DNA of 54,396 nt from Candidatus Bathyarchaeia archaeon (GTDB lineage Archaea; Thermoproteota; Bathyarchaeia; Bathyarchaeales; Bathycorpusculaceae): contig JBMFOB010000008.1 in NCBI GenBank assembly GCA_049969855.1, forward strand, positions 1 through 54,396, written 5' to 3'. Positions 1-54,396 of the stretch are shown piece by piece. The position numbers and the translations under genes are program-made. The notes beneath the pieces were generated by a model. It saw only the letters and a list, made by a program, of their open reading frames with translations, did no database searches and was not told the origin of the DNA. Each line of letters begins with the position of its first letter. The stretch's first letter is position 1.

Positions 1-615
1 CAACACGTTCAAATGCAAGCCAAGAGAATGAGCTAAAGACAATGTTCTTTCAAAATCAACGCCGTAAGCGATAATGCTAACGTCCACATCGTCCTTAATC
101 TTGCTTAAAGCCCTTATGGCGATGTCCGTCCCCTTCGCACTCCAGTTCGAATCACTTGCAATGAGAACCCTCTTCTTTCCGCCATGTTCCACGATTGGTT
201 TTGGATAAAAAATCTCCGTGTCAACAGGATTTGGCAGGTATTCCGCGTCTTCCCGAAACTGTTTTGCTATGCTGAGAACATCAGGAGTGCTCACCAAAAC
301 CTTATCACAACTGCGTAAGTTATGCCTAACTATTCTACCCCACAAAGGATGTTTTAGGCTTGCCCTCAAGTCGCTGCCATGCGCATGCCCTATTAATGGT
401 TTCTTCCCAAGCCTAGACGCAATATAACAATCTTGCAGTAGATAATGGACATGATACACGTCACCCTTCACCCTCAAAATCTTATAGGCTAAACCAAACG
501 TTTTACTCCAAAAACCCCTAGAACGCTTGATATGCTGTTTTTCAACATTTAATGGCATATACTTAAGCAATGTTTCTCCAACAAAGGCACAATCATTTAT
601 CATAACAAGCTTCAT
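1..615 (-). CDS. GT4-family glycosyltransferase, 3'-truncated by the window edge (not in ORF track)
   Basis: Manual translation from ATG 615 is open to position 1: MKLVMINDCAFVG...YHVHY...HAHGSDL...YLPNPVDTEIF...KGTDIAIRA, typical GT4 motifs; last gene of a glycan operon. Confidence 0.85.
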   Translation of the reverse strand, partial: MKLVMINDCAFVGETLLKYMPLNVEKQHIKRSRGFWSKTFGLAYKILRVKGDVYHVHYLLQDCYIASRLGKKPLIGHAHGSDLRASLKHPLWGRIVRHNLRSCDKVLVSTPDVLSIAKQFREDAEYLPNPVDTEIFYPKPIVEHGGKKRVLIASDSNWSAKGTDIAIRALSKIKDDVDVSIIAYGVDFERTLSLAHSLGLHLNVL

Positions 616-623
616 TTCAGCAC

Positions 624-1496
624 CTATTCCAGCCTCTTTTCAAGCAAGGGCTTCAGCTTTGCAACATCCCGCTCTAGGGCTTCAACCCTCAATCTAACCT
701 TTTCAATCTCCTCCCTTACTTGCTTATCTGCGATTTCTTGCTTACGTTTCTCATTGGACTTCAAAATCAACTTCAAAAACTCGGAATCATAACTTTTCAA
801 CAGCAACTCCGTATTCGGAATCAAACAATGCCCACCAATAACCCCAGGATAATGTAGCGGCTTATTGAAGCGAACTTTGTGGATATCCTCAATCATATCC
901 ACAACTTCATTAAAATCTGCACCAAAATATCTTGAAATGCGATGCATCTCCTGAAAACATGCAATCATCCAAGCTCTATAAACGGTTTCAAAAAGCTTTG
1001 CAAGTTCTGTTTCCATGGGGCTTTTTAGAACTTTGACTTTTAGACCAAGTTTTTCGAAATGTCTTTTTGCAAGCTCCGCTGCTTCTTCCGTTGCTCCTCC
1101 AACATACTTGCCCCAGAACTTAATATCTCTCTTCATGGTCTCTAAAGTCCTATGCATACCCCGCACAGGCGAATGAACAACCAAGGATTTTGACGCTTCA
1201 TAGATTTTTTGCGTGGTGCCCGGTTGTATAGTGCTATTGATTATGGTAATTTTGGGTTTAAACATTCGTATATAATCCAGTGTCGTCTTAACAAATTGCT
1301 CTTGACCTATACAGGGATAACATATGTGCATAACATCAAAAGCGTCAGGCAATTCAGCGTAGCCTACAATCGATTTCATCTTCTCCTTATCTAAATCAAA
1401 ACCATAAACGTCAAATTTACTGCTTTCTTCAAGCAATTCAAAAAGCGCTCTACCAACCTCTCCCAAACCAACAACAATAACCTTCTCTTTTATCAC
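624..1496 (-). CDS. UDP-glucose/GDP-mannose dehydrogenase family protein (short form)
   Basis: GLGEVG Rossmann motif, NSTIQPGTT, ELAKLFET, catalytic IGGHC; likely GTG start at 1496 rather than 1526. Confidence 0.85.
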   Translation of the reverse strand: MIKEKVIVVGLGEVGRALFELLEESSKFDVYGFDLDKEKMKSIVGYAELPDAFDVMHICYPCIGQEQFVKTTLDYIRMFKPKITIINSTIQPGTTQKIYEASKSLVVHSPVRGMHRTLETMKRDIKFWGKYVGGATEEAAELAKRHFEKLGLKVKVLKSPMETELAKLFETVYRAWMIACFQEMHRISRYFGADFNEVVDMIEDIHKVRFNKPLHYPGVIGGHCLIPNTELLLKSYDSEFLKLILKSNEKRKQEIADKQVREEIEKVRLRVEALERDVAKLKPLLEKRLE

Positions 1497-1577
1497 TTCA
1501 ACCCCAACAGAAAATTTAGATATCAAAAGTTACATATAAACCTGAATTTGAACGCAGGTGCGAAAAAGTACACTTTC

Positions 1578-2558
1578 TCATGATAATTTCTCCAAGGTTT
1601 TAGATATTACGTCAACTGGATTTTCAAGTTTATCCAACAGGTCTCTAACATCTTTTTTGTTGCCAAGCAATTTTTTGGCGAGCTCGAAAACCGATGCTAC
1701 CTCAGTTCTGAATATGGGAAAGCCCTTATCCGCCAAATAATCGTTTACGTGTTGCTCTTGGAAAAAGTTGATTATTATCGCGGGAGTCCCCTGTAGCGCT
1801 GCCTCTCGTGTAATTGTTCCGCCAACACCGACGAATAGGTCTGCCTGTGCCACTAAACTTGCGGAGTCAACAAATCCCTTTGGAATTATCAAGCCTTTAA
1901 TGGTTTTCCTATCGTATCTAGGGAGGAAAACGACTTTTCCTAAGCTTGTCAATTTCTTCGCCAAGTTAATGGATGATAACTTGCCCTTGGCGTAAGCGGC
2001 TTTTTCTTCCACTTCTCTTACAACTATAAGCGGGCTTCCAAATTCATACTTCACTTGCGGTTTAAAACCTTTAATCCAGGCAACTTCGTCCACGCCATCA
2101 AAATGAATTATCTTGCCATTAACATTGTAGACTTGCAGCATCTTTTCTGGGATTGCTTTCGAGGCAACTATGTAATCGGAAAGCGGCAACGTAAGCCTAT
2201 TCACAGCCTCAGCATAAGGAGTATCAACGGTCGCTATTATCGGGATTCCTAAACCAAACGCTACCCGAATCTGGTCGACAGAACAGTGGGAAACAACAAC
2301 ATCCGGAACAGCTTTCCCAAAAATTTTGCAAAACAAGAGTTGGCGGCGGACGCCTTCTCTAAGCCTAGAGAGCAAAGATTTAGGATTATACCGTCCAACA
2401 ACAATGAATTTTTCGCCGAGAAAACTGGCGAGAGGCACCGTGTCAGGATGCTTACGCGTAGTTAAAATTACTTCATGTCCAGCCGCTCTGAGTTTTTCCG
2501 CTATGGCAACTCCGTAGCGTACATGCTTTCCCGTGCAAGCGTCATACCATACGAGCAT
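1578..2558 (-). CDS. DUF354-family GT-B fold protein (predicted glycosyltransferase)
   Basis: WYDACTGKHV N-terminal motif, FDGVDEVAW, GGTITREAALQGTPAI. Confidence 0.8.
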   Translation of the reverse strand: MLVWYDACTGKHVRYGVAIAEKLRAAGHEVILTTRKHPDTVPLASFLGEKFIVVGRYNPKSLLSRLREGVRRQLLFCKIFGKAVPDVVVSHCSVDQIRVAFGLGIPIIATVDTPYAEAVNRLTLPLSDYIVASKAIPEKMLQVYNVNGKIIHFDGVDEVAWIKGFKPQVKYEFGSPLIVVREVEEKAAYAKGKLSSINLAKKLTSLGKVVFLPRYDRKTIKGLIIPKGFVDSASLVAQADLFVGVGGTITREAALQGTPAIIINFFQEQHVNDYLADKGFPIFRTEVASVFELAKKLLGNKKDVRDLLDKLENPVDVISKTLEKLS

Positions 2559-3640
2559 TACTTACACCAGCAGTACATTTCTCCAATGATTTTCCCATCT
2601 TTAACGAGTTTTGCCCGCGCGTCTATGTGGCGTATCCAGTAAACATTTTCTGGCAGAATGTTATATTTTGGTATTTCTGGGATGCTTTCTTTAAACGCTA
2701 GCTTAACGTACAAGTATGGAATATTCGCGTAATAGTCTTTGCGAAGAACCTCGCTTGCGTATGAGAAGAAAAACGAAGTTGTAAACATTCTAGCGGCGTT
2801 AATTTCGGTAACGCATGGAACACCATCTCTATTCTCTTTAAGATCCACACATGCAATCCCATTAAAGTTGGAGTCAATCGAAAGCACAGCCTCGGTTGCG
2901 ATTTTGTTTACATTTTCGTCATGTATCGTCCTTTGAACCGCCGGCGTGCCCGTCACTCCGGACGGCGCAAGGTGTGGGTAGATGTATTCTAGTCGTTCTC
3001 TAGCCATTGACGTTACCAATTCTCCATCTTTCCACAAACTGTGAAAAGCCGTGTTTCTGCCAGGCAGATGCTCTTGAGCGATAAAATTCCAGTTCATACC
3101 ACGTGCCTTCCAATAGTTAATCCATGAAAGCGCCGTTTCCTTGTTCGTTGCCAAAGTGCTTCCTCTCCCTCCAGCGCCATGCGTGGCTCTTATCCAAATG
3201 GGGTTTCTAAGCTCTTCAAACGCTTTATCTACGTCCCGTTCATTACGCACCTCCACTGTTTTAGCGACTGGAACCCCCTTCTTCATCCAAATCTTCGCAG
3301 ATTCGAACTTATCTTGACATGCGGCTATTGCCTTTTTTGATGGCAGAAACAAGTTTGCCTCTATTTTTTCACGATTTTCCGAAACAACCGACACCTCAAC
3401 ATCAGTTTGTGCATGTAAAAAGTCAGCTCTTTCTTTGCGGATAATCTCGTTCAATGCATCTATGTAGCCAGTTTCCTCGGCTTTTGGAACTCTGTATTTC
3501 CTGTCCGTTGAAGCCAAATAAATGAAGTGCTCGTTAGCCTCTGTCCCCACAATAAAAATTTTCTCTGGAGCAAGACGAAGTGATAAAACAAAGTTTATGC
3601 CTGCTGGTCCGCCAGCACCCGTGGCAACAATTCGCCTCAT
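2558..3640 (-). CDS. ATP-grasp carboxylate-amine ligase (CarB-like)
   Basis: TGAGGPAG, CQDKF, QEHLPG, CVDLKE...TEINAAR ATP-grasp motifs; TAATG overlap with the next gene. Confidence 0.8.
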   Translation of the reverse strand: MRRIVATGAGGPAGINFVLSLRLAPEKIFIVGTEANEHFIYLASTDRKYRVPKAEETGYIDALNEIIRKERADFLHAQTDVEVSVVSENREKIEANLFLPSKKAIAACQDKFESAKIWMKKGVPVAKTVEVRNERDVDKAFEELRNPIWIRATHGAGGRGSTLATNKETALSWINYWKARGMNWNFIAQEHLPGRNTAFHSLWKDGELVTSMARERLEYIYPHLAPSGVTGTPAVQRTIHDENVNKIATEAVLSIDSNFNGIACVDLKENRDGVPCVTEINAARMFTTSFFFSYASEVLRKDYYANIPYLYVKLAFKESIPEIPKYNILPENVYWIRHIDARAKLVKDGKIIGEMYCWCK

Positions 3641-3710
3641 ACCGCATCACCATTAAACGCTTAGTGCATTAGTAGAACCACTAACTGCTTTTAATATTTG
3701 TTTGTACACG

Positions 3711-3723
3711 TCAAAATTTATTA
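3711..3723 (+). promoter_or_regulatory. Putative BRE/TATA promoter of the tRNA gene
   Basis: tcaaaaTTTATTA about 27 nt upstream of the tRNA 5' end. Confidence 0.5.
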
Positions 3724-3750
3724 GTGCAGTTTTAATTAACTCACCGAAGA

Positions 3751-3849
3751 GGGCCGGTCGTCTAGCTTGGTTAGGACATTTGCCTTCAAAGCAAGCCTGA
3801 AGCAGCCCTTACGAGGCTGAGGTCGCCGGTTCAACTCCGGCCCGGCCCA
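3751..3849 (+). tRNA. tRNA-Val(TAC) with a 24-nt non-canonical intron at 25/26
   Basis: Acceptor GGGCCGG/CCGGCCC+A; D-arm GTCT-AGCTTGGTTA-GGAC; anticodon arm CAGCC-CT-TAC-GA-GGCTG (TAC 3810-3812); T-arm GCCGG-TTCAACT-CCGGC; CCA not encoded. Confidence 0.95.
3778..3801 (+). other. BHB-type tRNA intron
   Basis: Central helix TAGG/CCTG with 3-nt bulges AC^A and AA^G; internal stem TTGC/GCAA. Confidence 0.85.
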
Positions 3850-3859
3850 CTTGCTATTG

Positions 3860-3876
3860 TTTCTTTTTTCCTTTTT
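3860..3876 (+). terminator. Oligo-T archaeal terminator after the tRNA
   Basis: tttcttttttccttttt just downstream of the tRNA. Confidence 0.55.
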
Positions 3877-3917
3877 CGGTGTAATTCTTTATAAATTGGA
3901 ATGGAACATTCTCCATC

Positions 3918-4826
3918 ATGGAAACCGGAGCCGTAAGCCGCTTTAACGCCTTTCTAATGTTTGTTTTGATTCTTTTTTGGGGAAGTTCGTTTGTTGTTGT
4001 TAGAATGGTTTTGATGGAAGGGTTAACTCCAATTGCTATTGCCACTTTTCGTTTTCTTGTTGCTGGTGGGCTTTTTCTTGTTGCAATTTTGCTTGAAAGA
4101 AAAAGGGTGAAAGATTATGGGCTTTTTGTTGAGAAGAAAGATTTTCCGAGGCTGATTCTTTTGGCTTTCACTGGTGTGACTTTTTTCTTTACGGCTCAGT
4201 ATACTGGCATAAAAATGGCTGGGGCATCCATTGCAGCAATCTTTGTGTGTCTACTTGCGCCAATTTTTATAACCATCCTTTCCGCCAAACTCTTTAAGGA
4301 ACGTTTGGTGAAAAGGCAAGTTTTTGGTGTTGGAATGGCTGCCGTGGGCACTTTTATTGTTATTATGGGTGGAAGCGTAAGTCTTCAAACTAATCAGCAA
4401 TTCTTTCTAGGAAGCCTAATTTTGCTTTCTACACCTATTCTTTGGGCTACTTACAGTCTTCTTGGAAAAAGTATGATGGAAAAGTACAGTCCTTTTATTG
4501 TTGTGGCTTATGTTAACATGCTTGGAGGCTTATTCCTCATTCCTATCTCTTTGGCTGAGGGTTCTTTTAGTCAAATTTTTACCATGAGTGTTCATGGATG
4601 GATGGCAATCATGTTTTTGGCGGTTACTTGTTCATTTTTTGGCTATTACATTTGGTTTTATGTAATAAAAAAGGTTGGAGCCGCTGTTACTAGTTCTTTC
4701 ATGTTTGCTGAGCCATTAATTACAGCTTTATTTGCAATTGCTTTTGTTGGAGAAGAGTTAAGTCCTTTTGTTATTGTGGGAGGCTGTCTAATTTTCATAG
4801 GGGTATACTTGGTTACCAAGAAGTAA
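3918..4826 (+). CDS. DMT/EamA-family transporter
   Basis: About 10 hydrophobic segments, FWGSSF and two EamA repeats, EPLITALFA...GE. Confidence 0.9.
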   Translation: METGAVSRFNAFLMFVLILFWGSSFVVVRMVLMEGLTPIAIATFRFLVAGGLFLVAILLERKRVKDYGLFVEKKDFPRLILLAFTGVTFFFTAQYTGIKMAGASIAAIFVCLLAPIFITILSAKLFKERLVKRQVFGVGMAAVGTFIVIMGGSVSLQTNQQFFLGSLILLSTPILWATYSLLGKSMMEKYSPFIVVAYVNMLGGLFLIPISLAEGSFSQIFTMSVHGWMAIMFLAVTCSFFGYYIWFYVIKKVGAAVTSSFMFAEPLITALFAIAFVGEELSPFVIVGGCLIFIGVYLVTKK

Positions 4827-5598
4827 GTGCTGTTGAGTAATCCATAAATTCCATGATATTTTTTGGACTGAAAACAGAAAAAGTGGAGTTGCGTAGAATT
4901 TTACCGATTTTTGGAATAAGCCCAATGGCGTCAGTTCCAAGTTTGCACGCAACCGCATTCTCAAATAACCCTAAAGGCTCGATGTTCAATGCGTCGCGGC
5001 TAATCCTCGCCTTTTTTAAAGCTAACCTTATCTCTAAAAGAGAAGAACCCAAAATTATTAGTCTGTCTAAAAATGATTTTGTCCAGTTTTTGTAACGATA
5101 AATTTGGCTTTCTGAAAGCATGGCTTCTATGTGCTTTTTCTCTTTGTTTATATCTAAAACTTTGATTGTTAATGGTAGATTTTCGCAGAAACCATAAAGT
5201 TCAACGAGCTTTTTTAGGGCGATTTTCCTTCCGTCAACAAGTTGTGCTTGTAAATGTTGTATTGGAATTGTGGCGTCGATAATGTTAGGTGAGACTATTC
5301 CTACATCTACATAAAGTTCGGTTTTGCTTTTGTTTAAGAGTATTATGCGTCCTTTAACTTCCGAGTATTTTTTTAAGTGTTCAAAATGTGTTGGGCAGAT
5401 TCCTATTTCCTTATCTAAATAATTGAGTGCTACGTTTTCGTCTTCTCCGGAAACATCTACTTGAACCATTCCGCGGGGAGTAATTTCACAAATTTTTGTC
5501 TCAACCTTTAACCCTTTTAAGATGGATTTTAAGGATTTGTCAATGAATTTTAGTTGATTTTCGTGGTAGATTTTTGTAAGAAGGGTTACGGTAGGCAT
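4813..5598 (-). CDS. DUF2110-family protein
   Basis: VDVSGEDENVALNYL...LYVDVG pattern; conserved position after tfe and the HD-domain gene. Confidence 0.7.
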   Translation of the reverse strand: MPTVTLLTKIYHENQLKFIDKSLKSILKGLKVETKICEITPRGMVQVDVSGEDENVALNYLDKEIGICPTHFEHLKKYSEVKGRIILLNKSKTELYVDVGIVSPNIIDATIPIQHLQAQLVDGRKIALKKLVELYGFCENLPLTIKVLDINKEKKHIEAMLSESQIYRYKNWTKSFLDRLIILGSSLLEIRLALKKARISRDALNIEPLGLFENAVACKLGTDAIGLIPKIGKILRNSTFSVFSPKNIMEFMDYSTALTSW

Positions 5599-6125
5599 TT
5601 GCAGTCGCCAATTAAAGCAAGCATTTCTTTATGCATTTTTTGTATTCTTGCAATGGCTGATGGCGGCAACTCTTTGGAAAGGTTTTCAATGGTTCTTTCT
5701 ATAGGCACTCGTCTTGAACCTTCAACTAGCTTGTCTGCGTAGGAAACAATTTTCTCCTCCATGGATATTGGAACGTAAACGTCTTTAGGCCATCCTAGTT
5801 TCTTTGCTTCTCTTGCTGTTATTCCGCCCCCAACATGCCTTTTTATTATTGAGACAACTTGTTTAGGTAAACCTAATGATTCTGCGATTTCTGCTCCTAT
5901 AATTGCGTGGTGGACGCTGTGGGTTTTTGAGCGTCCTATGTCATGTAGGAGAGCGCCTACTTCCACAAGTTCCAAGTTAACATCTAATCCTTTTTCTTTG
6001 CATGCTTTTGCTATTTCCAGAGCAAGATCAGCTACAGTTTCACAATGTCTTATAACATTTGCAGAGCATCCACTTTTATGGAGAAAGTATAATGCCTCTT
6101 CTCTTGATGGAAGCCTTTCACTCAC
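5586..6125 (-). CDS. HD/HDIG-domain metal-dependent phosphohydrolase
   Basis: RHC...LLHDIGR...HAIIG...RHVGGG...EEKIVSYADK. Confidence 0.9.
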   Translation of the reverse strand: MSERLPSREEALYFLHKSGCSANVIRHCETVADLALEIAKACKEKGLDVNLELVEVGALLHDIGRSKTHSVHHAIIGAEIAESLGLPKQVVSIIKRHVGGGITAREAKKLGWPKDVYVPISMEEKIVSYADKLVEGSRRVPIERTIENLSKELPPSAIARIQKMHKEMLALIGDCKCLP

Positions 6126-6648
6126 CCAGTTCCTTCCTTAATTGTTCAATTTTCTTTGACAGTACCTCAACAATTTTGGCATTGTCATAATGGACTAGGG
6201 GTTTTCCGCATGTTGGGCATCGGAATACAAGTTCCACTGCTTCTTCGAATGGGATTCGCTTGCATCCCGGCGTGTAGCAATAATAAAAGTCATGGTTTTT
6301 CTCGTATTCAAGTCTGATGTTGAGTTTTTCCATTACTCGCCTTTTTTGGCTTAATATGAAGCCTTCAAGTTGGTCTGGTTGGAGTTTCCAGTGGAATATG
6401 AACCATCCGGTTTTTGGGTCTCGGGTTCTTCTGAGGCTTACGAGGGAATGGTCGTAAAGTTTGTATAGGATTTTTCTGACAGAATTCAGTCTTATGCCTG
6501 TTTTGTTGGCTATTTCGTCGTCTGTTATTTCATCTGAGTTTTTCAGAATTTCAATTAATTTAACTGCATCTTCTTCGCCTAAGGCTTCAGCGACTTTCAT
6601 CAAAGTTGCATCATCTATCGTTGACAACGTAATGACCCTTTTGCTCAA
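6118..6648 (-). CDS. tfe: Transcription factor E (TFE alpha)
   Basis: wHTH TDDEIA...VRKILYKL, GWFIFHW, Zn ribbon C..C...FRCPTCG. Confidence 0.95.
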   Translation of the reverse strand: MSKRVITLSTIDDATLMKVAEALGEEDAVKLIEILKNSDEITDDEIANKTGIRLNSVRKILYKLYDHSLVSLRRTRDPKTGWFIFHWKLQPDQLEGFILSQKRRVMEKLNIRLEYEKNHDFYYCYTPGCKRIPFEEAVELVFRCPTCGKPLVHYDNAKIVEVLSKKIEQLRKELGE

Positions 6649-6726
6649 CTGTTGAACACTGCACCTCTTTTAAAATATATATTAGTAAACTTTCATTTAA
6701 ATCTCTTTACGAAATCTGAATCAGAA

Positions 6727-7281
6727 CTAACATTTTTTAACTATTTTCTTCCCCCTCTTCTGAGGGATTATCCTAACCTTAGCATTCTCAAATTTCCTTT
6801 TCAGCTCCTCCCCCTCAAATAGACGGTCTAGAAAAACGGCTAGGCTTGCGCATTCTGAGTGGGGTTGGTTTCCGATTGCAACATTAAAGTCTGAAAATTC
6901 TTCTGAGAAGAATTCGCTTGGAACCTTTTGACTGCCCACGATGACTAATATATCTTTTCCAGACGCTTTAATCCGCGTTAACACATCGGTTGTTTGGATG
7001 TTTTCTCCATAAGCCGTTAGGTGCACAACTATTCCGCCTTTTGTTTTCCATTCTTTCACAACATTTTTCCAAGGCTTTCCCATTTCAAAAAAGAAGGGTC
7101 CTCCCCAATTTTTTGTGACTTTTTCAATTGTTTCTCTTATTTTTTCATCTTCTATGTCTGATAATATGACGCCTGAAGCTCCAAGTGCTCTTGCCGTTAA
7201 AGCAACATGAGTTGTAAGTCTGGCATCCCTGAGTGGTCGGTGACCCCACCTTAACACTACAATTTTAGGCATACTTTTCAC
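6727..7281 (-). CDS. trm56: tRNA (cytidine(56)-2'-O)-methyltransferase
   Basis: [36 protein letters not shown]; start GTG 7281 (GTGA overlap) or ATG 7272. Confidence 0.95.
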
Positions 7282-8558
7282 TTTGCCCGTTTTGTTGAGA
7301 TGCTTTTTTCGAATTTTCCGTCAAATTCTTCCACGCGTTTTCTGACTTTTTCTGCGAACCATGGAATTGCTTCAAAAACCACATGTGCGTTGTTGTCGGC
7401 GTATTTTATTGTTTGCACATCTGCCCTTTTGAAGAGCCATGATATGAATGGCATGGTCTCGTTTGTTAATGGGATGGTGAATGAGGCTTGAACATAGTTT
7501 TTTAGCATTTTTAGCATATTCTGCTTTAGCAAGTCAATATTAGTCTTGTAAAGGGCTGATATTGGCACGGGGTTCGGCGTTTTTTCCTTTAAGTTTTCAA
7601 GTTTCTGGGCGGTTTCCTTTTCTGTTAGTAAGTCAATTTTGTTTAGTGCTGTTATTATTGGGATGCCAGCAGCGCCTATGCGTTCTATGGTTTCTAGGCA
7701 AACGTTTAGTTTCTTTTCAATAATAGTTAATGGCTCGCTTACATCCACAACTAAAAGTATAAGGTCTGAGTAGATTGTTTCTTCGAGGGTTGAATGGAAA
7801 GCCTCTATCAATGTTAATGGTAAACGGTCTATAAAGCCCACAGTGTCTGTTAAAAGAAATTTCTTTTTTGAAATTTCCACAAGCCTTGTTGTGGTAGACA
7901 GTGTCGTGAATAGGGATGTATCCACTGGAACCTCTTCTTCTGTTAAGGCGTTAAACAGTGAGCTTTTTCCAGCATTTGTGTATCCAGCTAAGGAAATTGA
8001 TGAGAAGCCAAGTTCTTCCCTTCTTTCGCGGTGCAGCTGCCTTTTTCCACGAATCTTCCTTAACTTCTTGCGAACCGTGTGCACCTGTTTCTTCACTGCC
8101 TCATAGTAAACGTCCACTTCATAGGCTCCAAGACCCATGAATCCTGGCTGTTCACCCATCTTGGCAAGCCTTACCCTTTCCTTTGCATGTGCCAACTCAT
8201 ATCCTAATCTTGCGAGTTGGATTTGTAGTTTGGCTTCTGTTGTGGTGGCTCTTCTGGTGAATATTTCGAGGATTAGTTGAAAGCGGTCGATTGCTTCTAC
8301 GCCTGTGGCTTTTGCAATGTTGTAAGCTTGGACTGATTTTAGGGGATTGTCAAAAATTATTTTTTGGGCGCCTGTTTCTTTCACCAGTTTGGCAAGTTCT
8401 TCCACTTTTCCGGTGCCTATCTGATAGCGGGCGTCTGGTTCTCGAACTTGTTCTATTTTACCTACAACAGTGTATCCTGCTGATTCAGCCAAGCTCCTAA
8501 GTTCTTCTAAGCTTGAGCTTTCAAATTGCTGCCGTCGCTGAACTATGATTGCTTTCGT
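7278..8558 (-). CDS. hflX: Ribosome-splitting GTPase HflX; conserved N-terminus extends 22 codons beyond the TTG at 8492 with no canonical start
   Basis: [17 protein letters not shown] motifs; upstream in frame (T)[28 protein letters not shown]; the 5' boundary at ACG 8558 is inferred. Confidence 0.9.
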
Positions 8559-9088
8559 TTGGGCGGCTCCTCCGTCTCTTTTTCCTTCTTGTCCAGTTGG
8601 ATTATGTCTCCTAATGTTAGTTCACGGCTCGTTGGTTGTGGGATTTTTGTTGGAGCATTTTTCTCTTCTGATGCGGGAACAAGCAATTTAACCTTCAATA
8701 CATGTTCAAGTTTTGTTGCAAGCCTATTGTCGGGCGTCATTTTTCCAGTTTCTATTTTTTTGAGGAGCGAAACTTTTTCGTTTATTTTTTTGCCCAATTC
8801 TTCATGGGAAAGCCCAAGCTTTTCTCGTGCTTGCCTTATTTGTACATGAAAATTTTCCACAAGCTCAAAACCTGTTTCAACAGTTGTTTCCGGCACTTTT
8901 TTGCTTTTTATTTGTGCTGGATGCGCAGTTGCTTTGGTTTTTAATACTGCGCTTTTGGGTTTTGGTTCTTCTTCCCAAACTATTTTTCCATGTTTTGAAC
9001 ATTGGCTGCACACTGTAAGTTTTGCTCCTTCAATTATCACTTTGTATGGTTTGCCGTGAATTTTTGCACCGCAGACTTCGCATCGCAA
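8543..9088 (-). CDS. mbf1: Archaeal multiprotein bridging factor aMBF1
   Basis: CEVCG...VCSQC Zn ribbon, HTH IRQAREKLGLSHEELG, C-terminal LTLGD; TTG 9088 follows an AGGTG RBS. Confidence 0.95.
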   Translation of the reverse strand: MRCEVCGAKIHGKPYKVIIEGAKLTVCSQCSKHGKIVWEEEPKPKSAVLKTKATAHPAQIKSKKVPETTVETGFELVENFHVQIRQAREKLGLSHEELGKKINEKVSLLKKIETGKMTPDNRLATKLEHVLKVKLLVPASEEKNAPTKIPQPTSRELTLGDIIQLDKKEKETEEPPKRKQS

Positions 9089-9172
9089 TTGTCGATACAC
9101 CTAAACTGTTTTTATTAGTTTGGTTGTGTTTATAGTTGTCGAATTAAAATAGCTAGTTAATGGTGCAAAATC

Positions 9173-9643
9173 TTGGAGGATCCTCTAAAGAGAATTCGAA
9201 GCGTAGCAGATTACCAATTTGGAAAAGGCGTTGGCATCATGCTTTTTCCCGAAAATGTGAAAATAGAATATTCTAAAAGAACTGGCAGAATCCGTTATGT
9301 CTATTTAGATGGCAAGCGACTTGCAACTCTACGCCCAACTGACGGCTTATTCTCTCTAAGCATTACCGGTGCAAAAAGAATAGCTAAAAATGCGAATTCT
9401 GCGAAATGTTTCGTCACAGTTAAGGATGATGTTTCAAAGTTTATTGCCGAAGGCGGCGACGTTTTTGCTGTTCATGTGGTGAAGGCTGATGATGAAATTC
9501 GTCCAAAAGACGAAGTTATAGTGGTTAACGAAAGTGGTGAAGTTTTAGCAGTTGGGCGCGCTGCTCTATCAAGTGAAGAAATGAAAGCCTTCAAAACGGG
9601 CGTTGCAGTTAAAGTTAGACGCGGGCGTCTAGAAGAAGGTTAA
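9173..9643 (+). CDS. PUA-domain RNA-binding protein (ArcTGT C-terminal-like)
   Basis: ADYQFG...SKRTGRIR...DVFAVHV...IRPKDEV...GVAVKVR. Confidence 0.85.
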   Translation: MEDPLKRIRSVADYQFGKGVGIMLFPENVKIEYSKRTGRIRYVYLDGKRLATLRPTDGLFSLSITGAKRIAKNANSAKCFVTVKDDVSKFIAEGGDVFAVHVVKADDEIRPKDEVIVVNESGEVLAVGRAALSSEEMKAFKTGVAVKVRRGRLEEG

Positions 9644-9687
9644 GTATATGAAGCTTAATAGTAAATATTTAGTGGAAGGCGGTTTTC

Positions 9688-10038
9688 ATGCATAGACGCA
9701 TCAGTCCCCGCGAAGCAAGACGTATGATGCAACGCATGGGTCTCAGCATGGATGCTGTTCCAGATGTTGAACAAGTAATAATTAAAACAAACAGCAAAGA
9801 AATCACCATAGAAGCGCCAGAAGTAGCCATCATGGAAATGCAAGGACAGAAAATCTTTCAAGTAACTGGTGGAAAAATCAGCGAAAAAGCCATAGAACGC
9901 AAATTAACAATACCCGAAGAGGACGTGAGACTTGTTGCAGACCAGACTGGCAAAAGCCCAGAAGAAGCAAAAAAAGCCCTAGAAGAATGTGGCGGAGACT
10001 TAGCTAAAGCAATTCTCTTACTTCAATCAAAAGTTTAA
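9688..10038 (+). CDS. nac: Nascent polypeptide-associated complex protein
   Basis: PREARRMMQRMG, MQGQKIFQV, UBA tail EEDVRLV...GDLAKAIL. Confidence 0.95.
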   Translation: MHRRISPREARRMMQRMGLSMDAVPDVEQVIIKTNSKEITIEAPEVAIMEMQGQKIFQVTGGKISEKAIERKLTIPEEDVRLVADQTGKSPEEAKKALEECGGDLAKAILLLQSKV

Positions 10039-10049
10039 TGTGTTTTAAA

Positions 10050-10964
10050 ATGTTTGATATTGTCGTTGTTGGTCATTTCGCCATAGATTCTATTTTTCTT
10101 CCAGGCAGGCAGATGCCTTATGTGGTTTTGGGCGGTTCTGCCGCCTATGCTTCGCTTACTGTTAGACGTTTGAATGTGAAGGCTTCTGTTTTTTCTAAAG
10201 TGGGTGGTGATTTTCCAGAGGCTTATATGTGGTGGTTCAGAGAAGAAGGCATAGACTTAAGCGGCGTAGTAAAGGTTAAAGGTGCACAGACAACACGCTT
10301 TGAACTGAAATATGCTAATGATTTTTCAAATAGAACATTACAGCTAAAGAGCAGAGCACCATCCATCACCGTGGAAGATTTGCCAGAATCCATAAAAAGC
10401 AAAGCAGTTCACATAGCTCCTATAGCTGGCGAAATAGCCTATGAAGTGGCTGAAAAATTGAGAAGAGGCACTGAAGTTTTATCCATAGATCCGCAAGGGC
10501 TTGTGCGAAACTTCGACAATGAAGGATACGTCACTTATTCTTCGCTTCTGGACAAGCGTATATTGGAGCTTGCTAACATTTACAAGTCCTCATTAGAAGA
10601 AATTAAAGCTGTAACAGGCTTATCTGACGTAAACTCTGCGGTGAAGGCAGTTCATGATTATGGCATAGAAACAGTTATCGTAACTATTGGAGCTAAAGGT
10701 GCTTTGCTTTCCATCGAAGGAACCAAATATAACATTCCAGCCTACCAATGTGAAAAAATCGTCGACCCAACAGGGGCTGGAGACGCTTTTATTGGCGGTT
10801 TTCTCGCTGAATACGTTCGCGGCGAAGACTCTTTATGGTGTGCATGTGTTGGTTCTGCTGCTTCCTCCTTTGTTGTTGAAGCGTTTGGTCCCACATTTAT
10901 GGAAGGTGAAACAGAAATTCACCAAAGAGCTCATTTCCTTTATGAAAAAGAAATTAAGGAATAA
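10050..10964 (+). CDS. PfkB-family carbohydrate kinase
   Basis: GGSAAY, VTIGAKGA, DPTGAGDAFIGGF. Confidence 0.9.
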   Translation: MFDIVVVGHFAIDSIFLPGRQMPYVVLGGSAAYASLTVRRLNVKASVFSKVGGDFPEAYMWWFREEGIDLSGVVKVKGAQTTRFELKYANDFSNRTLQLKSRAPSITVEDLPESIKSKAVHIAPIAGEIAYEVAEKLRRGTEVLSIDPQGLVRNFDNEGYVTYSSLLDKRILELANIYKSSLEEIKAVTGLSDVNSAVKAVHDYGIETVIVTIGAKGALLSIEGTKYNIPAYQCEKIVDPTGAGDAFIGGFLAEYVRGEDSLWCACVGSAASSFVVEAFGPTFMEGETEIHQRAHFLYEKEIKE

Positions 10965-11011
10965 TGCATATTTTATTCCCTTAAGGTTACACTGTTTAAG
11001 AGGCGCATTAA

Positions 11012-11221
11012 TTGGGAAGAGTTGATAAGGGTGTTAAATGCAGCGTTTCGGGCTGTAAGGGTGAAGCGGTTCGTTCGCTTTCAGCAGAAAAAGTTAGGTC
11101 TGCTGGTTTGAATGTTGGCAGCAGCGAAAGACGTGCTTATCTATGCAAGGAACATTACAAAGAATACAAGAAGAGAACAAAGAAGGATAAAATGCTTGAA
11201 AAATGGCGACACATGGGCTAA
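11012..11221 (+). CDS. Small basic Zn-finger-like protein (C-x4-C...C-x2-H)
   Basis: KCSVSGC...YLCKEHYKEYKK; fills the gap directly before thrS. Confidence 0.75.
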   Translation: MGRVDKGVKCSVSGCKGEAVRSLSAEKVRSAGLNVGSSERRAYLCKEHYKEYKKRTKKDKMLEKWRHMG

Positions 11222-11238
11222 AAGGAAGGTGATTCCAA

Positions 11239-13107
11239 ATGAGAATATTACAGTTACACTCAAACTTCATTGAATATACACCCATTCAAAAAGAGATAGA
11301 GACGGCTGAAAAAGCCGAAAAGAAACCAGTTCGCCTAGAAGAAATTGTCGTATTATTCACGGCTGTTGAAGATGGCGACGATTTAACAGTAGCAGAAAAA
11401 GCCATAGACGAAGTTTCTGCTTTTCTGGAAAAATTGAAAGTAAAAAGAATCCTAATCTATCCATACGCTCACCTAAGCAATAAACTGGCAAAACCCCCAG
11501 AAGCCCTCAAAATAATTAAGGCAATGGAAGAAAAAGCTAGGGGAAGGGGCTTAGAAATTTATAGGGCCCCCTTCGGCTGGAACAAGCAGTTTACAATATC
11601 CATTAAGGGGCATCCTCTTGCAGAGCAATCCCGCGTGATTCTTCCCGCTGAAGTGAAAGAGGAAAAAGAAGAAAAAGTATCTGAAGCTGTGAAAGTAGAA
11701 GAAAAACTGGAATCCTTCTGGTATGTTCTTCAACCTGATGGAAAAATGGTTCCCGTTGAAAAATTCAATTTTGAGGGTTATGAAAATCTCGAAAAATTTG
11801 CAAACTACGAAATACATAAAGTAAGGGCAAGCCAACAAATGCCTCCTCACGTGCCTTTAATGAAAAGATTGGAAATAGCTGATTATGAGCTTGGAAGCGA
11901 CCCTGGAAACATCCGCTGGTATCCAAAAGGGCGCCTAATAAAATCCCTGCTTGAACAGTTTGTCACAGCTAAAATGACGGAGTATGGCGCTATGGAAGTT
12001 GAAACCCCAGTCATGTACGATTTCCATCATCCAAGCTTAGCAGATTACATGAATCGTTTTCCTGCAAGGCAATACTTGCTAAAATCAGAGGATAAAGAAC
12101 TTTTTCTGCGGTTTGCAGCATGCTTCGGACAATTCTTGATGGTTCATGACGCACAATTCTCTTACAAGCATATGCCCCTAAAAGTTTATGAGCTAACCCG
12201 TTACAGCTTCAGAAGAGAGAAAAGCGGGGAAGTTGTGGGTTTAAGGCGCCTAAGAGCCTTCACCATGCCTGATTGTCACGCTTTCTGCACGGGCATGGAA
12301 CAAGCAAAAAAAGAATTCATAACAAGGTTCAAGCTGAGCATGAAAATTCTTGAGGAAATAGGTTTATCAAAAAATGATTATGAAGCAGCATTGCGGTTCA
12401 CAAAAGACTTCTATGAAGAAAATAAAGACTTCATCTCTGAACTGGCGAAAATCTTCGGCAAACCTTTCTTGGTTGAAATGTGGAAGGAACGGTTTTTCTA
12501 TTTTAGACTGAAATGGGACTTTAACTATGTAGACAATCAAAACAAGGCTGCAGCCCTATCCACAGACCAAATAGACGTTGAAAACGCAAAAAGATATGAC
12601 ATAACATACGTTGACGAGAAAGGCGAGAAAAGGCATCCCTTAATTCTGCATTGTTCTCCAAGCGGAGCAATAGAAAGATGTATATATGCATTATTAGAAA
12701 AAGCCTACAAAGAACAACAAACTGGCAAGCCTCCAACCCTTCCATTATGGCTTTCCCCAACACAAGTCCGCATAATCCCATTGTCCGACAAATACCTCAC
12801 TTTCTCCGAAGAACTAGCCAAAAAAATGGATGAACATTGCATACGTGTGGACATAGATGACCGAACATTAACCTTGCAAAAACGGGTTAGAGAAGCAGAA
12901 ATGGAATGGATTCCCTACATAATTGTTGTTGGAGAAAAGGAAGCTGAATCAAACATTCTAGCCGTGAGAGACAGAAAAGCCGAAAAAATTCGCAAAATAA
13001 AACTTGAAGAACTAATAAGCGAAATTAAAGAAATAACCAAAGACAAACCTTTCAAACCTTTACCATTACCAAAACACCTTTCAAAACGCCCTCAATTCTA
13101 CGGTTAA
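11239..13107 (+). CDS. thrS: Threonine--tRNA ligase (archaeal type with N-terminal editing domain)
   Basis: MRILQLHS, YPYAHLS, APFGW editing domain; LRFAACFG, FTMPDCH, ILHCSPSGAIER. Confidence 0.97.
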   Translation: MRILQLHSNFIEYTPIQKEIETAEKAEKKPVRLEEIVVLFTAVEDGDDLTVAEKAIDEVSAFLEKLKVKRILIYPYAHLSNKLAKPPEALKIIKAMEEKARGRGLEIYRAPFGWNKQFTISIKGHPLAEQSRVILPAEVKEEKEEKVSEAVKVEEKLESFWYVLQPDGKMVPVEKFNFEGYENLEKFANYEIHKVRASQQMPPHVPLMKRLEIADYELGSDPGNIRWYPKGRLIKSLLEQFVTAKMTEYGAMEVETPVMYDFHHPSLADYMNRFPARQYLLKSEDKELFLRFAACFGQFLMVHDAQFSYKHMPLKVYELTRYSFRREKSGEVVGLRRLRAFTMPDCHAFCTGMEQAKKEFITRFKLSMKILEEIGLSKNDYEAALRFTKDFYEENKDFISELAKIFGKPFLVEMWKERFFYFRLKWDFNYVDNQNKAAALSTDQIDVENAKRYDITYVDEKGEKRHPLILHCSPSGAIERCIYALLEKAYKEQQTGKPPTLPLWLSPTQVRIIPLSDKYLTFSEELAKKMDEHCIRVDIDDRTLTLQKRVREAEMEWIPYIIVVGEKEAESNILAVRDRKAEKIRKIKLEELISEIKEITKDKPFKPLPLPKHLSKRPQFYG

Positions 13108-13192
13108 CAATATAAAAAGTGGTCAATTCTGGGCAAAAACTATATCAAACCTTAACAAATAAACTAAGCTCTCCAATTTGAGGGGAAAGTTC

Positions 13193-14083
13193 TTGGAAAA
13201 AGAACTACTTGTGTTTATCGACGGCGAATACTATCCAAAATCAAAAGCAAAAATTTCCGTTTACGACCACGGACTCCTATATGGAGATGGGGTTTTCGAA
13301 GGAATCCGCGCCTACAACGGCGTAGTATTCAAACTTAAAGAGCACATTGACCGATTATACCGCTCAGCTCACACTATCATGCTACAAATTCCACTAACAA
13401 AAGAAGAAATGACAAAAACAGTTCTAGAAACCCTCCGAAAAAACAACCTAAAAGACGCTTATATTCGCCTAGTAGTAACAAGAGGCATCGGCGACCTAGG
13501 ATTAGACCCAAGAAAATGCTCAAAACCAACAATTATCGTGATAACAGACACCATAAAGCTGCTTAAAAGCGAAGCCAAAGAACAAGGCGTAACCGCCATG
13601 ATTTCATGGGTTAAAAGAGACCCAGTAGACGCGACAACACATGAAATAAAATCGCTAAACTACCTCAACAGCATAATGGCAAAAATCGAAGCAAACATAA
13701 ACGGCGTCGACGAAGCCATATGCCTCGACAAAAACGGCTTCATATGCGAAGGCGTAGCTGAAAATGTATTCATAGTCAAAAACGGAAAAATATTCACACC
13801 ACCAAGCTATACAGGCGCATTACCAGGAATAACAGCCGAAGCCGTTGCAAAACTTGCAAGAAAACTTGGATACGAAGTTATAGAGAAGAATATAACGCCA
13901 TATGAATTGTTCACCGCTGACGAAGTCTTCTTCACTGGAACTGCTGCTGAAATTGTGCCAGTAAGAGAAATAAACAAAAGAACAATAGGAAATGGAAACC
14001 CTGGTCCAATAACTAAGAAGTTAATGGCTGAATTCACAAAACTAGTCCAAGACCCAAAAGAAGGAACACCAATCTACCAGTAA
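13193..14083 (+). CDS. ilvE: Branched-chain amino acid aminotransferase
   Basis: [35 protein letters not shown]; likely TTG start at 13193. Confidence 0.95.
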
Positions 14084-14091
14084 CACAAAAT

Positions 14092-15306
14092 TCAATCCCC
14101 TATTTTACTCCTCTCCATAAACTCTTCAATTCTATCAAAAGCCTCTTCAAGTATTTCAAGCGGTGGAAGAAAAACACCCCTAACATGTCCGGTTCCATAA
14201 TTTTGGTCAAACCCTGAACCATGAACAAGAAGCACTCCAGCCTCCTTCAAAAGCTCCAAAACAAAATTCAAATCAGTTTTCCATCTTCGCCCAACATCAT
14301 GAATTTTTGGAAAAACATAAAATGCTCCTTCGGGCTTTGCACAACTAATCCCTTCAATCTCATTCAATCTCTTTAACGAATAATCCCTTCTTTCCCTAAG
14401 TTTCTTAACCATGTCCTTTATGTGATCTTGCGGTCCATTTAGAGCCGCAACCCCAGCTTTTTGAACAGGCGTATTTGCGCAAAGCCTTATCCTAGCCTCT
14501 TTTTCTACGCACTGCTTCAATTCTTTAAGCTCACCTTTTTGGTCATGGAAATACACATAGCCAAGCCTCCAACCAGTCATCAAATAAGCCTTTGAAAAAC
14601 CATTAAACCCTATAACTGGAACATCTTTGGCTAAACGTGCAGTGCTGACAAATTTTTTCTCATAAACTATTTGGTCGTAAATTTCGTCAGACAAAACTGG
14701 AATCCCATATTCTCCAGCCAAATCTAAAATTTTCTTTACAACTTTCTCCTCATAAAGGGCTCCACAAGGATTATTCGGATTAATAACAACAATTCCCCGA
14801 GTTTTCTCCGAAATTTTCCTCCTCAAATCATCAATATTCGGCTGCCAACCCTTATCCTCCACAGTCTCATAGGTAATAGGCTTTCCACCAAAAAATTTCG
14901 CATACGAAATATAAGGCGGATAAGTAGGTCCCGGAAGAAGAACCTCATCCCCAGCATCGATAAGCGCCGCCATAACCATTTGAATACCCTCAGAAATTCC
15001 AGAAGTAACAATAACATCATCAGCAGAAACATCAACGCCATTAACTCTCTTTTCCTTCTGACTTATGGCTTCCCTAAGCTCAGGCAAACCTTCAGAAGCA
15101 GAATAAGCATTCGCGCCATCCTCAACAGCCTTTATCAAAGCTTGCTTAATATGCTGCGGCGTGTCAAAATCAAACGCAACCGGGTCTCCAATATTTAAGT
15201 AGCAAATTTTTTTGCCAGCCTTCGCCAACTCCTTTGCATAAACAATAACATCGCGAATAGCATATTCAATGGTGCGAACTCTCTCGGTAACCTTTACATT
15301 AGGCAA
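14092..15306 (-). CDS. Class I/II PLP aminotransferase (alanine aminotransferase-like)
   Basis: YAIRD, LNIGDP, NPNNPCG, SDEIYD, FSKAYLMTGWRLG. Confidence 0.9.
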   Translation of the reverse strand: MPNVKVTERVRTIEYAIRDVIVYAKELAKAGKKICYLNIGDPVAFDFDTPQHIKQALIKAVEDGANAYSASEGLPELREAISQKEKRVNGVDVSADDVIVTSGISEGIQMVMAALIDAGDEVLLPGPTYPPYISYAKFFGGKPITYETVEDKGWQPNIDDLRRKISEKTRGIVVINPNNPCGALYEEKVVKKILDLAGEYGIPVLSDEIYDQIVYEKKFVSTARLAKDVPVIGFNGFSKAYLMTGWRLGYVYFHDQKGELKELKQCVEKEARIRLCANTPVQKAGVAALNGPQDHIKDMVKKLRERRDYSLKRLNEIEGISCAKPEGAFYVFPKIHDVGRRWKTDLNFVLELLKEAGVLLVHGSGFDQNYGTGHVRGVFLPPLEILEEAFDRIEEFMERSKIGD

Positions 15307-15369
15307 AGGGGATCATCCTTCCAGAATTAACGCTTCTGTTTCCTACGAAAATAAAGCTTGTGGGGTGAA

Positions 15370-17088
15370 TTATGGAATGTGAAATGTTGTTTGGGCTTCT
15401 ACTCCTTCTTCAGTGATAATTGTCACAGCAATGTCCGTGTTTTGATACTTTCCCCAATCAAATAAGCATAGAACAACAGCTGTTTCTCCTGGCTTTATGA
15501 TTACTTGATTTTCGGGAACAATGTACTCCGCTAGAATTGTTTGGTTTTCAAACGCTATAGTCACTTTTGACATTGTAAGATTCCATATTGAATAGCTCGA
15601 GCTTTCAACTGTTATGTTCAAATATTTAGTCGCACCAAACTCGATGTTAGTAACTTCTGTTATGTTAAGCTCTGCTTTGGGAAGATCAAAAACAAAATCA
15701 AATGAATATTCTTCTGAAGTTTTATTTGCCATGACGTATACGGTCAGAGTTATATTTTTGCCCGATCCTAGAGGATATGTATTCCAATCACTGATATTGC
15801 AGTGAAATGTTTTATCTTGACCAGGATTAATTGGTCCGTAAGGTAGTTGCGGATCTGATTTTGTCTCATTTATTATTTCTCCGGTTTCTTTTATCACAAT
15901 CTTTGTTATGTTGACAGCGTCAAGTGAGGACTGATGATTCTGTAGTGTTATGTTGAAGTGGGTTCTGTCTTGCAAACTAAAAGTTTCATTTTCATGTAAG
16001 GTTTTGATTATTATTGGTGATGGTGTTGTGGCAATGTAGGCGTCAGTTTCGAAATCTTGCAAGAAATAAACTTTTACGCTAAGAGTTTTTCCTCTGTACT
16101 CTCTCCAAGACTCATTAAACATGAACGTGTATGTGGAGTTCGGCATTATCCCTACTGGTGGATCATAACTTTTTTCTATGGATGTCTCATTTTCTAGCGT
16201 GCAATCAATTCTTGTGACATTTACATAACTGGCTGATTCCGCAAGATTAAAAACAGTCACATTAAAGTGGTCAGTATAATCTTCATTGAACGTTACGTCT
16301 TGAATTGTTGCGTAGGCTTGTGTTAGGTTGATGTCTGTAAGGAATCTGTATCCTTCTTTTGTAGAGATTACGAGGGGAATACTCGTGTATCCGTGCCAGT
16401 TTCCGTTAAATTCAAAATGAACTGAAGTCCCGTTTTCGATGCATTGAGGAAGCTCGGGTGATGTTCCTTCTAGCGTAATTAAACCAACCATTATCTCGTT
16501 TATCGTTAAATTGACAACGGAATCAGCATCGTTCATCACTGTGATATTGAATTTTCTAAACGAAAATGTAGAGTCGAAGTCAGTATCGGTAACGTGAAGT
16601 TTCACCAGCGGCATTATTGCTTCCATGTTGGCAGCTGGGGCGTCAGAAGAGAAAACATGCACAATAATGCTTTCGCCAGCAAATTTGGTAGCGAACTCTC
16701 CCCAAGTCATGTTTTGGTTTTCTACCCGAATCATAGAGCATGTGATGTTTAGGGCTGTTCCCTTTTGAATTATGGTTCCATTTTCAAGCGATGGTTCGGC
16801 TTCTAAAACTTCATAGAGTTTTGTTTCCCCCTTTAGACTAACAGCGATACTCGTTATCGTTGCATCTGTTGGCGAATAAGATGGATTCAAGACACCAACT
16901 TTGAACGCTGTTGCGTTTTTTTCGTCGAGATAAACTCCTGTTATGGTAATTGTTGTGCCGGCGGGTATTTCCGTGTAGTAGGCTATTGTGAAGAGGTATG
17001 AGATTACTCCGCCTATTATTGCGGATATTATCATGAGAATTATGAGGGTAATGGTTGAAACTGCCTTTGTATTATGTAACACCCACAT
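15370..17088 (-). CDS. Surface glycoprotein with class III (pilin/archaellin-like) signal peptide and five beta-rich repeats
   Basis: TKA^VSTITLIILMII hydrophobic N-terminus; repeated F/L-N-I/V-T-V-x-N modules; many N-x-S/T sequons; ATG 17088 after a GGGAG RBS. Confidence 0.7.
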   Translation of the reverse strand: MWVLHNTKAVSTITLIILMIISAIIGGVISYLFTIAYYTEIPAGTTITITGVYLDEKNATAFKVGVLNPSYSPTDATITSIAVSLKGETKLYEVLEAEPSLENGTIIQKGTALNITCSMIRVENQNMTWGEFATKFAGESIIVHVFSSDAPAANMEAIMPLVKLHVTDTDFDSTFSFRKFNITVMNDADSVVNLTINEIMVGLITLEGTSPELPQCIENGTSVHFEFNGNWHGYTSIPLVISTKEGYRFLTDINLTQAYATIQDVTFNEDYTDHFNVTVFNLAESASYVNVTRIDCTLENETSIEKSYDPPVGIMPNSTYTFMFNESWREYRGKTLSVKVYFLQDFETDAYIATTPSPIIIKTLHENETFSLQDRTHFNITLQNHQSSLDAVNITKIVIKETGEIINETKSDPQLPYGPINPGQDKTFHCNISDWNTYPLGSGKNITLTVYVMANKTSEEYSFDFVFDLPKAELNITEVTNIEFGATKYLNITVESSSYSIWNLTMSKVTIAFENQTILAEYIVPENQVIIKPGETAVVLCLFDWGKYQNTDIAVTIITEEGVEAQTTFHIP

Positions 17089-17223
17089 GCTGCTACTCCC
17101 TCTATTTTCATATATGTTGTTGTATCTCATATCCTAAGCAATAAATAAGTGTTCTCTCGCAAACGTTAGGCTTAAATCTGTTTTCTGCTGATTATTTGCT
17201 TCCTAAACCTTGGAGGAAACAGC

Positions 17224-18510
17224 GTGTCTGAATATGATGTGCTAATAGTTGGTGCTGGAATTCTCGGTTTGTCAACGGCTTATCATGTTAAAGTTAGAAA
17301 TCCTAATGCGAATGTTTTGGTTGTTGATAAGTTGGGTGCTGCTGGGCAGGGGAGTACAGCCAAAAGTGCTGCAGCTTTTCGGTGTTTGTTTTATTCTCGT
17401 ACGAATTTTGATTTGGCTGATTCTTCTGTTGAATTTTATAAGCATGTGGAGAAGGATTTGGGTTTTGATTTGAAGATGAGGTGGATTGGTTATTTGTGGC
17501 TTTTTGATGAGGAGCGATATGGCAGAATGCATCCCGTTCTGAAGGATTTGGCTGGCAGAGGATTTCAGTATAAGGAGTATGAGGCGGAAGAGTTAGCTAA
17601 AAAGCTTGGCATGCAGACGAATTTTGCTGGTGATGAAGAAGCACAATTGATGGGTTTGGGAAATGTTTACAGAGGAATATTGATTCCGAAAGCTGGTTTA
17701 ATTGATGTTGATTCTCTTGTGAAATTTTATGAGTCTGAATTTCTTAGGTTGGGTGGCAAGATTCGGTATTGCAGTGAAGTTACAGATATTATTGTGGAGC
17801 CATGTAAACCTCTTGGTATGCCTGGTGAACCCTATTTTTGGCAAGATGCAGCAGTTGTGGGCGTGAAAACCACTAAGGGCGTTGTAAGGGCTGAGAAGAC
17901 GATAATTGCGGCTGGACCTTGGGCTTCTAAGTTGCTTGATCCTATTGGAATTGAATGTTTTATTAAAGCCAAAAAAAGGCAGGTTTTTTCGGTTAAAGCA
18001 AAAACTGATGCTCTTAAGAAGCTTCTTTACACAAAAGAATTTACAAGTGCTGGTTGTTTGCCGTTCACAATTTTTCCAAAGCCTTCATCTTATATTCGAC
18101 CTGCCCCTGAAGAAGAGGCTTTTTGGTTGGCGTACGCTGATGATTTTCCAAGAGCCTTCAAGGTTGAAGACAATCCTGAGCCTGAAGAAAACTTTTACCG
18201 ATATGGGTTGTATCAGGTTACGGTGAAATATTTTCCGCAGTTTGTGGGGTGTCAGCCGTTTTCGGCTTTTGCTGGTTTATATGAGATTAACACTATTGAT
18301 GGGCAGCCTTTGATTTTTGAGGAGAATGGTTTAATGGTTGTCGGTGGTGCCAGCGGGAGCGGTATTATGAAGGCTGATGCAATAGGTAGGATTGCTGCTG
18401 CACTTTATAATGGCGAAGAGTATGCTTTGCTCTATGGAGATAGAAAGTTTAAGATTAGCGATTTGGGTTTGAAAAATAGGCGTGTGGAGCCAGAAAAGCT
18501 GGTAATTTAG
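17224..18510 (+). CDS. FAD-dependent oxidoreductase, DAO/sarcosine oxidase beta/proline dehydrogenase family
   Basis: IVGAGILGLSTAY, GSTAKSAA, IAAGPW, AGLYE...DGQP, SGSGIMKAD. Confidence 0.85.
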   Translation: MSEYDVLIVGAGILGLSTAYHVKVRNPNANVLVVDKLGAAGQGSTAKSAAAFRCLFYSRTNFDLADSSVEFYKHVEKDLGFDLKMRWIGYLWLFDEERYGRMHPVLKDLAGRGFQYKEYEAEELAKKLGMQTNFAGDEEAQLMGLGNVYRGILIPKAGLIDVDSLVKFYESEFLRLGGKIRYCSEVTDIIVEPCKPLGMPGEPYFWQDAAVVGVKTTKGVVRAEKTIIAAGPWASKLLDPIGIECFIKAKKRQVFSVKAKTDALKKLLYTKEFTSAGCLPFTIFPKPSSYIRPAPEEEAFWLAYADDFPRAFKVEDNPEPEENFYRYGLYQVTVKYFPQFVGCQPFSAFAGLYEINTIDGQPLIFEENGLMVVGGASGSGIMKADAIGRIAAALYNGEEYALLYGDRKFKISDLGLKNRRVEPEKLVI

Positions 18511-18577
18511 CCTTTTTCATAATTAATTTTATTTACTTTCAAAAGGAATTATAGAGTATTTTATGGTGGTTAACTCT

Positions 18578-20410
18578 ATGTATGGTTGGAACGGTAAGCT
18601 TTTGTATGTGGACTTGAGTAAAAGTAAGGCTGTCGCAAAACCCTATGATGCCATTTTTGCAAAAAATTTTTTGGGCGGGAGAGGGTTTGCGGCTAAGATT
18701 TTGTGGGATGAGCTGAAACCTGGAATCGATCCGTTGTCTCCTGAAAATAAACTGGTTTTTGCTGTTGGTCCGTTAACTGGTTTTTCCTTGCCCAGCAGTG
18801 GTAAAATGGTTGTGGCTTCGAAGAGTCCCTTGACTGGTGGTTATGGGGATGGGAATGTCGGAACCTACGCTGCTGTTCAAATTCGAAAAGCTGGTTATGA
18901 TGTTGCTGTCATTGGAGGTAGAGCTAAAAAGCCAACGGTTCTGCTGGTTCAAGATGGTCAAGCGGAGTTTCTTGATGCAGGAGACCTTTGGGGTATAACT
19001 TCCTTCGAGGCTGAAAGAAAACTTAGAGAAATTTATGGACCTACCGCTGGAATCTTATGCATCGGTCCTGGCGGAGAAAATCTAGTCAAGTTTGCAAATG
19101 TGGTTTGCCAAGAAGGACGTGCTGGTGGAAGGCCTGGGATTGGTGCGGTTATGGGTTCAAAAAATTTGAAGGCTGTGGTTTTTGTGGGTTCTGGCGAGTT
19201 GTCTTCTGTTTATCCGAAGGAAATGAAGGAGTTAGGCGCAGACGCTTATAGAGAGGTTTTAACTAAGCCGAACTATGCTTTTTGGAAAAGACAGGGTACA
19301 ATGATGACTATTGAGTGGAGCCAAGAAAACTGTGTTCTTCCAACATACAATTACAGTGAAGGTGTTTTTGAAAAGGCAGAAGCCATAGGCGGTTTTGCCA
19401 TGGAGAAAATTAAAACGTCAAATCGTGGGTGCCCTCAGTGCAATATGACATGCGGCAATGTTGTTAAGGGTTCAGATAAAAGAGAATGCGAACTTGATTA
19501 TGAAAATGGTGCGATGCTAGGGTCAAACATTGGATTGGGCAACCTAAGACAAGTCGCAGCCCTTAACCGTGTTGCTGACGAATTGGGCTTAGACACAATA
19601 TCATTGGGCAATGTTATTGGCTTTGCTATGGAAGCCTCTGAGAAAAGGTTGATTGAAGAGAAAATTTCTTGGGGAAAGTTTAAGGAAACTAAAAATTTGA
19701 TTGAAGATATCGCCTATAGACGTGGTTTGGGCAACCTTTTAGCCGAAGGTGTTCGATTTGCAGCAGAAAAAATTGGCAGTAACTCAAATCGTTGGGCTAT
19801 GCATGTTAAAGGCTTGGAGATTTCTGCTTATGACTGTCATACTACCCCAGCTATGGCTTTGGCTTATGCAACAAGTTCCATTGGTGCCCACCATAAGGAT
19901 GCGTGGGTTATTTCTTGGGAAGTTAAATTTGGACGTGACAAGTACAGCGAAGAAAAAGTTGACAAGGTCATCGAGTTTCAACGCATTAGAGGCGGAGTTT
20001 TTGAGTCTTTAACTGTATGTAGGCTTCCATGGGTTGAGCTTGGCTTCGAACTTGAATGGTACACGAAGTTTTTGCATGCAGCAACAGGCGTGGAAATGAG
20101 TTGGGAAGATTTGAATACGGTTGCTGACAGGGTTTTCAATCTGATTCGTGCTTTCTGGGTTCGTGAATACGGCAAAAAATGGAGCGTGGAGATGGATGTT
20201 CCACCAGCAAGATGGTTCGAAGAACCATTAACTAAAGGTTCATTTAAAGGTGTAAAGCTTGATAGAACAAAGTATGACATCATGTTGCGGAGATACTACA
20301 AAAAACGGGGATGGGATGAAAGAGGGATTCCAACAAAGACAACGTTGAAAAAGTTGGGATTAGAGGATGTTGCCAAGCAACTTCAAAAGTATGTCAAACT
20401 TGTTGATTGA
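18578..20410 (+). CDS. Tungsten aldehyde:ferredoxin oxidoreductase, FOR-like
   Basis: MYGW...GGRG, KSPLTGGYGDGN, QEGRAGGRPG.GAVMGSK, CPQCNMTC, DELGLDTIS; resembles Pyrococcus FOR from memory. Confidence 0.9.
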   Translation: MYGWNGKLLYVDLSKSKAVAKPYDAIFAKNFLGGRGFAAKILWDELKPGIDPLSPENKLVFAVGPLTGFSLPSSGKMVVASKSPLTGGYGDGNVGTYAAVQIRKAGYDVAVIGGRAKKPTVLLVQDGQAEFLDAGDLWGITSFEAERKLREIYGPTAGILCIGPGGENLVKFANVVCQEGRAGGRPGIGAVMGSKNLKAVVFVGSGELSSVYPKEMKELGADAYREVLTKPNYAFWKRQGTMMTIEWSQENCVLPTYNYSEGVFEKAEAIGGFAMEKIKTSNRGCPQCNMTCGNVVKGSDKRECELDYENGAMLGSNIGLGNLRQVAALNRVADELGLDTISLGNVIGFAMEASEKRLIEEKISWGKFKETKNLIEDIAYRRGLGNLLAEGVRFAAEKIGSNSNRWAMHVKGLEISAYDCHTTPAMALAYATSSIGAHHKDAWVISWEVKFGRDKYSEEKVDKVIEFQRIRGGVFESLTVCRLPWVELGFELEWYTKFLHAATGVEMSWEDLNTVADRVFNLIRAFWVREYGKKWSVEMDVPPARWFEEPLTKGSFKGVKLDRTKYDIMLRRYYKKRGWDERGIPTKTTLKKLGLEDVAKQLQKYVKLVD

Positions 20411-20422
20411 TTTAGGCTGATG

Positions 20423-21871
20423 CTAATAGGCCTTTGCGAAGTAAACCACTTCTTTTGCTTCTTTTCCGCAATACACGCATTTTGAGAAGATTTCTTCCTT
20501 TTCGAAGGGCACTATCCTGATGGTTGCTCCAGTCTCTTCCTTTATCCTTTCTTCGCATTCAGAATTTTCGCACCAGCAAGCTCTGATAAATCCGCCTTTT
20601 TCTTTTAATGTCTTTTTGAATTCTTCGTAAGTGTTTACTGTGGTTATGTTTTCTTCTAAGAATTTTTTAGCTTTGTTGAAGAGGTTTTTCTGGATTTCTT
20701 CCAGCATTTTCGCTACAGCATCAATTATTTCTTCTTCTTTTATGGCAATTCTTTCAAAAGTGTCTCGTCTGGCTAATGTTGCCTGTTTTTGTTTCAAATC
20801 TTTTGGACCAATCTCTATTCTTATTGGCACGCCTTTTAGTTCCCATTCGTTAAATTTCCATCCAGGAGTGTATTCGCTTCTGTCGTCAAGAACCGCTAAT
20901 ATGCCATGTTTTTTCAGTTTCTCGTAAATTTCCTTAGCTTTTGCTAGTATTGCTGTGGAATCAGCGTTTTTGTAGGGTATTGGAACTATAACTGCTTGGA
21001 TTGGCGCAACTTTTGGGGGTAATACTAGTCCATTGTCGTCGCTGTGCATCATCACCATGGCGCCTATCATTCTTGTTGAGAAGCCCCATGATGTTTGCCA
21101 AACGTATCTTTCTTTTTCGTCTTTGTCGAGGAATTTTATGTTGAAGGCTTTGGAGAAATTTTGACCAAGGTGATGGGATGTTCCCATTTGTAGTGCTTTG
21201 CCGTCTGGCATTAACGCTTCTAGGGTTGTTGTGTATAGGGCTCCTTTGAACTTTTCGTTTTCTGTTTTCTTCCCAGCCAAGACTGGAATGGCTAAGTAGT
21301 TTTCTATGATTTCCCTGTAAAAGTTTAGGATTTCCATAACTTCCTTGTCTGCTTCTTCCTTAGTTGCGTGGGCAGTATGTCCCTCTTGCCAGAGGAATTC
21401 TCTTGTCCGCAGGAAAAGTTTGGTTGCCTCTGTTTCCCACCGCACGACACTGTTCCACTGATTAAGCTTTAGTGGCAAGTCTCTCCAGCTTCTAATCCAC
21501 TTTGCGTATGTGGCGTACATTATTGTTTCTGATGTTGGTCTAATGGCAAGTCTTTCCTCTAATGGTGTTTCTCCGCCAATAGTGACCCATGCAACTTGCG
21601 GAACAAAACCTTTGAAGTGTTCAGCCTCTTTTTTCAAGAAACTTTCAGGTATAAACAATGGAAAGTAAACGTTTCTGTGGCCGGTTGCCTTTATTTTTTC
21701 GTTGAAGATTTCTTGGATTTTTTCCCATATGGCGTAGGAAAGTTCGCGGAATATCATGCAACCCTTGACTGGAGCGTAGTCTGCTAGTCCAGACTTTACG
21801 ACAACTTGTGTATACCACTCTGAGAAGTCCTCGGTTTTTTTAACTGTCAATCCCATCTCTGACATTTTCAT
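20423..21871 (-). CDS. proS: Proline--tRNA ligase (archaeal/eukaryotic type)
   Basis: FSEWY, RPTSET, FLRTREFLWQEGH, QTSWG.STR, C-terminal FAKAY. Confidence 0.97.
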   Translation of the reverse strand: MKMSEMGLTVKKTEDFSEWYTQVVVKSGLADYAPVKGCMIFRELSYAIWEKIQEIFNEKIKATGHRNVYFPLFIPESFLKKEAEHFKGFVPQVAWVTIGGETPLEERLAIRPTSETIMYATYAKWIRSWRDLPLKLNQWNSVVRWETEATKLFLRTREFLWQEGHTAHATKEEADKEVMEILNFYREIIENYLAIPVLAGKKTENEKFKGALYTTTLEALMPDGKALQMGTSHHLGQNFSKAFNIKFLDKDEKERYVWQTSWGFSTRMIGAMVMMHSDDNGLVLPPKVAPIQAVIVPIPYKNADSTAILAKAKEIYEKLKKHGILAVLDDRSEYTPGWKFNEWELKGVPIRIEIGPKDLKQKQATLARRDTFERIAIKEEEIIDAVAKMLEEIQKNLFNKAKKFLEENITTVNTYEEFKKTLKEKGGFIRACWCENSECEERIKEETGATIRIVPFEKEEIFSKCVYCGKEAKEVVYFAKAY

Positions 21872-22077
21872 CTCTCCTTTTTGTTCTTTTTTGTTGAATA
21901 TAATTCTAGTGGAGAACAGATTCTGATGTGGGCTAAAGGTTGCGAGAATTTAGCAATGTGGAACGCAATCGCCCATTTCAACCACGCCTTACAAAAATAT
22001 GAAAAGTGGCTATTAAACATTTTCTTGTTGTCAAAACGTGCGTAAGTGTTTTAACTTAACAACGCCATTGCGCTTAG

Positions 22078-23202
22078 TTATTTGACTGGCATGAGTCGCC
22101 ATTCTCTATAGTCCGTTATGACTTTAATGTATCCTTTAAGCATTGCATCGGCTTCAGCATCACCCGTGTCAACTCTCAATACGTTTCCTTCAATGTTTTG
22201 GAGTTTGCTTTTTGTTGCTGCCACAATTATTCGCTGTTTTCCAACTCGTTTAATAATTTCTGGGCTTATTTGCTGGTTTCCTCTTCCAAGAAGTATTCCT
22301 TGGTGTCCAATTGGTGAAAGGATAATCCAAGTTTTCTGCCAGTCTTTTATTTCTTCCAAAATTTTTTTCTCGTCCACGTCAAGTATGATTTTGCCATTTT
22401 TGTAGATGTCTACGCCCAACACTGTTTTTTCAACACCCAAAAGTTCCGCTATGCACTTGACGGTTGTTCCTGGACCTAATATGTATGTGGCGTCTGGCTG
22501 CATTTCTTCTATTATAAACTTTGCAATAGCTGTTTGGTTTTCTTTTTCGTCGGCTGTTTCTGGGCTTACTTGTTTGCTTCCTTGAATTCGCATGGCAACA
22601 AACGGTCCTTTTAGGAAACCGTGAAGTTTCACTGCGAAGGTGTCGCTTCTAATTGCGCTTTCGTCAGCATCCATAATTTCAAATTCTGTAATCTCCGCTT
22701 GGTTTTCAGCAAAAGCCAAAACAATATCAGCAGCATCTGAAGGGTTTACGGCGAAAATGCCACTATACATTTTTACCCCCGCAGGTACGCCTAAAACTGG
22801 AGTTTCCGTACAGCCTTGCACGGCGTCAAAAATGTCTTTTGCAGTGCCGTCTCCACCAACAAAAACTATCAAATCAACTTTTTCTGCTGTTAAGAGTTTG
22901 ACGGCGGTTTTTGTGTCTTCAACGCTTGTTTCCCTTCCAATTTTCATTGGTAATATTTGCACTGGAAAATTTGCAGTTTTTGCTTCTTTTTCGCCCATAA
23001 TTCCTGGGCAAGTGATGACTTCAATTTCTGTTTGGGTGAAGTTTTCTTTGAGTCTTTGCAGAAATTCTACTGCCCTTTGGGGTGCTACTGGTTTGGCGCC
23101 CCTTTTAATTGCTTCTTTTAAAACTCCATCTGTCCCTTTTAGTCCAACTCTTCCTCCCATTCCAGCTATTGGATTAACGATGAAACCTAACTTCATAACC
23201 AT
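22078..23202 (-). CDS. ATP-NAD kinase family protein (AcoX-like)
   Basis: VNPIAGMGG, GGDGT, PAGVKMYSG, GRGNQQIS, VDTGD. Confidence 0.85.
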   Translation of the reverse strand: MVMKLGFIVNPIAGMGGRVGLKGTDGVLKEAIKRGAKPVAPQRAVEFLQRLKENFTQTEIEVITCPGIMGEKEAKTANFPVQILPMKIGRETSVEDTKTAVKLLTAEKVDLIVFVGGDGTAKDIFDAVQGCTETPVLGVPAGVKMYSGIFAVNPSDAADIVLAFAENQAEITEFEIMDADESAIRSDTFAVKLHGFLKGPFVAMRIQGSKQVSPETADEKENQTAIAKFIIEEMQPDATYILGPGTTVKCIAELLGVEKTVLGVDIYKNGKIILDVDEKKILEEIKDWQKTWIILSPIGHQGILLGRGNQQISPEIIKRVGKQRIIVAATKSKLQNIEGNVLRVDTGDAEADAMLKGYIKVITDYREWRLMPVK

Positions 23203-23280
23203 TCATCTGGTGAATGATTTGTTAAGCATGTTATAAACTATTTCAGCGTCTTCGTTAATTAGAATAACGGGGTCTAAACA

Positions 23281-23904
23281 TTGCACACGAAAGAATCAAA
23301 AGCGCAAGCATCTCCCGGCACTTTCTCCATATTAGCCATATCACAAAACTCCAATCTCATGGGCGTTGCCACCGCTTCCGGTTCCACAAACGTAGGTGAC
23401 AGAGTTCCTCATGCAAAACCGGGAATAGGCGTAATAGCCACTCAAGCCTACACAAACGTCGCTTATGGGATTAAAGGTTTGGAATTGCTTCAAGGAGGCT
23501 TGTCTCCGGAGGAAGCGTTAAACAAACTTTTGAATGAAGATATGGAACGAAACATGAGGCAAGTGGCGATGATGGATTTCAAAGAGAGAAAAGCGGTTTT
23601 CACAGGTAGCGACGTTCCAGAATATTTTGCAGAATTTGTAGGAGAGGATTATGTTGTTATTGGAAATTTGCTTTCTACAAAAGATGTTGTTAGCAATATG
23701 GCGAAGGAGTTTGAAGTTTCAAAAGGAAGCTTAGCCTTGAGAATGGTGAATGCGTTGCAGGCTGGAAGCAAATGTGGTGGGGATAAGCGTGGTGAGCGCT
23801 CAGCAGCTTTAATAGTGGTCAGTGATGAGAAGGTGGAAATTGGAATAAAAGTTGATGTGCATGAGCGTCCCATCGAAGAGTTATCTCGTAGGCTGAAGTT
23901 ATAA
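23281..23904 (+). CDS. DUF1028 / Ntn-hydrolase-like protein
   Basis: TFSILA, GVIATQA, RQVA, GNLL, GGDKRGERSAAL. Confidence 0.85.
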   Translation: MHTKESKAQASPGTFSILAISQNSNLMGVATASGSTNVGDRVPHAKPGIGVIATQAYTNVAYGIKGLELLQGGLSPEEALNKLLNEDMERNMRQVAMMDFKERKAVFTGSDVPEYFAEFVGEDYVVIGNLLSTKDVVSNMAKEFEVSKGSLALRMVNALQAGSKCGGDKRGERSAALIVVSDEKVEIGIKVDVHERPIEELSRRLKL

Positions 23905-23999
23905 ATTAAAGATATTATGTTAAAAACGGTTTTCCGTCTGAAAATTCTTATATCTTTTAAAATTAAACATCCCTTTCCCCACAATAATGAGGTTATTCC

Positions 24000-24977
24000 A
24001 TGTCGAGAAAAGCCATGAAAAGAATTCTCGTGACTGGAGCCACTGGACAAATCGGGTCTGAATTAACAATGGAACTTCGTAAAAAGTATGATGGAGACAA
24101 CGTTATCGCAGCAGGGCATAAACGAAAACCAAGCGGAAAATTGTTAGAGTCTGGGCCTTTCGAGTATGTTGACACAACATCTAAGGAGAATGTTGAGAAA
24201 GTTGTGGAAAAGTATGATATTGACACCATTTATCATTTGGCGGCTGTTCTCTCCGCCACTGGTGAAGAAAATCCGCATCTTGCTTGGAATGTAAACATAA
24301 ATGGACTTTACAATGTGCTTGAAGTCGCAAGAGAACACAATCTAGTTAGAGTTTTTTGGCCTAGTTCCATTGCTGTTTTTGGTCCGGAAGCACCCCGCGT
24401 GAACACGCCGCAAGATACAATCCTAATTCCAAGGACAATGTATGGTGTTACAAAAGTTACTGGCGAACTATTATGCAATTATTATTTTACGCGTTTTGGC
24501 TTGGATGTTCGAAGCGTTCGCTATCCAGGCATTATAAGTAGTGAGACGCCTCCAGGCGGAGGCACAACGGATTATGCTGTGGAGATTTTTTACGAGGCGA
24601 TTAAGAATAAGCGTTATACGTGTTTTGTGAGGGAGGACACTGTTCTGCCGATGATGTATATGCCTGACTGTATTTATGCTGCTGTGAAAATTATGGAGGC
24701 TGATTCTTCGCAGATAAGGCATCGCACAAGTTACAATGTGAATGCTATGAGTTTTTCGGCTGGAGAGTTGGCTACGGAAATAAGGAAGTATATTCCCGAG
24801 TTTAAATGTGAATATAAACCTGATTTTCGGCAAAAGATTGCGGATTCTTGGCCTATGTCAATAGATGACAGTGTAGCCCGTAGGGAGTGGGGATGGAATC
24901 CTAAGTATGATTTGGCTTCTATGACGAGGGATATGATAGAAAAACTGACGAAACGTTTTGCTGAGGGTAATCTATAA
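24000..24977 (+). CDS. tdh: L-threonine 3-dehydrogenase (SDR/epimerase type)
   Basis: TGATGQIG, HLAAVLSATGE, PSSIAVFG, YGVTK, PGGGTTDYAV, SWP; adjacent to kbl. Confidence 0.85.
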   Translation: MSRKAMKRILVTGATGQIGSELTMELRKKYDGDNVIAAGHKRKPSGKLLESGPFEYVDTTSKENVEKVVEKYDIDTIYHLAAVLSATGEENPHLAWNVNINGLYNVLEVAREHNLVRVFWPSSIAVFGPEAPRVNTPQDTILIPRTMYGVTKVTGELLCNYYFTRFGLDVRSVRYPGIISSETPPGGGTTDYAVEIFYEAIKNKRYTCFVREDTVLPMMYMPDCIYAAVKIMEADSSQIRHRTSYNVNAMSFSAGELATEIRKYIPEFKCEYKPDFRQKIADSWPMSIDDSVARREWGWNPKYDLASMTRDMIEKLTKRFAEGNL

Positions 24978-25038
24978 ACTTTTTTGTGGAAAATGGCATA
25001 GGAAATGTTAAAAGAAAGTGAAAATAAGTTTTTAAAAG

Positions 25039-26250
25039 GTGATTAATTTGGCTGTTAAGCGTCATCCAACCAAGTATTTAGGTGAAGAGTATCAACGTTT
25101 GGTTCGTGAAAATCTCAACTGGGAACTTAAGGTTTTAGAAACTGCAAGCGAACCCATCTGCAGAGTGAATGGAAAAGAGGTTCTAATGCTCTGCGCAAAC
25201 AACTACTTGAACCTTGCAACACACCCAAAAGTTGTTAAGGCAATGATAGAAGCAACCCAAAAATACGGGGCAGGCGCTGGCAGCGACAGGTCAATTTCTG
25301 GCAACATGACCCTTCACGAGGAATTAGACAGGCGTCTTGCAAAATTCAAAAACGCTCCAGCATCACTAACATTCCAAACAGGTTTTATGGCTAATGAAGG
25401 CGTCATTCCCCAACTTGCTGACAAGGGCGACTTGTTCGTTTCAGATGAGCTAAACCATGGTTCCATAATTGACGGTGTAAGACTAAGCCGCGCTGACAGG
25501 GCAATCTTCAAACACAAAGACGTGGAAGATTTGGCGCGGGTTATGGATGAAGCTGAAAAACATGACCCACCCTACAATCACATATGGATTCTCACAGACG
25601 GAGTTTTCAGCATGGACGGCGACACAGCTCCACTGCGAGAAATTGCAAAAATCGCCAAAGAACACGGCGCAGGCGTATATGTTGATGACGCCCACGGTGA
25701 AGGCGTATTAGGCGAAGGCGGAAGAGGAATAGTCAACCACTACAAACTTACACGCGACGAAGTTCACGTTGAAATGGGAACATTCTCCAAAGCTTTCGGC
25801 GTAATAGGCGGACACATAACTGGCGGAGAAGACCTGCGCAACTTCACCTACAACAAAGCGCGAAGTTGGCTTTTAAGCGGCGCTGTTCCGCCCGGCGTTG
25901 CAGCTGCTTGCATTGCAGCCATAGACGTCTTGGAAACAGAACCCCAACATGTTAGGAAAGTTTGGGAGAACCGCAATCATCTTCTTGAGGGTTTGCAGGA
26001 TGCTGGTTTTGATACTGGAAACACTGAGACGCCGATAATTCCAGTAATGTGTGGCAAAAGCAAGGCTGCAAAGGATTTGGCTGACTATCTTTGGTCAAAG
26101 GGAATATTCGTTTTGCCAATATTCTATCCCATGGTGGCAAGGGACAAAGCCAGAATACGCGTCCAAGTTTGCACCAAACACACACGAGAACAGTTAGACA
26201 GAGCATTAGATGCTTTCAAGGAAGGCGGCAAAAAACTCGGAATAATTTAA
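25039..26250 (+). CDS. kbl: 2-amino-3-ketobutyrate CoA ligase (glycine C-acetyltransferase)
   Basis: CANNYLNL, SDELNHGSIIDG, DGVFSMDGD, VDDAHG, GTFSKAFG, ARIR; BioF is the alternative but the tdh context favours Kbl. Confidence 0.85.
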   Translation: MINLAVKRHPTKYLGEEYQRLVRENLNWELKVLETASEPICRVNGKEVLMLCANNYLNLATHPKVVKAMIEATQKYGAGAGSDRSISGNMTLHEELDRRLAKFKNAPASLTFQTGFMANEGVIPQLADKGDLFVSDELNHGSIIDGVRLSRADRAIFKHKDVEDLARVMDEAEKHDPPYNHIWILTDGVFSMDGDTAPLREIAKIAKEHGAGVYVDDAHGEGVLGEGGRGIVNHYKLTRDEVHVEMGTFSKAFGVIGGHITGGEDLRNFTYNKARSWLLSGAVPPGVAAACIAAIDVLETEPQHVRKVWENRNHLLEGLQDAGFDTGNTETPIIPVMCGKSKAAKDLADYLWSKGIFVLPIFYPMVARDKARIRVQVCTKHTREQLDRALDAFKEGGKKLGII

Positions 26251-26283
26251 ACGTTCCCTTTTCCATTTTATTTTTAGAGAGTT

Positions 26284-26892
26284 ATGAGTATAGCTTTGAA
26301 AAAGCAGCAGTTAAGAGAAAAAATTTGGAGCGAAATGGAACGGTCTGGAATAGCCATTTTTCCGCTTCCATGCGAGGGTAGAATACCAAACTTTTCTGGG
26401 GCATCTGCTGCTGCTGAAAAACTGCGCAAGTTGGATGAATGGCGAAAAGCAAAGGTGATATTTGCTAATCCAGATTCGCCACAGCAAAAAGTTAGAGAAA
26501 ACGCATTGTTAGATGGAAAAGTCCTTGTAATGGCTTCTCCGCGGCTCAAAAGAGGCTTCATTTTAATAAACCCAGCAACAGTTAAGGGTAAAGAGCATTT
26601 TGCCTCAACAATTAAAGGTGCATTTAAATTTGGGACTGAAACGCATTCTTTTCCAAAACCAGATTTGATAGTTGAAGGTTCTGTGGCTGTGGATTTGCAT
26701 GGACACAGACTTGGGAAAGGACATGGTTATGGGGATGTGGAGATAGACATTTTGAAAAGGATGTTCGGCGAAATCCCAATAGCAACAACCGTTCATGACA
26801 TGCAAGTGGTTGAAGCTGTTCCATTTGAAGAAAAAGACAAGGAAGTTTCGCTAATTGTTACGCCAACAAGAGTTATTCGCATAGTCGCCTAG
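26284..26892 (+). CDS. 5-formyltetrahydrofolate cyclo-ligase family
   Basis: GRIPNF, NPDSPQ, GSVAVD..GHRLGKGHGYGD. Confidence 0.85.
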   Translation: MSIALKKQQLREKIWSEMERSGIAIFPLPCEGRIPNFSGASAAAEKLRKLDEWRKAKVIFANPDSPQQKVRENALLDGKVLVMASPRLKRGFILINPATVKGKEHFASTIKGAFKFGTETHSFPKPDLIVEGSVAVDLHGHRLGKGHGYGDVEIDILKRMFGEIPIATTVHDMQVVEAVPFEEKDKEVSLIVTPTRVIRIVA

Positions 26893-26964
26893 CTTTTACA
26901 GGGCAGAAAAACCTAGAGGGGAGGGTCCGTATTGGTTGATTTTTAAGCCAAAAGTATGTTGTTT

Positions 26965-28833
26965 TCAGCGCAGTTTTTCCAAAGCCTTGTCAACATCGTC
27001 TAATCCAAGTTTTTTGAGGGTTTCTGTTTTTGGAATGCCATTTTCGTCCCAGCCAACAGCCTCATAGTAATTTAAAATTTCCTTTTCAACCTCAGCCTTA
27101 TCAACAGTTTTTCCTTTGTATGGTCCTGAAGGTAGTGGCTCGTAGAATCTTGGCGGGTTAGCGTCGTGGATTTTTGGGTTCCATTTTAAGTCTGGACCGC
27201 CCAAGAGCAGCATTGCCCTTTGCAGTTGAAGTATTCTTAAAGCTTTCGTGTTAAGCCATTCTTCTTGCGTTAATTCTATGCCAGTGACTGCCTTGTAAAA
27301 TTCAAATTTTAAGTTGCGTGGAATTCCGAAAATGTTGAAGTAGCAGTATGCTGCTGAATCGTTAAACGTCATTATTAATTCGCTTCTGAAATCATGCAGC
27401 GGAAGGCATGCGGTTGATGTGTGGTCTCCTCCTTGGACTGAGCAAGCGTAAGAGTAAGGTTCTGGGTAGTCTTTGCCGCTGCGGATTCCGTGGGCGCCTA
27501 TGCCTATGCCTTTGCTTTGAACCGCATAAGCTAAAACATCCATTTTCTTCATTTCTCCAATTTTTAATGCAGCACGATAGGTTCCTTCTGCCAGCAAATT
27601 GCCTATACCTTCTCTGAAGGCAATTTTTCTTGCTAGTGTTGCAAAGGCTTCTGTGTTGCCCCAACGAAGCTCTAAACCGTCTAAATCCTCTTTCGTCAGA
27701 ATTCCTCTCTGGAAAAGTTCTGCTGCAAAACCAAGCACGTTTCCAGTTTGTATTCCGCATAAGCCTAAATCATCAATTAGTGATGCGAGGAAAACATTTT
27801 CTTCTGGAGTGAATATTCCAAGGTTTGTACCCAAATAGGCTTGCAATTCATAGTCTGGGTTATCAGTTATCGCTCCCTTAAACTGTCCAGCTTTGACTAC
27901 GGCAATTTTCAGGCATGTTGTTGGGCAGCCAAAATCACCCCAATAGGGCTTTACCCAAACCCTATTCTCGAATTGGTCGACGCCGAAGTTTTTCTCGTCA
28001 TGCCACTCCTCCTGCCAATTCCTAATGGGTTCAGAGCTTGTCTTCGCACCAACTTCGTAACCAGCTGCTCCGGTTCCCCATCGCCTCCACAATTCGTTTT
28101 CATAAACATCTTTACATACGCTTTGCATCAGCTTTTTCATGTTCTGGATGTCAGCAACTTCTGGAAGCGGTCCAGTGCCTTTTACTGCTATTGCCTTAAG
28201 CTTTTTTGAACCCATAACTGCGCCGTAGCCGCCATAACCAGCAGCATGCGTCCACTTTGCTGCAACAACTGCAGTGCGCACTTTGTTTTCTCCTGCTGGA
28301 CCAATGTATAGTATCGCTGGTTCTTTCCATTCGCCTTTTCTTGGAAACCGCTTTTTCAAGAGTTCTCTGCATTCTTTTGTTATTTTTGAAACTGTTTGTT
28401 TAGCGTCTTCGCCCCAAATGTTGTTGGCTTTTCTGATTTCAACTTCGGAATCCTTAACAAACAAGTAAACTGGTTCTTCAGATGCGCCAGTTACTATTAT
28501 GCCATCATAACCAGCACATTTCAACTCTACGCCAAATTCGCCTGCCACAGTGGAACCTACAACGCCATTGCTTTGCGGTGATTTTCCAGAAACGCATATT
28601 CTTCCGCCTGGGAAAAATCCTGTAAGCGGACCTGTTAAGAAGAGGAGTATGTTTTCTGATTCTAACGGGTTTGTTTCGCTCCATTTGCTGCCTAATCTAT
28701 CCCAGAGAATTTTTGCTGCTAAGCCTCTGCCACCAACGTATTCTCTTAAAACGTCGTCACTGAACTTTGTCTCCTTTACATTTTTTGTTGAAAGGTCAAC
28801 TTCAAGAAACTTTCCCGCATAACCCAAAATCAT
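26965..28833 (-). CDS. Tungsten oxidoreductase large subunit, WOR5-like
   Basis: KSPQSNGVVGS, HAAGYGGYGAVMGSK, SSEPIRNWQEE, WGDFGCPTTC, PDYELQAY, VQGGDHTS. Confidence 0.85.
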   Translation of the reverse strand: MILGYAGKFLEVDLSTKNVKETKFSDDVLREYVGGRGLAAKILWDRLGSKWSETNPLESENILLFLTGPLTGFFPGGRICVSGKSPQSNGVVGSTVAGEFGVELKCAGYDGIIVTGASEEPVYLFVKDSEVEIRKANNIWGEDAKQTVSKITKECRELLKKRFPRKGEWKEPAILYIGPAGENKVRTAVVAAKWTHAAGYGGYGAVMGSKKLKAIAVKGTGPLPEVADIQNMKKLMQSVCKDVYENELWRRWGTGAAGYEVGAKTSSEPIRNWQEEWHDEKNFGVDQFENRVWVKPYWGDFGCPTTCLKIAVVKAGQFKGAITDNPDYELQAYLGTNLGIFTPEENVFLASLIDDLGLCGIQTGNVLGFAAELFQRGILTKEDLDGLELRWGNTEAFATLARKIAFREGIGNLLAEGTYRAALKIGEMKKMDVLAYAVQSKGIGIGAHGIRSGKDYPEPYSYACSVQGGDHTSTACLPLHDFRSELIMTFNDSAAYCYFNIFGIPRNLKFEFYKAVTGIELTQEEWLNTKALRILQLQRAMLLLGGPDLKWNPKIHDANPPRFYEPLPSGPYKGKTVDKAEVEKEILNYYEAVGWDENGIPKTETLKKLGLDDVDKALEKLR

Positions 28834-29357
28834 AACAGCTTCTCTCCTTGTTCTCCATAAATTTTGACAGCCAAATCCCGCGTGATTTCTTCTGGCTTTC
28901 GGGCGTAAAGCTTGTAAGCCTGATCCTTTCTAGAAACCTTTTTTAGAACGTTCCATCCGCCTTCTTGGCACACTTTTACGCATTGTGGGTTCCCATTGCA
29001 CAAGTCGCAGATTAAAATGTAATTTTCAGTGGGGTGCATGTGGGGGATTCTGCCAGGACAAGCGTCAATGCACTGTCCGCAACCAACACACTTATCCTCA
29101 TCCACCAAAACTGCGCCCGTTTCTTTGCTTATTGATAAAGCTTTAACTGGACACGCTTCTACGCATGGATAATCTTCACATTGAGTGCAAAAATGCGGGA
29201 AATCCAAGCCTGGAACCAGCATGAAAACCCTTATTCTTGAGGCTTCTGGCCATATGCGTTTTTCATGGAAAAGTGAACATGCAATTTCGCATTTTCTACA
29301 ACCGCTACATTTCGCCAAGTCTCTCGCAATCCAAATGGGTTCCTTTTTTGTTGGCAA
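28830..29357 (-). CDS. Polyferredoxin small subunit (four 4Fe-4S motifs) of the WOR5-like enzyme
   Basis: CSGCRKCEIAC, CTQCEDYPCVEACP, CVGCGQCIDACP, CDLC...CVKVC; ATGA overlap. Confidence 0.9.
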   Translation of the reverse strand: MPTKKEPIWIARDLAKCSGCRKCEIACSLFHEKRIWPEASRIRVFMLVPGLDFPHFCTQCEDYPCVEACPVKALSISKETGAVLVDEDKCVGCGQCIDACPGRIPHMHPTENYILICDLCNGNPQCVKVCQEGGWNVLKKVSRKDQAYKLYARKPEEITRDLAVKIYGEQGEKLL

Positions 29358-29482
29358 ATTGAAGCCATCCCTTGAATGTTGTAAATTTCTTTAAGGATGG
29401 TTTCCCATTTAAGTGTGTTTCGGGTTATGATAACATCTTTAAATGATAGTTTCTAATTTCTGTTGAGAAGAGGCTATAACGA

Positions 29483-30049
29483 TTGGCTACTCTGTATGAA
29501 CTCTTAGGCATTCTAGTCACATCCTTCGTTTTAAACATTATACCCTTCATGGGACCGTCCAACATGCTAATTGCCACAAGCGCTGCTTTGCTCGTAAACG
29601 CTGATCCATTCACAATAGGTTTTCTTGTAGCTTTGGGTTCAGCCTTGGCAAAGTCCATCCATTATGCTGTCACCTTCTTCGTCGGCGCCTTTCTAAGCGA
29701 AGAACGAAGAAAACGCATTGACACGGCAGGATTAAAACTTAAACGTTGGGCTTTTTTGGCGCTTTTTGTTGTAGCGGCGACGCCGCTTCCTGACGAACCA
29801 GTAGTGGTGCCATTAGGCCTCATAAAATACAACCCGGCGAAGTTTTTTGCATCATACTTTATTGGAAAACTTTCAATCACAATAGTTGGCGCTTACTTGG
29901 GAAAAGCAGGTCAAGAATTTCTGATGCCTTGGGTGGGTCAAGAAATTCTGATGGTAGCTTCAATAATTCTTACTATAGTTGTAACTGTGGTTTTGTTAAA
30001 AGTTGACATAAGTGAAATTGCACGGAAAGTTGTTAAAAGAAAGTCTTAA
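29483..30049 (+). CDS. VTT/DedA-like membrane protein
   Basis: NIIPFMGP, AATPLPDE, F..GK; hydrophobic. Confidence 0.75.
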   Translation: MATLYELLGILVTSFVLNIIPFMGPSNMLIATSAALLVNADPFTIGFLVALGSALAKSIHYAVTFFVGAFLSEERRKRIDTAGLKLKRWAFLALFVVAATPLPDEPVVVPLGLIKYNPAKFFASYFIGKLSITIVGAYLGKAGQEFLMPWVGQEILMVASIILTIVVTVVLLKVDISEIARKVVKRKS

Positions 30050-30122
30050 GAAGGCTATGTTTCATTATAAACGCCTTCGCTTGCAAGAAAAACTTTTAAG
30101 ATTAAAATTAAGTCAGAAGGCT

Positions 30123-31529
30123 ATGGCTGAAGAATCCGAAGGGTTGCCAGAGCTTCCTTCACTAAGCAAATACAGAGACAAGATTGTTAATGGACCCATT
30201 GTCCGCACGTTCTTTTGGTTGGGTGTTCCTCCTCTTCTAAATCAACTTATAATTGTAGCCTATAACCTAGCGGATGCTTACTGGCTAAGCGTATACAGCG
30301 ATGTAACCGTGGCTGTTCCTAGACAAATGTGGCCTGTCATAGTTCTTTTTCAGGCGCTTTTAATGGCTCTGACAGCTGCTTGTTTAGGCATTGTTTCTCA
30401 GCATATTGGACTTAGGGCTTATGAGGATGCCAGCAAAGCTGCCTCGCGCTTTTTCACTTTATCCTTTGCAGCTGGTGCCTCTTTGAGTCTTTTACTTTTG
30501 GCCCTTAGAAACTCTATTTTCACGTTTGTTATATCTACTCCACCGGAAATTTTTGAGGATTTAATGAAATATTCTGGCATAATCGCATTTGACATTTTCT
30601 TTAATTACATATCCCTCACATATACAACGCTACTGCAAAGTATAGGAGATACCAAAAGACCAGCAATCGTGAACGGGATAGCTGTCGGCGTTAACGCGCT
30701 GTTAGATCCATTTTTAGTATTGGGCATAGGACCTTTTCCAAGGCTTGGCGTGGTTGGCGCTTCCGTCACAGATGTTATGGGGAAGATAATATCGATAGGC
30801 GCCCTATTCTACATACTTAAGCGGAATTATCCCGAGCTCAAGGTGAAGTTCACCAAAGAAATAGATGCGGGGTGGGTTCGCTTGGTTCTTCGCATAGGCT
30901 TACCTATTCTTGCGTTAGGTTTAATGAATGGTTTCGCTTTTCTCATGCAACTTAGAATAGTTAATGCCCTTGGCATAGTGGTGGCCACGGCTTTTTCCAT
31001 AGGCTTTGTAATAATGGACATAGTGGATGCAGCCCTTTGGGGACTGAGCGGAGCGACAGCCATAATGGTGGGACAAAGCTTAGGAGCAGACAACCCTAAG
31101 AGGGCTAGGGAAGTCGCTTACAAGTCGGCTCTTCTGATTTTCGCTCTCATAGTGATTGGATCAATTTTTACCTACCCAACTAGAAGGTATATAGCTGACG
31201 CATTCACAGAAGACTTGAACATACTGAATGAAACTGACATGTTCCTCCAAATATTATTGCCAACGCTTCCGTTTTTTGGGCTGTTCATAGTTGGCATGTC
31301 TACTGGGAGAGGGTCAGGCCACACAATGTTTCCCACGGCTGTTGGAATACTGAGGCTTTGGGGAGTTAGATTGGCCTTGGGTTATTTGTTGGCTTTTGTT
31401 TTTGGAATGGGTTCTTTTGGAGTTTGGCTAGCTATTGCATTAAGCAATATTGTAGGGGGAACAATCTCCGCTTTCTGGATAAAGTATGGGAACTGGGCTG
31501 AAGCGGTAGTTAAAAGGAAGTTTCCGTAA
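30123..31529 (+). CDS. MATE-family efflux transporter
   Basis: YNLADAYW, GDTKRP, NALLDPFLV, GVVGA, VGQSLGA; likely start ATG 30123. Confidence 0.9.
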   Translation: MAEESEGLPELPSLSKYRDKIVNGPIVRTFFWLGVPPLLNQLIIVAYNLADAYWLSVYSDVTVAVPRQMWPVIVLFQALLMALTAACLGIVSQHIGLRAYEDASKAASRFFTLSFAAGASLSLLLLALRNSIFTFVISTPPEIFEDLMKYSGIIAFDIFFNYISLTYTTLLQSIGDTKRPAIVNGIAVGVNALLDPFLVLGIGPFPRLGVVGASVTDVMGKIISIGALFYILKRNYPELKVKFTKEIDAGWVRLVLRIGLPILALGLMNGFAFLMQLRIVNALGIVVATAFSIGFVIMDIVDAALWGLSGATAIMVGQSLGADNPKRAREVAYKSALLIFALIVIGSIFTYPTRRYIADAFTEDLNILNETDMFLQILLPTLPFFGLFIVGMSTGRGSGHTMFPTAVGILRLWGVRLALGYLLAFVFGMGSFGVWLAIALSNIVGGTISAFWIKYGNWAEAVVKRKFP

Positions 31530-31591
31530 GAGTATTCCATAAAGCGCAAATGAAATTAGCGGATTAAACAATATGAAATTAGGCCTAAAAC

Positions 31592-32875
31592 ATGAGACTT
31601 ATAGCCGATTTACACATTCACGGACGTTACAGTCGAGCAACAAGCGATAAAATGCATATTGAAGAGATCGCTCGCTTCGCAAAAATTAAAGGTTTAAACC
31701 TTGTAGGAACTGGCGATTTTACCCATCCGAAATGGCTTAAAGAACTTCAAGAAACTTTGGTTCAAGAGTCAAATACGGGTTTGTATAAGGTTGCAAAAAA
31801 TCCAGAGTTGCCAGTCTATTTTATGATAACCACCGAAGTTAGCACAGTTTTCACCTTTGAAAATGAAGTTAAAAAAATTCATCATGTAATTTTGACTCCT
31901 AACATAGAAACTGCAGTTCAAATTAATGACAGATTAGCAAAATATGGTAATCTAGCCATAGATGGTAGACCAACGCTGAACATGGATGCTCCGCATTTGG
32001 TTGAAGAGGTTATGGAAGTTTCAAATGAAAATATGATATTTCCAGCCCACGCTTGGACGCCATGGTTCAGCATTTTCGGCGCCTTCAGCGGCTTTAACAG
32101 CATAGAAGAATGCTATCAAGACATGAGCAAACATATTTACGCCCTAGAAACGGGTCTCTCTTCAGATCCTCCAATGAATTGGCGCTTAAGCAAACTTGAC
32201 AAATTTGCCTTAGTTTCTAACAGTGACAGCCACAGTTTTTGGCCTTGGCGTATTGGAAGGGAAGCTAATGTTTTTGAGCTTAAAATGCCAAGTTATTATG
32301 AAGTTGTGGATGCTATTCGCTTTAAAGATAAGGAGCGGTTCAAATTCACTATTGAAACTGACCCTGCTTATGGAAAGTATCATTGGACTGGTCACAGAAA
32401 CTGCCACGTGTCCCTTCCGGCGGCGGAGGCCATTAAAATTGGAAACATTTGTCCTGTCTGCCGCAAGAAACTTACGAAAGGTGTTGAGCAGCGTGTGGAA
32501 GAGTTGGCTGATCGTCCACTGGGCTTTAGACCTCAGGATGCTATAGGTTTTATGCATTTGCTTCCGCTTTCTGAAATTATTGCAACCGTCTTAGGTGTAG
32601 ACTCTCCGCCTGCTCAGCAAGTGTGGAGCATTTACAATTCCTTCGTCGAGAAATTTGGCGACGAATACAGTGTGCTTATTGACGCTTCAAAAGAAGCTTT
32701 AGGCGTAGTTGACGAAAAAGTTGCAGAGGCAATAGTCAAGGTTAGGGAAGGACAAGTTAGAGTGGTGCCTGGCTATGATGGCGTTTATGGGCAACTTGTA
32801 TTTTCTGGGGAGCATTTTGCTCAAAAGTCTGTTGGTCAAAGGGTTCAACAATTGAATCTTACGGATTTTATGTGA
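31592..32875 (+). CDS. Endonuclease Q-family PHP nuclease
   Basis: DLHIHGRYSRATS, GTGDFTHP, PAHAWTPW, ETGLSSD, NSDSHS, GKYH, CPVC, PGYDGVYG. Confidence 0.9.
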   Translation: MRLIADLHIHGRYSRATSDKMHIEEIARFAKIKGLNLVGTGDFTHPKWLKELQETLVQESNTGLYKVAKNPELPVYFMITTEVSTVFTFENEVKKIHHVILTPNIETAVQINDRLAKYGNLAIDGRPTLNMDAPHLVEEVMEVSNENMIFPAHAWTPWFSIFGAFSGFNSIEECYQDMSKHIYALETGLSSDPPMNWRLSKLDKFALVSNSDSHSFWPWRIGREANVFELKMPSYYEVVDAIRFKDKERFKFTIETDPAYGKYHWTGHRNCHVSLPAAEAIKIGNICPVCRKKLTKGVEQRVEELADRPLGFRPQDAIGFMHLLPLSEIIATVLGVDSPPAQQVWSIYNSFVEKFGDEYSVLIDASKEALGVVDEKVAEAIVKVREGQVRVVPGYDGVYGQLVFSGEHFAQKSVGQRVQQLNLTDFM

Positions 32876-32968
32876 TGTTTGTTTTATGGGGTTTGATTTG
32901 TATGTGTGTTAAACAGGTATACGACAAGGTTTATTAAGTCGTAATACGCACGATAATTCCTACGAGGC

Positions 32969-33292
32969 ATGACACTAATGGAAAAAGAAGACAAAATATC
33001 AAAAATCGTCGACAGAGTCTTGAAGCAAGTCTTCGGAGAAGAAGCAACTTCTCTAATTTATAAGCATTTAGAGAAGAATCACGGCGTCAAGCCAAATGAG
33101 ATATCTGAAAAGATAGAGGTTTTTGCTAAGGGGCTTGAAGAGTTTTTGAGCAGCGGCGCATACGTCATTGAAAAGAAAATTTTGGAGGACATTTACTCAA
33201 CTTACGGCTTGCTTCGCAGATTGGAATTAGAGCGAATGCAAGAAGAATGCGATTTTGTTAGTCAAATGAAATCGCTTAAACAGAAAGCCTAA
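32969..33292 (+). CDS. Small helical protein, DUF3227-like
   Basis: VDRVL..VFGE....IY.HLE...EI......F..GLE......A.VIEK.I pattern. Confidence 0.6.
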   Translation: MTLMEKEDKISKIVDRVLKQVFGEEATSLIYKHLEKNHGVKPNEISEKIEVFAKGLEEFLSSGAYVIEKKILEDIYSTYGLLRRLELERMQEECDFVSQMKSLKQKA

Positions 33293-33427
33293 CATTTTAG
33301 ATTTTGTTAGTTCTTAACCGTTTATGTTTGTCGTTCTTTTGAATAACATATAACCAAAAACCATAACAATTTTATAAAAGCACCCCAGATTAATCCCTTC
33401 TAACTCAATGCTAAAGGAGCACAGTCC

Positions 33428-34813
33428 TTGAAAGACATTCTAATTAAGGCTGTAAATGTAGCTGTTCAAAAGTTTGGAGCTGAATACGCCGAAGTTCGCG
33501 GTCAAAGACTCTTTAAGACAATGCTCACGCTTAAAGAGGGTCGTGTTGAGGCGGCAAGGCAGGGAATTGAAAATGGCGCTGCCTTGCGGGTGCTTGTAAA
33601 TGGCGCATGGGGTTTTGCATCAGTTGGAACATTTGATGTTGAAACTTTGACCATGGCTGTTTCGGATGCATGCAAAATGGCGAAGGCTGCAAGTTCAAAA
33701 CTTAAAAAGCCGATAAAACTTGTTCCAACAAAAGCCTTTGAGGACAAGATTGCTGCGAAACCACGCAAGGATCCATCAAAAATTTCCATTGAAGACAAGA
33801 TTAATACGATGTTAACCATGAACAATCAAATTTTGGGTTATGACAACCGTGTAAAAAGCTGCACAATAGACTATCTTGACCTAACTGGAACAAACTATTT
33901 CATAAACAACGAAGGTTCCTACATCGAACAGGACAAGCTTTATGTTTGGTCAAGAATACTTGCCACAGCAAAAGAAGAAGACATCTTCACCTTCAGCCGT
34001 GAAGAAATAGGCTCCACTTCTGGCTACGAAATCTTCGATGTAGAAACCCCAGAAATTGTAGGTGAAAGAGTTGCGAAGCGAGCGGTGGAGCAATTGAGGG
34101 CAAAGCCACCAAAAGGCGGAACATTCCCAGTAATTTTAGGACCAAACGTTGTCGGCGTCTTCGTTCATGAAGCTTTCGGACACTTGGCTGAGGCAGACTT
34201 GACATTGTCTGGTTCTGTGCTTTTGGATAAGCTTGGAAAGAAAATTGCTTCTGGCGTTGTGACTTTCTATGATGATGGAACAGTTGATGGAGCCTTCGGT
34301 TCTTTCAAATATGACGATGAAGGGGTTCCAGCGCAGAAAACCCTTCTGATAAAAGATGGCGTTGTTGTTGGTTTGATGCATAGCCGTGAAACAGCGCAAA
34401 AATTCAACACTAAACCTACTGGAAACATGCGTGCTGAAGACTTCAGAGTGGAACCTATAATTCGCATGCGCAACACATTCATGGAACCAAAAGACTATTC
34501 CTTTGAAGAGCTTATTGAAGACGTAAAATTCGGCTATTACTTTAAAAGCTTCAGAGGCGGACAAGCTAACCTAGATGGCACCTTCCAAGTTGGCATCCAA
34601 GAAGCTTATGAAATAGTTAACGGTGAATTAGGCGAGCCTGTGCGGAACGCTTCTATAAGTGGTAACACACTTGAAACACTGTTTAAGGTAGATGCTGTTG
34701 GAAAAGACTTTGAACTGTGGCCTGGAAGATGCGGAAAAGGACAAACAGCCTTCGTATGTGATGGCGGTCCCCATGTTAAGGTGAAGGAGGTGCTTGTTGG
34801 TGGTAGCGCTTAG
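33428..34813 (+). CDS. tldD: TldD metalloprotease
   Basis: [35 protein letters not shown]. Confidence 0.92.
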
Positions 34814-36164
34814 GAAAGAGCAAATGTTAGATTTAGCTGAAAATGCAGTGGATTTTGCTCTGAAAAAGGGAGCCGACGAGGCTGAGGCTTTTGCATATCA
34901 AGGTCTAACAACAAACGTTGTTATTGAGAGAGGACAGATTGCCAGATGTACCAGAATAATTGATAGAGGATTGGGAATTCGAACTGTAATAAAAAGGGCT
35001 GTAGGCTTTTCTTACACTAATGTGTTAGGAAACAAAGGTGCAATCGAGGAGACGATTCTAAAAGCTTTGGGCTCTGCTAAAGCGAGCAAGCCAGACGAAG
35101 ATTGGCGTGGGCTTCCAGCCAAAAAATCGTTAAAAACTGTAAAAAACACTTATGACAGCAAAATTGTTGAGCTTCACTCTGAAGATTTAGTTGATGCAGC
35201 CTCTTTAATGTTGGATGCGGCTGAAAAAGTGGGTAAACGTGTTTTTCCCATAGAGGGTGGAGTAGGCGCCTCCTATCTTTCTAGAGCAATTGCCAACTCT
35301 AATGGAGTTGTAGCCTTTGACCATGGAACAATCATTGAATGCAGCTTAGCAACAATAGGACAAGAAGCGGGCGAAGTAACGCCAGTATGCTTCGAATTTA
35401 ATGTTGAGAGAAATTACGCCATCGACCCGGAATGGGTTGGCAAAGAAGCTGCTCGACTTGCGGTTTCGGCGTTGAAAGCCAAAAGAACAAAAACGAAAAA
35501 CATGAATGTGATATTTTCTCAGTTTGCACTGCAAGAACTCTTGTATTTCACCCTTATTAGTGCAGTTAAAGCCGACTATGTACAGAGAAATCAATCTGCA
35601 TTTAAGGGCAAAATAGGGGAAAAGGTTGCTTCTGAAAATGTGACAATTTATGATGATGGATTACTTGAAGGCGGCATTCGCACTTGGGAGTTTGATGGAG
35701 AAGGGGTTCCTCAACAAAAAACCCTCGTAATAGAGAAAGGGGTTTTACGAAACTTTCTCTATGACAATTACACTGCCAAAAAAGAGAATAAAGAAAGCAC
35801 TGGAAACGCATCGAGGGCTGGATATCTATCCACACCAGAATTAGAAGCCACAAACTTTCGCTTAATGCCCGGAAGAAAATCGCCTGAAGAACTAATCGGT
35901 GGAGTGAATGATGGCTTGCTGGTCTATTCCTTGCAAGGTGCCCACAGCAGTAATCCAGCCAGCGGAGATTTCTCTGTTGTTGCAACTCCAGCTTGGAAAA
36001 TTGAAAATGGAAAAATTGCCTATGCCACTAGAGGAACCATGGTGGCTGGCAACATCTTTCAATTACTAAAAAATGTTTCAGAGCTGGCAGATAATGAAAG
36101 GAAAATTGGGCAGTTGGTGGCGCCTTGGGTTCTTGTGGAAGATGTTAGGGTCATAGGAAAATAA
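34794..36164 (+). CDS. pmbA: PmbA/TldE protein
   Basis: [25 protein letters not shown]; lacks HExxxH; paired with tldD; exact start uncertain. Confidence 0.9.
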
Positions 36165-36179
36165 ATAACTAAGGCTGTT

Positions 36180-37130
36180 ATGCGTTTAATGAAAGAGGCG
36201 AAAAAGTTGAAAGCAAAGATTAAGCAAAGTCTGTTCAAATTTAATACGCTCCGCAGAATAATTCAATTTCTTTCATTCATATTCTTCTGTGCAATGGTTT
36301 TCAATTTGGTTTCGCAACCTCTTCTGCTGCCGATTCTGTGGACTTGGGGTTTTCAGTCAAACATAGTTGGTGATGCCTTCACTGCGTTGCAACTGATGTT
36401 CTATGATGTTGTTTTTCCATGGCTTGCTTTAGCATCATTCTTAATTACTGGCATACTGGTTGGTAAATCCTTGTGCGGTTGGGTTTGTCCCTTCGGTTTC
36501 ATTCAAGATTTGATTGATTTCGCAAAACGTAAAAAAATTGAAATCTCACCTAGAACCCATGAAAGCATGGTCTATATTAAATACGCTATTTCAGGCATTG
36601 TCCTTTTCATCAGCGTAACCTTTTCTGTTGCCAAAGTTTTCGGAGTTCATAGCAGCTATGAAAGTGCGTTGGGCATTTTCGTGAAGGCGCCATTTACAAC
36701 TTTGAGTCCTGCGGAAACCTTGTTTGCAACTTTGCCTAATGGAATTTTAAACTTTAAAAATGCAATAGCAGAAAATCCCACATTGGATGTTTTATCTGGG
36801 ATTGTAAGTTTGCCTCCGCTATTTTGGGTACAACTATTCATTTTGGTGGGCGTTCTTATTTTTGCAGCATATGTTCCGAGAAGTTGGTGTAAATATTTCT
36901 GTCCCCATGGAGCTATTATGGCTATATTAAACAGGTTCAGTTTTCTTGGTTTAAAAAGGGATTTGACAAAGTGTGCAAAGGCTGAATGTCGTCGATGCGT
37001 TGAAGTGTGTCCTATGCGGGTCAGAATTTTGGATTTGCCATGGGAAAAGTTCAGCGACCCAGAATGTATTTACTGCCTAAAATGTGTGGACGCTTGTCCA
37101 AATAAGGCTATTAAACTGAAATATCCATAG
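36180..37130 (+). CDS. Membrane 4Fe-4S protein (NapH/MauN-like)
   Basis: CGWVCPFG, WCKYFCPHG, C..C...CPM, CIYCLKCVDACP; TM helices. Confidence 0.85.
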   Translation: MRLMKEAKKLKAKIKQSLFKFNTLRRIIQFLSFIFFCAMVFNLVSQPLLLPILWTWGFQSNIVGDAFTALQLMFYDVVFPWLALASFLITGILVGKSLCGWVCPFGFIQDLIDFAKRKKIEISPRTHESMVYIKYAISGIVLFISVTFSVAKVFGVHSSYESALGIFVKAPFTTLSPAETLFATLPNGILNFKNAIAENPTLDVLSGIVSLPPLFWVQLFILVGVLIFAAYVPRSWCKYFCPHGAIMAILNRFSFLGLKRDLTKCAKAECRRCVEVCPMRVRILDLPWEKFSDPECIYCLKCVDACPNKAIKLKYP

Positions 37131-37143
37131 TTGTGTAGATGTT

Positions 37144-38352
37144 TTAAGCCCAGAAGCTTTTTGAGTATTCGCTTAAAACTGTTTCGTAATTGGCTTTTGT
37201 TTGCTGGGCTATCTTATTCCAGTTGTATTTTTCTTGAACCTTTTTGTATGCATTCGTTTTTATCAAGTTTGCAAAGTTTTCGTCAAGTAACACCTTTGTT
37301 ATTCCCCAAGCTAACGATTCGGGATTGTTTGCATAAACTTTAACTCCAGTAACATAATGTTCAACTATTTCTGATAGGCCACCAGTGTCTGAAACTACAA
37401 CTGGACTTTTTGCAGCCATGGCTTCGAGGGCAACTATTCCGAAGGGTTCGAAAAGGGATGGCACAACGGAGACATCTGCGCATTTTTGCAGTTTCCTCAA
37501 GGTTTCATCGTCAACAAATCCTGTGAATTGAACCTTATGGGATAGTCCCATGTTTTTAACAATGTTTGAGAGTTGTTCTTTCATGTAGCCGTTGCCAACT
37601 ATTATAAATTTTGCATTGACTTTTTCCAAAACTTTTGGCACAGCATTAACAAGCACGTGAACCCCTTTTTCATACACCAGTCTTCCTACGAAAAGGACGA
37701 TTTTTTCTTCTGGCAATGCAAACTTGCCTCTGAAACTGCTTAAATCCTCCTGTTCCATTCTTGTGTAGACTTCAGCGTCTACGCCGTTTGGAATCATGAC
37801 TAATTTGTCTGCTGGAAGTCCAAATGCCCATTTAACATGCGAAACCATGTAGTCGCTGCAGCATATTACTCTCCATGCTTCGTATGTAAGCCACGCTTCT
37901 GTTTCATGAATCATTCTTTCATAATCAAAATGAATTCCGTTTCGCCTTCCAATTTCAGTTGAATGTATTGTTGTTAGAAGGGGTTTCCTAAAGACATGTT
38001 TTAAGCCTATTCCAGCGTTTGCAACAAGCCAATCGTGGGCGTGAAAAATGTCAACATTTCCACCGATGCTGTTGACGAGGGCTGCTGCTTCCTTCTGCAT
38101 GTTCACATTCATCAAATAAACCCATGTTGCAAAATCCGGCGAAGGGTTCTTGTAGGAGTCAACTCTAAAAACTTCAACGCCGTCGACAACCTCGTGTTGT
38201 GGCGCTTCTGGAAAATCGCATGTAACCACATAAACTTTGACACCATTTTTGGCTAGATTTCTCGATAAATAATAGACGTGAGGAGATATTCCGCCAATAA
38301 TTCTTGGTGGGAACTCCCATGTAAGCATCATAACAGTTAATTCTTTAGTCAT
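37144..38352 (-). CDS. GT4 glycosyltransferase (glycogen synthase-like)
   Basis: WEFPP..GG, HAHDW, HSTE, GRLVYEKG, EPFGIVALEAM. Confidence 0.9.
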   Translation of the reverse strand: MTKELTVMMLTWEFPPRIIGGISPHVYYLSRNLAKNGVKVYVVTCDFPEAPQHEVVDGVEVFRVDSYKNPSPDFATWVYLMNVNMQKEAAALVNSIGGNVDIFHAHDWLVANAGIGLKHVFRKPLLTTIHSTEIGRRNGIHFDYERMIHETEAWLTYEAWRVICCSDYMVSHVKWAFGLPADKLVMIPNGVDAEVYTRMEQEDLSSFRGKFALPEEKIVLFVGRLVYEKGVHVLVNAVPKVLEKVNAKFIIVGNGYMKEQLSNIVKNMGLSHKVQFTGFVDDETLRKLQKCADVSVVPSLFEPFGIVALEAMAAKSPVVVSDTGGLSEIVEHYVTGVKVYANNPESLAWGITKVLLDENFANLIKTNAYKKVQEKYNWNKIAQQTKANYETVLSEYSKSFWA

Positions 38353-38975
38353 TTGGAAACCGTTCCTCCTGCAACGCTCTTGTAGGTTTCTAAAATGTTT
38401 TTTATCCAGTTGGCAGATTTTGGCGGGATCACCTTTATCTTTTCTAATGGAACTTTATACAGTCGATAAATTTCATCTCGCATCCACTCAGACTTAACCA
38501 CTAATTTTTCTGCTTCGTACATTCCCAGCCATTCAAGACTTTTGATAGCCATGTTAAAAGGCGAATTTGCCCCATGGGAGCGATGTTCTTCTAGGCTTTC
38601 AACTGAAAAAATGAACGGCAAACTGAGCGCCTTCTTTAATGTGACTGCGGCCGGTGTGAAATGCCAATCATGAACATCTATCAAATCTACTTGTTTATGT
38701 GTGTTGTAATAGATATTTGCGGCTGTTCTTTCAACCTCTTGATTTAATGTGAGGACCCATGTGAGAACGCCTATGTGTGTGCGCACCGGATTCGTTACTC
38801 TGTAAGTTATAATGCCTTCTTGTTCCTCATGTTGTCCAGTCAAAAAATCATGATAAGTAACCACGGTGGTTTTCACATTATTTTTTGCCAATTGCACTGC
38901 AACTTCTCTAACGTAATTTGCAAGTTCTCCAACCACTCTCGGAGGGTATTCCCAAGAGAAAATTATAACATGCAT
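38349..38975 (-). CDS. Single-domain GT4 N-terminal-only protein
   Basis: WEYPP, DVHDW, then jumps straight to the C-terminal helix; ATGA overlap with the full GT4. Confidence 0.8.
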   Translation of the reverse strand: MHVIIFSWEYPPRVVGELANYVREVAVQLAKNNVKTTVVTYHDFLTGQHEEQEGIITYRVTNPVRTHIGVLTWVLTLNQEVERTAANIYYNTHKQVDLIDVHDWHFTPAAVTLKKALSLPFIFSVESLEEHRSHGANSPFNMAIKSLEWLGMYEAEKLVVKSEWMRDEIYRLYKVPLEKIKVIPPKSANWIKNILETYKSVAGGTVSK

Positions 38976-38983
38976 TGCTTTCA

Positions 38984-39235
38984 CTACGTGAAAAGTGCAC
39001 ACACTTTTATTATTCCTCTTCCAGTTAGGTAATACCGCCTTTTACCCTCGTTGTCAGCGAAGCTTTCAACAAAGCCTTCAAGTTTGTAATTGTCTAAGGT
39101 TTTTTCCACATCATCCATACTAATTTGCAGAATTTGTGCTACTTCTTCGCTTCTTCTGGCGAGGTCTGGAGCGGTGGCGCAAAGGTTATGTAACGTTTGT
39201 AAGATTTTTTCGGAGAGAGGCAATTCTTCTCTCAT
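38984..39235 (-). CDS. Small winged-helix protein
   Basis: SEEVAQILQIS..DVEKTL...EGFV....RRYYLT.RG pattern. Confidence 0.7.
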   Translation of the reverse strand: MREELPLSEKILQTLHNLCATAPDLARRSEEVAQILQISMDDVEKTLDNYKLEGFVESFADNEGKRRYYLTGRGIIKVCALFT

Positions 39236-39304
39236 AGGCGTTCACTTTGACTAGTCTTAACATAGTTTAGTAGATGTTTTCTTATAAAGGAATAGGCAGC
39301 GTAA

Positions 39305-40852
39305 TCAAAAGTATTTTGTAGCCGTTTGCACTTGCCTGTTCAATTTGTTGAATCTTTCTTTCGCAATCTTTATCAGCGCTTTCCTTAATGTTTCCCCCTT
39401 CATTTTTGTGAGCCTCATTTTCTTCAGTTGTTCCGTCAATTTTCTGTCATGAAGCGATTTTTCTGCCCAACGCTCAAAATCTCCACGATTGCCATGGAAT
39501 TCTAAAGATTTCGTGTTGATTTTTTGAAGCGCTTTTATGAAACCTTTCAAACTCCATGCCATAGTTCCTGTGAAATTTTCTTCGCCAACACCCGTGTAAA
39601 ATAGGAATGGTTCATCCGCAGCAATCGATGCAAGTCGCACTCTATTTTCAAAGTCAAGTATGGCGGCTTGTGCGGTTACGAAGGCATCCATTGGCGAGTT
39701 GAATGGGCTGAAATAAGAGTGAACTTCTCCTGGTGCTCCGCCTGCAGTGAACATGTAGTAAAGGTGGTCGCTTGTCTGGAAGTATCTCCAAATTTTCAGA
39801 AAATCTCCATCTTCAGCTTCCTTAACGAGGGGTTCAAGTTTTCTCACATTCGTGTAGTAAGCCCACTGCATGGTGTTTCCAAGCCAACAGCTTGCATCCC
39901 TCTCCAAATCAGCCCAAGAAACAGTTCCACCAAGTTCGGGAACATCAATTTCTCCAATGGGCTGATATTTTTCCACAACCTCCGAAGGTGTAGCCATGTG
40001 TAGATGCCACCACTTCAGAATCTCCTCGGGCAAATGTCTTAGAAAGTCATGTATGCCAGTTTCTGGCCAGTGATGTTCACCAAAGGTTTCGTAGTCTGGG
40101 AAGATGTTAATGCAGTGGCCTGGGGTTGCTGCCAGCCAGCTTGCGTATTTGTCTGCTGTTAGTGGCCATTCGCTCCACCATCTTGCTGAAAATCTGAAGC
40201 CTATGTCGTCGGTTAGTTTGTAATTTCGTAGTAATATTTTGATTTTTGTGCATCCTTTTGGTGTATAAAGATGGTTTGGCGATTTTTCGTGCAGTATTCT
40301 TTCGGCGCCTTCTGTGAATATTCCTTTGAACCCCATTTTTTCTATGGTTCTTGCAACGGCATTGTTGTATAGTAACTCGGTGTTTTCGAAAACTTTAGGT
40401 GCAAATCCAAGGAGGTCTTTCGTTATTTGTTGATGCATTTCTACTTGTTCTATAAATTCTTCTTTTTGTGGGTAAAGGCTTGCCAGCGAGTGATAATATG
40501 TTTGGCTTAAAAATTCCACGCAGCCAGTTTCAGCGAGTTGCTTGAAGGATTCTAAAAGATCTTTGTTAAACATTTCGCACTGTTCTAAAAATATTCCTGA
40601 AATGCTGAACGAAACCTTTACTCGTTTTTTCTCCCTTTTATGTTTATCAATCAGTTCAAGCAGTATGTTGTTTGATGGGAAATAACATTTTTTGCATGCT
40701 CTTTCGAAGACATCCCTGTTTACTGCAAGGTCAAAATAATAATCGAAGAGTTCCTTCTTTCTTAGGCGTTTAAAAATTTTGTTTTCCCAAAAGAAGCTTC
40801 TTTTTAATCTGTGGGGTTGATGGACTTCGAATACGAGTACGATATCAGTCAA
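39305..40852 (-). CDS. GH57 alpha-amylase-like hydrolase with C-terminal DUF5752-like domain
   Basis: FEVHQP, QTYYHSL, NTELLY, DYETFGEH, SWAD, QTSDH; tail SLEFH..RGDFERW. Confidence 0.9.
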   Translation of the reverse strand: MTDIVLVFEVHQPHRLKRSFFWENKIFKRLRKKELFDYYFDLAVNRDVFERACKKCYFPSNNILLELIDKHKREKKRVKVSFSISGIFLEQCEMFNKDLLESFKQLAETGCVEFLSQTYYHSLASLYPQKEEFIEQVEMHQQITKDLLGFAPKVFENTELLYNNAVARTIEKMGFKGIFTEGAERILHEKSPNHLYTPKGCTKIKILLRNYKLTDDIGFRFSARWWSEWPLTADKYASWLAATPGHCINIFPDYETFGEHHWPETGIHDFLRHLPEEILKWWHLHMATPSEVVEKYQPIGEIDVPELGGTVSWADLERDASCWLGNTMQWAYYTNVRKLEPLVKEAEDGDFLKIWRYFQTSDHLYYMFTAGGAPGEVHSYFSPFNSPMDAFVTAQAAILDFENRVRLASIAADEPFLFYTGVGEENFTGTMAWSLKGFIKALQKINTKSLEFHGNRGDFERWAEKSLHDRKLTEQLKKMRLTKMKGETLRKALIKIAKERFNKLNRQVQTATKYF

Positions 40853-41006
40853 ATTTTTAGCCTCTTCTCTTTATTTATCATTTAAGTGTTTATTTCTAAT
40901 TTGCTATGCGAAAATTGGCGGCGGAAAGTTTAGGTCGGATTCGAATTTTGAATTCATAATCTATTTATCCATTACACCAACTCTTTTAAAGCAAAGGTGA
41001 ACTCGT

Positions 41007-41669
41007 GTGTCCATCGAAAAAATTAGGGTAGAAAGTCATCAAGAACTGGAGCAAATGATAACTAATGAGATAAGCCAGATAGAAAAGGGTTTGACTGTTA
41101 TTTGCAGCAACGTTCCAATAAACGAACGGGCAGCTTTAGACATTTTATGCCACGACAGCAACGGGCAACTTGTTATTCTTCAACTGGACGTAAACGAAGA
41201 CGACATTATGCTTTTGCATGGAATACAAAGCTTAGATTACGTTGACAAGTTCAAATCATTTCTAAAAGCCACCTACAACAAACACAAAATAGATGACAAA
41301 GAAAAGCCAAGGCTAATTTTGATTGCGCCAAGCTTTTCAGATGCGGTGCGACGTGCAGTTGAAAGCATGAAGGGTATACGCATCGACTTGTACGAGTGGG
41401 AATACTTAAAACTTGGAGACCATAAGGGCCTCCGTCTCCAACCCATTTTTACTTGGAAGCCTATGGAAAAACCGAAGGAAGAAAAGCCTGCTGAGAAGAA
41501 GCGTGAAGTAAAACCTTTGAAGAAAAAGGAACCTGAGCCAAGCGAAAAGAAGGAAGAGCCAGAACCGCCAAAGGAAGAGTTTCCAGCACCTCCACCAGAA
41601 GACAAACCAAAAGAAGAAGCCCCTATGCTGCACAAGGAAGAGCCAAAGAGGAAGCTAAAACTATTCTAA
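41007..41669 (+). CDS. NucS/DUF91-like fold protein with degenerate active site and Pro/Glu/Lys-rich tail
   Basis: LDILCHDSNGQLVILQL...PRLILIAPSFS...LYEW; low-complexity C-terminus ending KLKLF. Confidence 0.65.
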   Translation: MSIEKIRVESHQELEQMITNEISQIEKGLTVICSNVPINERAALDILCHDSNGQLVILQLDVNEDDIMLLHGIQSLDYVDKFKSFLKATYNKHKIDDKEKPRLILIAPSFSDAVRRAVESMKGIRIDLYEWEYLKLGDHKGLRLQPIFTWKPMEKPKEEKPAEKKREVKPLKKKEPEPSEKKEEPEPPKEEFPAPPPEDKPKEEAPMLHKEEPKRKLKLF

Positions 41670-41736
41670 AAACGCCAAAGCCTATAATATCATTCGCTTC
41701 TTAAGAATTCTCCTAAGAAATGTTACTGGTGATTTT

Positions 41737-43035
41737 TTGAGAATTGGATTTTTTGTTTGGGAATATCCACCTGCGCTTGTGGGCGGCTTAGGCACTTATG
41801 CAGAATATATAACTCGTGAATTTGTTTCTATGGGAAATGATGTAACCGTTTTTACGCTTAACCCTGGAAACCTGAAAACCAGAGAAATAATAAAAGGCGT
41901 TGAGGTTCACAGACCCTTAATTGCAGATGCAAGCAATGTTTTTCCAATGTTCGTCATTGACGACTTGAAAAAGTGGGGAACAAACATTCGCTTGTTCAAT
42001 GACATTTTCATTTATAACATATTGAGCGCAACCAAATTCATAAACAGCATGCTCAAAAAGGAAGGATGCAACTACGACGTGGTTTGCGTGCATGACTGGC
42101 TTAGCAGTATAGCCGGCATCATAGTGAAAAATGAAACAAAAGTTCCAATGGCATTTCATGTTCACAGCACCGAATGGGGTAGAAGCGGAGGAACAGGCTC
42201 CGAAGTTGTCTCATATCTTGAATGGGCAACAGCCCAAAGAGCTGACAAAATAATAACGGTAAGCCATGCCATGCAAGAAGACTTGGTGAGGCATGGATGG
42301 CCAAAATCAAAAATAAGTGTTGTCTGGAATGGAGTGGACCCAGCACGTTACAATCCTAAAAACTGCAAGCCCGAAGAAATAGAGGCTATCCGAAGTAGGT
42401 ATGGCATTAAACCTGACGAGAAAATGCTTCTTTTTCTTGGAAGGCTGACGTGGGTGAAGGGTGTTGGAAACTTGATTCAAGCGATGCCAATGGTTCTGGA
42501 GGAGTATCCAAAAACTAAGCTTGTGGTTTTGGGAAAAGGTGAACAGCAAAACGACATAATTGAAACTGCAAATAGGCTTGGAATAAGCAGCAAAGTTGCC
42601 TACAGATTCGACTTTGTGCCAGAAAAAGAACGCATTTTACACTATGCAGCGGCTGACGTTTGCATTTTCCCATCAACGTACGAGCCTTTTGGAATAGTTA
42701 GCTTAGAAGCCATGTCCATGGCTAAACCATTAGTTGTAGGAGCCCAAGGCGTCGTCGGCTTCAGAGAACAAGTCATCTCATGCGGACCAGACCAAAACGG
42801 CGTGCACGTAAACGGCGGAAATGCGGCTGACATTGCATGGGGCATAAAAGAAGTCTTAAGCGATTATGAAAGGGCTAAAAAATGGGGAGAAAACGGTAGA
42901 AAACGGGTGCTGCAATATTTTACATGGAAAAAAGTTGCAGAACAAACTTTGCAAATATATGATATGCTTCAACATCCACAAGAAGAAGGAGAATCCAAAA
43001 TAGTAGATTTGATGGAGAAGTTGACAAGGACATAA
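41737..43035 (+). CDS. GT4 glycosyltransferase (glycogen synthase-like)
   Basis: WEYPP..GGLG, VHDW, HSTE, GRLTWVKG, YEPFGIVSLEAM. Confidence 0.9.
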   Translation: MRIGFFVWEYPPALVGGLGTYAEYITREFVSMGNDVTVFTLNPGNLKTREIIKGVEVHRPLIADASNVFPMFVIDDLKKWGTNIRLFNDIFIYNILSATKFINSMLKKEGCNYDVVCVHDWLSSIAGIIVKNETKVPMAFHVHSTEWGRSGGTGSEVVSYLEWATAQRADKIITVSHAMQEDLVRHGWPKSKISVVWNGVDPARYNPKNCKPEEIEAIRSRYGIKPDEKMLLFLGRLTWVKGVGNLIQAMPMVLEEYPKTKLVVLGKGEQQNDIIETANRLGISSKVAYRFDFVPEKERILHYAAADVCIFPSTYEPFGIVSLEAMSMAKPLVVGAQGVVGFREQVISCGPDQNGVHVNGGNAADIAWGIKEVLSDYERAKKWGENGRKRVLQYFTWKKVAEQTLQIYDMLQHPQEEGESKIVDLMEKLTRT

Positions 43036-43046
43036 AAACGGGAAAG

Positions 43047-44285
43047 TTAAGTTCTTTTAGCTGCTGCTTTTTCTAGAGCTACTACGCCGGGCAACTTTTT
43101 GCCCATGAGAAATTCTATTAGCGCACCGCCAGCGGTGCTAACATAGGAAATCTTTTTTGATAATCCAAACTTCTCTAGGGCTGAGATTGTGTGTCCGCCT
43201 CCAGCTAGTGAGAATGCTTTTGATTTGACTATTTCTTCAAAAACCCTCTTGGTTCCGAAGATGAAATTGCTGTTTTCGAAAACTCCCATGGGTCCGCTTA
43301 CTACAATTGATTTTGCAGCCCTTATCGTAGTAGCATAATCCTCCACTGTTTTTGCGCCAATGTCAAATATTTGATAATCTACTGGCAACTCATTGATTGA
43401 AACTTCTTTCCTTTTTCCATTAACCTCTACAGCCACATCCTTGGGCGTTTTAATCTTGTCTGGATACTTTTGCATTAGCTCTTTTATGCCTGGCACTAAA
43501 CCCATAAGCTCTTTCTTCTCTAAAAATTCCATGTTTGGTTTGCCAAGGTTTACGCCCTTTGCCGCTAAGAAGACATGTCCGACGACGCCGCCTGTTAAAA
43601 TGTAATCCGCTATTTTATTGTTTAATACATATCTTGATATTTCCAGAGAGTCGTCAGCTTTTGCTCCTCCGAGAATGAATACGCATGGTTTTTCTGGGTT
43701 CTCCAAGACTTTGCTTAGGGATTTCAGTTCTCTTTCCATTATGCGTCCTGCAACGCTTGGCAAAACTGCCGTAAAACCTATTATTGAAACATGCGCTCTG
43801 TGGGCTGCTGCAAAAGCATCATTCACAAATAATTGGGCTAGTGGAGCCAAATTTTTAACAAGTTCTGTTTTTGCATGTTCTTCTGGGGTTCCCTCTTTTG
43901 TTTCATTCGCATATGTTCTAACATTTTCTAGGACAAGGATTTCGCCATCTTTCAAATTTTTGATTGCATTTTTGGCTTTTTCACCGAAAACATCATCCAC
44001 ATATTTGACTGGTTTGCCCAAAATTCTGCCAAGAATTTCCGCATGCTGTTTTAACGGTATAAAATCCGGGTCGCCTTTCCGTCCTTGATGCGCCAAAACC
44101 ACAACCCTTGCGCCTTTATTTGCCAACTCTTTTATTGTTGTTTCACCATGGGCTCGGATTCTCACATCTTCCAAGACTTTTTTGGTTTCTGGATCTACTG
44201 GAGAGTTGAAGTCTACTCGTAAAAGCACAACTTTGCCTTTAACTTGCACGTCATCAAGGGTTAGAAACTTTACCATTTTTCTCAC
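43047..44285 (-). CDS. pgk: Phosphoglycerate kinase
   Basis: LRVDFNSP, AHQGR, LENVR, NDAFAAAHR, GPMGVFE, GGGH, STAGGA. Confidence 0.97.
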   Translation of the reverse strand: MRKMVKFLTLDDVQVKGKVVLLRVDFNSPVDPETKKVLEDVRIRAHGETTIKELANKGARVVVLAHQGRKGDPDFIPLKQHAEILGRILGKPVKYVDDVFGEKAKNAIKNLKDGEILVLENVRTYANETKEGTPEEHAKTELVKNLAPLAQLFVNDAFAAAHRAHVSIIGFTAVLPSVAGRIMERELKSLSKVLENPEKPCVFILGGAKADDSLEISRYVLNNKIADYILTGGVVGHVFLAAKGVNLGKPNMEFLEKKELMGLVPGIKELMQKYPDKIKTPKDVAVEVNGKRKEVSINELPVDYQIFDIGAKTVEDYATTIRAAKSIVVSGPMGVFENSNFIFGTKRVFEEIVKSKAFSLAGGGHTISALEKFGLSKKISYVSTAGGALIEFLMGKKLPGVVALEKAAAKRT

Positions 44286-44320
44286 CTCATATTGAAAAGA
44301 AAAATTAGGGAAGGTGAAGG

Positions 44321-45334
<1,014 letters not shown>

Positions 45335-45430
45335 TTACTTTTTCACCTACTTTGGCTTTGAATTATCTAATCGATGTTTTCTCCTAATTAATTTTCCGAC
45401 TGTCCTTTTTAGAGGAAGTATGAATTAGGT

Positions 45431-46786
45431 TTAGCGTAGTTTCATTAGAACCATTTCTGCAGCCAAAACCATTGGTTCCCAAGTTTCGCAAAGCGGCGGC
45501 GCATAAGCAGTGTCCGCCTTTGCCAGTTCTCTCACTGTCATCTGTTTTTGTATGGCGAATGATATGGCGTTTATGCGTTGGGTTACTTCTTCTCCGCCGA
45601 TGATTTGGGCGCCAATTATTCTTTGCGACTCTTTTTCAACAACAAGCTTCACTTTTATTGGCAAGGCGCCAGGGTAATAGTCAGCTTTTGTTTTAGAAGC
45701 AATTATTCCAGTTACAGTTTCAATTCTTGCCCTTTGGGCAGCATTTTCAGTCAAACCCGTCACACCTACGTCCATGTCAAAAAGCCTTGTTACAGCAGAG
45801 CCTAAAACTCCCGTGAAGAGCGCATAACCGCCAGCGGCGTTTATTCCAGCAACTTTCCCTTGTCTCACAGCCACCGTGCCTAATTGTGGCAAGGCTGGTT
45901 TTTGAGTGACAATGTGTGTGGCTTCTGCGCAGTCGCCTACTGCGTAAATGTCTTTAAGGTTTGTTTCCATTCTAGCGTTTGTTTTTATAGCCTTTGTTTC
46001 TCCCAATGCTACGCCAGCGTTAGCAGCAAGTTGGGTGTTGGCTCTCACGCCAAAGGCGCTTATGAATAAGTCAGCGTTGATTTGTTCGCCTCCAGCCATT
46101 ATTCCAGTCACTTTTTCTGTTCCAAGAAATTCTTCAACGCCTTTTCCCGTTAGGATATTTATTCCCTTCTCTTGCAGCATTTCCTGAACCATTTTCGCCA
46201 TGTCAGCGTCAAGCATCATTGGCAATATTTGTGGCAGAAGCTCCACAACCGTTGTTTTTAAGCCTCTTTCAGTGAGGGCTACAGCCATCTCTAAGCCTAT
46301 TAAGCCGGCTCCCATAATTACGGCTGTTTTTGCTCCGTTTCTGATGGCTTGTTCAATTTTTTCGCCGTCTTCCAGTGTTCGAAGTGAATGTATTCCTTGT
46401 TTTTCTTTGCCTTTTATTGGTGGCATGAAGGAGCTTGCGCCTGTAGCTAATATTAGGCTGTCGTAGGGGATGGTTTCTGTTTTTCCAGTTTTATCTACTG
46501 TTTCAATGGTTTTGTTTTGGGCATTTATGGCTGTTACTTCTGTTTCGGTTTTGAGGTTTAGTTTCATCATTTGGAAGTATGCTGGTGGAAAAACAATGAG
46601 GTTTTGGAAGTTTGGTATTTGTCCGCCTATCACGAAGGGGAGTCCACAGCGTGAGTAGCCCGCATTTTTTTCCTCAGTTATTAAGGTGATTTCTGCTGTG
46701 CGGTCTGTTTTTCTTGCGGCTGCTGCTGCGTCCACTCCAGCAGCGTGGGCGCCTATTATGACTATACGTCTCGGCATAATTTTCAT
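45431..46786 (-). CDS. NADH oxidase / CoA-disulfide reductase family flavoprotein
   Basis: IIGAHAAG, YSRCGLP (single redox Cys), ATG, GAGLIGLE, YAVGD, AYAPP. Confidence 0.85.
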   Translation of the reverse strand: MKIMPRRIVIIGAHAAGVDAAAAARKTDRTAEITLITEEKNAGYSRCGLPFVIGGQIPNFQNLIVFPPAYFQMMKLNLKTETEVTAINAQNKTIETVDKTGKTETIPYDSLILATGASSFMPPIKGKEKQGIHSLRTLEDGEKIEQAIRNGAKTAVIMGAGLIGLEMAVALTERGLKTTVVELLPQILPMMLDADMAKMVQEMLQEKGINILTGKGVEEFLGTEKVTGIMAGGEQINADLFISAFGVRANTQLAANAGVALGETKAIKTNARMETNLKDIYAVGDCAEATHIVTQKPALPQLGTVAVRQGKVAGINAAGGYALFTGVLGSAVTRLFDMDVGVTGLTENAAQRARIETVTGIIASKTKADYYPGALPIKVKLVVEKESQRIIGAQIIGGEEVTQRINAISFAIQKQMTVRELAKADTAYAPPLCETWEPMVLAAEMVLMKLR

Positions 46787-46788
46787 CT

Positions 46789-47208
46789 TTATTTTGTTAA
46801 CGTTTTATGCCACTCCACCGCTTGGTTAAAGTTCATTAGGTTAGCCAGTTCGCCTTGCAAATTTGACGGTTTTATAATGAGCAGCCAGCCTTTTCCATAT
46901 GGGTCTTCGTTTAACACTTCAGGTTTTGATTGAACTTCTGCGTTTACTTCTAATACTTCTCCGCTTATTGGTGCAACCAAATCTGAAACGGCTTTTACGG
47001 ATTCCACTGTTCCGTATGGTTCGTTCTGTTTTGTTGTTGTTCCGGGGCTTGGCAACTCTGCATAGACAATTTCTCTGAGTTGTTTTTGAGCGTAGTCTGT
47101 AATGCCTACTCTAACTTTGTCTCCTTCAATTTTCAGCCATTCAAACTCTTTTGTGTAGTATAATCCTTCTGGCACTTCATATCCGTCTACTTTCACCATA
47201 TTTTCCAC
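46789..47208 (-). CDS. gcvH: Glycine cleavage system H protein (lipoyl carrier)
   Basis: GITDYAQ, VESVKAVSD lipoyl-Lys, NEDPYGKGW. Confidence 0.95.
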   Translation of the reverse strand: MENMVKVDGYEVPEGLYYTKEFEWLKIEGDKVRVGITDYAQKQLREIVYAELPSPGTTTKQNEPYGTVESVKAVSDLVAPISGEVLEVNAEVQSKPEVLNEDPYGKGWLLIIKPSNLQGELANLMNFNQAVEWHKTLTK

Positions 47209-47348
47209 CTCTGATTGGTGCTTATTCTCTTATGTTTTAGCCTTTAAAATTAACTGTCAAAGAAAGGATTATCTATCATGGTGAAGCGAGAAAGATAGAG
47301 ATTTGTGCGCTAAGTTTGACCTAAAGTAAGAAGCAAAAGTGTTAAGCC

Positions 47349-48428
47349 TTACACTTTTCTTTTTCCTTGTATATATTCTTCCACCCACTCTTTTGCGGTG
47401 GAATCTGGCACCTGCAATGGTGGATGCTTAAAAGCGTATGAAGACATGCTTATGAGTGGTCCTGCTATTTTGCGGTCTAATGCGATTTTTACAGCCCTTA
47501 TAACGTCAATCACAACTCCGGCGCTGTTCGGTGAATCCTCAACTTCAAGTTTAACGCTTATGGTTAATGGTCTGTCGCCGAATTTTCTACCTTTAAGCCA
47601 CAAGTAACAAATCTTCTTGTTTCCCAGAAAATGGACATAATCTGAAGGACCTATTCTTGTGGGCAAATCATATGGGACGAGGCTTTTCACGGCTTCTGTC
47701 TTGCTTATGCGCTTGGTTTTTAAACGCTCCTCAACTGTCATATTTAAAAAGTCTGTGTCTCCGCCAAGGTTTAACTGGTAAGTTTCGTCCACAATCACTC
47801 CTCTGTCAACGCATAACCTAACCAAGTTTCGATGCAGAATTGTTGCGCCCAACTGGCTTTTAACATCATCTCCAGCTACTGGCAAACCTTTTTCCTCAAA
47901 TTTTTTGCTCCACGCTGGGTCTGAGGCTATAAATTCTGGTATGCAATTTATGAAGGCGCATCCAGTGTCTAAGGCTGTTTGAGCATAAAATCTGGTGGCG
48001 TTTCGGCTGCCTACTGGTAGATAGTTAACAAGAATGTCTGCTTTGGCTTGTTTCAGAGTTTCCATTACATCCATAGTCTTAACTTCATCACCGTTGTAAA
48101 CTTTGAAGGGTTTTTTCATGTGTTCAGCCACACCGTCCAAAATTGGAGCGGGCGAAACTTTCACGCCCAATGGGGGGACATCTGCGAATTTAGTGGCGCA
48201 ATTTGGTTCGGTGAATATGGCTTCGGACAAATCCTTTCCAATTTTATTTTTGTTGACATCAAAGGCGGCGACAAATTTTATATCCTTTATATGGTATCCG
48301 CCGAAATTTACATGCATGAGCCCCGGCACATTCTCCTTCTCTTCAGCGTCTTTGTAATATTCCACTCCTTGAATCAAAGCGGATGCACTGTTGCCCACGC
48401 CGGCTATTGCTACACGAATTTCTGGCAA
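47349..48428 (-). CDS. ino1: Myo-inositol-1-phosphate synthase
   Basis: GVGNSASAL, NYLPVGS, GDDVKSQLGAT, QLNLGGDTDFLN, DSPNSAG. Confidence 0.95.
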   Translation of the reverse strand: MPEIRVAIAGVGNSASALIQGVEYYKDAEEKENVPGLMHVNFGGYHIKDIKFVAAFDVNKNKIGKDLSEAIFTEPNCATKFADVPPLGVKVSPAPILDGVAEHMKKPFKVYNGDEVKTMDVMETLKQAKADILVNYLPVGSRNATRFYAQTALDTGCAFINCIPEFIASDPAWSKKFEEKGLPVAGDDVKSQLGATILHRNLVRLCVDRGVIVDETYQLNLGGDTDFLNMTVEERLKTKRISKTEAVKSLVPYDLPTRIGPSDYVHFLGNKKICYLWLKGRKFGDRPLTISVKLEVEDSPNSAGVVIDVIRAVKIALDRKIAGPLISMSSYAFKHPPLQVPDSTAKEWVEEYIQGKRKV

Positions 48429-48552
48429 CTCAGTTTTCTCCTTTCAGGCTTTGTTAAGGCTTTAGAACTTGTCTGCTCTATAACTTTTTCTGGAAACATA
48501 GCAAAATTAAAAGGGAACCTTCAGTTATATACAATTTTCGGAGTGCACATTT

Positions 48553-48921
48553 ATGGGCAAAAGTGAAGTGGACATAAAATATGAGCCTTTCAAAGAAATT
48601 GTGGTTATGGAACGCAACTTTTTTTCAACACCAGACGAAATAGCAAGGTTCACCTCCATAATTGCTGGAGGAAAACCCGCAGGTTTATACTGGGCTGAAG
48701 GCGTAGCATTCCTTTATTTTCCTCTTCCAGCATCCACTGAAATAGCTGCGAAAGAGTTAATTGAGAACAGCCGAGTTTATTGGACTTTTGTCGGTTACGC
48801 TTTTATGCCAAAATATCAGTCGACTATTGAAACTAGGGAGAAAATTATTGTTCCAGTCATTGACATGTCTTCTAACCCTCTGTTCCGAAAGGTTGCAAAT
48901 TGGCTAAAAGAACAAAAATAG
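48553..48921 (+). CDS. Conserved hypothetical protein
   Basis: 122-aa ORF with LYWAEG...IVPVID, overlapping ribK. Confidence 0.7.
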   Translation: MGKSEVDIKYEPFKEIVVMERNFFSTPDEIARFTSIIAGGKPAGLYWAEGVAFLYFPLPASTEIAAKELIENSRVYWTFVGYAFMPKYQSTIETREKIIVPVIDMSSNPLFRKVANWLKEQK

Positions 48922-49307
48922 CCGCAATACAGTTTGAAGGCAAAATTTTCTCAGGAACAGGCGAAGGTGCAAAATTCGTTAGTCTTCCATGGGTAAAAAG
49001 GCAAATAACCAAAAAACTCGGTTTCACTCCATATCCAGGCACATTAAACATAAAACTAACAGAAGATAGCCTAAACTTCAAAGAATTGTTAAAAAAAGCA
49101 AAAGCAATAGAAATTTCGCCATCTGAAGGTTTTTGTCGTGGAAAATGTTTTGAAGCATATTTTATGGATGCGCTCAAATGCGCTATTGTAATGCCTGATG
49201 TTGCAAATTATCCAGTAGACATCGTAGAAGTCATAGCGCCAATAAATTTGAGGAAAGAATTCAATCTTAAAGATGGCGACTTGGTCAAGGTTAAAATAAT
49301 CCTTTAA
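48900..49307 (+). CDS. ribK: CTP-dependent riboflavin kinase (no HTH domain)
   Basis: SGTGEG, LGFTPYPGTLN, EVIAPINLR..LKDGD. Confidence 0.9.
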   Translation: MAKRTKIAAIQFEGKIFSGTGEGAKFVSLPWVKRQITKKLGFTPYPGTLNIKLTEDSLNFKELLKKAKAIEISPSEGFCRGKCFEAYFMDALKCAIVMPDVANYPVDIVEVIAPINLRKEFNLKDGDLVKVKIIL

Positions 49308-49308
49308 C

Positions 49309-50820
49309 TTATCCTTGTCTTGGCTTAAACTTGAAGAACTCGCTTATGTAATTTTCTAGCAAGTTATACTTTTTCAAATAATCGCCATATTTCACAAGGG
49401 CGTTCATGGCTCTGGCGGAGTCTTCTGGTGAAGCATATGCTGGTATTCCAAGCTTGTCAAATCTGAAACGTGTGTGCAAAGCCATTTCAGTTTCGCCGAT
49501 GTCGCATGCAACTATTGGCTTGTCATATTTGCTTGCAACCTTAGCCACTCTGTCAATGTAGTCTTCTTGCAAGGCTGGAGTATGATGTAAACCGAGCAAT
49601 ATTATGCCGTGAATTTCCGGGTCTTGGAAGAGAATTTCAACAGCTGTTTCAAACATTTCAGATGTTCCTGAGCCTGTTATGTCAACTGGATTGAGATTTG
49701 TTGCAAATTTTGGAAGCGTACCCTCTTCCTTGAGTTTCTCAAATTTTTTAATAGTGTCTTCTGAAAAGCGTTTAACAGCTAGTCCTCTCAATTCGCATTC
49801 GTCAACAGCCATTATGCCTGGACCACCAGCATCTGTAACTATTCCAATGTTTTTACCAGCGGCGGGCGGCTGCATAGCCAAGGCTTTTCCAGCGTCAAAA
49901 AATTCCTCCATGTCCTTTGCCCTTAAAATGCCAGTCTGTACAAAAACAGCGTCGTATATTTGGTCTGAGCCAGCTAAGGCTCCAGTGTGAGAAGCGGCTG
50001 CTCTTGCTCCTGCTTCTGTTCTGCCAGATTTTAGAGCCACTATGGGTTTTTTCTTTGAGACTTCTTTTGCTATTTTTATGAATTTTCTTCCAGATTTTAT
50101 GTCTTCGATGTATAGTAATATTACTCTGGTTTCCTTATCATGGAGTAGATAATGCAGCATTTCAGCCTCATCCACATCACATTTGTTTCCAAAACTTACG
50201 AATTTGCTAACTCCAATTTGTCGACCAGCCAAATAGTCAAGTGCTGAAACGCCGAATGCACCGCTTTGCGTTACCATGGCTATGCTTCCAGGCATTGGAC
50301 GGGGCGTCGCGATAACTTCTTCTCCTGTTGTCAAAACTTTTGTTTCTGGGAGAAAGAGCATGTCAACGCCTGTTCTTGAATCATAAACGCCTAAGCAGTT
50401 TGGTCCCAAAATGCGTATTCCAGCCTTCTTGGCTATTGATAAAACTTCGTTTTCAAGGTCATGTTTTCCTATTTCGCTGAAGCCAGAACTGATTATAACA
50501 ACTGCTTTCACCTTTTTAGATGCAGCATCCTCCATTATTTCTGGCACAACTTCTGCTGGAACAACCACCACAACCGATTCCAATTCTACAGGAATCTGGG
50601 TTAATGAAGGATAACATTGGAATCCTAAAATAAAATCTTCATGAGGGTTTACTGGAAAAACCTCTCCTTTGAAAACTCCTCTTCTCTTATTTTCGGCGAA
50701 ATTTTTGAAAATTACATGTCCTGCCTTGCTTATCTTTTTGGTTGCTCCTACGATGGCGACTGATTTTGGAGCAAAAAATGCATGAAGATTTTCTGTGGCT
50801 GATTCCATATTTGTTTTCAC
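49309..50820 (-). CDS. acdA: ADP-forming acetate--CoA ligase alpha subunit
   Basis: PKSVAIVGA, GPNCLG, QSG, SFGN, AAASHTGALAG (phospho-His), NPVD. Confidence 0.92.
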   Translation of the reverse strand: MKTNMESATENLHAFFAPKSVAIVGATKKISKAGHVIFKNFAENKRRGVFKGEVFPVNPHEDFILGFQCYPSLTQIPVELESVVVVVPAEVVPEIMEDAASKKVKAVVIISSGFSEIGKHDLENEVLSIAKKAGIRILGPNCLGVYDSRTGVDMLFLPETKVLTTGEEVIATPRPMPGSIAMVTQSGAFGVSALDYLAGRQIGVSKFVSFGNKCDVDEAEMLHYLLHDKETRVILLYIEDIKSGRKFIKIAKEVSKKKPIVALKSGRTEAGARAAASHTGALAGSDQIYDAVFVQTGILRAKDMEEFFDAGKALAMQPPAAGKNIGIVTDAGGPGIMAVDECELRGLAVKRFSEDTIKKFEKLKEEGTLPKFATNLNPVDITGSGTSEMFETAVEILFQDPEIHGIILLGLHHTPALQEDYIDRVAKVASKYDKPIVACDIGETEMALHTRFRFDKLGIPAYASPEDSARAMNALVKYGDYLKKYNLLENYISEFFKFKPRQG

Positions 50821-51659
50821 CTTTTAGCTCTTACAATAACTACTGGTTTATGTTTTACCGTTTCAAGCATCTCCCAGCTTACTTCATTCAATCCAACTTT
50901 AAATTTTTCCGCCATATCCCAAACTGTTCTTCCAGCTCCAAAACCTCTCGAACGATTTGCAATTTCAGCTATTTCCAATGCATTTTCAGCCGGCATTTTA
51001 CATCCAACCACTGCTATGGGCGTTGCTCTTTTCTTAAATTTAAACATGCGCCCAATAACATAAGCGATAAACCCTCCAAAGGAATGGATGCCTTTAATCG
51101 GTTTTGGGCGAGGTGTGAAATGAAAATTTCTGAATGAAAAAGTTTTATCAGTATCCACAATTATCACAGAAACTTTTTTTCCTAATCGCAGCCACATTTG
51201 CTTGCGTATCTCTTCAGCTATGCCAAAAGCATCGTTTAAAGGCAAACTCACATAAGAATAAGCTAAATTGCTTCCATCTATGCCGCCCTCAGAGCCGAAC
51301 ATTAAAGCCTGCAAAAAACCAGCATAATGTAAGGCAACTTGTTTGTGGCGACTTCCCATTTCTAATGGGTACTCTCGCATATAATGGAGCAGTTTTCCGC
51401 GGAAATGGCATAATGGTCCAAGAAAATAACCCCAGACTATTCGCATCCAATATTTAGAAATCAATCTTGCGCTTAATTTTGGTTTAACATTGCTTTCGTC
51501 AACGATGTTTCTTGATGCAGTTGAAATCGCCTTTTCTGATACTACAACAAAATCTCCGTCGCTTATTCTGCCCCTAACGCCTTTTCTAATCTCTTCTATG
51601 TAATTTTCTCCAGGTCTCCAATATTTTGTAGTTATAGCTAAAACTTTGTATTTAACCAT
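50817..51659 (-). CDS. CofE-like gamma-glutamyl ligase family protein
   Basis: VVVSEKAIS, GGIDGSN, IVDTD, HKPVVIVR. Confidence 0.75.
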   Translation of the reverse strand: MVKYKVLAITTKYWRPGENYIEEIRKGVRGRISDGDFVVVSEKAISTASRNIVDESNVKPKLSARLISKYWMRIVWGYFLGPLCHFRGKLLHYMREYPLEMGSRHKQVALHYAGFLQALMFGSEGGIDGSNLAYSYVSLPLNDAFGIAEEIRKQMWLRLGKKVSVIIVDTDKTFSFRNFHFTPRPKPIKGIHSFGGFIAYVIGRMFKFKKRATPIAVVGCKMPAENALEIAEIANRSRGFGAGRTVWDMAEKFKVGLNEVSWEMLETVKHKPVVIVRAKR

Positions 51660-51692
51660 ACTAACGCACTAATTTTAAACGCTGGGGGGCGC

Positions 51693-52391
51693 TCACAAGG
51701 TTCTGAATTGTTTCTTTATTTCTTCAATATTGCATTCTGGCGGTTTCATTTTTCCCTCTGGACAGTAGCCTAATTCAACGCAGGATGGTCCAGCATTTTC
51801 AAACAATATTGGCGCAGCCTTTTTTGCTTGTTTAAGCATTTCAATTGCCACTTCTCTTATTTCCCATTGGGAACGCATGCAACATCGCAAATTGAAAAAA
51901 TGGCGAAGTTCACGGGCGTTCATGGTTACAATTATGTTTGTTTTGGCAGCGTTTGGAAGAATAAACCTTGCATCCTCTTTTGGGACTCCCAATGTTAAAA
52001 GTTTCGTGTATGTTTCAGAAATTTTCTCTAAGGTTTCATCGAAGATTTTTTTTGCTTCGGCTTTGTTTGCTATGCTTTGCGGCGTTACATACTTTTCCAA
52101 AGTGTCATAGGTTACATAGCGTTGGCTTTGCTGCGTGTATGATGCAATCCTATGCCTAACAAGCTGATGGGTCATGGCTCTGGAAACGCCTTCAATGCTG
52201 AAAGTGAAAGACGCATGTTCAATTACTGAAACATGACCATAGCCTGTAACCCGCTTTATAATGCGCTTAGCTGTTTCTTCATCCATTTTCTCAAAGATTT
52301 CTGAGGGGCTTCCGCTTTTTGATGATGTTAAGGCTGCAGTTCCGCATAGAAGTTCTGCGTCCGCAGTATAGCGAAGAAGCTTAACCTTCAA
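51693..52391 (-). CDS. thyX: Flavin-dependent thymidylate synthase
   Basis: GHVSVIEH, HQLVRHRIASYTQQSQRY, EDAR, NAREL.HF..LR, SQWEIR. Confidence 0.97.
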   Translation of the reverse strand: MKVKLLRYTADAELLCGTAALTSSKSGSPSEIFEKMDEETAKRIIKRVTGYGHVSVIEHASFTFSIEGVSRAMTHQLVRHRIASYTQQSQRYVTYDTLEKYVTPQSIANKAEAKKIFDETLEKISETYTKLLTLGVPKEDARFILPNAAKTNIIVTMNARELRHFFNLRCCMRSQWEIREVAIEMLKQAKKAAPILFENAGPSCVELGYCPEGKMKPPECNIEEIKKQFRTL

Positions 52392-52463
52392 TTTTTTGAC
52401 CTCACTTCACTTTAGCATGAAAGTAATAAATTTGTTTTGTGCAAAAGCCTATGGAGGCATTGA

Positions 52464-53087
52464 TTGTTGAGGGTAAAGAAAACTGTTGACTACATAAACG
52501 AATTACGTTTAAGCGATAACGAAGAGAAAAGATTGCTTGGGAATAAACTTGCAGTTCAATACGCAAAGTGGACAAAGACGCTTAACTTGCAAGACTTCTT
52601 AGATTTCACCAAATTTATACAAGAAAATAAGGCTGAAATAGGCGTTGCACAATTTTTCGGGAAATTTCGCGCCTACGCCTTCGAAGAGTACATTTACCAT
52701 TTACTCCAAGCCAAAATTCGCCTTCCCAAGCGTTTGAAGATTTTTTGGGGAGAAAAGTGTCTGGTTTGGCGAAAGGAAGATGAGAGCTATGCTATGGAGT
52801 TTGATGTTTCCATAGGCAAGAAAATGAACGGTTTAGTTGAGCCAACAATTGTTTTTGATGCTAAAGTGGAACTTGACTCTGCAAGGTTAAAAACAGCTCT
52901 AGCATCCTTCGTCATCTTAAAGCGTTGGAATTCTGATGTTAAATGTCTCCTAGTTTACGTGGTTAAAAATGTGGATTCTGCTCTCTTAGAATTAGCCAAT
53001 CATTGGATTGATGGAGTTTTTCGTTTAAGCCTTGAAAAGGATGAGACAAGGGCTTTGCTTGATTATGTTGCTAAATGTTTCAGTTAA
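52464..53087 (+). CDS. Hypothetical protein, possible PD-(D/E)xK nuclease fold
   Basis: AFEEYI...EFDVSIG...IVFDAKVELD; GGAGG RBS at 52453-52457. Confidence 0.55.
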   Translation: MLRVKKTVDYINELRLSDNEEKRLLGNKLAVQYAKWTKTLNLQDFLDFTKFIQENKAEIGVAQFFGKFRAYAFEEYIYHLLQAKIRLPKRLKIFWGEKCLVWRKEDESYAMEFDVSIGKKMNGLVEPTIVFDAKVELDSARLKTALASFVILKRWNSDVKCLLVYVVKNVDSALLELANHWIDGVFRLSLEKDETRALLDYVAKCFS

Positions 53088-53089
53088 TG

Positions 53090-54127
53090 TTAAATGTGTG
53101 CGTATATGCGGTCTGCCGTGTATCTTCCACTTTCCATTTCCCTCTCTATCTCACGCAACAAAAGTATTCGCTTAAACGTGGGCGGGTGTGTCGCAAACCA
53201 CGTGTTAATTTTCACCCATGTAGATTTGGCTTCTTTCTCCATGGCAATTTCCAATTCTCTCTCGTCAAGCACTCCATCCTTGTCTAAGTCATATTCCTCT
53301 TTTTTCTCTATTATCGGTTGAATCTCCTGTTTCGCCATCGCCGGGTCTTCAATATAGAAGGCTCTGGCTCCTGATGTTGGCTTCGGCGAAAGCGACAATC
53401 CATAAGTAATCTTTGTTAATGCACTTTCCAAGTTTCGAGGCGAACCAGTAACATAGGCTGAGTATGCATCTGCATAATGTTCTCTGAGTCTGCTAAGTCT
53501 CATAACGCATAAAAGCGAAATTATGTAAACCACGTAAGAGATTATTGCAATAGCGAAAAAAGCTGCTTTTATGCTGCTTTCTTCCTTCTTCTTTGATGAT
53601 GCAGGCGCCCATATTGCTGCTTCCCATGTTCCCCGTGCAATCAAATAGGCAAGTAATGGAAGTGCCGAAACAATAGTCATTACTATGTAATCCTTATGTT
53701 TAATATGGCCTAACTCATGACCAATTACGCCTTTGATTTCTGCTTCGTTTAATTTCTTTAAAAGTCCTTCATGAACTGCTAGGGTGGCGCTGTTGGCTGT
53801 TCTTCCAAAAACGAAAGCGTTAGGCGTTTCATCTGGCACAACTGCTAGTTTTGGCATTGGTATGCCGCTTTTGTCTGCCAATTCTTTCACCGTGGATTCA
53901 AGCCATGGATTTTCGCCAGGTTTCAGATATTGCAAGCGTGTGGAAGCGCTGACTATCGCTGGTCCTATGAGGTATTGGAGTAGTATAAAGAGTATTGTGC
54001 CTATCACAGCGTAAACCAGAGAAAGCTGAACAATGAACATTATTGCTGATAGGAATAAGGCGAAGATTAGGGCTACAAAAAATATTGACGTTCCCATTGC
54101 AAGCTTTAACTCGCCAAGTCTCGCCAT
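53090..54127 (-). CDS. htpX: Zinc metalloprotease HtpX (M48)
   Basis: PNAFVFG, GHELGH, SRLREHYAD, ATHPP. Confidence 0.95.
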   Translation of the reverse strand: MARLGELKLAMGTSIFFVALIFALFLSAIMFIVQLSLVYAVIGTILFILLQYLIGPAIVSASTRLQYLKPGENPWLESTVKELADKSGIPMPKLAVVPDETPNAFVFGRTANSATLAVHEGLLKKLNEAEIKGVIGHELGHIKHKDYIVMTIVSALPLLAYLIARGTWEAAIWAPASSKKKEESSIKAAFFAIAIISYVVYIISLLCVMRLSRLREHYADAYSAYVTGSPRNLESALTKITYGLSLSPKPTSGARAFYIEDPAMAKQEIQPIIEKKEEYDLDKDGVLDERELEIAMEKEAKSTWVKINTWFATHPPTFKRILLLREIEREMESGRYTADRIYAHI

Positions 54128-54208
54128 AACATTCCCATACTGTTCAAATGACGAAGGCTGATTTAATTAAAGCTTTCTAAAACGTGGGCTTTTTCATCGC
54201 AATTTGGC

Positions 54209-54234
54209 GAAAGTGGATTCAGAATCCGACTTTC
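54209..54234. promoter_or_regulatory. Near-perfect palindrome in a divergent promoter region (putative operator)
   Basis: GAAAGT-GGATTC-A-GAATCC-G-ACTTTC. Confidence 0.5.
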
Positions 54235-54323
54235 AAATATAGAAAATCCATACTCAAAATTCACACCCATTAAATACTCCACACTTAACAAATTTAAAGT
54301 GAAGGTGTTGTTGAGGTTTAAGC

Positions 54324-54396
54324 ATGAACAAAAAATATCGATGCATCATCGAGGTGGAAGTCCCAAACGGCTCAAAAGGTTGGCAGGAAGTAGCAA
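54324..54396 (+). CDS. 5' start of an unknown CDS cut by the window edge
   Basis: GAGGT RBS then MNKKYRCIIEVEVPNGSKGWQEVA, open to the edge. Confidence 0.5.
   Translation, partial: MNKKYRCIIEVEVPNGSKGWQEVA

Follow-up and report, generated by a model that had tools for sequence, protein, structure and literature searches.

Comparison with relatives indicates that the hflX gene of this bathyarchaeon most likely begins at a conserved ACG codon behind a strong Shine-Dalgarno (SD) sequence, and not by way of a frameshift from the overlapping mbf1 gene. SD-directed initiation at a near-cognate codon, apparently used repeatedly in the lineage, is the best reading of the locus. No fewer than three further genes in the genome show the SD and ACG arrangement of hflX, and gene callers probably mis-annotate such genes. 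The locus lies in the window, i.e., the whole stretch of 54,396 nucleotides that was analysed, and has the following elements.

8543–9100, minus strand: mbf1, with GTG start at 9100 and stop TAG at 8545–8543, from the list of open reading frames
8569–8573, minus strand: GGAGG, the proposed SD sequence of hflX, inside the mbf1 coding sequence
8559–8568, minus strand: spacer of 10 nt between SD and ACG, variable in sequence and fixed in length
8556–8558, minus strand: ACG, at which hflX is proposed to start, from its conservation and from canonical starts at the same codon elsewhere
7278–8558, minus strand: hflX as proposed, 426 codons from the ACG, with stop TGA at 7280–7278, from translation
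8490–8492, minus strand: TTG, the first canonical in-frame start of hflX, equal to Leu22 of the conserved N-terminus
8622–8624, minus strand: in-frame TGA, the upstream limit of the open hflX frame, from direct reading and translation
8483–8543, minus strand: proposed two-stem hairpin, complementary letters only, the structure being unsupported

The mbf1 gene ends GAG GAG CCG CCC AAA CGA AAG CAA TCA TAG and shares its last 14 nt with hflX if the latter begins at the ACG, and the GGAGG is placed 10 nt 5' of the ACG and 14 nt 5' of the AAG in the mbf1 frame. Direct reading and translation agree with the earlier note on these points, and also on the hflX frame, which holds no ATG, GTG or TTG between the TGA at 8624–8622 and the TTG at 8492–8490. 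Upstream of the ACG, 21 codons of this frame are free of stops. The conserved HflX N-terminus (KAIIVQRR...) starts at 8555, at the codon right after the ACG, and the Pfam domain GTP-bdg_N begins at residue 14, counting from the lysine at 8555, so the note's view that the TTG truncates the protein holds as well. A start at 8492 would lose eight GTP-bdg_N residues and the preceding strand, and the TTG would be a miscall if taken as the start of hflX; only 8 of 30 relatives carry TTG there, the others having TTA or CTN (columns 92–94 of the 30-locus alignment A1).

The hflX product has the architecture of the HflX GTPase family, with Pfam matches to GTP-bdg_N (E 1.2e-26), GTP-bdg_M (2e-15) and MMR_HSR1 (3.6e-20), and it matches HflX chains in the PDB at E values of 1e-52 to 1e-56; residue 14 of the Sulfolobus solfataricus chain 2qtf_A aligns with residue 18 counted from the ACG. 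The mbf1 product combines an N-terminal zinc ribbon (CEVCG...CSQC, i.e., CxxC...CxxC) with a C-terminal HTH_3 domain (Pfam E 6.7e-11), which is the architecture of archaeal MBF1. An open reading frame for a zinc-ribbon protein stands upstream of hflX in 127 of the 134 loci examined, loci with less than 300 nt upstream being excluded from this count; locus L002, which encodes a different GTPase, was excluded from every junction count. The gene row of the window, with a TGT-C2/PUA gene (9173–9643, plus strand), mbf1, hflX and aTrm56, resembles the mbf1-hflX(-tgt) neighbourhood already described for Crenarchaeota (PMC3062615), and the passages of that paper on the neighbourhood make no mention of the hflX start codon. 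No Rfam family was found at the junction; the search gave only a chance miRNA match at 9083–9142 (E 0.18; 20.9 bits compared with a gathering score of 88).

ACG is kept at the hflX start position in 28 of 30 loci of the same order and in 76 of 80 named Bathyarchaeia loci, two sets that probably share genomes, as they draw on the same set of species, so that their counts are not additive. It is also present in 13 of 25 further class-level loci and in 7 of 40 more, and in the latter set the same codon is ATG in eight, TTG in seven, CTG in five, ATC in two, and GTG and ATT in one each. ATG occupies the position in L043, L048, L055, L175 and L193; L175 (TAATG) stands among close relatives that carry TAACG (L180 and L184), and the relatives with ATG begin hflX as M-K/R-A-[IV]-[IV]-V. 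Some relatives have ACA (L014, L041, L044, L201 and L209), ACC (L027), ACT (L054) or GAC (L038) there, all two mismatches away from AUG, and these genomes must therefore start hflX elsewhere. Alternatives in such loci are GTG at Val5 or Val7 (L014, L027, L201 and L209) and, in L038, an ATA in the preceding codon, which shows that the start position of hflX can move.

The conservation of the ACG exceeds any amino-acid requirement, as its third base G is retained although threonine has four codons, and the third base of the alanine codon that comes next (codon 2) takes all four bases (A in 13, C in 13, T in 2 and G in 2 loci at column 34 of alignment A1). Directly after the ACG the motif K/R-A-[IV]-[IL]-V is conserved, also in loci whose mbf1 frame closes before this point (L011, L013, L017 and L020), and by its pattern of substitution the hflX frame is under protein-level selection from this codon onward. 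The conservation of the C and G could partly stem from the overlapping mbf1 arginine codon CGA; both same-order exceptions, L014 and L027, are loci in which mbf1 ends ahead of that arginine codon.

The SD sequence is held in place together with the codon: an exact GGAGG lies exactly 10 nt 5' of the start codon in 60 of the 80 named loci, with GGGGG there in most others, and G14 is invariant in alignment A1. The earlier note had taken a 10-nt spacing to be anomalous against 6–7 nt at ordinary starts, a view that the genome itself does not bear out: exact GGAGG motifs stand 6, 7, 8, 9, 10 and 11 nt from ATG in 6, 9, 13, 12, 8 and 3 cases, respectively. The spacing thus peaks at 7–10 nt, and the 10 nt at the ACG fall within the normal range, though on its long side.

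The same arrangement recurs in the genome. The start-less heads of its open reading frames comprise 6607 codons, 73 of them ACG; 21 codons have an exact GGAGG 7–10 nt upstream, and four of these are ACG, namely those of hflX, of dnaG, of a gene for a Nob1-like PIN nuclease and of a NuoB-like gene. The last three begin with GGAGG, 9 nt and ACG, and apart from SD and ACG no common sequence context is visible among the four. Orthologues of dnaG have ACG in 24 and ATG in 6 of 30 loci at the same codon, and the exact SD and ACG pattern is found in 32 of 48 genomes of its own family. A class-wide scan matched 39 of 301 genomes; as a reversed-pattern control gave 8 matches in the same 301, the 6 matches outside the own family may be due to chance. 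The gene upstream of dnaG stops about 110 nt before the ACG, and no upstream frame overlaps it. In about one third of the dnaG loci, those with an 8-nt spacer (e.g., L058), the GTG within GGAGGTG is in frame three codons 5' of the ACG, so that a canonical start is conceivable there. In the Nob1-like gene the Pfam domain PIN_6 extends from residue 9 and the first canonical start is residue 34; among 30 loci, ACG is found in 11, ACG one codon upstream in 1, ATG in 2, GTG in 1 and CTG in 2. In the NuoB-like gene Oxidored_q6 extends from residue 25 and the first canonical start lies 72 codons down; its 27 loci have ACG in 9 and ATG, GTG and TTG in one each, and three paralogues carry GGAGG, 9 nt and ACG in addition. 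The alignments demonstrate that ACG interchanges with ATG, GTG, TTG or CTG among relatives at the hflX, dnaG, Nob1-like and NuoB-like genes.

In the proposed mechanism, the 30S subunit would be placed by pairing of the 16S rRNA tail with the GGAGG at 8573–8569, near the end of mbf1, and the initiator tRNA (anticodon CAU) would pair with the ACG, which differs from AUG at a single position, despite the mismatch in the middle. The product would be an HflX of 426 residues, most likely beginning Met-Lys-Ala-Ile-Ile-Val..., with methionine as the presumed first residue. Ribosomes that end at the mbf1 stop may add re-initiation, the TAG lying 13 nt after the A of the ACG and TAA or TGA overlapping it in relatives; this contribution would not be required, because at dnaG the ACG stands about 110 nt beyond the end of the preceding gene. 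Initiation at ACG is expected to be weaker than at AUG, and if so, HflX would be kept below MBF1 within one operon, and as a speculation its level might follow start-codon stringency (aIF1). The feedback loop between MBF1, HflX and translational fidelity drawn in the earlier note is likewise speculation.

No dedicated initiator tRNA for ACG was found in the genome by ARAGORN or by a motif scan, the sole initiator type being CAU. ARAGORN called 28 tRNAs, the initiator-type CAU gene not among them; the scan for the initiator-type anticodon arm gave one tRNA (CAU) and two places outside tRNAs, and a search tolerating up to three mismatches placed the 5' half of the initiator tRNA at a single site in the genome. 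The tRNA-Thr(CGU) is an ordinary elongator with G1-C72. At a genome completeness of 93%, another initiator tRNA could be missing from the assembly.

The archaeal initiation factors aIF1, aIF1A and aIF2 are of eukaryotic type, according to passages of a 2020 review (PMC7531240) in which AUG, GUG and UUG are the only archaeal starts named. ACG lies outside the start set of translation table 11, and in E. coli reporters it belongs to a group of codons initiating at 0.1–1% of AUG (bioRxiv 10.1101/063800). In archaea, aIF1 makes complexes on non-AUG mRNA less stable (PMC6237735). The low output in E. coli, this behaviour of aIF1, the AUG/GUG/UUG list of the review and the long-side 10-nt spacing are among the points that count against the ACG reading. 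By title and abstract, a search of a restricted literature collection returned nothing on ACG as a start codon in archaea or Bathyarchaeota, and PMC7531240, PMC6237735 and PMC11497404 contain no mention of ACG.

Among the alternatives, a start of hflX further downstream survives best and is nevertheless quite improbable. It would place initiation at one of the Ile codons ATC (8549–8547) and ATA (8546–8544), where re-initiation on the ATAG shared with the mbf1 stop may play a part, or at the TTG at 8492. Table 11 includes both ATC and ATA among its alternative starts, and in loci with an mbf1 stop at +13 this stop and the ATA together form ATAG. NCBI annotation chose such Ile codons in relatives, its records starting with M-LVQRR or M-VQRR, and other gene callers give L-EELKSL or L-AESAGY. 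However, the two codons before ATC and ATA (K/R and A) keep their amino acids while changing synonymously, even beyond the reach of mbf1, the relatives with ATG start ahead of them, and ATC and ATA lie 16–19 nt from the SD, outside the spacing range of the genome; the scarcity of TTG at 8492 among relatives and the cut that it would make in the Pfam N-terminal domain argue against the third candidate.

A second alternative, that C-to-U editing of the mRNA turns the ACG into AUG and the genomic ACG is a masked canonical start, is very improbable, although it would account for the invariant C and the retained G. It would also convert the rarer ACA, ACC and ACT into AUA, AUC and AUU, which are known alternative starts, and the ATC, ATT and ATA of relatives fit this series. 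In some plastid genes an ACG start is restored to AUG by C-to-U editing, and these resemble the bathyarchaeal case in having a genomic ACG at a conserved start position with ATG in relatives. The plastid starts are, however, edited to AUG, whereas to our knowledge no mRNA editing system, and no C-to-U mRNA editing, has been described in archaea, and the four bathyarchaeal genes share no context besides SD and ACG.

A programmed −1 shift at A-CGA-AAG that takes ribosomes out of the mbf1 frame and into that of hflX, promoted by the SD 14 nt upstream and the downstream hairpin and yielding an MBF1-HflX fusion of about 603 residues, was the main proposal of the earlier note; it is hardly credible now, and the comparative data bring it close to refuted. 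In Bacillus subtilis cdd, a −1 frameshift reportedly takes place at CGA AAG with an upstream SD, and the window resembles this site in its overlapping frames, in the CGA-AAG near the end of the upstream reading frame and in an SD-like GGAGG that precedes the AAG by 14 nt, a likeness confined to the window; the 21 codons open upstream of the ACG also speak for the shift. Unlike cdd, the bathyarchaeal site is not conserved, its zero frame is often closed and nothing indicates that a fusion product is needed. The heptamer is AACGAAA or GACGAAA in 72 of 127 loci and CGA GAG, CGA GGG, CGA AGG or CGC GAG in the others, and in 39 of the 127 mbf1 ends before the site, with a TAA or TGA that overlaps the A of the ACG and begins 2 nt before the C. 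In L016 a TGA stands immediately 5' of the ACG in the hflX frame with no slippery run after it, other families have ATG, TTG or GTG at the ACG position, and dnaG shows the same SD and ACG with no upstream frame to shift from. Among the best 120 of 3579 database homologues (383–442 residues) there is no MBF1-HflX fusion of about 600 residues. Open frames of 615–634 residues in other families are no MBF1 fusions either: L264 and L265 encode HflX with a C-terminal endonuclease III-like (HhH-GPD) domain, and the long frame of L266 has an unrelated N-terminal extension of low complexity.

The hairpin fares no better as a stimulator. The complementary segments proposed for it exist (8543–8537 with 8489–8483, and 8520–8515 with 8496–8491), but neither stability nor covariation supports it. 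The 106-nt junction folds with z = +1.02, 171 of 200 shuffles folding at least as well; the hairpin cells are paired at 61.5% compared with 60.7% in shuffles (69 of 500 as high); helix 1 has no double change, no covariation was found in the hairpin, and RNAalifold gives no consensus structure there (−0.13 kcal/mol). The proposed stems are no more than chance. With a varying heptamer, an mbf1 that has often ended and a hairpin lacking covariation, the recoding cassette is not supported; of the two routes to HflX that had been offered, the ACG start is strongly supported by relatives and by the dnaG, Nob1-like and NuoB-like genes.

A sequencing error or private mutation at the ACG, for which ATG in reads or close relatives had been named as the sign, is out, as ACG is found in close and distant relatives and in four metagenome assemblies (runs X1, X2, X4 and X6), whose contigs cross 8556–8558 and 8569–8573 without difference and do differ at 8564, 8567, 8529, 8497 and 8493, the spacer positions 8564 and 8567 being strain variants in X2, X4 and X6.

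Initiation at the ACG, the preferred reading, has counterparts in other systems. Near-cognate ACG initiation occurs in eukaryotic and viral mRNAs, e.g., for VP2 of adeno-associated virus (AAV), and the bathyarchaeal codon would be alike in its single mismatch from AUG, its presumed reading by the initiator tRNA and an output below that of AUG. It would differ in being chosen by an SD 9–10 nt upstream and not by scanning and Kozak context, and in being the only start of housekeeping genes throughout an order, whereas the eukaryotic and viral ACG provides an extra isoform. The alternative starts of table 11 (GTG, TTG, CTG, ATT, ATC and ATA) are likewise weak codons led by an SD that exchange with ATG, and CTG, ATC and ATT occupy the same hflX codon in other Bathyarchaeia families. 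Bacterial infC has an AUU start and is autoregulated; with a weak codon at the head of a translation-related gene, a link to the stringency of start selection suggests itself, autoregulation being claimed for infC alone and not for hflX. A bolder generalisation, which we consider unlikely, is that Bathyarchaeia regularly use a selectively maintained ACG start on a small set of genes related to translation or RNA (hflX, nob1-like and dnaG), the output of which would track start-codon stringency (aIF1/aIF2 state, temperature and stress) as an archaeal counterpart of infC/eIF1-type feedback, or, alternatively, that a novel archaeal C-to-U mRNA editing makes AUG.

These results dispose of an attractive recoding story for mbf1-hflX as unsupported. 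If the ACG works as a start, gene callers that use ATG/GTG/TTG or table 11 systematically misplace the starts of conserved Bathyarchaeia genes; of ten database HflX sequences inspected, none starts at the conserved position, some lacking 3 to 27 residues and others carrying additional sequence upstream. Structural and biochemical studies of archaeal initiation have so far used AUG mRNAs (PMC6237735), and GGAGG-N9/10-ACG would offer a natural, conserved substrate for probing how the eukaryote-like archaeal factors act on near-cognate codons. An order-wide weak start on a ribosome-associated GTPase would further suggest deliberate translational down-tuning of HflX relative to the co-transcribed mbf1, and thereby an idea on the stoichiometry of ribosome-quality-control factors.

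The hflX start is most likely an ACG initiation codon directed by a Shine-Dalgarno (SD) sequence and used repeatedly in Bathyarchaeia, which appears to be the best explanation of the mbf1-hflX junction. The start-less hflX frame is a real and conserved feature: it overlaps mbf1 and is open from an upstream TGA, without ATG, GTG or TTG until a TTG at 8492. The coordinates and letters that the earlier note gave for the junction were all correct on direct reading.

Features at and near the junction:
9100-8543, minus strand: mbf1, last codons GAG GAG CCG CCC AAA CGA AAG CAA TCA TAG
8624-8622, minus strand: TGA, upstream stop in the hflX frame, read from the sequence
8573-8569, minus strand: GGAGG, SD of hflX, 10 nt ahead of the ACG
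8558-8556, minus strand: ACG, proposed hflX start, read from the sequence
8492, minus strand: TTG, first canonical codon in the hflX frame, from the ORF list and translation
9173-9643, plus strand: gene for a TGT_C2 and PUA protein, divergent from mbf1
6727-7281, minus strand: aTrm56 ORF
6118-6648, minus strand: ORF

From 8555 (minus strand) the hflX frame encodes the HflX N-terminus, and the Pfam domain GTP-bdg_N starts at residue 14 of this stretch counted from 8555, ahead of the TTG at 8492; the TTG call therefore truncates the HflX domain, as had been claimed. Residue 14 of Sulfolobus solfataricus HflX, whose structure is solved, aligns with residue 18 of the window HflX counted from the ACG. 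The hflX stop TGA shares bases with the GTG (GTGA, 7278-7281) that opens aTrm56, for which an alternative ATG lies three codons inside (7272-7270), and because of this overlap and that between mbf1 and hflX the three genes are packed as overlapping genes. The TGT_C2/PUA gene beside mbf1 fits the mbf1-hflX-tgt neighbourhood already published for Crenarchaeota (PMC3062615), and the mbf1-hflX synteny is therefore not new.

hflX was present in all 40 relatives searched (same genus, family and order). Among 30 same-order junctions, the window's own included, ACG stands immediately ahead of K/R-A-[IV]-[IL]-V-Q in 28, the two exceptions being ACA (L014) and ACC (L027), both with GTG at Val5; GGAGG or GGGGG lies exactly 10 nt ahead of the start codon, and the spacer bases vary freely. 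In the alignment of these junctions, A26 and C27 are invariant and at least 90% of the sequences have G28. In the Ala codon after K/R all four bases occur at the third position (A 13, C 13, T 2, G 2), and the hflX frame is therefore protein-selected from the codon after the ACG; the ACG itself, unlike the following codons under protein-level selection, is by this comparison conserved as nucleotides. The conserved ACG sought by the earlier note also recurs in 76 of 80 named-species loci, almost all of which bear the title Candidatus Bathyarchaeia or Bathyarchaeota (ATG in L175 and L193, ACA in two), with exact GGAGG 10 nt ahead of the start codon in 60; these loci probably overlap the other genome set, and the counts are not additive.

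Across the class, 25 further loci carry ACG (13), ATG at the same codon (3), ATG or GTG 1-5 codons upstream (4), ACA (2), ATA (1), ACT (1) or GAC (1). Another 40 have ATG (8), TTG (7), GTG (1), CTG (5), ATC (2), ATT (1) or ACG (7) at the aligned codon, or a canonical start 1-6 codons upstream (7), with 2 ambiguous. Since ATG, TTG and other codons occupy the aligned position in this sampling, the relatives settle the predicted hflX start at the ACG position. In family f31 the start position holds ATC or ATT (L233, L236, L242), again exactly 10 nt past GGAGG, and in family f17 CTG occupies the start position in four loci; weak hflX starts thus recur class-wide with differing codons. The 10-nt spacing had been considered unusual, 6-7 nt being taken as ordinary; exact GGAGG to in-frame ATG in this genome, at spacings of 3-14 nt, gives counts of 2, 4, 4, 6, 9, 13, 12, 8, 3, 5, 4 and 3, which places 10 nt on the long side of the distribution yet well inside its peak.

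The lead reading of the earlier note, a recoding switch in which an SD, A-CGA-AAG and a hairpin would shift ribosomes by -1 from mbf1 into hflX, is not supported by these genomes. In yeast, Mbf1 is reported to suppress frameshifting (PMC6301793). Each of the 30 same-order loci has mbf1 upstream of hflX with the frame relation unchanged, and a zinc-ribbon proxy places mbf1 upstream in 127 of 134 loci. Relative to the A of ACG, the mbf1 stop in these 127 falls at +13 nt in 64, at +10 nt in 7 and 2 nt before in 39; in the last group this A is also part of a TAA or TGA (TAACG) that ends mbf1 ahead of CGA-AAG, and L016 has TGA directly ahead of ACG in the hflX frame. The CGA-AAG looked for at other junctions is variable, the heptamer being xACGAAA in only 72 of 127 loci and otherwise containing CGA GAG, CGA GGG, CGA AGG or CGC GAG. 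The stem placed 3' of the AAG finds no backing either: the 106-nt region shows no folding stability beyond that of shuffled sequences (z = +1.02; 171 of 200 fold as well), the two proposed stems pair in 61.5% of cells versus 60.7% in shuffles (69 of 500 as high), helix 1 has zero double changes, RNAalifold found no consensus structure at the junction, and Rfam gave no match in the region. The best 120 database HflX homologues measure 383-442 aa. Three long open frames in other families were rejected as MBF1-HflX fusions, one having an unrelated N-terminal extension. The other two (L264, G134:C11:27000-30600; L265, G063:C9:17400-21000; 615-626 aa, other Bathyarchaeia families) are HflX with a C-terminal endonuclease III-like domain of ~230 aa which, judged by eye from the translation, has an HhH-GPD look and a Cys cluster at its end.

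A sequencing error or private mutation of an ATG at 8558-8556 is ruled out, given that the contigs of four public metagenome runs (X1, X2, X4, X6; 95-99% alike) that span the site have zero differences at 8556-8558 (ACG) and 8569-8573 (GGAGG) despite variants at 8564 and 8567 (spacer), 8529, 8497 and 8493, and that the same 28 same-order loci carry ACG and not the ATG expected under this reading.

The genome was scanned for start-less ORF heads, defined by a minimum of 15 codons ahead of the first canonical start and of 100 codons to the stop. Of the 6607 codons in such heads, 21 are preceded by exact GGAGG at a distance of 7-10 nt; ACG makes up 4 of these 21, and 73 codons overall.

Genes with SD and ACG:
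hflX
archaeal dnaG, with no canonical start until 45 codons downstream
Nob1-like PIN/zinc-ribbon gene, whose PIN_6 domain begins at residue 9, with no canonical start until residue 34
NuoB-like gene, whose Oxidored_q6 domain begins at residue 25, with no canonical start until 72 codons downstream

Orthologues confirm the predicted ACG starts of the latter three. The codon before GSSQ in dnaG is ACG in 24 of 30 and ATG in 6; Nob1-like orthologues have ACG in 11 of 30, plus one with ACG one codon upstream, and ATG (2), GTG (1) or CTG (2) at the aligned codon, the other 13 being arranged differently; and NuoB-like orthologues have ACG in 9 of 27, ATG, GTG and TTG in one each, and GGAGG, 9 nt and ACG in three paralogues, the remaining 12 being mostly ATG. 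The dnaG ACG sits ~110 nt past the end of the preceding gene, and ACG use therefore needs neither an overlapping frame nor termination-reinitiation. A caveat attaches to the putative ACG start of dnaG where the spacer is 8 nt long (L058, L059, L062, L067, L069 and others): the GTG of GGAGGTG then shares the frame of the ACG, three codons upstream of it, whereas a spacer of 9 nt puts this GTG in another frame. The exact dnaG pattern occurs in 32 of 48 own-family genomes and hardly any outside in a 301-genome class sample (reversed-pattern control, 8 hits); the dnaG ACG is thus family-wide, whereas that of hflX is order-wide and beyond.

The scan also lists start-less frames with exact GGAGG and other codons: a pilin-like protein whose N-terminus resembles a class III signal peptide, starting at ATT (contig C7 from 56764, plus strand; L268:65-907), for which a Pfam search gave no match, and an AIR-synthase-related (PurM/HypE-like) protein starting at CTG (contig C15 from 18616, plus strand; L269:67-1074), with Pfam AIRS from residue 37. 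Two ATT candidates lie on contigs C4 and C25.

One initiator-type tRNA, anticodon CAU, was found in the genome (L267, contig C2:38226-38245, minus strand; no ARAGORN call there). Its sequence departs from tRNA after the T-arm start, suggesting that the gene is split or has a non-canonically placed intron. tRNA-Thr(CGU) has the features of a normal elongator, and the translation machinery looks ordinary from its genes. Given the single CAU initiator and this tRNA-Thr, the simplest mechanism would be that the SD positions the 30S subunit and Met-tRNAi mismatch-pairs with ACG. In Escherichia coli, ACG belongs to a group initiating at 0.1-1% of AUG and yields N-terminal Met with trace Thr (bioRxiv 10.1101/063800); aIF1 acts against complexes formed on non-AUG codons (PMC6237735). 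The start codons named in a 2020 review of initiation in archaea are AUG, GUG and UUG, and 'ACG' is absent from it (PMC7531240); no relevant work on ACG starts in archaea, Bathyarchaeota included, turned up in the literature searched.

None of ten database HflX relatives inspected starts at the conserved ACG position: NCBI entries start on Ile codons (M-LVQRR, M-VQRR), JGI/ENA-type calls at L-EELKSL or L-AESAGY, and others are extended upstream. The conserved HflX start is, in these ten relatives, missed by present annotations.
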